NCBI GenBank assembly: GCA_937890845.1
Contig: CALADR010000255.1
Location: 1 to 54,679 of the forward strand
Length of the DNA stretch: 54,679 bases
DNA from: an uncultured Bacteroidales bacterium
GTDB lineage: Bacteria > Bacteroidota > Bacteroidia > Bacteroidales > UBA932
Direction: 5' to 3'
The notes beneath the pieces were generated by a model. It worked only from the letters and a program-made list of their open reading frames with translations. It was not told the origin of the DNA and did no database searches. Shown here piece by piece: positions 1 through 54,679 of the stretch. The translations under genes and the position numbers were made by a program. Positions within the stretch are counted from its first letter, which is position 1. The number at the start of each line of letters is the position of its first letter.

Positions 1-1531
1 TGAGAATCATTGACAATATAAATGCAATAATATTCAGCGGTAATCCGATTCTTGTAAAATCCCTGAATTTATAATTTCCGATACCTTGCGCTATCATATT
101 TGTCTGGTAGCCTATCGGTGAGGAAAAACTTGCAGATGCAGCGATGCAGATAGCTATAAAAAAAGGCATTGGGTTGACATTCAGCTGGGTCGCTGTAGAT
201 AATGCGACTGGAAACGCAAAAGCGGCAGCTGCATTGTTGGTTATCAGTTCAGTTATTACATTTGTTGTAATATATAAAGCAGCGAGGGCAATATGCGGAG
301 ATACGTTTCCTCCAGCCAATGCTGTAAGTTTTTCTGCAATAAAGTCAGCTAGGCCTGAATTTGTCATAGCCTTGCTTATCGCAAGAGCGCTTGCAATGGT
401 TATGAGTATGTCCCAGGATATGAATTTTGTATATTTCTTGGCAGGAAAGAGATTGAGGGCTGCCATTATAACAGTTATGATGCACGCCCAGAAAAACATG
501 TCCATGTTCACAGACGGCAAAAGTGCTCTGATTTTAGGCATTTGACCGAATGTCGCACCGACAATCATAAGTGTGAGAAGTCCCAAAGCTGCCCATTTCT
601 TCCATTTGGCGCTTGGGATTTTGTGCGGCTTGCCATTGCTGAGCATAAGGAACTCACTTGATTCTCCCCAGCTCGTAAAGAAAGAGTCCGGGGCGTCCAA
701 TATCAAGGTATCTCCTTCCTTGAATTCTACTGAATTCAGGTCTGAGAGACTTTCTCCTTTTCTTCGTAGTTCAATTATTCTTGCACCGTATCTTTTTTCG
801 AAATTAAAGTTTGCATACGGAGTGTTGATTCCCCGGAACCTAGGGCCAAGTACCGCTTCTACACGTAACCTGCCGTTGCTTGACGCAGCCATTTCAGCAG
901 GTGTCTTGTCAGATGGAAGCAGTTTGTTGCCAAGCAGTATAATATATAATATTCCGGTTACGGCTATGAATATTCCGACTTTACCAACTTCAAACATACT
1001 GAGTCCATTCAGCCCTGCGTCAAGCATCATGCCGTGTACTACCAGATTAGTGGACGTTCCTATAAGAGTGCACATTCCTCCCAGTATTGCAGAAAAAGAA
1101 AGAGGAATCAGGAATTTTTTGACAGGCTGACCGATCTTCGCCGCCCATTCTTTTATAATCGGCACGAAAATAACTACCAGAGGTGTGTTGTTGAGGAAAG
1201 CGGATATTGCAGCTACTGTAGGCATCATACGTATATATCCGTTTTTTATTCCATTTCCGTTTTTTGCTTTTTTTTCCGGAAGTATTTTGCCTATGACATG
1301 ACCGAGGGCATCACTTCTTCGTACTCCTTCGCTTACCAGGAAAAGCAGTGCTACTGTAATCATTCCTTTATTGCTGAATCCGGACAGGAGTTCTTCAGGA
1401 GTAAGTATGCCTGTACACATGAACAGTATAGCTACAGACATCATAATGAGCCCCGGCCGCATTACATCTGCAACCAGAAGAGCAAGCATTGTAATCAGGG
1501 ATATAAGTACAATTACGATTTCAACATTCAT
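1..1531 (-). CDS. SLC13 (DASS) family permease with TrkA-C/RCK-C segment, putative sulfate/anion symporter; 3' end runs off the window
   Basis: Not in the ORF track. Manual minus-strand translation from ATG 1531 gives MNVEIVIVLISLITML...GFSNKGMITVALLF...SAFLNNTPLVVIF...LIPLSFSAILGGMCTLIGTSTNLVV. The 3' part (FSSPIGYQTN-like) is in the same frame at position 2. Confidence 0.88.
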   Translation of the reverse strand, partial: MNVEIVIVLISLITMLALLVADVMRPGLIMMSVAILFMCTGILTPEELLSGFSNKGMITVALLFLVSEGVRRSDALGHVIGKILPEKKAKNGNGIKNGYIRMMPTVAAISAFLNNTPLVVIFVPIIKEWAAKIGQPVKKFLIPLSFSAILGGMCTLIGTSTNLVVHGMMLDAGLNGLSMFEVGKVGIFIAVTGILYIILLGNKLLPSDKTPAEMAASSNGRLRVEAVLGPRFRGINTPYANFNFEKRYGARIIELRRKGESLSDLNSVEFKEGDTLILDAPDSFFTSWGESSEFLMLSNGKPHKIPSAKWKKWAALGLLTLMIVGATFGQMPKIRALLPSVNMDMFFWACIITVIMAALNLFPAKKYTKFISWDILITIASALAISKAMTNSGLADFIAEKLTALAGGNVSPHIALAALYITTNVITELITNNAAAAFAFPVALSTATQLNVNPMPFFIAICIAASASFSSPIGYQTNMIAQGIGNYKFRDFTRIGLPLNIIAFILSMIL

Positions 1532-1791
1532 TATAGTCACATTATATGTGAGAAAACAGGTTGCTGTCCGACAGTCTTTCCAAAGGTCGGAATCATATTG
1601 GAATTAAAGAACAAATCAATAATCGTGCAAATTACCCTTTCGTCAAGGTATATTATTTGTCAAAAAATCGCTATTTGTATCCTCTTTTTCTCCAAAAAGC
1701 CAGTAACCAAAGAAAATACAATCATGGGAACGTCAATTGATAGAGGTCCGGTCAAACTTATACCTGGTATTGATTTATTCTGCGTTTTTTG

Positions 1792-1799
1792 TATCTTTG
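1792..1799 (+). promoter_or_regulatory. Bacteroidota sigma-A -7 box (TATCTTTG) upstream of ftsY
   Basis: Exact TAnnTTTG match ending 22 bp before ATG 1822. Confidence 0.6.
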
Positions 1800-1821
1800 T
1801 GGGGTTAAACTGGTATATATT

Positions 1822-2706
1822 ATGGGTATATTTGACAAGGGAGTTCAGAAGACCAAACGCAGTTTCTTTGAAAAAATTTCAAGGGCTATTGTCGGCAAAT
1901 CTAAGGTGGATGACAATTTGCTTGATGCCATTGAGGAAGCTCTGGTAGCGTCAGATATGGGCGTTGACACGACCTTGAAGATAATTGACAATCTTGAAGA
2001 ACGTGTGCACAGAGACAAGTATGTGTCTTTTGACGAACTTCTTGATATGCTCAGGGATGAGATACGCAAGCTTTTGGATATTACTGATGAAGATTCAGCC
2101 TACAGCGGAGAGATTCCATTTGATTTTTCCAAAAAGCCGTATGTAATTATGGTTGTAGGGGTTAATGGTGTCGGTAAAACTACTACAATCGGAAAGCTTG
2201 CAGCCCTTCTTAAGTCGCGTGGCAAGAAAGTCGTTCTCGGGGCAGCCGACACGTTCAGGGCTGCGGCTGTAGATCAGCTGACTATATGGGCAGAACGTGC
2301 AGGCGTCGATATAGTTAAACAGGAGATGGGGTCAGATCCGGCTTCTGACACAGCGGGACGCCTTCATAACAGAATTGACCTTATGAATGAACTTACAAAG
2401 ATAAGGAATGTCATGAGAAAGGTGATTCCTGATGCTCCAAATGAGGTACTTCTGGTTCTTGACGGTTCTACAGGGCAGAATGCCTATCAGCAGGCGAAGG
2501 AGTTCTCAAAGGCTACGGATGTAACCTCCCTTGCGGTTACAAAACTTGATGGAACGGCGAAAGGAGGCGTGGTTATCGGTATTACTGACCAGTTTAAGGT
2601 ACCTGTTAAATTCGTCGGAATAGGGGAAGGAATTGATGACTTGAAAGTCTTTGATAAGAAAGAGTTTGTAGAGTCCCTGTTCTCTAAGGAAGATTTCAAG
2701 TCCTGA
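1822..2706 (+). CDS. ftsY: Signal recognition particle receptor FtsY (apparent internal in-frame deletion)
   Basis: GVNGVGKTTT P-loop, DTFRAAA, DTAGR, TKLDGTAKGG and GIGEGIDDL motifs; DPAS directly abuts DTAGR. Confidence 0.95.
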   Translation: MGIFDKGVQKTKRSFFEKISRAIVGKSKVDDNLLDAIEEALVASDMGVDTTLKIIDNLEERVHRDKYVSFDELLDMLRDEIRKLLDITDEDSAYSGEIPFDFSKKPYVIMVVGVNGVGKTTTIGKLAALLKSRGKKVVLGAADTFRAAAVDQLTIWAERAGVDIVKQEMGSDPASDTAGRLHNRIDLMNELTKIRNVMRKVIPDAPNEVLLVLDGSTGQNAYQQAKEFSKATDVTSLAVTKLDGTAKGGVVIGITDQFKVPVKFVGIGEGIDDLKVFDKKEFVESLFSKEDFKS

Positions 2707-2770
2707 GTGTCATAGAGGCGAGGGTGTCCTGGTTCGTATAAATGGAAATGAAAAATAATAAATATTTAAA

Positions 2771-5260
2771 ATGACGATATCTTATAATTGGCTCAAGGAT
2801 TATCTTGAGTGCGATCTCACTGCAGAGCAGGTGGCCGAGGCTCTTACCTCCATCGGTCTTGAGGTCGATTCTCTGGAGCAGATTGAAGAAATTCCCGGCG
2901 GACTTGCCGGAGTCATAGTGGCAGAAGTCGTGGAATGTGTAGAGCATCCTGATTCGGACCATCTTCATATTACGAAGTTGAATACAGGAGAGCCTGAACT
3001 GCTTCAGGTCGTATGCGGAGCTCCGAATGTTGCCGCCGGACAGAAAGTGCTTTTGGCAACTGTCGGGACAAAGCTTGGTGAGGACTTTAAAATAAAAAAA
3101 TCAAAGATCAGGGGTGTAGAGTCCTTCGGTATGATTTGCGCCGAGGATGAACTCGGAATAGGCGAGTCTCATGACGGTATAATGGTGCTTGACCAGTCTG
3201 CAATACCGGGAACACCTGCAAAGGACTATCTGCATCTGGCTACAGACTATGTCATAGAAATAGGACTTACCGCCAACAGGGTCGATGCAGCATCGCATAT
3301 TGGTGTTGCCAGAGATTTGTATGCCTATCTTAGACTCAATAATATTCCTTGTCGTCTGATGATTCCTGATGTAACTTCATTTAAGGAGGGAACAGAAGGA
3401 ATGTGTTCAGAAACGGGTGACCTTAACGGTGCTATTCCTGTGGAGGTATGTGCCCTGGATGGCGCTCCTAGATATTTGGGCATTACAATAAAAGGAGTCA
3501 AGGTGGCGCCTTCTCCGGAATGGTTGCAGAAAAAGCTGCTGTCCATAGGCTTGAAACCTATTAATAATATAGTAGATATAACAAACTTCGTGCAGATGGA
3601 AACAGGACATCCTCTGCATGCTTTCGATGCCGCTGAAATAGGAGGACGTAAGGTCGTTGTGCGTAGGGCTGCTGAAGGAGAGAAGTTTGTAACTCTTGAC
3701 GGAATTGAGAGGACATTGTCGTCAGAAGATCTTATGATAGCAGACATTGAAAAGCCTATGTGTCTTGCAGGTGTCTTCGGAGGTGCCGTTTCCGGAGTAA
3801 AGGAAAGTACCGCCGATATCTTTCTTGAAAGTGCCTATTTCAATCCGGTATCTATCAGAAAGTCATCCAAGAGACACGGCCTTAAGACAGATGCATCCTT
3901 CAGAAATGAAAGAGGTGCTGATCCGCTCATTCCTGAATATGCCGCCAAGCGTGCTGCCCTTCTTATAGAGGAACTGGCAGGAGGAAAGGTCGTTGGAAAA
4001 GTACAGGAGGTTTATCCTGAAAAGATAGAAAAGAAGGTCGTAGAACTTGATTACGACAGAATAGAGGCTTTTATAGGCAAGAAAATAGGACATGATACTA
4101 TAGAGAAAATACTTGGATTTCTTGCATATGACTTCCTTGAAAGGCGTCAGGATGCAGACGGCAATCCTTCCGGATCACGTGTCGCTGTACCGTCTTATAT
4201 GGTGGATGTATATAGGGAATGTGATGTTGTTGAGGAAGTTCTGAGAATTTACGGATATAATAATATCGAACTTCCGTCAGGGATAAGAATGTCCGTGAAT
4301 GCCACAGCAAAGCCAGAGGCGGAAACTGTCAGGAATATCGTTTCAGATTTTCTGGCGGCAAACGGTTTTGTCGAAACGATGAACAATTCCCTTACTAAGG
4401 AGGATTACTATTCGCAACTCACTACCTTCCCTAAGGAAAAATGTGTGCATATTCTCAATCCGTTGAGTTCTGATCTGAATGTTATGAGGCAGACATTGCT
4501 TCTGAATGGTCTTGAAGTGATTTCATACAACCTTAACAGGCAGATTAACTCTCTTAAAATATTCGAATACGGCTCAGTTTACTCTTTTGATCCGAACGGA
4601 GATCCTGCGTTGTTGGATGCGTATAAAGAAAGTACTGCATATGCTTTGTTCATTACCGGTTCTTGCGAGAAGTCATGGTGTGCGGAACTTCACAAGGGCA
4701 GTTATTTTCAGTTGAAAGGATGTCTTGAACTTCTGTTGAAACGTTTCGGAGCTGACATATATTCATTGGAATATGACGCGGCGCCTTCTGACTTGTTCTC
4801 CGAAGGTCTTGTGTATAAATTGCCTGGTACAGCGGAGCCTCTTGCTGTAATGGGAACTGTTGCCAAGGCACGACTTAAGCAGTTTGATATAAAGCAGCCT
4901 GTATTTGCAGCAGAAATTAACTGGCCGGTTTTATTCGAGCTCGTTAAAAGGAATAGGGTCAAATATAGCGAACTTCCAAAATTCCCTGGCGTACGACGTG
5001 ACCTTGCTCTCCTTCTGGACGAAAACGTTGAGTATGCCCAGTTGCGCAAGGCTGCATTCAAGGCAGGTAAGAAACTTATAAAGAGTGTGACCTTGTTTGA
5101 TGTCTATAGAGGAGACAAGATTCCTGCAGGCAAGAAGCAGTATGCGATGGGGTTTGTTTTGCAAGATGCTGACAAGACATTGACAGACAATGAAGTTGAG
5201 AAAGTAATGTCTAAACTGCTTTCTGTGTTTGCTTCTGAGTTCGGAGCGTCATTGAGGTAG
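2771..5260 (+). CDS. pheT: Phenylalanine--tRNA ligase beta subunit
   Basis: MTISYNWL start, VCGAPNV, SFGMICAEDELG, B3/4 domain, C-terminal FDX-ACB (RRDLALL...FDVY); 829 aa. Confidence 0.97.
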   Translation: MTISYNWLKDYLECDLTAEQVAEALTSIGLEVDSLEQIEEIPGGLAGVIVAEVVECVEHPDSDHLHITKLNTGEPELLQVVCGAPNVAAGQKVLLATVGTKLGEDFKIKKSKIRGVESFGMICAEDELGIGESHDGIMVLDQSAIPGTPAKDYLHLATDYVIEIGLTANRVDAASHIGVARDLYAYLRLNNIPCRLMIPDVTSFKEGTEGMCSETGDLNGAIPVEVCALDGAPRYLGITIKGVKVAPSPEWLQKKLLSIGLKPINNIVDITNFVQMETGHPLHAFDAAEIGGRKVVVRRAAEGEKFVTLDGIERTLSSEDLMIADIEKPMCLAGVFGGAVSGVKESTADIFLESAYFNPVSIRKSSKRHGLKTDASFRNERGADPLIPEYAAKRAALLIEELAGGKVVGKVQEVYPEKIEKKVVELDYDRIEAFIGKKIGHDTIEKILGFLAYDFLERRQDADGNPSGSRVAVPSYMVDVYRECDVVEEVLRIYGYNNIELPSGIRMSVNATAKPEAETVRNIVSDFLAANGFVETMNNSLTKEDYYSQLTTFPKEKCVHILNPLSSDLNVMRQTLLLNGLEVISYNLNRQINSLKIFEYGSVYSFDPNGDPALLDAYKESTAYALFITGSCEKSWCAELHKGSYFQLKGCLELLLKRFGADIYSLEYDAAPSDLFSEGLVYKLPGTAEPLAVMGTVAKARLKQFDIKQPVFAAEINWPVLFELVKRNRVKYSELPKFPGVRRDLALLLDENVEYAQLRKAAFKAGKKLIKSVTLFDVYRGDKIPAGKKQYAMGFVLQDADKTLTDNEVEKVMSKLLSVFASEFGASLR

Positions 5261-5269
5261 CTGTTCAAT

Positions 5270-5995
5270 ATGAGGAAAAGTCTCCTTAATATTTTGGCAA
5301 TGTGCGTTATTGTGGCTTTGGCTGTTTCCTGTTCCGGTAAGGCCAGAGTCATTCCGCGCCAGACAATGTCTGAAATATATGCGGAAATGTTCGTTGCAGA
5401 CCAGTGGCTGACTTCAGATTACAAGCTGAGGCGGATGGCGGATACTACGCTCATTTATGGAGGTATATTTGAGAAATACGGATATACGGTTGATGATTAC
5501 CGTCGCAGTATGGAGTATTATATGGGAGATCCGGACCGTTATGCCAGGATATTAAAGCAATCTACATTGATAATAGAGGGAAAAATCAGAGACTTGAAGA
5601 AGGAAAAGGAGCGTCTGCAGGCAATTCATGACAGCAAAGTTGCATCAGACAAGTTCATACCGGAAAGACTCTTTTTCCTTTCAGGCCTTGCAAACAGAGA
5701 CCTGCTGACAGTTGACAGTTTATCGTTTTATATCGACTCGACCGGAGGTCAGTACTGTTTTGATGTACAGAAAGGATATGACACATTGTTTGCAGGTCCT
5801 CAACTCATTGTACTTAAGGATACTGTTACGGTTTCAGAGCCTGCAGTGAATGAGGATACATTGTCTTCAGGTCTGAAAATAAATGGAAAGACACTGCCTG
5901 CTGTTCAGAAAATCGAATACAGGAACGTTGTGGCTCCGGATACCAGGAGTGTCAGAGATATGAAACAAATGAAATACGACAGTTCAAGGAAATGA
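5270..5995 (+). CDS. DUF4296-like lipoprotein
   Basis: Lipobox (LAVSC), VIPRQTMSEIYAEMFVADQW and IFEKYGYT...SMEYY pattern. Confidence 0.65.
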   Translation: MRKSLLNILAMCVIVALAVSCSGKARVIPRQTMSEIYAEMFVADQWLTSDYKLRRMADTTLIYGGIFEKYGYTVDDYRRSMEYYMGDPDRYARILKQSTLIIEGKIRDLKKEKERLQAIHDSKVASDKFIPERLFFLSGLANRDLLTVDSLSFYIDSTGGQYCFDVQKGYDTLFAGPQLIVLKDTVTVSEPAVNEDTLSSGLKINGKTLPAVQKIEYRNVVAPDTRSVRDMKQMKYDSSRK

Positions 5996-7179
5996 ACAGG
6001 ATAGCAGCTGAATATTTATATACATTGGAGTCTCCGAATCCGATATGCAACGGTTTTGTTGAGTTCGAGGATGACGGGACAATTGTTGCGACAGGAGTTT
6101 GCGACAATCTGGAAAAAGAGGAGAAATTTTATAAAGGGGCTATAGTTCCTGGGTTCGTCAACACACATTGCCATATCGAGTTGTCTCATCTTGTCGGGAA
6201 ATTCCGTAAAGGGTCTGGAATGGCCGGTTTTATAGACCAGATCAATGCACTGCGCGAGAGCTCTGGGAAAGAGGAGAGGGTGGCCTGTATTCGCAAATGG
6301 ATGGATATTCTTTGGAATCAGGGCGTTTCTGCCATGGGAGATATAAGTAATTGCGATGAAAGTTTTTCCGTTAAGGCCGTGTCTCCTTTATATACAAGGA
6401 CTTTTCTCGAAGTATTCGGTACAGAGCCTCAGGATGTTGCTGCTGTTATGGAGTCTGCAAGGGAACTTCAAAAGAAAGCTTCAGAACTTGGCCTTGATGC
6501 GGCTCCTGTTCCGCATTCCTGCTATACTATGAGCCCTGAACTTCTTACGGCATCGGCTGCTGATGCTCTAAAATCAGGTTTTCTGTCATATCACTCACAG
6601 GAAAGCCCTGAAGAGGAGGAAATGATAGCGACAGGAAGTGGGGCCTTGTATGAAAATAGAAAGAAGTTGGGGATGGGCACTCCACCTGTTACAGGAAAGT
6701 CATCACTTCTGTATTTCCTTGATAGACTGAAGAAAGTGCATCCGGCTCCTTTTGATGAACATATTTTGCTTGTGCACGAAGTCTGTATGACTGAAGAGGC
6801 TGCAGATGCGGCTAAAGATGCTATGAACAATCTTTTTATCGCACTGTGTCCTATGTCCAATCTTTTCATTCATAATCAGTTACCTCCGATTGCAATGATG
6901 AGGAGGAAGGGATTGAAACTTACCGTAGGTACAGATTCCCTTTCAAGTAACGATACTTTGGATATGGTCAGGGAACTATACTGTATCCATAAGGCCAATC
7001 CTGATATACCATTCGGTGAAATCCTTTCATGGGCTTGTCTCAACGGAGCGGAGTTTCTGGGCAAGTCTGACTTGCTGGGTTCCATTGTACCAGGGAAAAA
7101 GCCTGGTCTGGTTCTGGTTGATAATCTGGATAATAAAGGATGTGTCACTTCAGAAAGCGTTTCTTCGCGACTTATTTAA
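5992..7179 (+). CDS. Metal-dependent amidohydrolase (deaminase-like)
   Basis: PGFVNTHCHIELS HxH motif, HSQES, GTDSLSSN, GSIVPGKKPGLVL; ATGA overlap with the upstream gene. Confidence 0.85.
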   Translation: MNRIAAEYLYTLESPNPICNGFVEFEDDGTIVATGVCDNLEKEEKFYKGAIVPGFVNTHCHIELSHLVGKFRKGSGMAGFIDQINALRESSGKEERVACIRKWMDILWNQGVSAMGDISNCDESFSVKAVSPLYTRTFLEVFGTEPQDVAAVMESARELQKKASELGLDAAPVPHSCYTMSPELLTASAADALKSGFLSYHSQESPEEEEMIATGSGALYENRKKLGMGTPPVTGKSSLLYFLDRLKKVHPAPFDEHILLVHEVCMTEEAADAAKDAMNNLFIALCPMSNLFIHNQLPPIAMMRRKGLKLTVGTDSLSSNDTLDMVRELYCIHKANPDIPFGEILSWACLNGAEFLGKSDLLGSIVPGKKPGLVLVDNLDNKGCVTSESVSSRLI

Positions 7180-7188
7180 ATATATTGT

Positions 7189-7947
7189 ATGCTTAGGTTT
7201 GAAGATATAGTTTTCGGTCCGATACACAGCAGGCGGCTGGGCTCTTCATTGGGTGTGAACCTCCTGCCATCTAAAGGTAAACTGTGTAATTTCGACTGTG
7301 TGTATTGTGAGTGCGGATGGAACAGCGACGGCAGGGATGACAGGAAAATGCCGGATGCATCTGAAGTCAGAGCGGCAATGGAAGAAAAGTTTTCGCAGTT
7401 GGCTTATAATGGTGTGAAAATTGATTCCATTACATTTTCAGGCAACGGTGAGCCTACAATCAATCCTGATTTTTCTGAGATAATAGATATCACTCTGGAA
7501 CTCAGGGATAAATATCTGCCGGGAGCTGCAGTTTCAGTACTGTCTAACGCAACTCTTGCTGGACGTAAGGAGATCCGGGATGCGCTTATGAAAGTAGATA
7601 ATCCTATCTTGAAAATAGATGCCCCTACAGATGAGGGAGTCACAGTAGTGAACAAGCCATGTTTCCCATATAGCATCGAAGAGACAATCAGGCATTTGTC
7701 TGAGTTTGGCGGGAATTTTATCCTTCAGACGATGTTTATGAAATGGGAGAGGTCGGATTCTTCTGATCCTGAATGGCTTGCCGGCTGGATGGATATAGTG
7801 AGAAGGTTAAAGCCTCGTGAGATAATGGTCTATACATTGGACAGAGAAGCCCCGCAAAAAGGACTTGAAAAGTTTACAGTCAGTCAGATGGCTGATTTTG
7901 TCAGACCTCTGACTGATGAAGGGTATAATATTCAGATAAGAGGATGA
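7189..7947 (+). CDS. Radical SAM protein (COG0731/TYW1-like, function unknown)
   Basis: FGPIHSRRLGSSLGVN, CNFDCVYC (CxxxCxxC) and TFSGNGEPT; no SPASM extension. Confidence 0.88.
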   Translation: MLRFEDIVFGPIHSRRLGSSLGVNLLPSKGKLCNFDCVYCECGWNSDGRDDRKMPDASEVRAAMEEKFSQLAYNGVKIDSITFSGNGEPTINPDFSEIIDITLELRDKYLPGAAVSVLSNATLAGRKEIRDALMKVDNPILKIDAPTDEGVTVVNKPCFPYSIEETIRHLSEFGGNFILQTMFMKWERSDSSDPEWLAGWMDIVRRLKPREIMVYTLDREAPQKGLEKFTVSQMADFVRPLTDEGYNIQIRG

Positions 7948-8399
7948 GAACAGTTATACAGAGAGTCCGGAATGCCTCTGTGGAAGTACCGGAGAGCGGT
8001 TACGTGGCATCAATAGGATCAGGCTTGCTGCTTTTGTCTGCTTTTATAGATGGTGATACAGAAGATGATTTGCGGTGGGTGGCAAGAAAGGTTGCGGCAA
8101 TGAGGATATTTGATGACCCAGATGGAGTAATGAACCTTTCTGTTCGTGATGTGAGTGGTGAAGTGTTGATAGTCAGTCAGTTTACTCTGTATGCGTCTAC
8201 AGTAAGAGGTAACAGGCCTTCATATATAAAGGCAGCCAAACCGGAGATATCGGTTCCGCTTTATGAAAGATTTTGTAAATTGGTGGCTGAAGAGCTTGGC
8301 CGCGAAGTAAAGACAGGTGTCTTCGGAGCAGATATGAAAGTTTCTCTTTTGAATGACGGTCCTGTAACAATACTGGTGGATTCCAAAATAAAAGAATAG
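7944..8399 (+). CDS. dtd: D-aminoacyl-tRNA deacylase
   Basis: MRTVIQRV, VSQFTL, GNRPS, NDGPVT motifs. Confidence 0.96.
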   Translation: MRTVIQRVRNASVEVPESGYVASIGSGLLLLSAFIDGDTEDDLRWVARKVAAMRIFDDPDGVMNLSVRDVSGEVLIVSQFTLYASTVRGNRPSYIKAAKPEISVPLYERFCKLVAEELGREVKTGVFGADMKVSLLNDGPVTILVDSKIKE

Positions 8400-8420
8400 A
8401 TATTATAAATATATTGTATT

Positions 8421-9314
8421 ATGACCGATTATTGTGCAAAATATGGTTATTCTCCTGATAAGGAGGCTGTTGACAGGGCTTTGACACTCGTAGCTTCAAA
8501 TCTGGAGAATGTTGTTTCCAGGCAGGTTTTGCTGGACTGCTTTTCCATGATGGATCTTACATCCCTCCGGACAGATGATACTCCGGCTTCCATAGCAAAA
8601 CTGGTAGAGAAAGTCAATGATTTCCAGTCTGAATATCCGGACTTTCCTCTTCCGGCTTCAATTTGTGTCTATCCGAACTTTGCAGAGACAGTCAAAGCTC
8701 ACAAAAAATGTGGCGATGTACATATTACTGTCGTTGCCGGGTGTTTCCCTTCATCCCAGAGCTTTACAGAAGTGAAAGTACGGGAATGTGAACTCGCTGT
8801 CGAGAAAGGAGCGGATGAAGTCGATATAGTATTGTCTTTGAGTTCTTTCCTTGAAGGAAATTATGAGTCAGCATCCGAAGAAATACGTAAAATCAGAGCT
8901 TGTATAGATGCGCAGGCGGCGAAGCAAGGACGTAAGGTTCATTTGAAGGTCATTCTCGAGACAGGTCTTCTGGTATCTCTTGAATCTGTTGCCCAGGCTT
9001 CTTTTCTTGCAATGGAAGCAGGTGCGGATTTCATAAAAACATCTACTGGAAAAGTATCCGTAAATGCTACTCCGGCTGTATCATATGTTATGTGTGAATG
9101 TATTCGTGCATATCACAAAGCTACCGGAAAGAAAATAGGATTCAAGCCTGCCGGAGGAATTTCTACTGCTTTGGATGCTGTATCATACTATACTATTGTA
9201 TCTATGATTTTAGGCAAGGAGTGGCTCAATAAGGATCTTTTCCGTTTCGGAGTCAGCCGTATGGCCAACAATATTATCTCGGAAGTTCTTCAGAAAACGG
9301 TGACATATTTTTAA
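8421..9314 (+). CDS. deoC: Deoxyribose-phosphate aldolase
   Basis: MDLTSL, GADEVDIV, LKVILETG, DFIKTSTGK, GFKPAGGI, RFG. Confidence 0.95.
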   Translation: MTDYCAKYGYSPDKEAVDRALTLVASNLENVVSRQVLLDCFSMMDLTSLRTDDTPASIAKLVEKVNDFQSEYPDFPLPASICVYPNFAETVKAHKKCGDVHITVVAGCFPSSQSFTEVKVRECELAVEKGADEVDIVLSLSSFLEGNYESASEEIRKIRACIDAQAAKQGRKVHLKVILETGLLVSLESVAQASFLAMEAGADFIKTSTGKVSVNATPAVSYVMCECIRAYHKATGKKIGFKPAGGISTALDAVSYYTIVSMILGKEWLNKDLFRFGVSRMANNIISEVLQKTVTYF

Positions 9315-9329
9315 AACGTATATATGGCC

Positions 9330-9372
9330 AAGCTGCTTGAAATCAATGTGAAACACATTTGACAAGCAGCTT
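9330..9372. other. Stem-loop downstream of deoC
   Basis: AAGCTGCTTG...CAAGCAGCTT 10-bp inverted repeat with additional inner pairing (ATGTG/CACAT). Confidence 0.45.
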
Positions 9373-9396
9373 AATAAGGCGTTTTAATATTGTTTC

Positions 9397-9431
9397 AACG
9401 GTCTTGCAGATATCTGTAAGACCGTTTTTTT
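9397..9431 (+). terminator. Rho-independent terminator of the ftsY-pheT-deoC run
   Basis: AACGGTCTTGCAGA-TA-TCTGTAAGACCGTT hairpin followed by a T run. Confidence 0.7.
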
Positions 9432-9504
9432 AACTTAAACGTTTATTATTTATAAACACGGATAATCAGCCATACTTTTGTTTCGTAAATTAAAAACAGG
9501 AGTT

Positions 9505-11069
9505 ATGGACAGATTATTGGGAATGATTCTTATTTTGGCGCTGCTTTTTTCGTGCAATAGCAGCGTGTTGGATCCGGATAAGGAATTTCCGGACAACGCT
9601 ATTGGAGATGTCGGTCATGAGATGATAGTATTGGGGGAAAGGCTGGAAAACCCGTATACTACTGAAAATATGACAAAGGCTCTTCAGTCTCTTTATCCTA
9701 CAAAATCGCGCGTGGAGCTGTCTCCTACTCATCTGTATGTGAGGTTCCTTCCGTTGGAGGAGTCGGATTTCGATTTATTGGACGGTCTTGATTTGTCAGA
9801 CCATCCTTTGGATTACCAGATTATTCGCGACGGAGACTATTATCACGATCCATCGATAGATGATGATGATGCCACTTGGCAATATGCTGTAGTTCCGCAT
9901 GATTATGAGTTTCCAGATGTTTATTATGAACTTATAGATAAGTGCTTTATTAAGGAAACCGGAATTCCCAGACGCTCCGGAGAAATTGACTGGGATGCCG
10001 TGGAACGTGAGTCATACAGGATTACAGGCAATGGGGAAGTAGTGGAGTCGCTGACTAAATCTGGGAAAGTCAATCCTTCAGGAAGAATTACAATAGTAGA
10101 TGAAAAAGTCAATGGCGGAAAACCTTTCGGACTCTCAGGGGTGCGTATAAGGTGCAACAGTTTTGTTAAGTTTTCACATACTTATACTGACAGGGACGGG
10201 TATTATACCATACCTAAAAAGTATTCGTCAAATGTCAGATATCGTATCGTTTTCAAGAATGAAAAGGGATTTGCCATCGGGTTTAACAAACTTCTGGTTC
10301 CTGCTTCCACAGCGGCATTAGGCCGGCATTCTCCTGAAGGGCTTAATTATACTGTAACAGAAAGGTCGGAGCGCAAGTTGTTTACAAGAAGTGTTGTGAA
10401 TAATGCAGCATATGACTATATATCAAGATGTTCTTCAGAAGATATGTCTCTTACCTTGCCTCCAGATGATTTAAGAATATGGCTTTTTTTCAGGGAATGA
10501 TTGCCAGCAGTGCGGTTATGCTTCATCATGGAGCAGTGGTTGACAGCAAGGATATAAGTAAGTTTTTAGGAGGTTTCTCGACAGTACTGAAATTTTTTGC
10601 TCCCGATTTGACTATAGGGATGAAGAATAAGACTGATTATAGTGAAATATACAGTGAAGTATGTCATGAGATGGCACATGCCAGTCATTTTGCTCAGGTC
10701 GGAACAGACTATTGGAACAGGTATATAAAATTTATAATAAAAGCATTTGTGTCATCAGGAGGAAATACTTACGGTAATGGCAATGAAACAGATGCCGGCT
10801 ATTGTGCTGTAGGTGAAATGTGGGCATATTATATTGAAAGTCTTATGTATAAGGAGCGGTATGGAGGAAATGTGCCGTCATTCGGCAGCTCTTTTTGGTT
10901 TTCCCCTCAGATTTTCAGGGCTTTGGATCAGAGAGGTATTAAAAGGTCTGATATCCTGTCTGCACTTACACCGGATGTTTCGGATGTCCGTATGTTGAGG
11001 ACAAGACTACTTACTATGTTTCCGTCAAAAAGCGGCATAATCAATCAGGTATTTAACAGGTACAGATAG
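9505..11069 (+). CDS. Putative zinc-dependent (HExxH) lipoprotein, split by a frameshift at a T7 run (10484-10490) into ORFs ending 10500 and 11069
   Basis: Lipobox ALLFSC; LENPYTTENM and PTHLYVRFLP N-terminal motifs; the second frame continues QGMIASSAVMLHHG...EVCHEMAHASHF...VGEMWA. Confidence 0.65.
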
Positions 11070-11113
11070 ACTATGATGTTTTAAAAAGAAGAAGATAATG
11101 ATAAGGAGATAAT

Positions 11114-11677
11114 ATGGATTGGCGATATATAGGTGTATTCTTGCTGGCTATACTTCTCGATGGTGGATTTGTTTATGGGCAGAAAATGTCAGTATCTACA
11201 AACCTTGCAGGATATGCTGCATTAGGAACATTGAATGCTGAAATTGCGTATTCCGTTTCAAGGCACTGGAGTTTGCAGGTAGGGGCTGAATACAATCCCT
11301 GGACATTCAGGAAGGGTATTACAGGAAAGCAGTTCCAGATGAGACGGCAGAGTTATTCGGCTTCAGCTAAATACTGGTTCTGGCATTTTGGCTCAGGATG
11401 GTGGACAGAGGGGAAGATTCAGTATCAGGAGTATAATGAAGGAGGTTTGATGAGGAGAAGGACAGAGGAGGGAGACAGGTTCGGTTTAGGGTTTGCCGCA
11501 GGATATACCTATATGTTGCATCCTAATATAAACATAGATTTCGGTTTGGGATTCTGGGGCGGTTATGCGAAGTACGTGCAGTTCAGATGTCCGTCTTGTG
11601 GATTGATGGATAGGAAAGGAAACAAAGCATTCATTTTGCCGGATGATATTCTAATAGCAATTACCTATGTGTTCTGA
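11114..11677 (+). CDS. DUF3575-family outer-membrane beta-barrel
   Basis: Signal peptide; STNL...LNAE...WSL...YNPW; GYTYMLHP.INIDFGLG; C-terminal YVF. Confidence 0.8.
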   Translation: MDWRYIGVFLLAILLDGGFVYGQKMSVSTNLAGYAALGTLNAEIAYSVSRHWSLQVGAEYNPWTFRKGITGKQFQMRRQSYSASAKYWFWHFGSGWWTEGKIQYQEYNEGGLMRRRTEEGDRFGLGFAAGYTYMLHPNINIDFGLGFWGGYAKYVQFRCPSCGLMDRKGNKAFILPDDILIAITYVF

Positions 11678-13532
11678 TAGAAATATACCTTGTTTGCTTG
11701 CATTGCTTTCCTTAATGATATTATGTTCCTGTTCTGTGTCAAGACGGATTTCTGAGTTAAGGGATTCCGGAAAGAATGTCGTTCTGTCGCTGCCTTCTGA
11801 TTACGTGGAAGAAAAAGATACTGCAAAACCTTCTTCAACGGAATACTTGCCGGATGGAAAATCAGTGATTATGAATGCCGTATTGGATTCAATTACAGGA
11901 GATATGGTAGCATCGGATGTAATACAGGCATCTAAGATTACTGCAAGATTCCGGCATGCGGCAGAGAGAAATGGCAAGGTATCTCTTGCCTTTGATGTAT
12001 CTGTCCCTCCGGAAATGCTGGAATCGGCATGGCAACTGCGGCTGTACCCGGTAATGGATATTCTTGGAGACTCACTTTGTCTTGAGCCATTGTTTGTAAC
12101 AGGGGCCGGATACAGGTCCGCTCAAGAGAAAGGCTATCAGAGATACAAGGCTTTCCTGTCATCAATCATAAAGGACAGTACTGACTTTCTTATGTTGCAT
12201 TCTTTGGAAATGTTTATCCAAAGATACTTTCCGGATACCTATTCAATGAAGACAGATTCTTCATATGTTTCAGCGGATGAGGTTGAAAATATTTTTGGTG
12301 TTTGCAGGAAAGAAGTAGTGGAACATTATACGAGACAAGGACTTATAAGAAGAAATGAGCGAAAGAAAAAGATATCGGAGAAACTTTTGTCAAAAGTAAT
12401 TGCACCTGTAAATAGCAAGGTGAGGCTTGATACAGTCATATACTCTTCTTCGGGAGAATTGGTTTACCGGTATGTTCAGACTATAGAAAGCCGGCCAGGT
12501 CTTAAAAAGATACCAGTGTCAGTATCAGGTGGCATTTATGAACTTGGAAGACAATTATATTCATTCCCCGAACCGGAAAACATAGTTTTTTACATTAGTT
12601 CTCTTTCGGCATTGGCAGATACTGCATCCAAATATACGTTTAAGGTTATTGAACGTAATGTTTATGAAGACAAGATTGCTGTCATTGATTTCAGTCAGGG
12701 CTCGTCTCAGATTGATTTGTCACTTGGCCGCAATGAAGATGAATTTAATTCAGTTATGGACTGGGCAGGAAAAATACTCTCAAGTGAGAAATATGAGACC
12801 GATTCTATAGTAGTTACAGCTTCTTGTTCTCTTGAAGGGAGATATAGTTTTAATGAATTGCTGTCAAGATCCAGGGCAGAGTCTGCAATGCTTTTTTTCT
12901 CAAATTGTTTTCCGGATTTGGATAAACAGGTTTTCAAGGCGTCATATATACCCGAAAACTGGAGTGGCTTGAAGAAGATGGTAGCTTCAGACAATCGTAT
13001 ATCACGGTCTTCTAAAAATGCAATATTGTCTTTTGATGCAATAAAGAGTCCTGATTGCACAGAAATGAAATTGAAATCTCTTCCAGAGTATGAGTACATA
13101 AAGGAATCTCTCTATCCTGGCTTGAGAAATGTAAAGTTCGGAATATTTATGCATAGGAAGGGTATGCAGAAAGACACGGTACATACGGCTGAAATAGATT
13201 CTACTTATATGGAAGGTGTCAAGGCTCTTACATCACTTGATTACAGGAAGGCAATAGAACTGCTTGGAAAATATGAAGATTATAATTCTGCATTAGCTTA
13301 TCTCTCGGCAGGTTATGATGAAAAAGCCTGGAAAGTAATATCAAAAATACGGGAGCATACACCTAAATCGTATTATTTGGCATCATTGGCCTTGTCCAGA
13401 CTTGGAAAACTTGAAAAGGCATATAGGTATTTTAAATATTGCGTCGAGGCAGATTCTTACATGCTTCACAGAGGAAGACTTGATCCGGAAATGAATGAAG
13501 TGGTTAAACAATATGAAAATGAAAGATATTGA
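11667..13532 (+). CDS. Fimbrial-locus lipoprotein with OmpA-like and TPR-like segments (DUF3868-type)
   Basis: Lipobox ILCSC; IDFSQGSSQID...N...TASCSLEG...NELLSRSRA OmpA-like motif; ENW; YPGLR; C-terminal helical repeats. Confidence 0.6.
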   Translation: MCSDRNIPCLLALLSLMILCSCSVSRRISELRDSGKNVVLSLPSDYVEEKDTAKPSSTEYLPDGKSVIMNAVLDSITGDMVASDVIQASKITARFRHAAERNGKVSLAFDVSVPPEMLESAWQLRLYPVMDILGDSLCLEPLFVTGAGYRSAQEKGYQRYKAFLSSIIKDSTDFLMLHSLEMFIQRYFPDTYSMKTDSSYVSADEVENIFGVCRKEVVEHYTRQGLIRRNERKKKISEKLLSKVIAPVNSKVRLDTVIYSSSGELVYRYVQTIESRPGLKKIPVSVSGGIYELGRQLYSFPEPENIVFYISSLSALADTASKYTFKVIERNVYEDKIAVIDFSQGSSQIDLSLGRNEDEFNSVMDWAGKILSSEKYETDSIVVTASCSLEGRYSFNELLSRSRAESAMLFFSNCFPDLDKQVFKASYIPENWSGLKKMVASDNRISRSSKNAILSFDAIKSPDCTEMKLKSLPEYEYIKESLYPGLRNVKFGIFMHRKGMQKDTVHTAEIDSTYMEGVKALTSLDYRKAIELLGKYEDYNSALAYLSAGYDEKAWKVISKIREHTPKSYYLASLALSRLGKLEKAYRYFKYCVEADSYMLHRGRLDPEMNEVVKQYENERY

Positions 13533-13556
13533 TGTATAACTCAAATTTTATCGCTT

Positions 13557-14534
13557 ATGAAAAATGTATTTATTATTGTGGCTGCATCTGCTTTGGCAGC
13601 CGTAGGATGTGCAAAAGAAAATGTCTGTCAGGAAGCAGTCGGGAGCAAAACAGTATCTGTGGATATTTCTGTACCTGTGGCAATGATGACAAAGGTGACA
13701 GATTTGTCAGATGAGGCTAAAGTCAATACTCTGCAGATATTCTTGTTCAGGGAAAACGGAGTGTTGGAAGGATATAAATCAGTCACAGCGGCGAATGCCA
13801 GTTTTGACTGCAGTACAGGTACAAAGGATATTGCAGCTGTCGTGAATGCTCCGGAGATTAAGGATGTCAAAACATTTCAGGCTTTAAAAGAAAAGATATC
13901 TGATTTGAAGGATAACTCTGTGGGAGCATTTGTAATGTACGGTACTAAGCGGCAACAGATATCTGAAGCAGCAACTTCTGTAAGTATCGATGTTTCAAGG
14001 TTGGTTTCAAGAGTTTCCATAACACAGATTACGAACAGTTTCGAGCTTGAACAATACCGTCAGTCAAAGTTTGAACTTAAACGGATTTATCTGGTTAATG
14101 TGGCGGGAAATAAGGAATATGGCGGAACAGCAGAGGCTACATCCTGGTATAATAAAGGTAAACTTGATGAACAAGGGGAGGCCCTTCATCTGATTTCTAC
14201 AGGAAATATTGAAAATTCAGAATTGAATTACAGTTCGGTTTACAAGACAGCGCATTATTTTTACTGTTATCCTAATTCGGCTACAGAAGAGAATGCGCAG
14301 TCTATGAGGCAGAGTCCAACAAGGCTTGTTGTAGAACTGGCAATAGACGGAGCTGTTTATTATTATCCTGTAACGATTCCGGATATAGACAGCAATCATA
14401 GTTATAATGTAAAATTGAATATCAAGAGGCTTGGTTCATTAGCTCCGGATATTCCTGTTGAATTTGAAACCGCAGGCTTTACAATAAATGTCAAGGACTG
14501 GGTGACAGGATTTGATAAAGAGGTTACAATATAG
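13557..14534 (+). CDS. Type V pilus structural pilin (FimA/Mfa1-like lipoprotein)
   Basis: Lipobox AAVGC; TK motif followed by EAKVNTLQIFLF; VSRLVSRV; YYYPVTI...NHSY; C-terminal donor-strand-like FTINVKDWVTGFDKEVTI. Confidence 0.8.
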   Translation: MKNVFIIVAASALAAVGCAKENVCQEAVGSKTVSVDISVPVAMMTKVTDLSDEAKVNTLQIFLFRENGVLEGYKSVTAANASFDCSTGTKDIAAVVNAPEIKDVKTFQALKEKISDLKDNSVGAFVMYGTKRQQISEAATSVSIDVSRLVSRVSITQITNSFELEQYRQSKFELKRIYLVNVAGNKEYGGTAEATSWYNKGKLDEQGEALHLISTGNIENSELNYSSVYKTAHYFYCYPNSATEENAQSMRQSPTRLVVELAIDGAVYYYPVTIPDIDSNHSYNVKLNIKRLGSLAPDIPVEFETAGFTINVKDWVTGFDKEVTI

Positions 14535-14585
14535 GCAGTAATCATGTCTGTGTTATGATACATGGATATTCTGTATTGATTTGAG

Positions 14586-15383
14586 ATGAAGATGAATACA
14601 AAGACAATAATGGGTTTGATTATTTTGCTGCCGGCTTTAACATGCTGTCTTACAGCTTGTTCTGTTAAGGAAAACAGAGCAGAATGTCCTTGTTTCCTTA
14701 TAGTGGATTTCAGTGAGGTAAACGGTTCGGAAATGTGGTGTTCAGATATTGATATTGCAAGTTCAGACGGTTTTTTATATAAAGACGAGATTCCGGCATC
14801 TAAGTATGGGGAAAGACATGTTGTTGCTGTTCCGAGGACTGGCGTTTTCCTTAATGTATCGTATGGCAGTGAAAACTGTTTCGGTCCTGAAAATGGTTTT
14901 TCAGTAACAGTAGGACAGAATTTTCCGCCGTTATATTTGTATTCGTCTCATCTTGATACAGATGCGGAGATTATCGAGTCTAAAGTAAAGATGCATAAGG
15001 AGCATTGTAGAATAAATATAGGAATGAAAGCTGTGTCTGGGCCATATCCGTTTTCTGTTTCCGTAGAAGGGGATATATGCGGTATCGGTATGGATGGTAC
15101 ACCTGTAGCAGGGGCTTTCAGATATTCTCCTGCAATAGATGATGAAGGAACTTGTTTCGTCCGTGTCCCGCGCCAGACTTCTTCTTCTCTTATTCTTAAA
15201 ATTTGGGATAAGAATGATGTCTTGAGAACATTTTCAATAGGAGAATATATAATTGAAAGTGGCTATGACTGGACAGCAGAAAGCCTTGAAGATGTTAATG
15301 TTGAGATAGATTATGCTAAAACTGAAGTCTCGTTTACTGTAAATGATTGGGAAAAAACAGTACATTTTGATGTTGAAATATAG
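14586..15383 (+). CDS. FimB/Mfa2-family pilus anchor lipoprotein
   Basis: LTACSVKENRAECPC N-terminus typical of Mfa2/FimB; C-terminal FTVNDWEK. Confidence 0.72.
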   Translation: MKMNTKTIMGLIILLPALTCCLTACSVKENRAECPCFLIVDFSEVNGSEMWCSDIDIASSDGFLYKDEIPASKYGERHVVAVPRTGVFLNVSYGSENCFGPENGFSVTVGQNFPPLYLYSSHLDTDAEIIESKVKMHKEHCRINIGMKAVSGPYPFSVSVEGDICGIGMDGTPVAGAFRYSPAIDDEGTCFVRVPRQTSSSLILKIWDKNDVLRTFSIGEYIIESGYDWTAESLEDVNVEIDYAKTEVSFTVNDWEKTVHFDVEI

Positions 15384-15405
15384 TTAGGAATTAAAAAAAC
15401 TTTTG

Positions 15406-15413
15406 TATCTTTG
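15406..15413 (+). promoter_or_regulatory. -7 box (TATCTTTG) of tRNA-Leu
   Basis: Exact TAnnTTTG ending 15 bp before the tRNA. Confidence 0.7.
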
Positions 15414-15428
15414 CACCACTTTACTGAG

Positions 15429-15512
15429 GCGCAGGTGGCGAAATTGGTAGACGCGCTACTCTCAGGAGGTAGTGCCAGAAATGGCGTGTCAGTTCGACTC
15501 TGATCCTGCGCA
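15429..15512 (+). tRNA. tRNA-Leu(CAG)
   Basis: GCGCAGG/CCTGCGC acceptor stem, GGTAGAC D-loop, CT-CAG-GA anticodon loop, long variable arm, TTCGACT; CCA not encoded. Confidence 0.95.
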
Positions 15513-15522
15513 CTTCAAAATG

Positions 15523-15553
15523 ATGGCTGTCCTTGTTGGGGCAGCCATTTTTT
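15523..15553 (+). terminator. Terminator after tRNA-Leu
   Basis: ATGGCTGTCC-TTGTT-GGGGCAGCCAT hairpin followed by a T run. Confidence 0.7.
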
Positions 15554-15593
15554 ATTTGTACTTTTACATCATGTATTTTAAAATAAGATACCG

Positions 15594-16529
15594 ATGAAAA
15601 TAGTTTTTCTTGATGCAGCTACAATGGGAGCTGATATATCATTTGAGCCTATAAGCAGGCACGGGGATCTGATATGCTATGATTCTTCAACTGCAGAAGA
15701 AGCTCTTGAACGTGTAGTGGATTGCGATGTGCTTATTGTTAACAAAGTAAAAGTTACAAAGGAACTGATTGATGCAGCAAAATCCTTGAAGCTTATCTGT
15801 GAAGCGGCTACCGGTGTCAACAATATTGATTTGGAATATGCTGGGTCTAAATGTATTCCGGTAAAAAATGTAGCAGGTTATTCTACAGATTCGGTAGTTC
15901 AGACTACATTTATGCATATATTGTCACTTTGCGGCAAAGCAAGATATTTTGACAATGCGGTGAAAAGTGGGAATTATGCTTCAGGAGGGATGTTTACTGA
16001 TGTGTCTGTACCGTTCAATGAGTTGTCCGGCAAGAAAATAGGAATTGTGGGAATGGGAAAAATCGGTTATGGAGTAGCTAAAGTAGCATCTGCTTTTGGA
16101 ATGGATGTCTCTTATTTTTCCACATCAGGAACTTCCCATTGTACAGAGTATCCAAGTGTTTCTCTTGAACAGCTTATGTCTGAATCAGATATTGTGTCCG
16201 TTCATGCTCCTTACAACGAAAGGACAGCATCTCTTATCTGTAAGAGGGAACTGGAATTGATGAAGCCTTCTGCAATTATAGTGAATATGGGTAGGGGTGG
16301 AATCATTGATGAACAGGCTTTGGCAGATGCCGTAGATTCCGGAGCAATAGCTGGAGCTGCCTTGGATGTATTTGTCGGAGAACCCTTGTCCATGGACAAC
16401 CCGCTGATGAAAGTAGTTCATAAGGAGAGGCTTTCATTTTCTCCTCATATTGCATGGGCATCTGTTGAGGCGCGAACCAGGCTTATGGAGAGTATTGGCA
16501 ATAATGTGGCAACTGCAAACGCAGATTAA
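15594..16529 (+). CDS. D-2-hydroxyacid dehydrogenase (glycerate dehydrogenase-like)
   Basis: ATGVNNID, GIVGMGKIG Rossmann motif, NMGRGG, ALDVF..EP, SPHIAW. Confidence 0.9.
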   Translation: MKIVFLDAATMGADISFEPISRHGDLICYDSSTAEEALERVVDCDVLIVNKVKVTKELIDAAKSLKLICEAATGVNNIDLEYAGSKCIPVKNVAGYSTDSVVQTTFMHILSLCGKARYFDNAVKSGNYASGGMFTDVSVPFNELSGKKIGIVGMGKIGYGVAKVASAFGMDVSYFSTSGTSHCTEYPSVSLEQLMSESDIVSVHAPYNERTASLICKRELELMKPSAIIVNMGRGGIIDEQALADAVDSGAIAGAALDVFVGEPLSMDNPLMKVVHKERLSFSPHIAWASVEARTRLMESIGNNVATANAD

Positions 16530-16575
16530 TCCTGAACTATCAGTACGTAATCTTGCACAGGTTACATATATTGTT

Positions 16576-16610
16576 AAGCGGCCGTCAGTCATTGGACTGC
16601 GGCCGCTTTT
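16576..16610. terminator. Bidirectional terminator between convergent dehydrogenase and hpf
   Basis: AAGCGGCCG(T)CAGTC-ATTG-GACTGCGGCCGCTTTT. Confidence 0.7.
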
Positions 16611-16660
16611 AGATGTCATCAATAATAATATTTATGCTTTGATGTGATTGGTTTTAATTG

Positions 16661-16948
16661 TTAGTTCCTTTTTTCCTTTACCCTTACCAGCTTGTCTTTA
16701 AGGATGTCAACGCAGTCGACAAGTGCATCTTCAAAAGTCTTGGCGTTACGCTCTATGACTACGTCATTTCCTGGAATCTGAACGTGAATTTTCACGTTTT
16801 TGTTTTCATGTTCAGCAAGTAGCGAGAGAGCTACGTCAACACCGATGATTTCGTCATAAAACTTTTCAAGCTTTGACACTTTTTTTTCTACGAAGTCAAG
16901 CAGTTTCTGGTCTGCGTTAAACTTGATGGATTGTACTCTAATCTCCAT
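16661..16948 (-). CDS. hpf: Ribosome hibernation factor / RaiA
   Basis: MEIRVQSIKFNADQKLLDFVEKKVSKL...TFEDA; start refined to the internal Met that overlaps the xerC 3' end. Confidence 0.9.
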   Translation of the reverse strand: MEIRVQSIKFNADQKLLDFVEKKVSKLEKFYDEIIGVDVALSLLAEHENKNVKIHVQIPGNDVVIERNAKTFEDALVDCVDILKDKLVRVKEKRN

Positions 16949-18026
16949 GTTTACCTCCGCTTTTTGCCCTTGGATGGGCATTAGTATAAACTTTTTTTAG
17001 TTTTGCGACAGAGTTGTGGGTATATATTTGGGTCGCGGCCAGTGAAGAGTGTCCCAAAAGTTCCTTGATGGAATTTATGTCTGCTCCATTATTCAGCAGT
17101 TCCGTCGCCAATGTATGCCTGAGGACATGGGGCGATTTTCGTGCTGTGAAGAGTCCTGTTTCTCCAAGTTCGCGTTTGACTGCCCTGTCAACATAAACGG
17201 GATATAATGCTTTTCCCCTATAAGTCATCAGTAATGGCGAGTCAGTTCCGTGTATAATGCAACTTGTCGCATCAACTGTTTGTAAATATAGTGAAATTTC
17301 TTTACAAAGAGACTTTATGACAGGAATTTCTCGTGTTTTATCTCCTTTACCCTTTACTTTTATTTGTTGTCTGTGGAAATCAACGGAGCCTCTTGTCAGA
17401 GAAATAAGCTCTCCTCGTCGCATACCTGTTGAGTATAAAATGGAGACAATCAACCTGTCCAGTTTCTTTGTATATATCCACTCTGCAAATCTTTCTGGTT
17501 TGTCAGACATTTCATTCATCATGGCCAGGACAGAGTCTTTTTCTGTAGAATATCCAGGTTTGTCCTTGAATCTGAGATAAGCCCCGATGAAGTCTACGGG
17601 AGACATTCCGTCTGTATATGATACGAATATTTCGCTCTCCGACAGATATTTCGCCATGCTGGCATGTCTGTAGAAAACAGGAAGTTTTTTGTCAGTTTTC
17701 GGTCTTGTTATATTACGGGCAGGGTTGTACGATATGATTTTTTTCAACATAAGGTACCGGCAGAATCCGCTAAGGACGGAAATATGCAGACAGACGCTTT
17801 TCGGGTTGAATTTTTTCTTTTCGATCAGATATATTTCGTATCCGCGTACAGTGTCAGTATTAATGATGTCATTGATATTATTTGCAGATATCTCTTCTCC
17901 GGATGTCCTGTGTATATACACAAAGTCTGAAAATGACTGCAGCACATTATAATAAATCTCCTGTGTCCTTTTGGAGTACCTCCGGACACTGGCTATATAT
18001 TCGATATATGTTTCTATCAGAGTCAT
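16938..18026 (-). CDS. xerC: Tyrosine recombinase XerC-like
   Basis: TGMRRGE, KGKGDK, SPHVLRHTLAT, LLGHSSLAATQIYTH...AHPRA; xerC-hpf gene order. Confidence 0.85.
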   Translation of the reverse strand: MTLIETYIEYIASVRRYSKRTQEIYYNVLQSFSDFVYIHRTSGEEISANNINDIINTDTVRGYEIYLIEKKKFNPKSVCLHISVLSGFCRYLMLKKIISYNPARNITRPKTDKKLPVFYRHASMAKYLSESEIFVSYTDGMSPVDFIGAYLRFKDKPGYSTEKDSVLAMMNEMSDKPERFAEWIYTKKLDRLIVSILYSTGMRRGELISLTRGSVDFHRQQIKVKGKGDKTREIPVIKSLCKEISLYLQTVDATSCIIHGTDSPLLMTYRGKALYPVYVDRAVKRELGETGLFTARKSPHVLRHTLATELLNNGADINSIKELLGHSSLAATQIYTHNSVAKLKKVYTNAHPRAKSGGKHGD

Positions 18027-19538
18027 TTATTTTGCTTGCAGGCCCATTTCTGCTGCTTTGCTGCGCATCAGTCTGTCTGCCTGACCAAAATCATTCTCTA
18101 TAATACCGTCAAGTATAGCGTTTTTTACAAACTCCTTAAGGACGCCGATTTCGTGGCACGGCGGTATCCCGAATACTTCCATTACGTATTCTCCTGTTAT
18201 AGGATTCTTGAAATTCCGGATGGCATCTTTTGCTTCTACATCAGCAAGTTTTTGCTGGACAAGTTCGAAATTCTGTTTAAGCCGTTCAACTTTGCGTATG
18301 TTCTTGGATGTTATGTCTGCATTGCACAGGAGCATAAGGTCATCTATATCATTTCCAGCGTCAAATAACAGCCTGCGCACAGCAGAGTCAGTAACTTCTT
18401 CTGTAACGAGAGCTATAGGTCTCAGGTGAAGATTGACCAGCTTTTGTACATACTTCATTTTCTCATTGAGCGGAAGCTTCATCTGCTGGAACATCTTTGG
18501 TATCATTCTGGCTCCAACGACTTCATGTCCGTGGAATGTCCATCCTGTTTGTGGAGCAAACCGTTTTGTTGCAGGTTTGCCTATGTCGTGAAGCAATGCG
18601 GCCCAGCGAAGCCACAGGTATGGTTCAGTCCGCGGTACGGTGATTTCTTGTCCATCTTCAAATTCGTGGTTGTAGAGAGCCCCCCTGGATATCATATCGG
18701 CTTCTCCTGCAGCAAGATTGTCAAGAACTTCGAGAGTATGGCTGAAATTTTCTTTATGTCCTTTACCGTCAACTGTTTCCGTGCCTTTGAGTTTTACAAG
18801 TTGAGGCATGATGTAATCCATCAGTCCGGTTTCATCTAAAAGGCGGAATCCGATAGACGGTTTTGAACAAACCAGAATCTTATTAAGCTCTTCCGTTATT
18901 CTCTCTTTGGACAGGATTGACATCCTTTCACGGTTTCTTCGTATGGACTCAAGAGATTCTGGAACTATTCTGAACATCAGTTGCGGTGTGCTGAGTTTTG
19001 TCGCAAATCTGATGGCACGTATCATTCTCAGAGGGTCGTCACTATAAGTTGTATCAGGATCCAGCGGTGTGCGTATGATTCCTGAGGCGAGGTCTCTGAT
19101 GCCTCCGAACGGATCTACAAGTGCTCCGAAATCTTCTTTCTGAAGGCTGAATGCCATAGCATTGATAGTGAAATCGCGCCTTAGCTGGTCATCTTCCAGC
19201 GTTCCGTTTTCGACTATCGGCTTTCTGGAATCCCTTCTGTAGGATTCTTTCCTTGCCCCGACAAATTCAATTTCTACACCCTTGAATTTCAGCATGGCAG
19301 TGCCGAAATTCCTGAAAACTGAAACATTGCTTTTCACAGCGGCTCCCACTGCTTCTGCCAGTTCGATGCCGCTGCCTTCTACTACTATATCTATGTCTTT
19401 GCTTGGTCTTCCGAGAAAGCAGTCCCTCACATATCCTCCTATGACAAAAGCTCTGACTCCGAGATTCTCAGCAACTTGTGAGACAATCTTGAAAATTTTA
19501 TGATCCAGGAAACCCTGTGTTATTGTGGCATTACTCAT
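18027..19538 (-). CDS. CCA tRNA nucleotidyltransferase (HD domain)
   Basis: IGGYVRD...DIDIV, RRDFTINA, DDPLRMIRAIRF, LLHDIGK. Confidence 0.92.
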   Translation of the reverse strand: MSNATITQGFLDHKIFKIVSQVAENLGVRAFVIGGYVRDCFLGRPSKDIDIVVEGSGIELAEAVGAAVKSNVSVFRNFGTAMLKFKGVEIEFVGARKESYRRDSRKPIVENGTLEDDQLRRDFTINAMAFSLQKEDFGALVDPFGGIRDLASGIIRTPLDPDTTYSDDPLRMIRAIRFATKLSTPQLMFRIVPESLESIRRNRERMSILSKERITEELNKILVCSKPSIGFRLLDETGLMDYIMPQLVKLKGTETVDGKGHKENFSHTLEVLDNLAAGEADMISRGALYNHEFEDGQEITVPRTEPYLWLRWAALLHDIGKPATKRFAPQTGWTFHGHEVVGARMIPKMFQQMKLPLNEKMKYVQKLVNLHLRPIALVTEEVTDSAVRRLLFDAGNDIDDLMLLCNADITSKNIRKVERLKQNFELVQQKLADVEAKDAIRNFKNPITGEYVMEVFGIPPCHEIGVLKEFVKNAILDGIIENDFGQADRLMRSKAAEMGLQAK

Positions 19539-19539
19539 T

Positions 19540-19968
19540 TTACTTTAACATCTTTTCATAATCGGGAGCTGAATTTACCGGTTCGTATCTCCCGTCTTTT
19601 CTTTCAAATATGAATGTCTTGAACCCGTTGGTTATAATTATATATTTGACATTCAATACCATATTATATCTTACGGCTTGCTCCAGAACTGCAGTGCCGA
19701 TTGGTATTTCAGGTCTTTTGCATTCTATGACAGCCAGTGGTTTTGCAGCCCTGTCATATATGATTATATCAGCCCTGAATTGTTTTTCCCCCAGTTTGAA
19801 ACTCACCTCACTCATCATCATATGTTTGGGAACAGACATTTGCCTGTTCAGCAAATCTATGAACCACTGCCTGACTTTTTCTTCAGGAGTGAGTGGAACT
19901 TCCTTTTTCCTTAGCGGATCCCAAATTGTGCAAGTTTCTTTCATATACTTCCGGTAATCACTCCGCAT
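19540..19968 (-). CDS. Stand-alone type I restriction HsdR N-terminal domain protein
   Basis: DPLRKK...TPEEKVRQ, RADII, IECK, QAVRYN, TNG (PD-(D/E)xK-like); start may be 19944. Confidence 0.8.
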   Translation of the reverse strand: MRSDYRKYMKETCTIWDPLRKKEVPLTPEEKVRQWFIDLLNRQMSVPKHMMMSEVSFKLGEKQFRADIIIYDRAAKPLAVIECKRPEIPIGTAVLEQAVRYNMVLNVKYIIITNGFKTFIFERKDGRYEPVNSAPDYEKMLK

Positions 19969-20489
19969 ATATCACAGGCTATTTCGTCAACGGTCTTGCC
20001 GTCTGTTTCAACAGTCACGCTGGAGCATGCTTCATACGTCCTGATTCTGTCTTTCAATATAGTACATATCCTTTGTCTCAACTCTGGGATACTGTTCGCC
20101 GATACTGAAATTAAAGGTCTTTTCCTGTAATCTTTTTCCAGATTTCTGACCAAAGTATCTGTCTCTGCTTTCAGGTAAATGCATTTTGTTTCTGTACAGA
20201 CTATTTCACGGCATTTCCCGGTCGTTAGAGTGCCTCCTCCGAGAGATATTATAGTCAGGCCATCTTTTTTACCGGATTTATATTCTGATATAATTTCCGA
20301 TAAAGCGTCGTATTCCTTTTCCCTGAATCCTGCCTCTCCGTATAGTGAGAAAATTTCTGGAATCTTCATATTTGCCATGTCTTCAATATAGGAATCAAGG
20401 TCAACGAATTTGCAGGATAGCAGTTCGTATAGTCTTTTTCCGACACTGCTTTTCCCGCATCCCATAAATCCTGTCAATGAAATTATCAT
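19941..20489 (-). CDS. aroK: Shikimate kinase
   Basis: GFMGCGKSSVG, DLD, GEAGFR, SLGGG, RP. Confidence 0.93.
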   Translation of the reverse strand: MIISLTGFMGCGKSSVGKRLYELLSCKFVDLDSYIEDMANMKIPEIFSLYGEAGFREKEYDALSEIISEYKSGKKDGLTIISLGGGTLTTGKCREIVCTETKCIYLKAETDTLVRNLEKDYRKRPLISVSANSIPELRQRICTILKDRIRTYEACSSVTVETDGKTVDEIACDICGVITGSI

Positions 20490-20518
20490 AGGCGCTATAC
20501 GGCAAAATCAGAAATTCA

Positions 20519-23203
20519 TTAGAACAAACTCAGCTGTTCATCATCATTTCCGCTATCCTTAATGTCGTTTTCCGGCAATTCAGTCTGAACTTCATTCTCC
20601 TGTTCTTCGTCATCATCAAAGTGAAGAGGCTCTCCGAAATGAAGTTCCTTTATTTCAAACTGACTGGCTCTTTTTCCCTTAGCCTGGATTCCTTTCTTTC
20701 CTATGAAACTTTCTGCATCGATTGTTTCGCTTTCGCGGTGTTCATGCTTTCCTCCGAATGTTATCTCTATCTGAGGATGTTTGTCATCGCTGATTGCCAC
20801 GAAGTATGATCCTTTCGCATCGGTTATAAAGCTTTGAGGATTGTTGTCGCTGACATCAAATGAAAATCTCTTTATATAGAAGCAATTTACAGATCCGTCA
20901 AAGTATATTGCAGTATATGTCTTTTCCGGATCGAGCTTTTCTATTTTCAGAAGATTTTCCTGATACCTGTTACTCAAATCAAAGGATGTGGTATAATATG
21001 TACCGTCCTGGAATACCGCCAGTATATGTTCATCTGAATCAAACTGTCCCAGATAGAGTCCTCTTCCGTCTTCATTCAGCCTGTTGATATCAGTGTCGAA
21101 CCATACGTCTTTTCCTCCTATTGTTGAAACACCTTTGGATTTGAGTCCGATTTTCTGTATAGGATTTTTGGATACCAGATTTCCTCTTGATGACCGTCCC
21201 TTTATGGCAAGCTGGGAAAAGTCATACTCAAGAGATGATTTTTTAAGCTTGGGTCTTGGCCTGAGATTTATCCTTACAGTTTCTGCTTCAGCATTTCCGT
21301 TGGCTGTGAACCAGAGAACGGCAGACCCGGGTGTTCCCATTGTAAGATCGTATTCCTTGTCCCTGGTAATACTTGTCACCGCAAACCTTTTTGCGTATGT
21401 CACGCTGCTCTTACCATCCCTGTAAATCGCGTTGTAAATGGTTCTGGAATCATTCCTGTCGAAAATTCCTACATACATGAGGTCTTTTCCGAAGAAAGCC
21501 TTATCGCTGACTTTGGTGACGCTGTATATTCCGTCTTTGCGGAAGACTATTATTTCTGACAGGTCAGAACATTCGCATACAAACTCCGCATTATCTTCCT
21601 TTTTGAGATTGATTCCGACAAACCCCTCTGAAAGATTTGCATATAGTTTGGCATTGTTGTTTACAACTCTGGTCGCTGTAATTGACTCGAAGTTAGTAAT
21701 TTCAGTAACTCGTGGATATTCTGATCCGTATTTCTTTTTCAGGTTTTTGAAGTATGCAATGGTGAATTCTGTAAGGTGGGACAGATGATTCGAAACCTCA
21801 TCAATTTCGTCTTCGATTCCCCTCAGTTTTTCATCCATGGCCTTGGTATCGAATTTCGATATTTTTCTTACAGGCTTTTCCACAAGTTTTGTGATGTCTT
21901 CCATCACAATTTCACGTTTTAGAAGAGCCTGATATTTTTTCATTTCAGCGAAAACTTCATTCAGCTGGTCTTCCCACGTCCGTGAGTCTCCTTCCAGAAT
22001 TTTATATACTCTGTTTTCGAAAAATATTTTTTCGAGGGAGCCGTAATGCCAGTCATTTTCAAGTTCATCAAGTCTTATCTGAAGTTCCTGTCCCAAAAGA
22101 TCCTTAGTATGCATTGTATCATACTTGAGAATATCTTCGACATTCAGGAATTGAGGCTTGTTATCTACTATGACACAGGCATTTGGAGAAATTGATACCT
22201 CGCAGTCGGTAAAAGCATACAGAGCATCGATTGTCTTGTCTGGAGAGACATCGTTTGGAAGATGAATTACCAGATTTGCCTGTTTGGTAGTGAGATCGTC
22301 GATTTTTTTAATCTTGATTTTTCCTTTATCCTTTGCTTTCAGGATAGATTCCACTACGATATGAGTAGTTTTGCCGAACGGAATTTCTGTAATCGCAATC
22401 GTATTCTTGTCTATTTTCTCAATCTTTGCTCTTACTTTTACAGTCCCTCCGCGCTGACCTTTGTTGTACTTCGAACAGTCTGCATAGCCACCAGTAGGAA
22501 AATCAGGGAAAATTTCAAAATCCTTTCCCTGAAGTATGGCGACAGAGGCATCAAGCAGTTCATTGAAGTTGTGTGGCAGAATTTTGGAGGCAAGTCCTAC
22601 GGCAATTCCTTCCGCTCCCTGGGCGAGAAGTAGAGGAAATTTTACAGGAAGTTCGACGGGCTCCAGATTTCTTCCATCGTAAGACGTCATCCAATTGGTG
22701 ATTTTCGGATTGAATACCACCTCTTTGGCAAATTTTGACAATCTTGCCTCGATATATCTGGCAGCTGCGTTTGAGTCTCCGGTAATGATGTTTCCCCAGT
22801 TACCCTGACAGTCAATAAGCAGATTCTTCTGACCTAACTGCACCAGGGCTCCAAGTATGGACGAATCTCCGTGCGGATGGAACTGCATGGCTTCACCCAC
22901 AAGGTTTGCAACCTTTGTATAATGTCCGTCGTCCTTGCGGTACATTGCATGCAGAACCCTGCGCTGTACTGGCTTGAGTCCGTCTATTATATGAGGAACG
23001 GCCCTTTGTAGAATGACATAAGAGGAGTAGTCCAGAAACCACTCCTTGAACATCCCTGAAAGTTTGTATTTTCTGCTGTTTTCATTTAGAAGCCTGTCAA
23101 ATTTTCCGGACGATGGTGTCCCTTCTTCGACAGGTGCTTCATTGAAATCATCTTCCTGTTCTTCAACAGGAAGATCCATATCGTCCATATCCATCTCTTT
23201 CAC
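20519..23203 (-). CDS. parC: DNA topoisomerase IV / gyrase subunit A (Bacteroidota ParC-type)
   Basis: RAVPHIIDGLKPVQRR, HPHGDSS, AAARYIEARL, PDFPTGG. Confidence 0.85.
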   Translation of the reverse strand: MKEMDMDDMDLPVEEQEDDFNEAPVEEGTPSSGKFDRLLNENSRKYKLSGMFKEWFLDYSSYVILQRAVPHIIDGLKPVQRRVLHAMYRKDDGHYTKVANLVGEAMQFHPHGDSSILGALVQLGQKNLLIDCQGNWGNIITGDSNAAARYIEARLSKFAKEVVFNPKITNWMTSYDGRNLEPVELPVKFPLLLAQGAEGIAVGLASKILPHNFNELLDASVAILQGKDFEIFPDFPTGGYADCSKYNKGQRGGTVKVRAKIEKIDKNTIAITEIPFGKTTHIVVESILKAKDKGKIKIKKIDDLTTKQANLVIHLPNDVSPDKTIDALYAFTDCEVSISPNACVIVDNKPQFLNVEDILKYDTMHTKDLLGQELQIRLDELENDWHYGSLEKIFFENRVYKILEGDSRTWEDQLNEVFAEMKKYQALLKREIVMEDITKLVEKPVRKISKFDTKAMDEKLRGIEDEIDEVSNHLSHLTEFTIAYFKNLKKKYGSEYPRVTEITNFESITATRVVNNNAKLYANLSEGFVGINLKKEDNAEFVCECSDLSEIIVFRKDGIYSVTKVSDKAFFGKDLMYVGIFDRNDSRTIYNAIYRDGKSSVTYAKRFAVTSITRDKEYDLTMGTPGSAVLWFTANGNAEAETVRINLRPRPKLKKSSLEYDFSQLAIKGRSSRGNLVSKNPIQKIGLKSKGVSTIGGKDVWFDTDINRLNEDGRGLYLGQFDSDEHILAVFQDGTYYTTSFDLSNRYQENLLKIEKLDPEKTYTAIYFDGSVNCFYIKRFSFDVSDNNPQSFITDAKGSYFVAISDDKHPQIEITFGGKHEHRESETIDAESFIGKKGIQAKGKRASQFEIKELHFGEPLHFDDDEEQENEVQTELPENDIKDSGNDDEQLSLF

Positions 23204-23213
23204 AAAAAAAGTT

Positions 23214-24104
23214 TTAGTATTCGTAACCGAACTTCTTGAGTTCCCTTTTGTTTTCCCTCCAGTCCTGATCTACTTTTACAAAAAGTCTGAGGAATACTTT
23301 CTTCTGGAAGAAGTCTTCCATTTCGATTCTCGCCTGTGTGCCTACCTTCTTCAGCGCGGCTCCGCCCTTTCCTATTATGATGCCTTTCTGGGAATTACGC
23401 ATTACATAAATGACAGCGCTTATATCATATCTGTCATCTCCCTCTTTGAATTCTTCCACACTTACTTCACAGCAATAAGGTATTTCCTGACTGTAGTTCA
23501 GCAAGATTTTCTCACGTATTATCTCAGAGGCAAAGAATCTCAGATTCTTGTCGGTAAATACATCTTTGTCATACCAGGCAGGCGCTACGGGCAGATGGCT
23601 CAGAATTGAATCGAACACATTGTCAAGATTGAACCGCTCCTGTGCTGAAACAGGGAAAATGACAGCCTGGGGAAGCTGTCCTTTCCACCAGGCTATCAAA
23701 TCATTGACCTGTTCCTGAGTACTGATGTCAATCTTGTTGATAACCAGTATGACAGGACATTCTATTTTTTTGAGTTTTTCGATATACTCGGCATTTTTGT
23801 CCCCGGTTTCAACAGTATCAGTCACATACAGGATTATGTCGGCGTCTCCTATTGCGGTTTCAACAAAATCCATCATGCTTTTCTGCAGCCTGTAGTTGGG
23901 TTTCAGGATACCGGGAGTATCGGAATAGACTATCTGGTAGTCTTCTCCGTTTACAATTCCCATTATTCTGTGTCTAGTAGTCTGTGCCTTTGCTGTCACT
24001 ATGGACAGCTTCTCTCCTACGAGTGCATTCATTAAAGTGGATTTACCGACATTTGGATTACCTATTATGTTGACAAATCCTGCACGATGTCTGTTTTCGC
24101 TCAT
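23214..24104 (-). CDS. era: GTPase Era
   Basis: GNPNVGKST, QTTR, DTPG, NKID, KH-domain IIGKGG; start refined to MSENRH. Confidence 0.96.
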   Translation of the reverse strand: MSENRHRAGFVNIIGNPNVGKSTLMNALVGEKLSIVTAKAQTTRHRIMGIVNGEDYQIVYSDTPGILKPNYRLQKSMMDFVETAIGDADIILYVTDTVETGDKNAEYIEKLKKIECPVILVINKIDISTQEQVNDLIAWWKGQLPQAVIFPVSAQERFNLDNVFDSILSHLPVAPAWYDKDVFTDKNLRFFASEIIREKILLNYSQEIPYCCEVSVEEFKEGDDRYDISAVIYVMRNSQKGIIIGKGGAALKKVGTQARIEMEDFFQKKVFLRLFVKVDQDWRENKRELKKFGYEY

Positions 24105-24105
24105 A

Positions 24106-25461
24106 TTATACGTATGCTCCCATTTTAAGAACGTTGGTTTCTCCTGTAGAAAGGTATCTCCAGGCTCCTCTTTTAAGTCCTTTTTTAGTAAGACCTGCAA
24201 AATAGACTCTGTCAAGGGCTTTTACGGTATATCCGAGTGATTCGAATATTCTCCTTACAATTCTGTTCTTTCCAGAGTGGATTTCTATTCCGAGCTTTCT
24301 GCGGTCATTTTCGTCTATGTATTCAAGTTCGTCTGCTGCAATCACACCGTCAGTAAGTTCGATTCCGCTCAGGATATGATCGAAATCTTCCTGTCTGAGG
24401 TCCTTGTCCAGGCTTACCTGATAAATCTTTTTCTTGTCGTATGACGGATGGGTAAGCTTTTCCGCTATTTCGCCGTCGTTGGTGAACATAAGTACTCCTG
24501 TAGTGTTCTTGTCAAGCCTTCCTACAGGGAATACCCTGGCGTCGCATCCTTTCAGCAGGTCCATGACGGTCTTTTCGGCGTGCGGGTCGCTGGCTGTTGT
24601 TACAAAACCTTTCGGCTTGTTCATCACGATATATACTTTCTCTTCCCCTTTAAGTCTTTCGCCATTGAAACGTATGTCGTCGTTCTTGATATTCACTTTT
24701 GTTCCGAGTTCGGTTACGACTTCACCGTTTACTGTTACGACTCCGGCAAGTATGAGGTTGTCAGCTTCACGTCTTGAGCAGACGCCTGAGTTTGCTATGA
24801 ATTTATTGAGCCTTACCTCTTCCTTTACCGGGATGTTTATCATATCATTGTCAGAAAAACTGTTGTCATTCAACTGAGGTTTTCTGTTAATCATACGGTT
24901 TATTCCCAAAGTAGCGCTGTCCGGCTGGCGTCTTGTACCAGGCTTTCCTGCAGGGGTTCCGAATTTCCTTCCCCTGTTGTCAAAGCTTCTTCTTCCGCCA
25001 TCATTGAATGACCTTCTTGATGATGGTCTTCCTTCGACGAAACTTCTTCTTTGGTCATTTCCATAAGAACTTGTCCTTCCTTCTCCTTCTCCGAAATTTC
25101 TTCCTGAAGGCTTTCTGCCACCGAAGCTCTTGCCTCCTTCTCCATAGCTTCTGTTCTGGCCATAGTTCCTTCCGCCTTCTCCATAACTTTTTCCTGAGCC
25201 GTAGCTTCTACGTTCAGAGTAGCCTGAATTTCTCCTGTCGGATGATCTGTAGCTGCTTCTCTCTCCTGAAAAAGAAGTCCTTCTGCGCTCAGAGTAAGAT
25301 GAGCCACCTTCTGCAGTACCTGAAACTCCGTTTTTTCTGTGACGTAGTTTCCTTCCTGCCTGGGAGTATTCCCCTGTGTAGCTCTTCTCCTGATGTCTTT
25401 CATTTCCGTAGTCTCTACGGTTTTCGCGGCCTTCGTAGCCGTTTCTTCTGTAATTTTCCAT
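24106..25461 (-). CDS. rluB: 23S rRNA pseudouridine synthase (RluB/RsuA family) with a long R/G/S-rich N-terminus
   Basis: S4 domain RLNKFIANSGVCSRREAD, NKPKG, VGRLD, GKNRIVRR. Confidence 0.85.
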   Translation of the reverse strand: MENYRRNGYEGRENRRDYGNERHQEKSYTGEYSQAGRKLRHRKNGVSGTAEGGSSYSERRRTSFSGERSSYRSSDRRNSGYSERRSYGSGKSYGEGGRNYGQNRSYGEGGKSFGGRKPSGRNFGEGEGRTSSYGNDQRRSFVEGRPSSRRSFNDGGRRSFDNRGRKFGTPAGKPGTRRQPDSATLGINRMINRKPQLNDNSFSDNDMINIPVKEEVRLNKFIANSGVCSRREADNLILAGVVTVNGEVVTELGTKVNIKNDDIRFNGERLKGEEKVYIVMNKPKGFVTTASDPHAEKTVMDLLKGCDARVFPVGRLDKNTTGVLMFTNDGEIAEKLTHPSYDKKKIYQVSLDKDLRQEDFDHILSGIELTDGVIAADELEYIDENDRRKLGIEIHSGKNRIVRRIFESLGYTVKALDRVYFAGLTKKGLKRGAWRYLSTGETNVLKMGAYV

Positions 25462-25530
25462 TGTTTCTGAACCCTTCCCGGGCTTGATAAAATTGTTTAT
25501 GTAATTGATGGCTCACGCCATCGGTGTTTA

Positions 25531-26316
25531 TTATTTTTTCAAATTGAATTTATATGTAATGGTTCCTTCCTGTACTGGAGGCGCGGAACTGCTCATATTG
25601 AACCTTGATTCAAGAGCGGCCTTTTTCGCAGCCTCCCACAGTGTCTTGTCAGTAACCGTTGTCCCTTGTATTCCCGGCACCGCTTCAAGTACCTTGCCAT
25701 ATTGGTCAACTTTGATACGTACTACTACAATGCCTGAATTCTGAACAGAATATACCGGATTTGGAAGAGCTCCCAACACCGTTCTTCCGGAGAGTTTTGC
25801 ATTAGGGCTTCCGTCAGTATTTCCGGTTTTCGTATTTCCCTGTGCATGACCCGCCTTCAGAGCATCGCTTACCTTGTGAGCAGTCTGTGCCGCAAGGGTA
25901 TCTTTGTTTGTCTTATTGTCGGCAGAATGGAACAAAGCGCGCTTGTCAATCTCCTTTTTACGAGGCGGTTGTGGGGTTTCTACATCTCCGAAATCATCGT
26001 TTATGGATTCAGGAGCCTCGTTGGCCTTGGTGCCCTTATGCTGAGCTTCCGATGCCTGGACAAGTTTTATATCCTTGGATGGATCTGCATTTACGGCTCT
26101 CGGCTGGGTTCCTGTCCTGATCTGTTTCGGCTTGAATGTCTCGCTTTCGGAGAAGTCTATCAGAATGGACTGTTCCTGAGGCGGTGGATATATGTATTTC
26201 AGTCCGCTGACTGCTCCGGCCCCCAATATACAAACATGCACAGCCACCGTAACTGTGATGCCTGTGATTTTAGCCAGTCTTTCCTGCCGTGCGCGTTCGT
26301 ATTTGTAATGTTCCAT
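25531..26316 (-). CDS. tonB: TonB-family energy transducer
   Basis: N-terminal TM with His (VAVHV); C-terminal GIVVVRIKVDQYGKV...QEGTITYKF; follows exbBD. Confidence 0.78.
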   Translation of the reverse strand: MEHYKYERARQERLAKITGITVTVAVHVCILGAGAVSGLKYIYPPPQEQSILIDFSESETFKPKQIRTGTQPRAVNADPSKDIKLVQASEAQHKGTKANEAPESINDDFGDVETPQPPRKKEIDKRALFHSADNKTNKDTLAAQTAHKVSDALKAGHAQGNTKTGNTDGSPNAKLSGRTVLGALPNPVYSVQNSGIVVVRIKVDQYGKVLEAVPGIQGTTVTDKTLWEAAKKAALESRFNMSSSAPPVQEGTITYKFNLKK

Positions 26317-26323
26317 ACCTTTT

Positions 26324-26737
26324 TTATTCCGGTGATGTGGCCAAGATTACTTTATAGTGATTTCTTTTGGCTATATTCATAACCTGGACAACTTCCTTGA
26401 TAGGGACACTCTCGTCTGCATAGATTGAAAATGTCGGATCCTCCTCAGTCTGCAGCAGTTCTACCAATTCGTCTTCTATCTTGTCAAAGCGGACAGGGGT
26501 CTTGTCTCCGTTTATATGATATGAGAAAGAGTCTGTGTCCTGATAGTGCTTGATGGAAACGCTGACTGTAGCTTTGGCGGATACCTGTCCTGTACTTTTA
26601 GGCAGCAGAAGCTTCAATGCATTCGGATTTACGAGTGTAGAAGTTACCAGGAAGAAAATCAGCAATAGAAACACAATGTCTGTCATAGAAGACATTGAGA
26701 ATCCTGAATCTACCTTTGTATTTCTCTTGATTGCCAT
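26324..26737 (-). CDS. exbD: Biopolymer transporter ExbD
   Basis: SSMTDIVFLLLIFFLV, ADESVP...VVQVM. Confidence 0.92.
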   Translation of the reverse strand: MAIKRNTKVDSGFSMSSMTDIVFLLLIFFLVTSTLVNPNALKLLLPKSTGQVSAKATVSVSIKHYQDTDSFSYHINGDKTPVRFDKIEDELVELLQTEEDPTFSIYADESVPIKEVVQVMNIAKRNHYKVILATSPE

Positions 26738-26748
26738 ATTGTACCTGA

Positions 26749-27456
26749 TTATTTGGCTGAATCTGCCGGTTCATGCAGAAGATCCATAAAGTCTATAGTG
26801 GTGCTTTCCATCTTGAAAACCAGGTCTGAAATCCTGGATGTAAGGTAGTTGTATCCGAAGTAGGCAAGAATGCCGACAATAAGTCCGCCGACAGTGGTTA
26901 CCATTGCGGTATAGATACCTCCTGACAGAAGGGTTATATCAATGTTATTCCCTGCGTTTGACATATTGAAGAATGCCTGGATCATACCCATTACTGTACC
27001 AAGGAATCCGATCATCGGTGCGCCTCCTGCAATGGTTGCAAGCATCGGAAGACCTTTTTCAAGTCTTGCCACTTCTACATTACCCATGTTTTCCACAGCA
27101 GTCTGGATATCCTGTAAAGGACGTCCTATGCGCTCTATTCCTTTCTCTACAAGTCTGGCAATAGGAGAATCGTATTTCTGGCAAAGCTCTACGGCAGACT
27201 TTATTTTGCCGTCATGAATCAGACTGTGGATGTCTTTCATGAAATTCTTGTCTATCATGCTTGCCTTGCGGATCATCCAGAATTTTTTTCCGAAGATGTA
27301 GATCGCGAGGATAGAAAGAGCCAGAAGGACGAGCATCAGCCATCCGCCCTTGGCTGCCATCTTGATAAGGGAAAAAGTTACCTCTTGCTGCTGAGGAAGC
27401 ATGTCACCGGCTACAGCGGCTGTGTCGATGCTGGACTGTAAAAGATTGAAAAGCAT
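26749..27456 (-). CDS. exbB: MotA/TolQ/ExbB proton channel
   Basis: APMIGFLGTVMGMI, GIYTAMVTTVGGL. Confidence 0.92.
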   Translation of the reverse strand: MLFNLLQSSIDTAAVAGDMLPQQQEVTFSLIKMAAKGGWLMLVLLALSILAIYIFGKKFWMIRKASMIDKNFMKDIHSLIHDGKIKSAVELCQKYDSPIARLVEKGIERIGRPLQDIQTAVENMGNVEVARLEKGLPMLATIAGGAPMIGFLGTVMGMIQAFFNMSNAGNNIDITLLSGGIYTAMVTTVGGLIVGILAYFGYNYLTSRISDLVFKMESTTIDFMDLLHEPADSAK

Positions 27457-27497
27457 TGTCTTTATCTTGTATTTTTAGTTTTATATTCAATGAACTG

Positions 27498-27505
27498 CAA
27501 AAATA
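27498..27505 (-). promoter_or_regulatory. -7 box (TATTTTTG) for the exbB-exbD-tonB run
   Basis: Reverse complement of CAAAAATA, 41 bp upstream of the exbB ATG. Confidence 0.55.
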
Positions 27506-27539
27506 GACAAAAAATTGGAATTATTGATATCTGTCTTTT

Positions 27540-27575
27540 GCAATTTCAGCGAGCAATTTCAGCGAGCAATTTCAG
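27540..27575. repeat. 13-bp tandem repeat GCAATTTCAGCGA, about 2.8 copies
   Basis: gcaatttcagcga gcaatttcagcga gcaatttcag read directly. Confidence 0.9.
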
Positions 27576-27583
27576 TACTGCTG

Positions 27584-28360
27584 CTAATATGTGACTTCAC
27601 TCAGGAATAGCGCGTTTCCAGGTACAGATTCTCCGGCATCGGAACGTTTTCCTGACAAAATAAGATTTTCGAACCATGCGTAGTCTCTTTTTCCGCGTCC
27701 GACATCTACGAGGGAGCCGACAACAGCTCTAACCATGTTTCTGAGAAATCTGTCCGCCCTTATGGTAAACACTATATAATCTCCTTCTTTGGCCGGGAAC
27801 CCCATTTCTGCCACATGGACCGGGGAGTATGCTTTCCACCCGGCATGTGTAACCGAGCAGATTGAAGTCTTGTTGTTTCCTCCTGTTTTTTCAAAGCAAC
27901 TGAAGTCGTGACATCCGAGCAGTAGTGATGCGGCTTCGTTCATTCTGTCTATATCCAGTGGGTAGCGGCAGTACCAGGAGAAATTTTCCATAAACGGGTC
28001 TTTTTTTCTGTGGATAAAATAATGGTATTCTCTGGATGTGGCTGAAAATCTGGCATGAAATTCAGATGAGGTTTGTGCTATCTCGTGAATGATGATGGAT
28101 TTAGGTAGGATGGCATTCAATTTGTAAGCAAGTTTTTCTGCGTCGGGGACGGTCACGGAATCGTCTGTGTCGAAGTGGGCTATATAATTGACTGCGTTGA
28201 CACCTGTATCTGTCCTTCCGGCTCCAGTTACGGTAGTTTCGGATTCCAGAAGCACTGAAAGTGCTTTCTGGAGTTCTTCTTGGATGCTTTTCTGATGCTT
28301 TTGGATCTGCCATCCGAAAAAATATGAGCCGTTATATGAAAACCGAATAGAATATCGCAT
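27584..28360 (-). CDS. truA: tRNA pseudouridine(38-40) synthase
   Basis: SYNGSYFFGWQIQ, GAGRTDTGV, FHARF, HDFSCF, RFLRNMVR. Confidence 0.95.
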   Translation of the reverse strand: MRYSIRFSYNGSYFFGWQIQKHQKSIQEELQKALSVLLESETTVTGAGRTDTGVNAVNYIAHFDTDDSVTVPDAEKLAYKLNAILPKSIIIHEIAQTSSEFHARFSATSREYHYFIHRKKDPFMENFSWYCRYPLDIDRMNEAASLLLGCHDFSCFEKTGGNNKTSICSVTHAGWKAYSPVHVAEMGFPAKEGDYIVFTIRADRFLRNMVRAVVGSLVDVGRGKRDYAWFENLILSGKRSDAGESVPGNALFLSEVTY

Positions 28361-28381
28361 ACTTTGTAATGTGAAAATTTG

Positions 28382-28412
28382 TAACTTTGAAAGATTTTGT
28401 TTTGCAAAAATA
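28382..28412. promoter_or_regulatory. Face-to-face -7 boxes for moxR (+, TAACTTTG 28382-28389) and truA (-, TATTTTTG 28405-28412)
   Basis: Two exact TAnnTTTG matches in the 74-bp divergent gap. Confidence 0.55.
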
Positions 28413-28434
28413 TTAAAAATTAAGACATAATTAT

Positions 28435-29427
28435 ATGGAGAGCGTGAACATTAAAGAACTAAATGACCGTATCCAGAAGGAAAGTTCATTTGTCGATATT
28501 CTCACTATGGAGATGGGAAAGGTGATTGTGGGGCAGAAATCTCTTGTGGAGAATCTCCTTATCGGACTTCTTGCAAATGGACATATTCTTCTGGAAGGTG
28601 TTCCCGGATTGGCAAAGACACTGGCTATTAACACACTTGCTTCGGCAGTCGATGCGAAGTTCAGTCGAATTCAGTTTACTCCAGACTTGTTGCCGGCCGA
28701 TGTTATCGGAACATTGATTTATTCACAGAAAAGCGAACAGTTCCAGATAAGAAAAGGTCCGATTTTCGCCAATTTCGTGCTGGCGGATGAGATTAACCGT
28801 TCGCCTGCAAAGGTACAGTCAGCATTGCTTGAGGCTATGCAGGAAAGGCAGGTGACCATTGGTGACGAGACTTTCAAGCTTCCTGAGCCATTTCTTGTAA
28901 TGGCTACACAGAACCCTATAGAGCAGGAGGGTACATATCCTCTTCCAGAGGCTCAGGTTGACCGTTTTATGCTGAAGGTGGTTGTGGATTATCCTAAAAA
29001 GGAAGAAGAGAGGATGATTGTCCGTATGAATAATACAGGCGAGTTTCCGAAAGCTTCTCCGATTCTTAAGCCGGAAGATATAGTACGTGCAAGGCAGGTT
29101 GTGAGGGATGTTTATATGGATGAAAAGATCGAGAGGTATATAGTGGATATCGTATATGCGACCAGAACTCCTCAGGATTATAATCTGTCCAAACTTTCAA
29201 GTCTTATTTCTTATGGTGCTTCTCCTCGTGCCAGCATATCTCTTTCAATGGCGTCAAAGGCGTATGCTTTTATAAAGAGAAGAGGATATGTAATACCTGA
29301 AGATGTGAGGGCTGTTTGCAATGAAGTGCTCCGTCACAGGATAGGATTGACATACGAGGCTGAAGCCGAGAATGTAACGACAGAGAATATTATAGCTGAA
29401 ATAATAAATGCGGTAGAGGTTCCATAA
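28435..29427 (+). CDS. moxR: MoxR-family AAA+ ATPase
   Basis: LEGVPGLAKT, RIQFTPDLLPAD, ADEINR, ATQNPIEQEGTYPLPEAQVDRF. Confidence 0.95.
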   Translation: MESVNIKELNDRIQKESSFVDILTMEMGKVIVGQKSLVENLLIGLLANGHILLEGVPGLAKTLAINTLASAVDAKFSRIQFTPDLLPADVIGTLIYSQKSEQFQIRKGPIFANFVLADEINRSPAKVQSALLEAMQERQVTIGDETFKLPEPFLVMATQNPIEQEGTYPLPEAQVDRFMLKVVVDYPKKEEERMIVRMNNTGEFPKASPILKPEDIVRARQVVRDVYMDEKIERYIVDIVYATRTPQDYNLSKLSSLISYGASPRASISLSMASKAYAFIKRRGYVIPEDVRAVCNEVLRHRIGLTYEAEAENVTTENIIAEIINAVEVP

Positions 29428-30317
29428 TGGAAAACAGAAGTGCAAATGACTTGCTCAGGAAAGTCAGGAAGATTGAGATAAAGACACGGGCTCTTTCACA
29501 CCAGATTTTTGCCGGTGAGTATCATTCTGCCTTCAAGGGACGGGGCATGGCTTTCAGTGAGGTGCGTGAATATCAGTTCGGAGATGATGTGAGAAATATG
29601 GACTGGAATGTCACTGCCAGACTGAGGTCTCCATATGTGAAGGTTTTTGAGGAAGAGAGAGAGCTGACAGTGGTTTTGCTGATAGATGTCAGCCGGTCCG
29701 GTCTTTTCGGAACATCAGGAATGACCAAGAAGGACCTTATAGCCGAGATTGCGGCAGTACTGTCTTTTTCGGCCATTATCAATAATGATAAGGTGGGTGC
29801 ACTCTTCTTTAGCGATAAAGTTGAGAAATTCATACCTCCAAAGAAAGGAAGAAGCCATCTGCTTCATATAATACGAGAGATAATCGAACTTCAGCCTTCT
29901 TCGGACCGAACTGATATCGGAGAGGCTTTACGCTATCTGACAAATGCTATAAAGAAGAGATGTACGGCGTTTGTCCTGTCAGATATGGTGGATGTACATA
30001 AAGACGGATCTCCGAGATATGAGGATGCCTTGAAGGTGGCGGCGAACCGTCATGATCTGTCAGTCATAGAAGTATATGATCCGAGAGAGAGGAATCTTCC
30101 CGATGTTGGACTCGTTCATATAAAGGATTCTGAAACGGGTGAATCAGCCTGGGTCAATACGTCCGGAAAAAAGACAAGGAAAATGTATACGGAGTGGTTC
30201 GATGCTGTTTCCCAGTCTGCGACACGACTCTTCAATAAATATAGTATTGACAATGTAAGCATATCCACAGACGAGGATTACGTCAAGGGACTTATGGCTT
30301 TTTTCAAAAAAAGATGA
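29427..30317 (+). CDS. DUF58 protein
   Basis: FKGRGMAFSEVREYQFGDDVRNMDWNVTAR, EEERE. Confidence 0.92.
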   Translation: MENRSANDLLRKVRKIEIKTRALSHQIFAGEYHSAFKGRGMAFSEVREYQFGDDVRNMDWNVTARLRSPYVKVFEEERELTVVLLIDVSRSGLFGTSGMTKKDLIAEIAAVLSFSAIINNDKVGALFFSDKVEKFIPPKKGRSHLLHIIREIIELQPSSDRTDIGEALRYLTNAIKKRCTAFVLSDMVDVHKDGSPRYEDALKVAANRHDLSVIEVYDPRERNLPDVGLVHIKDSETGESAWVNTSGKKTRKMYTEWFDAVSQSATRLFNKYSIDNVSISTDEDYVKGLMAFFKKR

Positions 30318-30338
30318 TTGTCAACAAGAATTGAGATT

Positions 30339-31367
30339 ATGAACTTTTTTTCATATTTGGCGGCGACGCTTTGTATAATAGTGGGTTTTATTCCGGCACA
30401 GGCAGGAAACAGTGGCTTGAAAACACCGGGAAGTTCGTTCCTAAAGCAGCTTCAGGAACGAGATTCTATTCTTGTTGCAGATCAGCTGAAGTACGGATTC
30501 CGCTTGGAAAATGTACCTGAAGGGACCGGATTTGCCCTGCCTGATTTTTCAAAAGGCTTCTGTGACAGTGTTGAGGTAGTATCTCCTATGCGTATAGATA
30601 CACTGGAGTTCAGGAAAGGAAGGAAAGGTGCCCCCGGAACTTATGATCTGGAAGGAAGTATGGTTATCACTTCTTTTGATGAAGGAGAGTATTCCCTTCC
30701 TCCGTTGTCAGTGTTGAGACATTCTGCAGATGGAGTTATTGATACTCTGGTGTTTGAGCCTAAATCAATGACAGTCAAGTCAATGCCTGTAGATACAGCA
30801 TCTTTCAAGGTGCATGATATAAAGGGTCAGGTGCGTTATCCTCTGACTTTCAGAGAATTGCTTCCATATATACTCTTTGCAGTATTTTTCTCCCTGATAG
30901 TATTTTTTATCGTACGTTATATACGTAAGCGCATGGCTGGAGGTTCCGGCGGCAATATGAAAAAGGAGCCGGCTCATATAGTGGCTTTGAGAAAACTGGA
31001 TCATCTTAGAGGTAACAAATTATGGGGTCAGGACAAGCAGAAGTTCTTTTATTCTGGTGTGACGGATGCGCTTAGAGAGTATATGGTTTCCCGTTACGGC
31101 ATCCCTGCAATGGAGATGACTACAAAGGAGATTTTTGACGGTCTTGTAGGAAAAGAAATTCCAGCAGACATTTATGTTGAAGTCAAGGAACTTTTTGAGA
31201 GGGCGGACTTTGTCAAGTTTGCAAAGTATGTCGCAGGTGAGGAGGAAAATGCATCCGCAGTTCCGGCGGCCGTACGTTTCGTTACACAGACATATCAGGC
31301 GGAACTTGATTCGGAGGCTGATGACAGTGCAGTCTCAGAAGACCAGACAGTTGAAACTAAACAGTGA
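30339..31367 (+). CDS. Bat-operon membrane protein (hypothetical)
   Basis: Signal peptide, ITSFDEG, single TM, AMEMTT...ADFVKFAK; position between DUF58 and batA. Confidence 0.7.
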   Translation: MNFFSYLAATLCIIVGFIPAQAGNSGLKTPGSSFLKQLQERDSILVADQLKYGFRLENVPEGTGFALPDFSKGFCDSVEVVSPMRIDTLEFRKGRKGAPGTYDLEGSMVITSFDEGEYSLPPLSVLRHSADGVIDTLVFEPKSMTVKSMPVDTASFKVHDIKGQVRYPLTFRELLPYILFAVFFSLIVFFIVRYIRKRMAGGSGGNMKKEPAHIVALRKLDHLRGNKLWGQDKQKFFYSGVTDALREYMVSRYGIPAMEMTTKEIFDGLVGKEIPADIYVEVKELFERADFVKFAKYVAGEEENASAVPAAVRFVTQTYQAELDSEADDSAVSEDQTVETKQ

Positions 31368-31374
31368 ATAGACG

Positions 31375-32361
31375 ATGTTTTTTGAATATCCTGAAATATT
31401 GTGGCTGGAGATAGTGCCTGTATTGCTTATACTGCATTATCTGTATATTGAGTTGAGAGAGCGCAGACCACACCTGAGAGTTTCGGTTTCTATACCATGG
31501 AAGCTCTCGGGAGGCTCTGTACTTACGTGGGTCAGGCATTTGCCGTTTATCTTGAGGACCTTGGCCGTCATTATGATTATAATAGCCATTGCTCGTCCGA
31601 GATCTTCGGAAAAAATGGATAAGGTTGATACCGAAGGTATAGACATAATGCTTACGATGGACGTTTCCACAAGTATGCTTGCCAGGGATTTCAAGCCTGA
31701 TAGAATCAGTGCTGCAAAGGATATCGCGATAGAATTCATTTCGCAGCGTCCTTCTGACAGAATCGGTATTGTCGTATTTGCCGGAGAGAGTTATACCCAG
31801 TGTCCTCTCACTACAGACAGGGCTACACTTATAAACCTTATGAAAGAGGTGCAGACGGATCTTATCGAGGACGGTACCGCTATAGGAAATGGTCTTGCTA
31901 CGGCTGTAGCCAGGCTTAAGGATTCTGATGCAAAGAGCAGGGTGGTGATATTGCTTACTGACGGAGTGAACAACAGGGGGGAGATAACTCCGCAGATGGC
32001 TTCGGAAATAGCAAAAACCTATGGTGTAAGGGTATATACTATAGGAGTAGGAGCCATGGGAACCGCACCGTATCCTGTAATGACGCCATGGGGCGTGGAT
32101 ATCCAGAATGTTCGTGTGGAGATAGATGAGAAACTGCTTGAAGAAATAGCGTCAATGACTGGCGGAAAATATTTCCGTGCTACTGACAATACCAAGCTTA
32201 TGGAGATTTACAGTGAAATCAACAAGATGGAGAAAGCGCGTACAACTATTGACAGTTTCCCTGTTTATAAGGAACTGTTCTCCATTTATGCCCTGATTGC
32301 GCTTGCCGCACTTCTTATGGAGTTGATTGTAAGGTTGTTTGTAATAAAAAGACTCCCATAA
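31375..32361 (+). CDS. batA: BatA, vWA domain protein
   Basis: DVSTSM MIDAS, GTAIGNG, LLTDGVNN, YTIGVG. Confidence 0.9.
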   Translation: MFFEYPEILWLEIVPVLLILHYLYIELRERRPHLRVSVSIPWKLSGGSVLTWVRHLPFILRTLAVIMIIIAIARPRSSEKMDKVDTEGIDIMLTMDVSTSMLARDFKPDRISAAKDIAIEFISQRPSDRIGIVVFAGESYTQCPLTTDRATLINLMKEVQTDLIEDGTAIGNGLATAVARLKDSDAKSRVVILLTDGVNNRGEITPQMASEIAKTYGVRVYTIGVGAMGTAPYPVMTPWGVDIQNVRVEIDEKLLEEIASMTGGKYFRATDNTKLMEIYSEINKMEKARTTIDSFPVYKELFSIYALIALAALLMELIVRLFVIKRLP

Positions 32362-32379
32362 CTGCAGGAGGAAGATGAT

Positions 32380-33381
32380 ATGATAAATTTTGCACAGGCG
32401 CAATATCTGTTTTTAATATTGCTTATTCCGTTATTCTTCGTATTGCAGGCAATAATGCTGCATCAGAAGAAGAAAAACATCCGCAAGTTCGGTGATGCGG
32501 AACTTGTACGTAAACTTATGCCGTCTTACTCCAAATCGAAAGGTTGGGCAAGAGTAATTCTGTTTTCTATAGGCTTTTTCTTTTTTGTAATAGGACTTTC
32601 AAGACCTCAGATCGGTGCGAAACTAAAGGAGCATGAAGCTAAAGGTGTGGAAATAATGCTTGCACTTGATGTTTCCAACTCTATGTTAGCCGAAGACTAT
32701 TCTCCAAACAGACTGGATAGGGCCAAACTGGCGATTTCAAGGCTGGTAGATAAATTAAGGGATGATAGGATAGGTCTTATTGTTTTTGCCGGAACATCAT
32801 TTGTCCAGTTGCCTGTGACTACTGACTATGTTTCTGCAAAAATGTTTTTAAGTTCTATATCGAATGAATCCATACCGGTTCAGGGAACAGCCATAGGTGA
32901 TGCAATCAATACTGCAATTAGAAGTTTTAGCGCACAAAGCGAGAAAAGCCGTGCGATAATTATAATTACAGATGGAGAGAATCATGAAGATGATCCGGTT
33001 GAGGCGGCCAAAAGGGCTGCTGAAGCAGGAATACGTGTTTTTACTATAGGTGTAGGGTCTCCTGAGGGAAAGCCGATCCCTTTCAATGGAGAACTGATGA
33101 AAGACAAAAATGGTGAAATAGTCGTTACAAGACTGGATGAGGACGTGCTTAAAAAAGTCGCAGAGGCAGGCAACGGAGCGTATGTCAGGGCAGGGAACAG
33201 CGAATTTGGCTTAGCTCCTGTTGTTCAGAGTATAAAGAAAATGGATGAAGAAAAATTCAGTTCAGTTGTTTTCGAGGAGTTCGACGAACAATATATGTAT
33301 TTCTTTGCCATAGCCTTGTTGTTTTTTGTCATAGAGATGCTTGTCGGAGAGAGAAAATCAAAAAAGCATTTGTTTAGCTGA
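32380..33381 (+). CDS. batB: BatB, vWA domain protein
   Basis: LSRPQIG, DVSNSM, ITDGENHE. Confidence 0.9.
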   Translation: MINFAQAQYLFLILLIPLFFVLQAIMLHQKKKNIRKFGDAELVRKLMPSYSKSKGWARVILFSIGFFFFVIGLSRPQIGAKLKEHEAKGVEIMLALDVSNSMLAEDYSPNRLDRAKLAISRLVDKLRDDRIGLIVFAGTSFVQLPVTTDYVSAKMFLSSISNESIPVQGTAIGDAINTAIRSFSAQSEKSRAIIIITDGENHEDDPVEAAKRAAEAGIRVFTIGVGSPEGKPIPFNGELMKDKNGEIVVTRLDEDVLKKVAEAGNGAYVRAGNSEFGLAPVVQSIKKMDEEKFSSVVFEEFDEQYMYFFAIALLFFVIEMLVGERKSKKHLFS

Positions 33382-33414
33382 AATATTTATCGTTGATATC
33401 GGAAGTTTTGAAAA

Positions 33415-34158
33415 ATGAAAAGATCTGTATACATATTGGCTTGTTTGTTTGTTGCAGTCTTTTTTTGTCAGGCGCTTTCTGCACGGCAGATTCCTGACAG
33501 GAAAGATGTCAGGAGAGGTAATCGGGATTTCAAGAAAGAAAATTATAAAGAGGCTGAAATTGACTACAGGAAAGCCCTGGTAAAGGACTCCACTTCTTTT
33601 GCAGCCAATTATAACTTGGGAAATGCTTTATATAAGATGAATGACTTCCACCAGGCCGGTAAGGCTTATGCTGCCTTGAAGGCTTCGGCTGCAGATAATC
33701 CCGGTGCGTCTGATTTGTACTATAACATGGGAAATGTTTCTGTTCAATCCAAAGACTGGCAGTCTGCAGTAGATGCCTATAAGCAGGCTCTTTTGAGGAA
33801 CCCTTCTGACCTTGATGCCAAGGAAAATTATATTTATGCCAGAAAAATGCTTGAAAATCAGCGGAATCAGGATAAAAATAATCAGGATAACAAGAACAAT
33901 CAGGACAATAAAGACAATCAAAACAAGGACCAGCAGGATAATAAGGACAATCAGGATAACAAGGATGATAACAGAAATCAGGACAAAGAGCAGAACAAGC
34001 AGAATTCCCAGCCGCAGCAGTCTGAGTCAAAAATAACTCCGCAGGCAGCTCAGCAGATGCTTCAGGCGATTCAGGCAAAGGAAAAAGAGACTCAGGAGAA
34101 AGTTAAGAAAGAAAAGGCTCAGGCCCTGAAATCAAGACAGAAGGAAAAGAATTGGTAG
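33415..34158 (+). CDS. batC: BatC, TPR protein with Q/D/N/K low-complexity linker
   Basis: TPR motifs (YNLGNALY, YNMGN), NQDNK repeats, C-terminal EKNW. Confidence 0.88.
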   Translation: MKRSVYILACLFVAVFFCQALSARQIPDRKDVRRGNRDFKKENYKEAEIDYRKALVKDSTSFAANYNLGNALYKMNDFHQAGKAYAALKASAADNPGASDLYYNMGNVSVQSKDWQSAVDAYKQALLRNPSDLDAKENYIYARKMLENQRNQDKNNQDNKNNQDNKDNQNKDQQDNKDNQDNKDDNRNQDKEQNKQNSQPQQSESKITPQAAQQMLQAIQAKEKETQEKVKKEKAQALKSRQKEKNW

Positions 34159-34162
34159 TATT

Positions 34163-36823
34163 ATGATGAAAAGACTTTTTGCATTTATAACTTGTTTCTT
34201 TGCCGTCATCGGAATAATGTCGGCTCAGAGTACATTGAGGGTTGAGGCGCCGAATGTAGTGGCAGCCGATGAACAGTTTACTGTGACTTTCATTATAGAA
34301 GGGGAAAATTCACCCTCTGAGTTCCAGTGGAGCCAGGGAAGCGACTTCCAGCTCGTCTGGGGACCGCAGACAGGAAGATCTACTAGCGTCCAGATTATAA
34401 ATGGGAAAAGAACAAAATCATCACAGTTTACCTATACGTACATACTTATGCCAAAGCAGTCTGGATCATACACATTGCCTGCTGCTACGGCTAAGGTGAA
34501 AGGGGAGACTTTATCATCTTCTGAACTTGCCATTGAAGTGGTGGCAGATGCAACTTCGTCTGGCGGCAATGCCTCACAGTCATCAGGAGTGTCAAAGTCT
34601 TCGGCAGAAAGCCTGTCTGCGATATCGGAAGACGACTTGTTCCTGAAACTTACACTTGACCGGACAAAGGTGGTCGTCGGGGAGCCGGTAACTGCCACGC
34701 TCAAGCTTTATCAGAGAGTAAACATAGCTGGTTTTGAAGATGCCCGCTTTCCGGCATTCAACGGTTTTTGGAGTCAGGAAGTATCTGCACCTACCAATAT
34801 TGAGTTCAAGCGGGAAAGCTATGATGGGAAAATTTATAATACCGCTGTCTTGAGAAGTTATATGCTGATACCTCAGCAGACAGGTGATATTACAGTTGAT
34901 CCTGCTGAATTGGTATGTCTTGTAAATATCAGAGTGGCATCCAGTGGCGGAGCAAGCATATTTGACGGATTTTTCGATGATTACAGGACTATAAGAAAGA
35001 GAGTAACGACACCTTCCCAGACTATTCATGTTTCAGCCCTTCCGTCTGGGGCTCCTGCTTCTTTTGGTGGCGGAGTGGGGGATTTCAACCTGAAGGTCCG
35101 TATGAGCAAGGACTCCCTTACTACTCATGAAGCTTCCTCACTGATTGTTACTGTTTCAGGAAAAGGAAATGTGTCTTTGCTTAATGCTCCAAAAGTAAAG
35201 TTTCCTGCTGATTTTGAAGTATATGATACTAAAATATCGGAGCAAATGACACCAGGTTCCGGAGGAACGTCAGGAAGCAAGATTTATGAATTTCCGTTCA
35301 TTCCGAGGAGTCACGGCAGCTTTACGATAGATCCGGTTCAGTACAGCTATTATGATATAAATTCAAGGAAATATGTCACCCTTTCCTCTGAACCTTTGTC
35401 GGTTATAGTAAGTAAGGGGAAAAGTCAGGATTCACCTGCTTCCGGTATAAATGTTCCTTCAATAAGCAGGCAAGGTGTCAAGAGTCTGGGAGAAGATATC
35501 AGGTATGTCCATACAAAACTGCCGTCATTTTCATCTAAGGGAGAGTTTTTCATTTCATCTGCTACATTTAAAATACTCGCTCTTCTTATTTTGCTGGCAG
35601 GAGTTGCTGTATGGTTCTTCTTCCGGAATATGGAGAAGCGTAGGGCGGATGTGGCCGGGATGAAGACTCGCAAGGCTACCAAGATGGCTCTGAAACGCCT
35701 TAAACTTGCAGATACTTATTTGAGGCAGAATCTTTATACCGCATTTTATGAAGAGCTGCATAAGGCTGTCGTTGGATTTGTTTCTGATAAACTGAATATG
35801 TCTGTTGCAGACTTTTCAAAAGAAAATATTTCTGAAAAACTTCTGGACAGTGGAGTTGATTCTTCATTGGTCGAATCCCTTATAGGCATCTTGGATGCAT
35901 GTGAGTTCGCACGTTACTCTCCGGATTCTGGAAATGAAGCCATGCAGAGGCATTATCAGGTGGCAGTTGATGTAATTTCATCAATAGATTCAAGTATGAA
36001 GCCCAACAGAAAAATTTTTGACGGTATGAAAGGTAAAAAAAATAACAGTATAACTAATGCAGGCATGCTTTTCATTACATTCATGCTGGCATTCCCTTAT
36101 ATTTCTTCCGCGACTGCGGATTCTTATGTAGATTCGCTTTGGACTAAAGCTACGGAATCCTATGCTTCAGGAGACTGGAAGTCAGCTTTGGATACATATA
36201 GGTCAATAGATAAAATGGGACTTGAGTCAGCTGCTCTGTACTGTAATATCGGAAGTGCTTATTTCAAGTCTGACGAAGTGCCGCAAGCTATACTTTATTT
36301 TGAAAAAGCATTGAAAATTGACCCGTCCTATGCGGATGCAAGATATAATCTGGAAGTAGCGACTTCTGTTATTCAGGATAAGATTGATCCTGTTCCTGAA
36401 TTTATTCTGGCAAGCTGGACAAAATCTCTTTGTTATATGCTTGATTCGGATGCCTGGGCTATTTCTGCTCTAATATTTCTGAGTCTTACAGTAGCATTTG
36501 TCCTTGTCTTCTTCTTGTCAGCATCAGTGGCAGCCAGAAAGACAGGTTTCGCTCTGTCTTTGGTTTTCATTTTATTCTCAGCCGGAGCTTTTTCCTTTTC
36601 TGTATGGCAGAAAAACGAATATATCAGAGCTGACAGTGCGATAATAATGGTTCCGGTTTCATCCGTGAAGAGTTCGCCTTCTGAAGACGGGTCCAAGGAT
36701 TTGTTTATTCTTCATGAAGGGACCAAGATCAATGTCCTTGATTCAGTAGGGGAATGGCGCAATATTGAGTTGGCAGACGGACGTCAGGGTTGGATTCGTA
36801 CTTCGGATATGGAAGTGATATAG
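34163..36823 (+). CDS. batD: BatD fused to a BatE-like TPR + SH3 module
   Basis: BatD repeats, then C-terminal YCNIGSAYFK...A.YNL TPR and LFILHEGTKI...ADGRQGWI SH3-like end; 886 aa uninterrupted. Confidence 0.85.
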   Translation: MMKRLFAFITCFFAVIGIMSAQSTLRVEAPNVVAADEQFTVTFIIEGENSPSEFQWSQGSDFQLVWGPQTGRSTSVQIINGKRTKSSQFTYTYILMPKQSGSYTLPAATAKVKGETLSSSELAIEVVADATSSGGNASQSSGVSKSSAESLSAISEDDLFLKLTLDRTKVVVGEPVTATLKLYQRVNIAGFEDARFPAFNGFWSQEVSAPTNIEFKRESYDGKIYNTAVLRSYMLIPQQTGDITVDPAELVCLVNIRVASSGGASIFDGFFDDYRTIRKRVTTPSQTIHVSALPSGAPASFGGGVGDFNLKVRMSKDSLTTHEASSLIVTVSGKGNVSLLNAPKVKFPADFEVYDTKISEQMTPGSGGTSGSKIYEFPFIPRSHGSFTIDPVQYSYYDINSRKYVTLSSEPLSVIVSKGKSQDSPASGINVPSISRQGVKSLGEDIRYVHTKLPSFSSKGEFFISSATFKILALLILLAGVAVWFFFRNMEKRRADVAGMKTRKATKMALKRLKLADTYLRQNLYTAFYEELHKAVVGFVSDKLNMSVADFSKENISEKLLDSGVDSSLVESLIGILDACEFARYSPDSGNEAMQRHYQVAVDVISSIDSSMKPNRKIFDGMKGKKNNSITNAGMLFITFMLAFPYISSATADSYVDSLWTKATESYASGDWKSALDTYRSIDKMGLESAALYCNIGSAYFKSDEVPQAILYFEKALKIDPSYADARYNLEVATSVIQDKIDPVPEFILASWTKSLCYMLDSDAWAISALIFLSLTVAFVLVFFLSASVAARKTGFALSLVFILFSAGAFSFSVWQKNEYIRADSAIIMVPVSSVKSSPSEDGSKDLFILHEGTKINVLDSVGEWRNIELADGRQGWIRTSDMEVI

Positions 36824-36880
36824 TTTTGTTTCCAGTCCTATCTTCATTCGGTCAAGTTCAGCCTGGCTGGATGAAAACAG

Positions 36881-36911
36881 AAAAACGCCTGACGAAAGTC
36901 AGGCGTTTTTT
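36881..36911. terminator. Bidirectional terminator (bat operon / tRNA-Arg)
   Basis: AAAAACGCCTGAC-GAAA-GTCAGGCGTTTTTT. Confidence 0.85.
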
Positions 36912-36913
36912 GC

Positions 36914-36990
36914 TGGTGATCTGGTTGGGATTCGAACCCAAGACCCACAGCTTAGAAGGCTGTTGCTCTATCCAGCTGAGCTACCAGACC
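36914..36990 (-). tRNA. tRNA-Arg(TCT), CCA encoded
   Basis: Reverse complement GGTCTGGTAGCTCAGCTGGATAGAGCAACAGCC-TTCTAA-GCTGTGGGTCTTGGGTTCGAATCCCAACCAGATCACCA; -7 box TATCTTTG at 37046-37039. Confidence 0.95.
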
Positions 36991-37071
36991 GATCCGTATT
37001 TTGCTTTGCTCTTTTAGCCATGGGAGCGTAAGCGGATGCAAAGATACAAAAAATTATTTTAATGTCAATAA

Positions 37072-38040
37072 TTAATTGATGTTTTTAGTCTTTGCCACTA
37101 CTTTTGAAGCTATTTCTATGCCTATTACGAGGCTGAAACCTATCAGAGCAAACAGGACTGCACCGCCGATGTGCATATTTACCTGCCCTGCAAACATAGT
37201 CGCAATATCTGCACCTTCTTCTGTAATGGTCTGTGCTTCAGGGAATTGTGATAATGTTACAGCTTCCATATTGCTCCATGGCCATACTTTTACCAAAGAG
37301 CCTATGATAAAACCGGCAAGAACCAGCAGTGTAGTCCTATGGAATCTTTTCAGCAGCCAGTGCAGGAATTTTGAAAAGGCGACTATGCCTATTGCCGCGC
37401 CTACCGCAAATACAGCAAGGATTATGAAGTCCATGGCTTCACCTTTCCCTGATACGATGTTTGCAATAGTACTCATCATGTATTCGTATTTGCCAAGGAT
37501 AAGAAGAATGAAACTTCCTGATATTCCAGGCAAAATCATTGCGCATATGGCTATTGCGCCGCACAGAAAGATAAACCAAAGACCGTCAGGCGTCTTTGTT
37601 GGAGACAATGTGCATATTACGACTCCAAGCGCTATTCCGGCTATGAGTGTTATCACATCTTTTGTTTTCCATCCGCTGATTCCTCTTAATATGAATATGG
37701 AAGACGCTACTATCAGTCCGAAGAAAAATGCCCAGGTCTGTATAGGGTGGAAGTTTAGCAGATACTGCATCAGCTTTGCCAGAGACATGACGCTTATCAA
37801 TATTCCGATGATCAGCGACAGCAGAAAGTTTCCGTTTATCTGTTTCCAGAATTGTTTTACCTTGCCGGTAAAAAGTAATTTAAGAGCTTCTGCGTTAATT
37901 GCGTTAATTGAGCCTACAAGATCCTCATAGATACCAGTCATGAAGGCTATTGTCCCTCCGGAAACTCCCGGAATTACATCTGCGGCACCCATACATATAC
38001 CTTTTATGGTGACCATCAGATAATTGAAGAAATTTTTCAT
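37072..38040 (-). CDS. DUF368 membrane protein
   Basis: MGAADVIPGVSGGTIAF, AMILPGISGSFILL, LVKVWPW. Confidence 0.9.
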   Translation of the reverse strand: MKNFFNYLMVTIKGICMGAADVIPGVSGGTIAFMTGIYEDLVGSINAINAEALKLLFTGKVKQFWKQINGNFLLSLIIGILISVMSLAKLMQYLLNFHPIQTWAFFFGLIVASSIFILRGISGWKTKDVITLIAGIALGVVICTLSPTKTPDGLWFIFLCGAIAICAMILPGISGSFILLILGKYEYMMSTIANIVSGKGEAMDFIILAVFAVGAAIGIVAFSKFLHWLLKRFHRTTLLVLAGFIIGSLVKVWPWSNMEAVTLSQFPEAQTITEEGADIATMFAGQVNMHIGGAVLFALIGFSLVIGIEIASKVVAKTKNIN

Positions 38041-38066
38041 TTGCTGTTATTGTTCTTTTTGTTATA

Positions 38067-38600
38067 TTACCTTATACTTTCAAGAATAGTCGTGACAGTG
38101 GAGAACAATTCAGAAATACCTTTGTCAGTATCGGATGATGCATGGACCACTATGTCATATTCATCGTAGGCAGATGTCTCCCCTCCAATCTTGAAGGTTG
38201 CAGGGAATGCAGCTGACAGTAATTTTACTGTGAAGTCACATCGTCCTGTCAGACAGATAAACAAATCTTTCTTCCTTGATAGAAGTTTTTCCGATTTTTC
38301 TTTAGAAAGGCGTCCGAACCAGTTCAGGTCATTCTTTGTAATCAGGCTTTCCTCAGTGGCTGCAGAAACTTTTGCCTTTCCACCTTTTGATGTGTCCAGG
38401 TATATAATTTCAAGTTCGATATTGTGAGCCTTGAAATAATCAAGTACAAGTTTTTCAGCTTTAGGGAATTCACCGCATCCTGCATTTATGAGTACGGCGG
38501 CACTATGGATGGACTTGATAGGCCTCATCCCGGTTTCAATGCCTGAAGCTGATTTCTTCAGACACTTTTTCCTGAATATGTTCTTGAATGTCTCAAACAT
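38067..38600 (-). CDS. Conserved hypothetical protein (DUF6913-like)
   Basis: KNDLNWFG...DLFI...ATFKIG pattern; start refined to MFETFK. Confidence 0.55.
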   Translation of the reverse strand: MFETFKNIFRKKCLKKSASGIETGMRPIKSIHSAAVLINAGCGEFPKAEKLVLDYFKAHNIELEIIYLDTSKGGKAKVSAATEESLITKNDLNWFGRLSKEKSEKLLSRKKDLFICLTGRCDFTVKLLSAAFPATFKIGGETSAYDEYDIVVHASSDTDKGISELFSTVTTILESIR

Positions 38601-38619
38601 AATATGGACTCCCGTAAGT

Positions 38620-39624
38620 TCATGACTGTTTCGAATTGGCGGCAATAATCTCCCGTATTTCCTGCTTTGCTGCTTTCCAGCGCGGGATATCAATCTTTGT
38701 ACCAATGACTTCCACGACTTTTGCGGCGATTATGGACCCTACTTCACCGCATACTTTAAGCGGCATTCCGAGAGAGTGCGCATAAAGGAATCCTGCTGCG
38801 TATGTGTCGCCGGCTCCCGTAGCGTCAATGGTGTCTGCCGGCCATGCTTCTATGAAATGATATTCATCCCCGCTCTTGAGCATTGAACCGTCTTTTCCTA
38901 TCTTTACGACTGCTATGTCGCAGTGACGTGCAAGTTCGTCAAGGGCTTCGCGTGGTTCCATTCTGGTGAACGCCTTTGCTTCACTTTCGTTGGCAAATAC
39001 AATATCGACATATTTATCCACAATGTCATGCAGGAAAGCTTCATTTGATTCCACGACATTGTAGGAAGCCATATCAAGAGAAATGATGCATCCGGCTTCT
39101 TTAGCCATCTCAACAGCTTTGCGGATAAGACTTTGGTTCTGTACCAGATATCCTTCGATATGGAAATAGTCATATCCCTGAAAATATTCCGGTTTCAAAT
39201 CATCTGGGCAAAGCTCGAGGGCTGCACCAAGATATACTGCGAAAGTCCTTTCTGCATTTGGTGCCGTGATGAAAACCATAGCTCTTCCAGAAGAGTTTAC
39301 ACCTTTGAAAAGAGTTGATCTTATGCCATACTGTTCCTGATCGCTCCTGAAAAGATGCCCCAATTCATCATCTCCAACTTTCCCTATGAACCCTGATTCC
39401 ATACCGAATATGGCTGTACCTGTAATGGTATTTGCAGCGGAGCCTCCTGCCACATACTGTACGCCCATAGGTTTCAGAGTCTGCCATATCTTGTCCCCAG
39501 TAGCCATATCCACATGCTGCATACTTCCTTTCGGAAGATGGAACTCTTTAAGAAAAGTATCATCCGGAAGCACTGCCAGGATGTCGGTCAGTGCATTTCC
39601 CATTCCCAATATCGATTTCATCAA
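38620..39624 (-). CDS. PfkB/adenosine kinase family carbohydrate kinase
   Basis: GMGNALTD, GGSAANT, FANESEA, DATGAGDTYAAGF; -7 box at 39663-39656. Confidence 0.9.
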   Translation of the reverse strand: MMKSILGMGNALTDILAVLPDDTFLKEFHLPKGSMQHVDMATGDKIWQTLKPMGVQYVAGGSAANTITGTAIFGMESGFIGKVGDDELGHLFRSDQEQYGIRSTLFKGVNSSGRAMVFITAPNAERTFAVYLGAALELCPDDLKPEYFQGYDYFHIEGYLVQNQSLIRKAVEMAKEAGCIISLDMASYNVVESNEAFLHDIVDKYVDIVFANESEAKAFTRMEPREALDELARHCDIAVVKIGKDGSMLKSGDEYHFIEAWPADTIDATGAGDTYAAGFLYAHSLGMPLKVCGEVGSIIAAKVVEVIGTKIDIPRWKAAKQEIREIIAANSKQS

Positions 39625-39793
39625 AAATCTGTTTTAATGCAAGTTAAACAACTTGCAAAGATAAGAAAATTAACGATAATTGGGATTTTTCCCGTTTTGT
39701 AATAAATTTGTATCTGGGATAATGCCGCGTGTTTGTTTTTCGGTCAGGATTAGCATATATAAGGCATTTATTCTTTGTTAAAACGGACTTTAT

Positions 39794-40813
39794 ATGAATG
39801 TTTCCAAATTTTTGAGATATATATTTTCCCTGTCGGTAGCTGTTGTCTTGCTCTGGTTCTCATTCAGGGAGGTGAAGTGGGATGATTTTATTTCAGGACT
39901 CAGGTCATGCCGTTGGGAGTTCATTCTTCTTTCCATGGCGGCAAGCATAGCGGCATTTTATCTCAGAGGTTTGAGATGGAGACAGACCCTTCTGCCAATA
40001 GATCCTACTACCACGCGTCTGACGACATTCAATGCAGTAAATATCGGATATATTGCAAATTTTGTATTTCCCCGTATAGGAGAATTTGTAAGATGCGGGT
40101 TTATAACTAAGAATTCGGCTTCTTCAGGCCGGGGACATGAAAAACTGGCTTCGTATGACAAGGTTCTCGGTACAGTTGTTCTGGAAAGAAGCTGGGATAT
40201 GGTGAGTATGCTTTTCTTTTTGATTCTTCTTCTTGTATTCGGATGGAAACGGTTCGGGGAATTTTTCGTTGAGAAAATGTGGATTCCTCTGGAGCAGTCA
40301 CTTAATTTCAGCCTTTGGTGGATTGCTGCGGTATTGCTGGCCGTGGTGGCCGTTCTGGTAGGGCTTGTTTTGGGATTCAGAAAGAAAAACCAGTTCTGCG
40401 GGAAGATATACAGCCTGGCTTCCGGACTTTATCAGGGAGTCATAAGTTGTTTCAGAATGCCTGACAAGTGGCTTTTCTTTGCATATACGGCATTGATATG
40501 GGGGCTCTACTGGCTTATGAGTGCTTCTACTATGTGGGCTCTTCCGGAACTGGACCAGCTTGGAATCGTGGATGCGCTGTTTCTAATGATAGCCGGAAGC
40601 CTTGGCTGGCTTGTACCTGTGCCTGGAGGCTTCGGAGCTTTTCATTTTGTAGTTTCAATGGCACTCAGTACCATATATGGAATACCATTCGAGCTGGGAA
40701 TCATTTTCGCAACGCTTTCGCATGAGTCACAGGCTATAACAATGGCTCTTTGCGGAGGCGGGTCATATCTCTATGAAACACTCAGAACGAACAGAAAAAC
40801 GATACGAAAATAG
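39794..40813 (+). CDS. Lysylphosphatidylglycerol synthase TM-domain (flippase-like) protein
   Basis: LRGLRW, NIGYIANFVFPRIGEFVRC, GTVVLER, PVPGGFGAFH; -7 box TAAATTTG 39703-39710. Confidence 0.85.
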   Translation: MNVSKFLRYIFSLSVAVVLLWFSFREVKWDDFISGLRSCRWEFILLSMAASIAAFYLRGLRWRQTLLPIDPTTTRLTTFNAVNIGYIANFVFPRIGEFVRCGFITKNSASSGRGHEKLASYDKVLGTVVLERSWDMVSMLFFLILLLVFGWKRFGEFFVEKMWIPLEQSLNFSLWWIAAVLLAVVAVLVGLVLGFRKKNQFCGKIYSLASGLYQGVISCFRMPDKWLFFAYTALIWGLYWLMSASTMWALPELDQLGIVDALFLMIAGSLGWLVPVPGGFGAFHFVVSMALSTIYGIPFELGIIFATLSHESQAITMALCGGGSYLYETLRTNRKTIRK

Positions 40814-41417
40814 GAACGCTGACATCTGTCAAAACTCCGTTTATTATAGCTATTGGGAGTACTTTGTCCCCTGAAGCCTTGAGAATGACAGGAAGAGCTA
40901 CGTCTATTGATGTAACACCTGCAGAGGTTATAGGAGCTAACGGTCCGAACCATTTGGCTATCAGTGGAGTACATGTCAGTGTCGTTATTTCTCTGAATAC
41001 ATTTGTCATAAGGGCTACTGTAGCGAGTTCTGCTGCCAGTTGGACACCTGCGGATGCTTCTTTGTATTCGGAAATCAGAACAGAGGAAAGTGAGTAGTAA
41101 CCGAATCCGCTTCCTACTGCCATGCAGTCAAATACATTCCATTTGGCCAGAAGGAAACTGGCTGCAGCAGAAAATGACAATGTCCCGACAATTGTAGCCA
41201 ACGGCACAAGAAGTATTCTCGGCCTTACACTCTTTATTATACTTTTCAAGTCAGGATTACATCCTAAACTGACACCTACAAGGAACATCAGTATGTACAG
41301 TATGTACATGGCAATATCATTGCCTAATGTTCCCCATTGTCTCAAATCAACCAGTCCAGTCCATCCGGCAATGCATCCGACAATGAAAATACCTACTACG
41401 ATCAAACTTCCTTTCAT
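40782..41417 (-). CDS. LysO/DUF340 family exporter
   Basis: GSGFGYYSLSS, NVFRE, GVTSIDVALP. Confidence 0.85.
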   Translation of the reverse strand: MKGSLIVVGIFIVGCIAGWTGLVDLRQWGTLGNDIAMYILYILMFLVGVSLGCNPDLKSIIKSVRPRILLVPLATIVGTLSFSAAASFLLAKWNVFDCMAVGSGFGYYSLSSVLISEYKEASAGVQLAAELATVALMTNVFREITTLTCTPLIAKWFGPLAPITSAGVTSIDVALPVILKASGDKVLPIAIINGVLTDVSVPIFVSFFCSF

Positions 41418-41689
41418 ACCTGCTTATCCTTAAAAAAGAATTTATATACCAACAATGCGCATATCGCGCTCCCCAATATACCTGCCACTGCAAGCAACAG
41501 GGCCTGAAGTCCTATCCCTGAAAGATTCTTTATTATTTCCTCATCTGTTCCTATCTTGGCTCCAAGGACAAACAGCATGGCATATATCGTTAAAGAAATT
41601 GCCTTTCCAGTATGGGCCAGGAATTTTACCTTCTTCAACAGAAAGCCAAGACCTATCCCTATAAACATAGTTAATATTATAGATAGCAT
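41414..41689 (-). CDS. Small LysO-family membrane protein
   Basis: MLSIILTMFIGIGLGF...LFVLGAKIG; ATGA overlap with the downstream lysO; -7 box TACTTTTG 41718-41711. Confidence 0.7.
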   Translation of the reverse strand: MLSIILTMFIGIGLGFLLKKVKFLAHTGKAISLTIYAMLFVLGAKIGTDEEIIKNLSGIGLQALLLAVAGILGSAICALLVYKFFFKDKQV

Positions 41690-41815
41690 ACCGTAAATTT
41701 TTAGAGGCTGCAAAAGTACCAATAAAATCATGATGACAAAAATTTAAACAGAGTCCGGACAACTGGTGCTTACAGAAATTCTGACAATTTTATTTGGAAC
41801 TAATTAAAAACCGAT

Positions 41816-41850
41816 TATATTTGCGGTGTATTAGTAAAGTGATACACCGC
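41816..41850 (+). promoter_or_regulatory. -7 box TATATTTG overlapped by a 9-bp inverted repeat (GCGGTGTAT...ATACACCGC)
   Basis: Read directly upstream of beta-barrel gene 41926. Confidence 0.5.
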
Positions 41851-41925
41851 GAAATTTATGCGTTTTGAAGCTCAGAAGTTATTCTGACAGCTTTTTGGTT
41901 TGCAGATGATATAAAACAGAAAAGT

Positions 41926-44461
41926 ATGAGACAGATTGTTTATTTTATTGCAGTCATATTTTTAGTGGCACAAATGTCTTATTATGCTGAAGCGGGCTCT
42001 TCCGGAAGAAATTATTTCCGCAGTGGCTCGGAAGATAAAATTACTGTACTGAAAGGGAAAGTTCTTTCAGGATCGTCTCCTCTTGAATTTGTTACTGTCG
42101 CGCTTTCAGACTCCAGCGGTACTGTGATAGCGGGAGCTACGACAGATTCTGCAGGTGTTTATCGTATAGGATTCCCTTCCAGTGCAGGAGATTCCAGATA
42201 TTTGAAACTTCTTTTTTCACTTGTCGGCTATAAAGACAAAGTTATGGTTTTCCCGGATTCAGGTATTTCCGGTCAGGGTACTGCAGATATTGTAAGTATT
42301 GCTTCTTTAGATGGTGGAGTTGCGGTGATTTCCCCTGTATCAATGGAGGAGGATGCCCGGATGCTCTCGGAAGCGGTTGTCTCAGGCAAGCGTGCGCTAG
42401 TGGAGCATCAGTTTGATAGGCTGGTCCTGAATGTGTCGGAACTCGCTGTAGCTCAGACTGGTGATGCACTGGATGTCTTGAAAAGCTCACCGGGGGTTAC
42501 TGTTGATAAAGACGGAAATGTAAAACTTAACGGCTCCTCTGTAGCTGTGTGGATTGACGGAAGGCCGTCCAATATGTCAGGGGCTGATCTCGAGGCATTT
42601 CTTAAAGGCAGCGAAGGCTCTTCCATCGAAAAGGTGGAACTTATAACCAATCCGTCCGCAAAGTATGATGCAGAGGGAAGCGGAGGTATCATCAATATAA
42701 AGACGCGCAAGGCATTTATGAAAGGATTCAGCGGTTCGCTGAGGGCAAATTACGGAATGAGATTCTCTCCGAGAACTGTTTATTCCGGAGACTTTTCCGC
42801 AAATCTTATGTACAGGACTGACAAGACCAATACATCTTTTCAGTACAACCCTTCTTATGGAGAGTATGTCTATGGTGCTGATGAATGGAAAACATATGGT
42901 CCTGAAAACAGGATGCAGCAGGAAAGCAGCTCAATGAGCAAGACTGCCTACAATTCCCATCAGATACGCCTTGGAAATGACTGGAACATTTCCCCGAAAG
43001 ATGTGTTGGGAGTGATTTTTACTGCTACGGTTACTCCGGACAACAGGACATACTACATCGCTCCCAATATAATTAAGGACTATATTGCAAGTGAGTCTGG
43101 AAGCAGGCTTCCGTACAGCGAGCTTTCCGGGCAGAACAAATCCGTTTCCAAAAATGACTACTATTCGTTGAATGTAAATTATACCAGGACATTCGACCAG
43201 TCAAAGAGTCAGGAACTTACTCTCAATGCCGATTATTGGAGGAACGGAAGCAGAAGCGAGAGAATTTTCAGAAACGAATATACTTTCATTTCACCCGAAG
43301 CAGCGGCGGCAGGTGTTGCAAGTGAGGGGTTTGACGACAATATGCGCAGGATTCTGGACTTGTACTCTTTCAAGGCGGATTATTCACAGTCATTCTGGAA
43401 GCAGACAGGCAGGGTAGAGGCCGGAGTGAAGGCTGCCTGGTCATCTACCAGAAACCGTTACGGCAAATACGGTTACGACTTTTCTGCAGGAGAACTGGAC
43501 AAGAATGCCCGGCGCAATGACTTTGACTATGACGAGCAGGTGTATGCAGCCTATGTCAATTTAGCTAAAATGTTTTCTCCCAAATGGAATGCACAGATAG
43601 GCCTTAGGGGAGAATATACTCTTCAGGACGGAGACTGGCTTATGACTTCATCAGACGGGCGCAAGAGCCACAAGGAATATTTCGATGTATTCCCTAGTGC
43701 ATTTGTAAGTTATCTTCCTTCTCAGAAAGTAGTTCTTACGGCCAATTACTCATATAGGATATTCTTCCGGAACTCTGTATACGCAGGGAAATATGGAACT
43801 TGAGCCATCCTATAACCACAACGTATCAATGACGGCTGTGCTTTTCAGCCGGCTTTCACTTACGGCAGGGTATAGCAGGACAAAGAATTTCAGTGATGTC
43901 CAGACTCCTATGGTTGATGAGAACGGAGTGATGGGGCTTGTCTTTTCCAATGCCGGAAACTATCAGATGGGGTATTTTTCAGCCTCGCTCTCTGAGCTTC
44001 CTCTTACCAAATGGTGGAATCTTACAGTCAGCGCCAATTACGGATATTCCGAGTTCAGAGCGTACAAGTCCGCTGCTACAGATGCTTTCGGCGGACACTC
44101 TTTCAATGCCTATCTCGCCACAACATTCTTTCTTCCGAAAAATTTCAAGTTAGGTGCTGACGGCTGGGTGATGACACCTATGTCAATGGGTTATTTCGAT
44201 ATGAAGGCAATGGGAATCCTCAATATGAGCCTTATCAAGACCATTTGGGACGGGAAGGGAACTATATCATTGTATCTTAATGATATACTTAATACCGGAT
44301 CTACGGATATGCTTATAAAGAACAATGGTAAAGTGACCTATTCCCTTAGTCAGAAAATGTCAACGAGAGGCTTCCGTATAGGTTTTGCCTGGAGGTTCGG
44401 AACCGCATCCCAACAGAGCCGCCGCAATGTCGGGAAACTGGATGAAGAATCCCGCCTGTAG
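41926..44461 (+). CDS. TonB-dependent-receptor-like outer-membrane beta-barrel, split by a frameshift/deletion at about 43760
   Basis: Signal peptide, CarboxypepD-reg-like N-domain, plug motif SPGVTVD...IEKVELITNPSAKYDAEGSGGIINI, GLRGEYT, FPSAF; second frame continues GNMELEP...FAWRFG...EESRL. Confidence 0.8.
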
Positions 44462-44548
44462 ATACCGTCAGCCGAGTACAGGAATTTTATGTTGAAATAT
44501 TAGGAATAGAACAAAAGTTTGCTAAATTTACAGGCAAATTATTAGCCT

Positions 44549-44986
44549 ATGGCAGCTTTTCCGTACTATCGTCAGATGGATTCTATGGACTGTGGGCCTA
44601 CTTGTCTTAAAATTATTGCAAAATTTTACGGCAAGAATCATAGTCTTCAGAGTCTGCGTGAGAAGTGCCATATCACAAATGCAGGAGTTTCTCTTGCCGG
44701 AATAGCGGAAGTAGCTGAAAATATCGGTTTCAGAACCATCAGTTTGAAAATTAAATGGGAAGTATTCAGGGATGAAATTCCTTTGCCCTGTATAGTATAT
44801 TGGCAGCAGGCACATTTTGTAGTGGTATATGAAATCAAACGTCGTAAGAATAGATGTGAAGTGTTGGTTTCTGACCCGGCTATAGGTCTTCTGAAATATG
44901 ATGAAGAGGATTTTAAGAAAGGCTTAGGCAGTCAATATGGCATAGTTCCAAAAATGACAAGGATGAGCTTGTCAGAAATCGTGTAG
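44549..44986 (+). CDS. Peptidase C39 domain (N-terminus of a peptidase-containing ABC transporter), without transporter body
   Basis: QMDSMDCGPTCL (Q9, C15), GVSLAGI..AENIGF, LPCIVYWQQAHFVVVY (His), SDPA.G (Asp); similarity ends at about FKKG. Confidence 0.85.
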   Translation: MAAFPYYRQMDSMDCGPTCLKIIAKFYGKNHSLQSLREKCHITNAGVSLAGIAEVAENIGFRTISLKIKWEVFRDEIPLPCIVYWQQAHFVVVYEIKRRKNRCEVLVSDPAIGLLKYDEEDFKKGLGSQYGIVPKMTRMSLSEIV

Positions 44987-45014
44987 AAATATTAACCTCT
45001 TTAAATGTGATATT

Positions 45015-47289
45015 ATGATAAGAACGGTCATTACACTATTAGTATCTTTTTTGTGTATTAGCATATATGCGCAGGACACAAATACGGATAAGAAAGTTGA
45101 AATCATCGGAAGAGTTACGACCGCTGCCGATGCTGAGATTGAAGGGGCTGTCATTGTCGCCACCGGTGTCGGCGGTGTTGCCGGAGCTACGGTTACTGAT
45201 TCTACCGGAAAATTCACTGTTTCCGTAAGTCTTTGCGACAGTCTTGTCGTAGAAATTTCGCACCTTATTTATGAAGATAGGACAGTACTTTTGTCCGAGA
45301 TTTCCGCACCGGTTGATCTTGGAACCATTATTCTATCAGAAAAAAAGGAGTCTATACAGGAAGCGGTAGTAACCAGCAGTTTCATCAAGATGAGAGGTAC
45401 TGATATGCTTGTGGATGTCAAGGGAAATCCGGATGCAAAAGGCAAGAATGCTCTGCAGTTCCTGAATACTCTCCCGGGAATTAACGGTTTGCACATATAT
45501 GGTCAGGGACTCTCAAAAGTATATATAAATGACAGGGAACTTAAGCTTCCTAATGATCAGCTCTACAGCTATGTTGCCAGTCTGAAGGCTGAAGATGTGC
45601 AGTCAATACAGATTGTGACCAGAAAAGGAGCCAAATATGAGGCCGGTCATAAGGGAGGTGTGATACGTATAAGGATGAGTAAATCAGATAACAAGAGGCT
45701 CTCCGGAACTCTTTCGGTCCCGGTTTCTGTAAATACCTATGACGGGGCAATAACGACAGATATTCCGTTCATGCTTAACTATACGAACGGAAAACTTTCT
45801 TCCTATACATTTGCGAGCTTCCACTATATGCAAAATGAGAATACAAACTCCAGACAGATTTATGAGAATCGGGAGGAATGGAGCAAATCAGACAGGACCT
45901 TTATGTCAATGATGCTGGATCAGAGCCTTATATATGACATATCAAAGCGACACTCCTTAGGCCTTGCCTTGAATGGCTTCTTCAAGCCTTTTGAAAGAGG
46001 AGGGGCAACGAGTTCTTCATATACGACAAACGATGAGATAACCTTGGGTACAGGAAATGCGACGCTTACATACGACTGGAATATAGGAGACAGAGGGTCG
46101 AATATTTCATTTGCCGGGGACTATATGTACAGCAGAGACAAATACACCAATATATATGAAAGCAGCTCTGATTATGAAAAAAACACTTCGGGCACTGACA
46201 AGAATACATATTCCGTAAAACTGGATGGAGAATATATCTTCAAGGACGAGATTTCGACACTGGGCGGAGGACTTTTCTACTTGGGAATGGATGCAGGCGA
46301 GGATTTCAGTCAGGCAAATGTGTCAAGCCGATTTGATTACAATGAAGCGATTTACGGAGCTTACGTAGATTTTTATTCTTCGTTTTTAGACGAATCCCTC
46401 GACCTTGAATTGGGACTTCGTTACGAAAGTTCCGATATTACGTGGAAGTATTCAGAAAACATAAATGACAGAGTGGGAAATTCTGACAGGCATAACAGCT
46501 TTTTCCCTACAGCATCACTTTCATACTTTTATCCTAATGGAAAGCATTATACATCATTGAGTTATGAGCGTTATATTGACAGACCTACCATGCTTTCATA
46601 CGATCCTGCCACATATAGAAGCGGAGACTGGAAGTTTTCGCAGGGAGCCATTTACCTGAAACCGGAGTTTGAGAACAGTCTTTCTTTGACACATACTATT
46701 AACAGCAGCCATACCCTGTCGCTGTCATATATCTGGACCAAAGACATATATGAAAGAAAACGGAAACCTTATAGTGACGGAAGACAATGTAGGTTCTTCA
46801 AGGAAAGCTGAGCTCTATGCAAATACTAAATTCTGGCTTGTAAAGAAATGGCTGTACGCGCGTCTGACCGGAATATTTGACTATACAGGCTATATCAGTA
46901 AGGATTATGGCAACACTGATACATTCAATGCATATCTTTTTGCCAACCTTAATCTTTATCTGCCTAAGTCTTGGGCAATAGGCGTCAGCGGACACTATAG
47001 GTCGCCCAGCCTCTCCCCTACACAAAGGTATTCACATAGATATGGACTGGATGCTGCAATAAGCAAGTCGATAAATAAAAAAATCACACTGTCTCTCAGT
47101 GCGAGGAATATACTCAACAACGATTTTACGATGACATCAAGAATAAGCGGTGTGAATTACGAATATACCAAACACAGTAATTTCAGTACGGTAACACTAA
47201 CATTTGCCTATAACTTCGGTGTGTCCAACTTCTATGCAAAGAAGGCACACGGCAACAGTGATGTGCGTGAAAGAAGCAGCGGGAGATAG
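45015..47289 (+). CDS. Second outer-membrane beta-barrel protein, split by a frameshift at about 46750
   Basis: Signal peptide, VTDSTGKF CarboxypepD-reg-like domain, LNTLPGI...GAKYEAG..GGVIRI plug-like motif, LGLRYE, FFPTASL, LKPEF; second frame ends NILN...FAYNFG...VRERSSGR. Confidence 0.75.
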
Positions 47290-47302
47290 GCTATACCTTA
47301 AA

Positions 47303-47550
47303 ATGAACTTTATTATGGAGTAAGCCGAAAAGCCATTGCCATTCTCTCTCCCGAAGAAAGGAATAACACTTTAGGAGGAGAAATAAATGATGTAAGCAGA
47401 GCAAATGAAGAATGTTCTAACAATGAGGTTTGCAGGCGTAATGGTTATTGCGCAAATAATAAAGGCAAGTGCATTGGGAATGGTCGGTGTGTAGATGATA
47501 TTATCATTATACCTCCAACAAACCCGGCAAATTGTTTTTGTCAAGTTTAG
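47303..47550 (+). CDS. Putative RiPP/bacteriocin precursor: double-Gly leader plus Cys/Asn-repeat core (start needs a 1-nt correction)
   Basis: Not in the ORF track. Frame 47302-47550 reads NELYYGVSRKAIAILSPEERNNTLGG|EINDVSRANEECSNNEVCRRNGYCANNKGKCIGNGRCVDDIIIIPPTNPANCFCQV*. The nearest ATG (47303) is out of frame by one base. Confidence 0.72.
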
Positions 47551-47585
47551 TGAAACTTAGTGTTTCGCGATTTTTTCTATTAAAG

Positions 47586-47637
47586 CGTTGAAATGAAGGA
47601 GATTAGTGACATGTCACTAATCTCCTTCATTTCAACG
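47586..47637. repeat. Perfect 52-bp palindrome (probable bidirectional terminator / cassette boundary)
   Basis: CGTTGAAATGAAGGAGATTAGTGACA|TGTCACTAATCTCCTTCATTTCAACG is its own reverse complement. Confidence 0.9.
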
Positions 47638-48388
47638 TGAGTTCGACAGGGCAGTGGTCGGAGCCGAAGATTTCGTTATGGATGGATGCTCCTTCAAGCC
47701 TGTCTTTCAATCCTTTGGAGACAAGGAAGTAGTCAATGCGCCAGCCTGCGTTCTTCTCTCGTGAACGGAATCGGTATGACCACCAGGAGTAAATCCCTTC
47801 GGCATCAGGATAGAAGTGACGGAATGTATCCGTAAACCCGCTGTCAAGCAGTATTGAAAACTTCTCCCTTTCCTCATCGGTGAACCCTGCGTTCCTTCTG
47901 TTGGTCTTAGGGTTCTTGAGGTCTATTTCCTTGTGGGCTACGTTGAGGTCACCGCAGACAATTACCGGTTTCGTCTTTTCCAGAGAAAGGAGGTAGTTTC
48001 TGAAGTCATCCCCCCATTTCATCCTGTATTCCAGCCTGGCCAGTTCATCCTGCGAGTTCGGTGTATAGACATTCACCAGATAGAAATCTTCCATTTCCAG
48101 GGTTATTACCCTGCCTTCGTGGTCGTGCTCGTCTATCCCTATGCCGTAACTTACTGACAAAGGCTCTTTTCTTGTGAAAATGGCTGTGCCGGAATATCCT
48201 TTTTTATCTGCATAGTTCCAGTATGACCTGTATCCCTCGAAGACGGCATCCAGCTGTCCTGCCTGCATTTTGGTTTCCTGAAGGCAGAAGAAGTCGGCGT
48301 CAAGAGTCTTGAAACTTTCCTGAAAACCTTTTGTGTAGCAGGCTCTAAGCCCGTTTACATTCCATGATATGAATTTTAAAGGCTCCAT
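47627..48388 (-). CDS. xth: Exodeoxyribonuclease III (ExoA/Xth)
   Basis: [52 protein letters not shown]; own ATG at 48388; 253 aa. Confidence 0.93.
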
Positions 48389-49918
48389 TCTGTTCCGTCT
48401 TTTGTGTTCCTTGAGAGTGTCGCGGATTCTGTCGCTGGCAGCCCAGTCTTTGGCTTCCTTGGCAGCCTTGCGGCTTTCAAGTACCATTCCCATAAGTCCG
48501 TCAATCACTTTTTCCGCCTTTCCGCCTGCCGCTTCCTCATCTACGAGTCCTAAAACTCCGGAAACGATATCGTCAAACAGTCTGAGAAGTGCTGTCAGGT
48601 CGTTTTTGTCAAATGTGCGTTTCTTGTCCTTGGCTGCATTGATGAGTCTCACTGCATCAAACAGCTGGGCTACTGCAACAGGTGTATTGAGGTCATCGCA
48701 GAGTGCTTCATATACTTTTTCGCAGATAGCATTGACTTCGGCAGATGCGCTGTTGCAGACCTCCGGTGCGACATCGGTTATGAATTCGCCGTATGAAAGT
48801 GCTGATGCACTATGGCCGCCTGTCCCTTTTACGTCAGATGATATTCCTGCAGACGCAGCCATTTCCCTCAGGTCTTTTGCTGCCTGCATTATTTTCCTGT
48901 ATCCTTTTTCCGCTGCCTGAAGTGCTTCGTTGCTGAAGTCCAGAGTGCTGCGGTAGTGGGCCTGAAGAATGAAGAAACGGATGGTCATAGGGCTGTATGC
49001 CTGCTCAAGAAGCTTGTGGGTTCCTTCAAACAGTTCCTGTAGGGTGATGAAGTTGCCCAAGGATTTTCCCATCTTCTTTCCGTTGATGGTTATCATATTG
49101 TTGTGCATCCAGTATTTCACTCCTCCTGTGCCTCTTGATGCAGTGTTCTGCGCAAGCTCGCATTCGTGGTGAGGGAACATAAGGTCCATTCCGCCTCCGT
49201 GTATGTCAAACTCTGTTCCCAGGTACTTTTCGCTCATTGCGGAGCATTCCAGATGCCATCCCGGGAAACCTTCGCTCCAAGGAGACGGCCATTTCATTAT
49301 ATGTTCAGGTGAAGCCTTCTTCCACAATGCAAAGTCGTATGGCGCGTGCTTGTCGCTCTGTCCGTCAAGCTCCCTTGTACCCTCCTTTGTCTCGTCAAGA
49401 GTCCTTCCTGAAAGGATACCGTATCTGTGGTCCGCATCGTACTTCCTTACATCAAAATATACGGACCCGTTGCTGATGTAGGCATAGCCTGAGTCAAGGA
49501 TTTTCCTTACAAGGTCTATCTGCTCGATTATATGGCCTGATGCCCTCGGCTCGATTGAAGGCGGTGCTACATTCAGCATCCTCATGGCTTCGTGGTAGCG
49601 TAGCGTGTATGTCTGCACCACTTCCATAGGCTCCAGCTGCTCCAGTCTTGCCTTTTTTGCGATCTTGTCTTCTCCTTCGTCGGCATCGTGCTCAAGATGC
49701 CCTACATCTGTTATGTTCCTGACATAGCGTACTTTATATCCCAAATGTCTGAGAAGGCGTACCAGCACATCGTATGTAACTCCAGGTCTTGCGTGTCCCA
49801 GATGGGCGTCGCCATAGACAGTCGGTCCGCATACGTAAAGTCCCACGTGGTCCTTGTTTATCGGCTCGAAAAGCACTTTCATTCTGGAAAGCGTATCAGT
49901 TATATAAAAATTTCTCAT
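48376..49918 (-). CDS. cysS: Cysteine--tRNA ligase (frameshift near the C-terminus at about 48406)
   Basis: [44 protein letters not shown]; native ending TKDGTEWSL* lies in another frame at 48405-48376; -7 box TAACTTTG 49995-49988. Confidence 0.93.
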
Positions 49919-50103
49919 ATCTGCTGCGTTGAAAATAAGTTTCTTATGTGTGTTTGAGCGCTTTTTTGCACAAAAATCTCAAACATACAAAGTTACGATA
50001 AAAATTGAAAACAAAACCCCTTTCCATATCTTTTTCAAGAAGAGGAAAGGGGCTGGAAATGTCATTCCTGATTTTCAAATGCCTGGCAGGGCCTTATGAG
50101 GCT

Positions 50104-50280
50104 TTATTTGCCAAATGAATATCCGTGAGTTGTCAGCAGGGAGGTTTCAAATCCTGTTCCTTCTCCGATATTGTATTCTATATTTCCCCGGTATCCCTGG
50201 CTATAGTATATACTGCCTCTATCTCGATCTCTTGCTGCCAATACAGTTGCTGCAGATAGCAACAGTGTTACTATTATCAT
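50104..50280 (-). pseudogene. Fragment of a Bacteroidales secreted/outer-membrane protein
   Basis: Signal-like IIVTLLLSAATVLAA, then GYRGNIE...LLTTHGYSFG and an abrupt stop. Confidence 0.45.
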
Positions 50281-50391
50281 TACCTTCGGAAAGTCGCAGG
50301 AAATGTGAGGAAAAATCATTATATTTGCACGATTGTTTTCGGGCGTAAAAACTTGCGCCTTGCAAAGATGCGGAATTAATAACTATAATAT

Positions 50392-50859
50392 ATGAAAGTA
50401 GCAGTCATTATGGGGTCTTCAAGCGACTATGATATTATGTCGCAGGCTATTCAGGTTCTTGAAGAGTTTGGAGTAGAATACGAAAAGAAAGTCATCAGCG
50501 CACACAGGACTCCCGATCTTATGTGTGAATATGCAAAGACGGCAAAGGAACGTGGCATAGGGGCTATTATAGCCGGAGCCGGCGGAGCTGCCCATGTGGC
50601 AGGAGTAGTGGCCGGTATGACGACGGTTCCTGTGATAGGTGTTCCTATCCAGACCAAGGCTCTGGGCGGAATGGATTCGTTGCTTTCGATTGTGCAGATG
50701 CCTGGGGGAATACCGGTGGCGACTATGGCTATAAACGGTGCTAAGAATGCAGGCCTTTTTGCCGTACAGATTCTGGCTCTCAATGATGAGGCTCTGTCGG
50801 AAAAACTTGAAGGCTACAGAAAGTCTCAGACACAGAAAGTGCTTGATACGGTAATATAA
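50392..50859 (+). CDS. purE: N5-CAIR mutase PurE
   Basis: [37 protein letters not shown]; -7 box TATATTTG 50320-50327. Confidence 0.96.
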
Positions 50860-51027
50860 AAACAGTCAGTGATGATGTCGGGTGGCGTGGAGCTTGTTAT
50901 TGAAAAGCTTTCATACCACCTTTCGTCTTTAATTATACCTTATCTTTTGCAAGTAGTGTTTATTACTTGCGAAACTTGAGATAGAGATAGAACAATAAGT
51001 CAAAACAATAATATTTGGTAATCGGAT

Positions 51028-54000
51028 ATGAAGAATTATCGTGTTTTCGTAGAGAAGTATCCCGAGTTTCAGGTTGAGGCCAGAAGTCTGATGAATGAGT
51101 TGAATGAAAATCTCAGACTTTCGCTCAAGAGTCTCAGGCTGCTTAATGTCTATGACCTTTTCGGGTTTACACCTGAATTGCTTGAAAAAAGCCGCTACAG
51201 CGTTTTCGGAGAGATTGTTACCGACAAGGTTTCTGATGAGTGTGACCTTGAAGACAAGAAATATATTGCCGTGGAGTACCTTCCGGGGCAGTTTGACCAG
51301 AGAGCCGCTTCTGCTGTGGATTGTGTGAAGCTGATCGAGCCTGATGCAGATGTGCATATAAAGAGTTCAAAGCTTCTCATCCTTGACGATGAGGTCTCTC
51401 AGGAGGATATAGAGAAAATCAGGCATTATTATATCAATGCAGTAGAGTCTCGTCAGAAGGATCTTTCAAAACTTTCCGACACAGAACAGGCTCCGGTAGC
51501 CCCGGTTCCTGTACTTGAAGGACTTTCTGCCCTTAAGGAGGAAGAACTTGCTCCATATTGCAAGAAAATGGGACTTGCCATGAATGCAGACGACCTGAGG
51601 GAAGTCGTGAACTATTTCAGCAAGGAAGGCAGGGATCCGTTTGAGACAGAACTCCGTATTCTCGATACTTACTGGAGTGACCATTGCCGTCACACTACAT
51701 TCACCACTGAACTGGAGGAAATAGGTGTGGAGGAATCATTCATAAAGGAGGAAATTGAAGGTACTCTCAACCTTTATCTGAAGATGCGCAAGGATCTCGG
51801 ACGTGAGAACAAGGGCCTTAACCTTATGGATATGGCCACAATAGGTGCGAGGTATCTGAAGTCAAAAGGCCTTCTTGACGATATGGAGGTTAGTGAGGAG
51901 AACAATGCATGCAGCATATATGTTGATGTTGACGTTGATGGGGAGATTGAAAAATGGCTCCTGCAGTTCAAGAACGAAACTCACAACCATCCTACTGAGA
52001 TTGAACCTTTCGGAGGTGCTGCGACTTGTCTAGGAGGAGCTATCCGTGACCCTCTCTCAGGAAGAAGCTATGTCTATCAGGCAATGAGGGTGACAGGAGC
52101 AGGAGACATTTACCAGAGCGTGGCTGACACTATACCCGGAAAACTGCCGCAGAAGGTGATAAGCCGCAAGGCAGCTGCAGGATATTCGAGCTATGGAAAC
52201 CAGATCGGTCTTGCCACTACCCATGTCCGTGAAATATATCATCCGGGCTATGTTGCAAAGCGTCTTGAGGTAGGTGCTGTTGTCGGAGCTGTGAAGGCGG
52301 AGAATGTGCGTCGTGAAAGTCCGGCTCCTGGAGATGTTGTTCTTCTTCTTGGCGGCAGGACGGGCCGTGACGGAATCGGAGGAGCTACCGGATCTTCTAA
52401 AGAGCATACGGAAGCATCGCTCGAGACTTGTGGAAGCGAGGTTCAGAAAGGTAATGCTCCTGAAGAAAGAAAACTTCAGAGGCTTTTCCGTCGTCCTGAA
52501 GTTACAAGGCTTATCAAGAAATCTAATGACTTCGGAGCAGGCGGTGTGAGTGTAGCCATAGGCGAGCTGACAGACGGCCTTGACATATATTTGGACAGAG
52601 TCCCTGTAAAATACAACGGGCTTAATTCTACTGAAATTGCTATCAGCGAGTCTCAGGAAAGAATGTCAGTTGTAATAGAGGCAGCTGACAGAGAAGAGTT
52701 CGAAACATATTGCCGCAGCGAGAACGTTGAGGTGACACATGTCGCTGACGTCACTGACAGCAGAAGACTCCGTATGTACAACGGCGGAAAACTGGTCGTT
52801 GACCTTTCACGTGAGTTTATCGACAGCGCAGGAGCAAAACATTATGCGAAGGCAGTTGTCGGTGCTGTAGAAGACAAAAATCCTTTCGAAAGGGAGGTAA
52901 AAGGCTCAAATCTTAAGGAAAAGATTTTTGCAGACCTTATGGACAGCAATGTCACTTCACAGAAAGGTCTTATAGAAATGTTTGACTCTACTATCGGACG
53001 TTCTACAGTTCTTATGCCGTTCGGAGGTTGTCTCCAGACTACAGAGACTCAGGTGTCTGTGCAGAAACTTCCTACTGACGGATATACTGATACAGCCAGC
53101 ATAATGGCCTTCGGATACAACCCGTACATCTCTACATGGAGCCCTTATCATGGTGCTGCATATTCTGTTGTAGAGGCTTGTGCAAAGGTGGTTGCTGCCG
53201 GTGCGTCATACAGAAAGATGAGATTTTCATATCAGGAGTATTTCGAGAGAATGACGTCTGACCCTAAGTCTTGGGGCAAGCCGCTCAGCGCCCTTCTCGG
53301 AGCCATAAAGATGCAGGTAGCTCTCGGTCTGCCTTCTATCGGAGGAAAAGACTCTATGAGCGGAACATTCGAGAATATCAATGTGCCGCCTATGCTTATG
53401 GCATTCGGTATCACTACTGTGAAGGCAGGAACGGTAATTTCTCCTGAACTGAAGTGGGAGGGTAACAGACTTTACCTGGTGCGCCATACTCCGCTTGCAG
53501 ACAGAATGCCTGATACAGAGCAGCTCAAGAATAATTTCGATTATGTTACATCACAGATTGAGGCTGGAAATATAGTTGCCGGATATGCAATCGGCTTCGG
53601 AGGTGTAGCGGAAGCTCTCTGCAAAATGTCTTTCGGAAATGCTTTCGGCGTGGATGTAAAAGTATCGGAGGAAGATCTCTTCAACTACAGTTACGGATCC
53701 ATCCTGGTAGAGTCAGAGAAAGAACTTGATTTCCCAGCTGCGGAATATCTTGGAACAGTTACATCCGGCGAGGACGGAATGCTCCATATCAACGGAACAT
53801 CCATCTCCATTTTCGAACTTATGGATATCAACGGAACCAAGTTCTCGAAAGTTTATCCGGATTCTTGCGAGCCGTTCCACAAGGCTGTCATGCCGTCAGG
53901 AATGAACGGAGTAAAGCCTTTCAAAGCAAAGAAAACCGATCTTAAGTATAAGGGTGAGCCTGTTGAAAAGCCGGTAGCATACCTTCCGGTATTCCCTGGA

Positions 54001-54679
54001 ACAAACTGCGACTATGATACAGCAAAGGCTTTCCGCAAGGCTGGTGCAGAAGTTAGAATGAGCGTATTCTGTAATCTTACTCCGGAAGATGTCTTCCGCT
54101 CTATTGCCGAGATGAAGAAAAATATTTCCGAGTGTCATATTCTCGCTCTTTGCGGAGGTTTCTCTGCCGGTGACGAGCCGGACGGCAGCGGAAAATTCAT
54201 TGCAAATGTATTGAACAACAAGGAGATTGCAGCAGAGATACATGCACTTCTCGACAGAGGCGGTCTCATCCTCGGTATCTGCAACGGATTCCAGGCGCTT
54301 GTCAAGTCCGGACTTCTTCCATATGGAAGACTCGGCATGGTTACAAAGGATTCTCCGACATTGTTCCGCAATGACATTAACCGTCATATCTCACAGATGG
54401 TGACAACAAGAGTTGCGACAACCAATTCGCCTTGGCTATCAGGCTTCACCATAGGAGATCTTCATACCATAGCTGTCAGCCACGGAGAAGGAAAATTTGT
54501 TGTAAGCGAAGAATTTGCAAAGGAACTCTTTGCAGAAGGACAGGTTGCATTCCAGTATGTGGATCCTGTTACTGAAGAGGTTACCATGGAGTCTCCATAC
54601 AACCCTAACGGATCATACTATGCCATCGAAGGAATCATCAGCCGCAATGGTCAGATTCTCGGAAAGATGGGACATACGG
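51028..54679 (+). CDS. purL: Phosphoribosylformylglycinamidine synthase (large fused PurL); 3' end runs off the window
   Basis: Not in the ORF track. Manual translation: MKNYRVFVEK...EYLPGQFDQRA...DTYWSDHCRHTTF...NETHNHPTEIEPFGGAATC...FPGTNCD...GGFSAGDEP...LGICNGFQ...GKMGHT. Confidence 0.95.
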   Translation, partial: MKNYRVFVEKYPEFQVEARSLMNELNENLRLSLKSLRLLNVYDLFGFTPELLEKSRYSVFGEIVTDKVSDECDLEDKKYIAVEYLPGQFDQRAASAVDCVKLIEPDADVHIKSSKLLILDDEVSQEDIEKIRHYYINAVESRQKDLSKLSDTEQAPVAPVPVLEGLSALKEEELAPYCKKMGLAMNADDLREVVNYFSKEGRDPFETELRILDTYWSDHCRHTTFTTELEEIGVEESFIKEEIEGTLNLYLKMRKDLGRENKGLNLMDMATIGARYLKSKGLLDDMEVSEENNACSIYVDVDVDGEIEKWLLQFKNETHNHPTEIEPFGGAATCLGGAIRDPLSGRSYVYQAMRVTGAGDIYQSVADTIPGKLPQKVISRKAAAGYSSYGNQIGLATTHVREIYHPGYVAKRLEVGAVVGAVKAENVRRESPAPGDVVLLLGGRTGRDGIGGATGSSKEHTEASLETCGSEVQKGNAPEERKLQRLFRRPEVTRLIKKSNDFGAGGVSVAIGELTDGLDIYLDRVPVKYNGLNSTEIAISESQERMSVVIEAADREEFETYCRSENVEVTHVADVTDSRRLRMYNGGKLVVDLSREFIDSAGAKHYAKAVVGAVEDKNPFEREVKGSNLKEKIFADLMDSNVTSQKGLIEMFDSTIGRSTVLMPFGGCLQTTETQVSVQKLPTDGYTDTASIMAFGYNPYISTWSPYHGAAYSVVEACAKVVAAGASYRKMRFSYQEYFERMTSDPKSWGKPLSALLGAIKMQVALGLPSIGGKDSMSGTFENINVPPMLMAFGITTVKAGTVISPELKWEGNRLYLVRHTPLADRMPDTEQLKNNFDYVTSQIEAGNIVAGYAIGFGGVAEALCKMSFGNAFGVDVKVSEEDLFNYSYGSILVESEKELDFPAAEYLGTVTSGEDGMLHINGTSISIFELMDINGTKFSKVYPDSCEPFHKAVMPSGMNGVKPFKAKKTDLKYKGEPVEKPVAYLPVFPGTNCDYDTAKAFRKAGAEVRMSVFCNLTPEDVFRSIAEMKKNISECHILALCGGFSAGDEPDGSGKFIANVLNNKEIAAEIHALLDRGGLILGICNGFQALVKSGLLPYGRLGMVTKDSPTLFRNDINRHISQMVTTRVATTNSPWLSGFTIGDLHTIAVSHGEGKFVVSEEFAKELFAEGQVAFQYVDPVTEEVTMESPYNPNGSYYAIEGIISRNGQILGKMGHT

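Follow-up and report, generated by a model that had tools for sequence, protein, structure and literature searches.

Remnants of a peptidase-containing exporter, an outer-membrane barrel and a cysteine-rich peptide precursor in a probably eroded accessory island of an uncultured Bacteroidales bacterium

The close juxtaposition of a C39 peptidase domain, an outer-membrane barrel and a double-glycine (GG) peptide frame in a 54,679-nucleotide stretch of DNA from an uncultured Bacteroidales bacterium (the window) raises the question of whether these genes constitute a peptide maturation and export cassette, and if so whether it can still operate. The initial annotation had drawn attention to all three features and to a long closing palindrome, each of which was confirmed as present; the three co-oriented genes are likewise all there, but every one of them proved to be damaged, the first being a stub, the second a split barrel gene, and the third a peptide frame that lacks a start codon. 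With the exporter reduced to a stub, the precursor start-less, the barrel frameshifted, and no maturase found in the genome, the cassette cannot work in the present assembly. Positions 44458–47637 are considered likely to represent an eroded accessory island, the remnant of a locus for a leader-cleaved, ribosomally made Cys-rich peptide that is non-functional here. The ancestral working form of this locus, its thioether chemistry, the site of leader cleavage and the link between barrel and peptide are matters that we infer. In that form a precursor bearing five Asn-x-x-Cys motifs behind a double-glycine leader would have been crosslinked by a radical SAM/SPASM maturase, most likely by means of Cys-Asn thioethers in the manner of NxxcB; a peptidase-containing ABC exporter would then have cleaved the product after GG and exported it; and the barrel, acting outside the cell, would have been the peptide's receptor for uptake or an immunity factor of the receptor type, rather than an exporter.

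The inserted block (44458–47637, forward strand) contains the exporter stub, the gene for barrel 2, the peptide remnant, a hairpin and the palindrome. The flanks had been described as a barrel gene on the left and a convergent xth on the right, which is correct, but the left-hand gene (barrel 1; 41926–44461, forward strand; PF14905 with Plug and CarboxypepD_reg) lies outside the cassette, and on comparative sequence evidence is a chromosomal gene whose place next to xth is conserved in the genus. Orthologues of barrel 1, with open frames of ~820–950 aa, were detected in 29 of 200 other genomes of the genus (E ≤ 1e-40), and xth was its direct convergent neighbour in 6 of the 10 fetched loci of relatives. 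The proposal that relatives might lack the 44.5–47.6 kb block was borne out in the same proportion (6/10), barrel 1 and xth there being separated by ~0–140 nt; profiles for C39, ABC and peptide sequences gave zero matches in all 10 loci, and in two other species the gap was filled by unrelated cargo of 4.9 and 7.2 kb. Similarity between the window and contig G083:C1, in which barrel 1 is intact, stops at 44457. Judged by these alignments, the ~3.2-kb block has been inserted between xth and a barrel gene that is itself conserved. Base composition, which had been suggested as a further check, was uninformative, since the GC fraction of the island (0.428) is close to that of the remainder of the window (0.429). 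On the right, cysS and xth (47627–49918, reverse strand) are fused in frame as a single 763-aa ORF, whereas the CysS of relatives ends ...ALGIQIKDTKDG...E, followed by a stop and then by xth as a separate gene.

The first gene of the island (44549–44986, forward strand) encodes a C39 peptidase domain (PF03412; E 2.3e-32; 112 bits, cut-off 22) whose catalytic residues, the Cys of DCGP and the His of AHF, align with those of full-length exporters, including one of 749 aa. The chain is 145 aa in length as opposed to 727–749 aa in genus relatives, which adjoin HlyD; it exhibits 68% identity to residues 2–125 of the 749-aa protein, and is the initial fifth of a peptidase-ABC exporter. The membrane domain and ATPase are absent, the longest variant of the lineage (380 aa) being also without the ATPase, and the NCBIfam models for full-length exporters returned 48–71 bits against cut-offs of 500–853 (TIGR03796, 70.6 versus 853; TIGR01193, 52.1 versus 524). 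The tail of the stub ORF was considered as a possible C-terminus of an adaptor or exporter and rejected, being similar to neither. Peptidase-containing ABC transporters are exemplified by PCAT1, CvaB and LahT. With the families represented by TIGR01193 and TIGR03796 the window's gene shares the N-terminal C39 domain with its Cys and His, followed in the long variant by the membrane domain; it differs in its 145-aa length, in the want of membrane domain, ATPase and adaptor, and in that all variants of the lineage seen are truncated. At a neighbouring exporter locus in the genus (L024), a fusion of C39 with a VKOR thiol oxidoreductase was observed.

A comparison with contigs of the same species from runs X1 and X2 located a ~3.0-kb deletion at the octamer 44941–44948: the contigs of both runs carry ~3002–3003 additional letters between two copies of it, while X8 has the same form as the window. 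The exporter part of this segment was read from residues 134–380 of the 380-aa variant (P0279, on 38 contigs), which runs from ...GSQYGIV into the exporter membrane domain with 63% identity to the 749-aa protein; the alignment reaches residue 367, and the 13 unrelated residues that follow denote a frameshift. The 145-aa stub itself was found on 58 contigs, further variants of 90, 195, 198 and 205 aa were recorded, and in sister strains the gene has decayed to 90 aa or to 11 codons. No full-length exporter of the lineage (at least 700 aa) was found in the 90% cluster of the stub or in the search for longer forms, the best full-length match in the latter being 68% identical.

The absence of the ABC body, HlyD adaptor and modifying enzyme, as first reported, was confirmed by ORF and domain searches of the island as assembled: no HlyD-type adaptor ORF lies between 44458 and 47637, and of the 12 exporter loci fetched in the bacterial family 8 have such an adaptor beside the exporter. 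Of the explanations then offered, complementation in trans found no support, there being no second C39 domain, exporter body or maturase homologue in the 85%-complete genome, where the nearest approach to an exporter body was a generic ABC protein with 31% identity. Erosion, by way of contrast, gained strong support from the ABC body preserved in X1 and X2, from the 380-aa variant, and from an intact 94-aa precursor.

That precursor (P0202) has its last 69 residues identical to the window's peptide and ~25 more N-terminal residues. The gene in the window (47302–47550, forward strand; recognised by translation, with its stop at 47548–47550) is truncated at the 5′ end: from the upstream stop to the GG there is no ATG, GTG or TTG in the peptide frame, and a short ATG ORF (47303–47323) is in a different frame. 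Contig X1 carries 104 additional letters at 47336, X2, X8 and X11 being the same as the window, while at L031 positions 47324–47519 are deleted. The leader ends ...ILSPEERNNTLGG (...TLGG, with the GG codons at 47374–47379), and a 56-aa Cys-rich core with five N-x-x(-x)-C motifs follows. A search of 1.84 billion representatives returned eight matches at E ≤ 1e-3, six of which were peptides of 70–94 aa; in the alignment of family members (6/6) F24, L27 and G37 G38 were invariant, as were the pairs N47/C50, N53/C56, N59/C62, N65/C69 and N72/C75, all five of which are retained in the window's frame. A second GG-type motif, SGGF, occurs upstream in the family leader.

The premise that the C39 domain and the GG leader are matching classes of enzyme and substrate is reasonable, although the curated model of the double-glycine signal (TIGR01847) was passed by P0207 alone, and barely so (15.8 bits against a cut-off of 15.7); P0205 reached 13.5, and P0202, P0206, P0208, P0209 and the window's frame gave no match. 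With TIGR04149 the family scored 8–15.5 bits (best P0207, 15.5) against a cut-off of 25, with no match for P0202 or the window's frame. The family thus resembles the precursors of these two models in consisting of small Bacteroidales peptides with a leader ending in GG, and differs in falling below the 25-bit TIGR04149 cut-off and in the extra SGGF of its leader. Pfam and NCBIfam searches with the peptide gave only a sub-threshold EGF match and no curated RiPP model was passed, and in the literature search neither the peptide family nor a pairing of ranthipeptide with TonB components was found to be described, a survey of graspetide loci (PMC8939145) being all that emerged. On sequence grounds it is a rare, undescribed family that lies outside the curated models, and its uncatalogued precursors offer the search for radical SAM RiPPs in gut Bacteroidales a concrete target.

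Between the stub and the peptide lies barrel 2 (45015–47289, forward strand), a TonB-dependent-transporter-like outer-membrane protein with PF14905 and an N-terminal CarboxypepD_reg domain, after which an ...EAVV... stretch was noted by eye as bearing on a possible TonB box. It is represented by two overlapping ORFs (45015–46811 and 46750–47289), split by the loss at 46744–46753 of a 14-nt stretch that is present in 4/4 other runs and in L031; the intact form has 762 aa and is 99% identical. Against a PF14905 cut-off of 27 bits, the two pieces scored 89.8 and 72.9 and the intact form 165.9. Barrel 2, which had been described as plug-containing, and two of its orthologues gave no match to the Plug domain PF07715 at E ≤ 1; the Plug match is that of barrel 1. 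An AF2 model (mean pLDDT 74.3, pTM 0.63) gave an all-beta fold for residues 228–740, mostly at pLDDT 80–92, and a plug region (residues 112–224) at pLDDT < 50. When compared with PDB structures by Foldseek, the best neighbours of this model were Cir, PqqU, FoxA, PhuR, ChuA and OprC (E 1e-16 to 1e-13; probability 1.00; TM 0.42–0.52), the top neighbours all being TonB-dependent importers of siderophore, haem, copper or PQQ, and the best match was 9nn6, Cir with the receptor-binding domain of microcin V. Judged by the model, import or reception is a likelier role for barrel 2 than export. The earlier idea of an exporter or display factor runs counter to an importer fold, and also to the lack of a C39 domain or peptide, as judged by profiles, in all of the loci of distant homologues (0/79; 79 metagenome loci totalling 916 kb, 40 of them at least 10 kb), a result that bears on distant homologues only.

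MbnT, which handles methanobactin, is one instance of a TonB-dependent transporter that handles a peptide. To such transporters, including Cir with microcin V (9nn6), barrel 2 would be similar in its modelled fold and in having a peptide gene adjacent, and dissimilar in its want of a Pfam Plug match and its poorly modelled plug region. Whether barrel 2 in fact belongs with the peptide was examined by co-occurrence, as the initial annotation had proposed, with a result that differed according to distance: negative among the distant homologues, but positive for close orthologues, which occur together with the peptide family in three lineages, so that a functional tie is still plausible on the sequence record. 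The two are adjacent in the window's species. Orthologues of barrel 2 were present in 1/400 genomes of the genus, 0/400 of the order and 3/400 of the family, a scan of genome contigs for its relatives gave the single locus UMGS884, and in the family sample the sole other genome with the peptide (1/400) was one of the three with a barrel 2 relative; the longest contig of peptide P0205 and that of the barrel orthologue P0006 are one and the same (55,666 nt). A row of barrel, peptide and maturase in genome G814, proposed from a 100-nt overlap between the end of C16 and the start of C32, was rejected, as the overlapping sequence is repeated at dispersed sites in that genome, in at least 40 copies, four of them exact and at contig ends.

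The alternative, in which barrel 2 is a TonB-dependent transporter of the ordinary kind, for a nutrient or a metal, and happens to share the island with the peptide, would account for the distant loci devoid of C39 and peptide, for the barrels without the peptide in G835, G1102 and G083, and for Foldseek neighbours that import siderophore, haem, copper and PQQ. It would also accommodate the contig counts: among the cluster members listed (15 out of 35), barrel 2 is intact on 61 contigs and the peptide on 5, an excess that fits a peptide-independent job and the retention of a receptor equally well. Barrel and peptide are each very rare, however, yet coincide in three lineages, and while no exact probability can be attached to this coincidence, because related genomes are non-independent samples, it leaves the unconnected transporter somewhat unlikely. 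A more specific form of the connection, in which the NxxC peptide and the barrel make up a secreted-peptide/receptor pair in gut Bacteroidales, the peptide being a thioether-caged metal carrier or a signal, is advanced as speculation with a low probability of being correct. The peptide would leave by way of the exporter and re-enter, or be sensed, by way of the barrel, and non-producing strains would keep a receptor, acting as 'cheaters' or holding it as orphan immunity; if true, this would be an undescribed peptide-based public good or bacteriocin-receptor system in the phylum.

Regarding the chemistry of the peptide, the most likely interpretation, by analogy, is that of an eroded locus for a thioether-crosslinked product, because the Asn-x-x-Cys family has a GG leader and one relative lies directly upstream of a radical SAM/SPASM maturase. 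This link was seen at one locus, the sole further one that was readable: in G814 the family peptide, whose frame is also without a start codon, precedes by ~100 nt the gene for a radical SAM protein of 427 aa, the best NCBIfam matches of which, all sub-threshold, were the SPASM maturases TIGR04463, Clo7bot, PapB, CefB and QhpD. Bacteroidetocins offer a comparison for a different outcome, an unmodified, disulfide-knotted bacteriocin that is no radical SAM substrate. No radical SAM/SPASM maturase was found in the island, G000 or G083 (E ≤ 1e-5), a result favourable to disulfides, as are the thiol oxidoreductase fusion at L024 and the number and spacing of Cys residues, which would permit them. 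Such a peptide is nevertheless judged unlikely, as it would leave unexplained five invariant Asn residues placed 3–4 positions before an invariant Cys, as well as the SPASM-type gene that follows the G814 member; the best look-alike in the ESM Atlas, the thioether-crosslinked gamma subunit of quinohemoprotein amine dehydrogenase, points the same way, but with a score of 0.86, below the 0.9 bar, it serves as a lead only. That part of the ~3.0-kb X1/X2 segment which extends beyond the exporter of P0279 could hold a maturase or an adaptor. The streptococcal enzyme NxxcB is reported to form an Asn-Cys beta-thioether within the NxxC motif (PMC9389541). With NxxcA/NxxcB and with the ranthipeptides, which are radical SAM RiPPs bearing beta- or gamma-thioethers, the thioether-crosslinked candidate shares that motif, in five N-x-x(-x)-C pairs, and the SPASM radical SAM gene next to one member (G814). 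It differs in phylum and leader, in having five tandem motifs, and in being known from sequence alone, and the G814 enzyme falls under the cut-off of each curated maturase family.

A further possibility is that the living strain has an intact cassette, the breaks being artefacts of a fragmented metagenome assembly at sites where strains differ. The genome is in 417 contigs and 85% complete, and three gaps are absent from 4/4 other runs and from L031: the 14 nt of barrel 2 together with, in barrel 1, 41 nt (38 letters plus a 3-nt overlap, at 43759–43761) and 18 nt after 44090. These gaps are grouped within ~5 kb while other genes of the window look whole, and X1, which differs by 3 listed substitutions over 5.8 kb, has every missing piece. 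Barrel 1 is in two pieces in the present assembly (41926–43803 and 43793–44461), and the addition of 41 nt would arithmetically place them in one frame. The 41-, 18- and 14-nt deletions, and perhaps the cysS-xth fusion, have been seen in the present assembly only; should they be errors of assembly, which is possible, the actual strain would have two intact barrels. To our knowledge, a deletion of 14–41 nt does not arise in a De Bruijn assembly unless reads support it. For the cassette as a whole, however, artefact is improbable: independent runs of other studies share the end points of the larger deletions (X8 those of both the 3.0-kb and the 104-nt deletion, X2 and X11 those of the 104-nt deletion), the 145-aa stub is spread over its 58 contigs, and the long form of the exporter, on 38 contigs, is itself frameshifted, with a full-length version for the lineage not found.

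The last alternative, a working minimal cassette in which the GG peptide is cleaved by a C39 protease standing alone and is then exported or displayed by the barrel, is scarcely credible. In its favour, the stub retains the complete C39 domain, Cys and His included, the genes are close and co-oriented, PF14905/TonB-receptor barrels are, according to one survey (PMC8939145), enriched in Bacteroidetes graspetide loci with a predicted export role, and a PF14905/CarboxypepD_reg barrel lies within two genes of the exporter in 4 of 12 family loci (L025, L029, L136 and L131). Against it, the peptide has no start codon, the barrel is frameshifted and of importer fold, no protein was found to take the peptide across the inner membrane, and the stub shrinks further in sister strains (90 aa, 11 codons). 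The island resembles those graspetide loci (Makarova et al. 2022, PMC8939145) in having a PF14905 barrel beside a RiPP precursor and export genes; they are ATP-grasp loci for which export was predicted, whereas the window is without ATP-grasp and the modelled fold argues for import.

As a pseudogenised island, the cassette has no place among the biosynthetic or export systems credited to this organism. It records instead gene loss in progress, with independent deletions and frameshifts in exporter, precursor and barrel across samples of one species, and contig counts suggest that the exporter and peptide were lost first and the barrel last. The repeated pairing of peptide and barrel also gives a testable handle on the role of PF14905 barrels in Bacteroidetes peptide loci, a link that has so far been predicted from gene neighbourhoods only.

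Directly 3′ of the peptide stop codon is a terminator-like hairpin with a T run (47550–47578, forward strand), the site of which is common to the window and L031; site counts in the promoter and terminator scan were at chance level, so that the position of the hairpin is the only argument for reading it as a terminator. The right edge of the island is formed by the perfect 52-nt palindrome (47586–47637; 26 + 26 nt with no spacer), which has a folding energy of -47.8 kcal/mol (z -9.95), is present as a single copy in the genome, and was not found between barrel 1 and xth in the six relatives read. Contigs of all four other runs end within it (47596–47637). The gene xth ends inside the right arm of the palindrome, which takes in its three final codons and its stop, and the encoded C-terminus is ...ELTLK in the window as against ...ELTLR in L168.

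The block between the TonB-receptor-like gene and xth, at a recurrent insertion site, is what erosion has left of a locus for a leader peptide, its exporter and a barrel, and it is non-functional. Its three genes and closing palindrome are present as described in the initial annotation, but each of the genes is damaged: the C39 ORF (44549–44986, + strand; PF03412, E = 2.3e-32 in Pfam) is a stub of 145 aa, barrel 2 (45015–47289, + strand; PF14905 plus an N-terminal CarboxypepD_reg domain) is split into ORFs of 598 and 179 aa that overlap, and the open peptide frame (47302–47550, + strand), with its GG leader end and Cys-rich tail, contains no ATG, GTG or TTG with which to start. The earlier suspicion that the cassette was eroded was thereby upheld, the losses comprising ~3.0 kb at the exporter gene and the 5′ end of the precursor in addition to the split in the barrel. 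The locus is of a known kind, that of the PCAT-exported, radical-SAM-crosslinked, Cys-rich peptides, although the crosslinking itself is only probable.

Similarity between the window and contig C1 of the related assembly UMGS884 (genome G083) ends at 44457, just 5′ of the stop codon (44459–44461) of barrel 1 (41926–44461, + strand; split in the window assembly). At the other end lies a perfect 52-nt palindrome (47586–47637; fold energy −47.8 kcal/mol, z = −9.95) which occurs once in the genome, contains within its right arm the last three codons of xth (...TLK in the window versus ...TLR in one relative), and was absent from those barrel 1/xth gaps of relatives that were read. Of 200 further genomes in the genus, 29 carried an ortholog of barrel 1, and in six of ten fetched loci xth was the direct convergent neighbour of this gene across a gap of ~0–140 nt. 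In two others unrelated accessory genes occupied the gap: 4.9 kb with an AbiEii/DUF6088 pair (L172, 3800–8700, genome G100) and 7.2 kb with a 681-aa radical SAM-SPASM protein and AAA_14/DUF4143 and Schlafen-AlbA_2 genes (L175, 1250–8450, genome G038). In the remaining two the stretch fetched contained no xth. The C39 domain, the exporter body and the peptide were missing from all ten loci, the outcome of the check suggested at the outset on whether close relatives lack the 44.5–47.6 kb block. The halt in similarity, the overlap of palindrome and xth, and the short gaps of relatives together place the inserted block at about 44458–47637, in agreement with the limits originally drawn. On this comparative evidence barrel 1 lies outside the island and is not a member of the cassette, and the barrel 1/xth gap is a site of recurrent insertion. 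Base composition, also proposed at the outset as an indicator, did not distinguish the island from the rest of the window. In one further genome (G002) xth was located 400 nt from a lysyl-phosphatidylglycerol-synthase-like gene, the barrel being absent altogether.

UMGS884 itself carries an intact barrel 1 on contig C1 (L166), followed by SusC/SusD-like genes, plus a second copy of the last 412 nt of that gene (99.8% identical) on contig C53 (L031, 1–9340), where it is preceded by DeoR and two genes of no known kind and stands ahead of a decayed island; this duplicated end reflects either a rearrangement or the presence of two strains in one bin.

NCBIfam models of full-length exporters aligned to the C39 ORF over the first 120 model positions only, with scores far below cut-offs. 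Homologs of the domain were recorded at ten places in 9 of 100 other genus genomes, mostly in open frames of 726–748 aa, and domain scans of the eight places fetched indicated that six encode full C39 + ABC_membrane + ABC_tran proteins and that an HlyD adaptor adjoins in seven, with radical SAM, LanM, DUF4932 or Porph_ging genes as neighbours in several. Over residues 2–125 of a 749-aa exporter the stub has 68% identity, and it is the stump of a peptidase-ABC exporter.

Contigs from four public sequencing runs of four separate studies (X1, X2, X8 and X11) were aligned over window positions 41900–47700. X1 and X2 both carried ~3002–3003 extra letters between two copies of window 44941–44948, where X8 had the same form as the window; X11 had lost the C39 domain completely, and UMGS884 (L031) retains only its first 11 codons. 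Within the 90%-identity cluster of the stub, 145-aa forms stood on 17 + 40 + 1 contigs and a 380-aa form on 38, alongside single forms of 195, 198 and 205 aa, with a 90-aa form constituting a separate cluster (8 + 1 contigs), and no full-length exporter was present among the stub cluster variants. The 380-aa form runs from the ...GSQYGIV of the stub directly into the exporter membrane domain, and is 63% identical to the 749-aa exporter up to residue 367, its last 13 residues being unrelated. The extra letters, the cluster forms and the 380-aa variant thus show that the window has undergone a ~3.0-kb deletion between 8-nt repeats, and that the exporter is broken in every variant seen of this lineage. 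The genome of the window (417 contigs, 85% complete) held no second C39 domain and no exporter body elsewhere, the closest candidate being a generic ABC protein with 31% identity.

In the peptide frame ...AIAILSPEERNNTLGG precedes a Cys-rich tail of 56 residues, and a short ORF, MNFIME (47303–47323), lies in a different frame. Among 1.84 billion representative proteins searched, eight matched it at E ≤ 1e-3, and six of these were peptides of 70–94 aa. The last 69 residues of the best match (P0202, 94 aa) are identical to the window frame, and are preceded by ~25 additional N-terminal residues that include the start. Since X1 also carries 104 extra letters at 47336, where similarity to P0202 begins, the gene in the window has lost its 5′ end; X2, X8 and X11 are the same as the window at this point, and UMGS884 lacks 47324–47519. 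The six peptides align well, with a common leader consisting of an SGGF motif and then (I/V)L(S/N)..E....GG, and a core of five N-x-x(-x)-C pairs in which N47/C50, N53/C56, N59-G60/C62, N65/C69 and N72/C75 are invariant. One family member exceeded the cut-off of TIGR01847, by 0.1 bit, and the best score against TIGR04149 was 15.5 bits versus the 25 needed; the precursor family is absent from the curated libraries searched. Two other GG-type small ORFs adjacent to full-length exporters, one of 70 aa (...EMNEVLG...; L137 176–388, G835:C66) and one of 91 aa (...EMAELKGG...; L135 954–1226, G814:C53), are unrelated to this NxxC family and gave no Pfam or NCBIfam match.

As reported in PMC9389541, NxxcB, a radical SAM enzyme of streptococci, makes an Asn-Cys beta-thioether at an NxxC motif; the peptides described here likewise have N-x-x(-x)-C pairs, five of them. 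Of 400 genomes in the bacterial family, G814 alone provided a further member of the peptide family. There the peptide frame is followed, ~100 nt downstream, by the gene for a radical SAM protein of 427 aa, whose best NCBIfam matches (TIGR04463, Clo7bot, PapB, CefB and QhpD), all below cut-off, are SPASM peptide maturases. No homolog of this enzyme was found in the genome of the window or in UMGS884. The G814 frame likewise has no start codon, and its 5′ end abuts one copy of a dispersed, MITE-like repeat (L134 13860–13999; L124 1–160) that is ~160 nt long, is bounded by 22-nt terminal inverted repeats and occurs in G814 in at least 40 copies, many of them at contig ends.

An intact 762-aa form of barrel 2 is 99% identical to that of the window, from which 14 nt present in all four runs and in L031 are missing at 46744–46753. 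An AlphaFold2 model built from an eight-sequence alignment (mean pLDDT 74.3; pTM 0.63) placed an Ig-like domain at the N-terminus and, with confidence, a large beta-barrel at residues 228–740; residues 112–224 were poorly modelled. Contrary to the initial description of the barrel as plug-containing, Pfam found no Plug domain even at E ≤ 1. Top Foldseek matches in the PDB were all TonB-dependent transporters (E 1e-16 to 1e-13; TM 0.42–0.52), among them Cir with the microcin V receptor-binding domain, PqqU, FoxA, PhuR, ChuA, FyuA and OprC, a result that counts against the proposed role in export. The proteins solved with this fold import substrates or serve as bacteriocin receptors, and none of them is known to be an exporter.

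Barrel 2 and the peptide are adjacent in the species of the window. Orthologs of barrel 2 were present in 1 of 400 genomes from the genus, none of 400 from the order and 3 of 400 from the family, and the single peptide-bearing family genome is one of these three. Furthermore, the peptide-family protein P0205 and the ortholog P0006 (43% identical to barrel 2) have the same longest contig, of 55,666 nt, which is the only contig for P0006. In 4 of 12 fetched family exporter loci a PF14905 or CarboxypepD_reg barrel lies no more than two genes from the exporter, and a survey of graspetide loci (PMC8939145) reports an enrichment of barrels of the PF14905 and TonB-receptor-like types in those of Bacteroidetes. 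The neighbourhoods of barrel homologs, on which the cassette proposal was to be judged, gave a divided answer, these close orthologs favouring a link whereas none of 79 loci of distant homologs had one to either C39 or peptide. The barrel occurs without the peptide in G835, G1102 and G083, and intact forms of barrel 2 were recorded on 61 contigs (15 of 35 cluster members listed) versus just five for the intact peptide, with split forms (632 + 129 aa, 346 + 394 aa and others) on 12–24 contigs each. A contig join linking barrel and peptide in G814 was discarded, as it rests on the repeat with at least 40 copies. The chances of a functional tie between barrel and peptide are rated as about even or slightly better; should it hold, import, receptor function or immunity would be much more likely than export. 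The pairing of the peptide family with a TonB-dependent-transporter-like barrel is unexplained.

Some smaller lesions call for caution. Relative to each of the four runs, barrel 1 of the window is short of 41 nt at 43759–43761 and of 18 nt at 44090, and these two gaps, with that of 14 nt in barrel 2, fall within 3 kb and were seen solely in the window assembly, from which X1 otherwise differs by just three listed substitutions. In relatives CysS ends ...ALGIQIKDTKDG...E, followed by a stop codon and a separate xth at least 15 nt downstream; the window lacks approximately the last 19 CysS codons plus the stop, and cysS runs in frame into xth as a fused ORF of 763 aa (47627–49918, − strand). This loss is probably likewise peculiar to the window assembly, the joint being either a true CysS-Xth fusion or a further small deletion of that assembly, and all four lesions may be private strain deletions or local assembly faults. 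Both of the larger deletions, as well as the exporter truncation, recur in independent samples and are real, and the other genes of the window appear whole.

Elsewhere in the genus, full-length C39-ABC exporters and HlyD are accompanied in the L024, L025 and L026 group of loci by as many as three consecutive Porph_ging (GLPGLI-type) proteins and by a C39-VKOR fusion, and radical SAM, LanM and DUF4932 genes adjoin other exporters (L023, L028 and L135); the genus is rich in diverse peptide-export loci.

Follow-up and report, generated by a model that had tools for sequence, protein, structure and literature searches.

An open frame of Asn-x-x-Cys hexads in an uncultured Bacteroidales bacterium: a probably degenerate member of a rare predicted peptide precursor family

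Introduction

The window analyzed here, a 54,679-nucleotide stretch of DNA from an uncultured Bacteroidales bacterium of the canine gut (contig CALADR010000255.1), contains an open frame that has the look of a cysteine-rich peptide precursor and yet lacks a start codon. The question that it raises is whether such a frame is a working gene, the remains of one, or an accident of sequence or assembly. A sequence-only reading of the same DNA had taken it for the precursor of a multiply cross-linked RiPP of a family that it could not name, with a double-glycine (GG) leader of the kind cleaved by C39 peptidases and a core built of Asn-x-x-Cys (NxxC) motifs. The precedent for the latter is NxxcB of streptococci, which joins the Cys sulfur of an NxxC motif to the C-beta of its Asn in a beta-thioether, as described in the text of PMC9389541. 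Here, we examine the frame, its relatives, the genes that accompany both, and independent assemblies of the locus, and weigh the explanations that they allow.

Results

The open frame in the window

All features of the window lie on the forward strand unless stated otherwise. Translation of positions 47302-47550 gives 82 residues and a stop codon. The frame opens directly past a TAA at 47299-47301 and contains no in-frame ATG, GTG or TTG, and is therefore missing from the list of open reading frames (ORFs). The only nearby ATG, at 47303, lies one base off the reading frame of the peptide and begins a mini-ORF, MNFIME followed by a stop (47303-47323); this ATG may have been the original start before it fell out of frame. 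The first 13 codons, NELYYGVSRKAIA (47302-47340), include no start codon and are unlike the leader of the family described below. They are followed by the kept second half of a leader, ILSPEERNNTLGG (47341-47379), with putative C39 cleavage after its GG, and then by a 56-residue core (47380-47547) that is made up of five N-x-x(-x)-C hexads at 47404-47490 and a C-terminal tail with two further Cys. Within the core, Cys residues occupy positions 12, 18, 24, 31, 37, 52 and 54, with Asn three residues upstream of those at 12, 18, 24 and 37 and four residues upstream of that at 31. Regarding the frame, the GG leader and the Cys/Asn spacing, the sequence-only reading was accurate. No Ser or Thr follows the Asn in N-x-S/T fashion in the hexads of the window core.

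The frame starts 12 nt past the stop codon of an outer-membrane gene and finishes in a terminator-like hairpin with a T-run (47550-47578) that overlaps the final base of its own stop codon; two such terminator-like sites were found, compared with 0.4 expected in shuffles. Further downstream, between the peptide frame and a convergent exonuclease gene, is a 52-nt near-perfect palindrome (47586-47637) that is matched inverted, at 51 of 52 positions, in an independent metagenome contig (L019, 2083-2134). This palindrome is probably a bidirectional terminator.

A predicted family of NxxC-hexad precursors

A word-indexed search of 5.8 billion proteins found only one relative, P0002, a 94-residue protein encoded on five contigs of other assemblies. 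In a BLASTP alignment P0002 is identical to the window frame across the last 69 residues, differing before them, such that ILSPEERNNTLGG and the entire core (100%) are shared. Its leader is complete, with an ATG, and starts MKHSDFFKAIEPLSEDDGTLSGGFV.... A HMMER search of 1.84 billion representatives returned 14 matches at E≤1e-3, 11 of which (P0002 and ten others) are small peptides of the NxxC-hexad type; intact members are 70-98 residues long. The remaining three matches, P0003, P0006 and P0012, are unrelated Cys-rich or repeat proteins and were dropped from the family, and two further members, P0016 and P0017, were recovered by a profile search.

Alignment of the family (A1; 12 rows, 29-45% identical to the first row, with the exception of the window's own copy) shows that the invariant columns are L27 and N47, C50, N53, C56, N59, C62, N65, C69, N72 and C75, which include every Asn and every Cys of the five hexads, and that M1, G18, F24, E31, G37 and G38 are conserved at 90% or above. 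This conservation therefore defines a leader in two parts, G-x-(L/M/F)-x-GGF first and L-x-x-x-E-(M/L)-x-x-x-x-GG second, ahead of the five NxxC hexads. Several hexads among the members take the form N-x-S/T-C, and the Asn at -3 of Cys is invariant in A1 regardless of whether Ser or Thr follows it. In most members the number of Cys is odd (five).

All ten of the invariant N/C columns are found in the window frame, and its ILSPEERNNTLGG aligns with the second part of the leader at L27, E31, G37 and G38, with R in the M/L position. What the window frame misses is the N-proximal motif G-x-(L/M/F)-x-G-G-F, reading GVSRKAI(A) where P0002 reads GTLSGGF(V); GGF occurs in 12 of 14 further members that were read. 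By sequence, the window frame is a genuine member of an uncurated, predicted precursor family of the Bacteroidota, and both the GG-leader precursor and the conserved N/C spacing that had been proposed are seen in the HMMER homologs and in A1.

The family is covered by no Pfam or NCBIfam model. None of the NCBIfam models matched P0001, P0002 or their relatives, and TIGR04149 matched neither P0001 nor P0002, even when the latter was tried up to E≤10. The only Pfam match, to EGF at E 0.008-0.015, is below the cut-off and was dismissed as Cys-spacing noise. TIGR01847 (bacteriocin_sig) reached 13.5 bits against the relative P0004, the cut-off being 15.7, and did not match P0001 or P0002 although GG is present. 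When AlphaFold2 was applied to A1, the mean pLDDT was 53 and the pTM 0.25; the unmodified precursor thus has no confident fold, and the autonomous solenoid that the hexads might call to mind is unsupported. In the ESM Atlas, the best score of P0002 was 0.86 (to QhpC clusters), below the 0.9 bar, and TM scores in the structure comparison were ≤0.36, making these matches leads only.

Judged from searches of genomes, the family is rare in the Bacteroidota. P0002 has no credible match in 60 relatives (best E 0.016), and neither P0002 nor P0017 was found in the GTDB species genomes. Across the class and the order (400 genomes each), the A1 profile returned only the window's own genome (G000), and 400 genomes of the family gave a single credible match. 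It is in G559, a MAG assigned to Candidatus Merdivivens (Muribaculaceae). The genus of G559 likewise gave one match in four genomes, at the same locus. Weak matches in G550 and G926 (E 0.002-0.004, with a stop inside each) were not accepted, there being no NxxC-type small ORF at either. Members in the databases derive from metagenome assemblies and mostly from one contig each.

Radical SAM maturases and the operons of relatives

The family member in G559, the frame of which reads ...QPLSHDEQGKLLGGF...NNNHCSGNGDCVGNETCHNNKPQC..., is followed directly downstream by a gene for a 427-residue radical SAM (rSAM)/SPASM protein. RiPP maturases are its best matches in NCBIfam, with TIGR04463 (3.5e-44) ahead of the Clo7bot, geopeptide, CefB and PapB models, and all of these maturase matches are under the curated cut-offs (for TIGR04463, 151 bits against 525). 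TIGR03906 matches the same enzyme at 3.2e-24 and TIGR04148 at 3.6e-9. Its best solved relative is PDB 5wgg (2e-13), an entry titled 'Radical SAM domain protein' that we take to be CteB. Among the members read from genomes only that of G559 shows such a neighbor, and G559 is thus the single genome behind the rSAM link of the two-GG subfamily. Like the window frame, the G559 member (L065, 123-401) is without an in-frame ATG, GTG or TTG, and an in-frame TAA parts it from an upstream, ATG-started MPKWWHKELLKKF. Both genome-derived copies of the two-GG subfamily lack a start and so look interrupted.

Relatives of the G559 enzyme were located at 41 loci in GTDB species genomes, and the loci were scanned with HMMs and regular expressions on six-frame translations. 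A GGF-leader peptide with four to eight NxxC motifs adjoins the rSAM gene at all seven of the closest loci, L065-L071; identity to the G559 enzyme is 100% at L065, which is the G559 locus itself, and 34-39% at the remaining six. At L066, L067, L070 and L071 there are seven or eight motifs, nearly all of them in consecutive hexads. The prediction that homologs would have rSAM-SPASM neighbors therefore held, both for the maturase gene adjoining the G559 member and for those beside the GGF-leader NxxC peptides of related loci. NxxC motifs are fewer behind the GGF leaders of remoter loci such as those of Tenacibaculum and Aureivirga, and at other remoter loci the crude filter that was used picked up different Cys-rich GG peptides or none. 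At four Tenacibaculum loci (L074, L078, L079 and L080) the homologous rSAM gene is preceded by two or three GGF-leader peptides in tandem, each with a second GG and a short Cys-rich core.

Pfam annotation of the operons was performed for eight loci. At L068 and L070 the gene order is a double GT2 gene (~800 aa), the rSAM gene, the precursor, a CarboxypepD_reg/OMP_b-brl_3 gene (~920 aa) and a peptidase-containing transporter (PCAT). The order is the same at L066, with no C39 match at the PCAT position, and at L067, with an extra outer-membrane gene (two in all) and a second precursor; at L071 it is partial or varied. The ~800-aa double GT2 gene precedes the rSAM gene at L066, L067, L068, L070 and L071. 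Hosts of these five loci are Bacteroides and Bacteroidales MAGs. Intact PCATs are found in the related operons L068, L070 and L098, weak matches to hexapeptide-repeat acyltransferases at L066, and no pseudo-rSAM gene in any of the annotated NxxC operons.

Export genes beside the window frame and their lesions

Upstream of the window frame are outer-membrane gene 1 (41926-44461; CarboxypepD_reg, Plug and OMP_b-brl_3), a C39 peptidase domain of 145 residues without a transporter part (44549-44986; PF03412, 2.3e-32), which we refer to as the PCAT stub, and outer-membrane gene 2 (45015-47289; CarboxypepD_reg and OMP_b-brl_3). With two OMP_b-brl_3 genes and a C39 domain by the frame, the window therefore has the export part of a cluster like the NxxC operons. 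Both outer-membrane genes are split, the first into ORFs at 41926-43803 and 43793-44461 (PF14905, 3.9e-36 and 8.4e-36) and the second into ORFs at 45015-46811 and 46750-47289 (PF14905, 2.6e-25 and 3.5e-20).

The C39 context that had been proposed for cleavage of the leader is thus present beside the frame, but a complete PCAT, consisting of C39, ABC membrane and ATPase parts, is not, the C39 domain being all that there is. The best NCBIfam matches of the stub are to the N-terminal 120 residues of 700-aa PCAT models, and the Cys, His and Asp positions are kept, as judged by eye. It is the only C39 match in G000, and no transporter or membrane-fusion partner for it was found in the window strain. 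Homologs of the stub in the genus are 51-63% identical and form part of 728-754-aa frames, which in those read precede an HlyD-like gene. In one genus relative (G015; L049, 1501-3371) the PCAT has come apart into three ORFs (167, 216 and 228 aa), and a broken PCAT is thus not confined to the window strain within the genus.

No rSAM/SPASM gene was found from 37 kb to the end of the window, and a search of G000 with the G559 enzyme returned no ortholog, only an anaerobic sulfatase maturase (E 2.7e-4, 25% identity). G000 has 12 Radical_SAM matches, 11 of which score as housekeeping or other non-RiPP families, namely MiaB, MtaB, PflA, BioB, HemW, anSME, a partial TIGR04133 protein, RlmN, NrdG, ThiH and MnmL/YtqA. 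The twelfth is a 252-aa protein encoded at window positions 7189-7947 that has weak NCBIfam matches (viperin-like, 2e-7) and no clear family; its length falls short of that of a SPASM maturase, and its gene is 40 kb from the peptide. As G000 is 85% complete, absence of the maturase is not proven, and the gene could be unassembled.

Comparison with other assemblies

The locus was compared with L019, with contigs of the DNA runs X2, X6 and X10, which come from three studies, and with contigs of an RNA-library run, X19. Relative to X2, X6 and X10, the window is short by ~41 nt at 43760, 18 nt at 44090, 14 nt near 46750-46754 and 20 nt at 48405. The insert at 43759-43761 (38 unaligned letters, net ~41) is found in all four runs, the three DNA runs share the 18 letters at 44090, and L019 confirms the 14 nt near 46750-46754 and the 20 nt at 48405; outer-membrane gene 2 is intact in L019. 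Every other assembly that covers 43760, 44090, 46750 or 48405 has the segment in question. The absence of these segments from the window contig reflects either deletion in this strain or an artefact in the assembly of this MAG, and not slippage at homopolymers. X6 and X10 have single-base insertions of their own in the outer-membrane genes (46176, 47076 and 42946). Downstream of the peptide, a 763-aa ORF on the reverse strand (47627-49918) fuses cysteinyl-tRNA synthetase to an exonuclease III-like protein. In L019 and the run contigs these two genes are kept apart by 20 additional bases at 48405, and the fusion is therefore due to a gap peculiar to the window contig.

X2 and X10 contain ~3.0 kb of extra DNA at 44941-44948, the end of the C39 ORF, that is absent from X6. 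By analogy with the genus loci, this could be the missing PCAT body and an HlyD-like gene. Among longer proteins, however, no PCAT exceeded 68% identity to the stub, and the C-terminal tail of the stub is unlike HlyD-like C-termini; a mobile-element insertion flanked by eight shared bases is therefore equally possible. The extra DNA may be a transporter body that the window strain has lost or, just as possibly, an insertion that the others have gained. A contig of X19 joins 44460 to 47626 with 52 other letters between them, which indicates a close relative without the whole cassette of C39 domain, outer-membrane gene 2 and peptide, through accessory insertion or deletion. Contigs of X19 also cover parts of 46797-47701, and contigs of this sort do not show transcription. 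The comparison marks the locus as accessory, with different lesions in different strains.

Discussion

A degenerate copy and the system that it would belong to

We think it rather probable that the window frame is a true copy, though a degenerate one, of a rare RiPP precursor of the Bacteroidota, and that the system to which it belonged has decayed in this genome. Its start and the GGF half of its leader are lost, its maturase was not found, its PCAT is a stub and both outer-membrane genes are frameshifted; therefore, the peptide is most likely not produced here, and its function presumably has been lost. The frame is open over 82 codons through a core that is identical in protein to P0002, the lone variant is synonymous, and a terminator-like hairpin stands at the end. 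An open and conserved core would fit a gene that is under selection or one that was broken only recently.

In intact members, the GGF part of the leader would dock an rSAM/SPASM maturase of the ranthipeptide-synthase type, which would link each Cys sulfur to the Asn three residues upstream and create a ladder of small thioether rings. The C39 domain of the PCAT would cut after GG and export the product, and the OMP_b-brl_3 protein encoded in the cluster would be the likely outer-membrane component. We infer the Cys-Asn cross-link, by analogy, from the fact that Asn and Cys are invariant in pairs, from the number of Cys, which is odd (five) in most members, and from the NxxcB precedent; GG cleavage and the role of the OMP_b-brl_3 protein are suggested because gene order is conserved and because Bacteroidales RiPP clusters share a logic of PCAT, membrane-fusion protein (MFP) and outer-membrane protein (OMP). 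Taken to its full extent, the proposal would be of an undescribed ranthipeptide-like class of the Bacteroidota, in which five to eight Asn-x-x-Cys hexads become four-residue Cys-Asn thioether rings, with recognition through GGF, further decoration by a double GT2 enzyme in the larger operons and export through a PCAT and a dedicated OMP_b-brl_3 protein, and of which the window holds a recently inactivated member. We offer this fuller version tentatively, as something possible rather than probable.

A family that is real could use its Asn and Cys differently, for other rSAM chemistry, for glycosylation by the GT2 enzyme of the larger operons, or for a beta-helix held by disulfides or an Asn ladder, and this we consider rather unlikely. 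The double GT2 gene that precedes the rSAM gene at five loci and the several N-x-S/T-C hexads would suit glycosylation, but the Asn at -3 is invariant with or without Ser or Thr, and the window core has neither in that place. The weak matches to hexapeptide-repeat acyltransferases at L066 also count in favor of a different use. AlphaFold2 gave no confident structure, and an all-disulfide fold is difficult to reconcile with an odd number of Cys in most members. That all maturase matches are under their family cut-offs leaves room for another chemistry; however, the only characterized NxxC enzyme, as far as the text of PMC9389541 goes, joins Cys to Asn. It is improbable, in our estimation, that the window copy is still expressed, from a non-canonical start or by coupling to the upstream gene, to give a short-leader GG peptide that is unmodified or modified in trans and is cut by the free C39 domain. 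In favor of expression are a conserved open core with only a synonymous variant, a stub that keeps its Cys, His and Asp positions by eye, a terminator-like hairpin that closes the unit, and the placement of the frame 12 nt past the stop of outer-membrane gene 2, with which it would be co-transcribed. Nevertheless, the frame has no ATG, GTG or TTG and has lost a near-invariant GGF, the stub is without a transporter or membrane-fusion partner in this strain, and outer-membrane gene 2, to which the frame would be coupled, is itself frameshifted.

A one-base sequencing or assembly error that hides a normal ATG start would restore the gene most simply, and the sequence-only reading had pointed out that one extra base after the ATG at 47303 would bring it into frame. 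The arithmetic is right, and the window contig does have other gaps relative to independent assemblies. However, the start of the frame has the same letters in L019, X2 and X6 and no indel in X10; the X2 and X6 contigs span it, with all listed differences elsewhere, and the sole variant that the contigs show in the core is 47430 T>C (GTT/GTC, Val). With the same letters in independent assemblies the missing start is not an assembly slip, and a restored N-terminus would still be without the GGF of the family, making an error of this kind very improbable. By eye, no slippery site for programmed frameshifting is apparent between the ATG at 47303 and the TAA at 47321. That the frame is open by chance, with a fortuitous Cys/Asn pattern, is scarcely credible: it does lack a start codon, a Pfam or NCBIfam family and a homolog in 60 relatives, as a chance frame would, but chance would not provide homologs with ten invariant N/C columns, or P0002 with 69 identical residues. 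The degenerate precursor copy is accordingly the reading that we retain.

Relation to known systems

To our knowledge, radical SAM thioether peptides come almost only from Gram-positives, and the NxxC reaction from a single streptococcal enzyme. The novelty lies in the family, which is of the ranthipeptide/NxxC kind, and not in the window locus, a decaying remnant that should be annotated as a pseudogene. If the proposed chemistry is true, a Bacteroidota multi-NxxC array would extend thioether chemistry to gut and marine Gram-negatives. The family offers testable substrate-enzyme pairs (G559, L066-L071) with a conserved leader motif and operon order, and bears on how Bacteroidota pass such peptides across the outer membrane.

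The family shares with NxxcA/NxxcB an Asn-x-x-Cys motif in a small precursor, a likeness of motif, and differs from that pair in its strict hexad array of five to eight NxxC units, its Bacteroidota hosts, its leader with both GGF and GG, and its PCAT and OMP_b-brl_3 genes. It resembles the ranthipeptide systems (PapB, CteB and CefB types; freyrasin, thermocellin/SCIFF) in its repeated Cys cores and in that the G559 neighbor and its relatives score best against these maturase models and against 5wgg. The repeat of freyrasin is Cys-x3-Asp. Unlike in those systems, the repeat here is NxxC, the scores are far under the cut-offs, and the hosts are Gram-negative with outer-membrane genes. QhpC is a small Cys-rich peptide, the gamma subunit of quinohemoprotein amine dehydrogenase, that is cross-linked by a SPASM enzyme, the rSAM protein QhpD. 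It is the nearest language-model neighbor of P0002, which at the score given above is a lead only, and TIGR03906 is among the matches of the G559 enzyme; in contrast to QhpC/QhpD, there is no dehydrogenase context here.

In the full-text literature we found no description of a Bacteroidota NxxC-hexad precursor, and the supplements of surveys (e.g., PMC10288494) may list such clusters. Bacteroidales RiPP clusters with PCAT, MFP and OMP genes and GG-motif precursors have been reported (PMC10352776, Front Microbiol 2023). The export logic and GG-motif precursors of those clusters are like the ones seen here, whereas no NxxC-hexad precursor appears in the text describing them. The GG-Bacteroidales rSAM system (TIGR04148 maturase, TIGR04149 precursor and TIGR04150 pseudo-rSAM) is similar in combining GG-leader peptides with rSAM, PCAT, HlyD-like and large outer-membrane proteins. 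It is set apart by the failure of TIGR04149 to match P0001 or P0002, by the modest TIGR04148 match of the G559 enzyme, and by its pseudo-rSAM, which has no counterpart in the annotated NxxC operons. Loci of the GG-Bacteroidales rSAM type do occur in the same genus, as recognized by eye from ORF translations.
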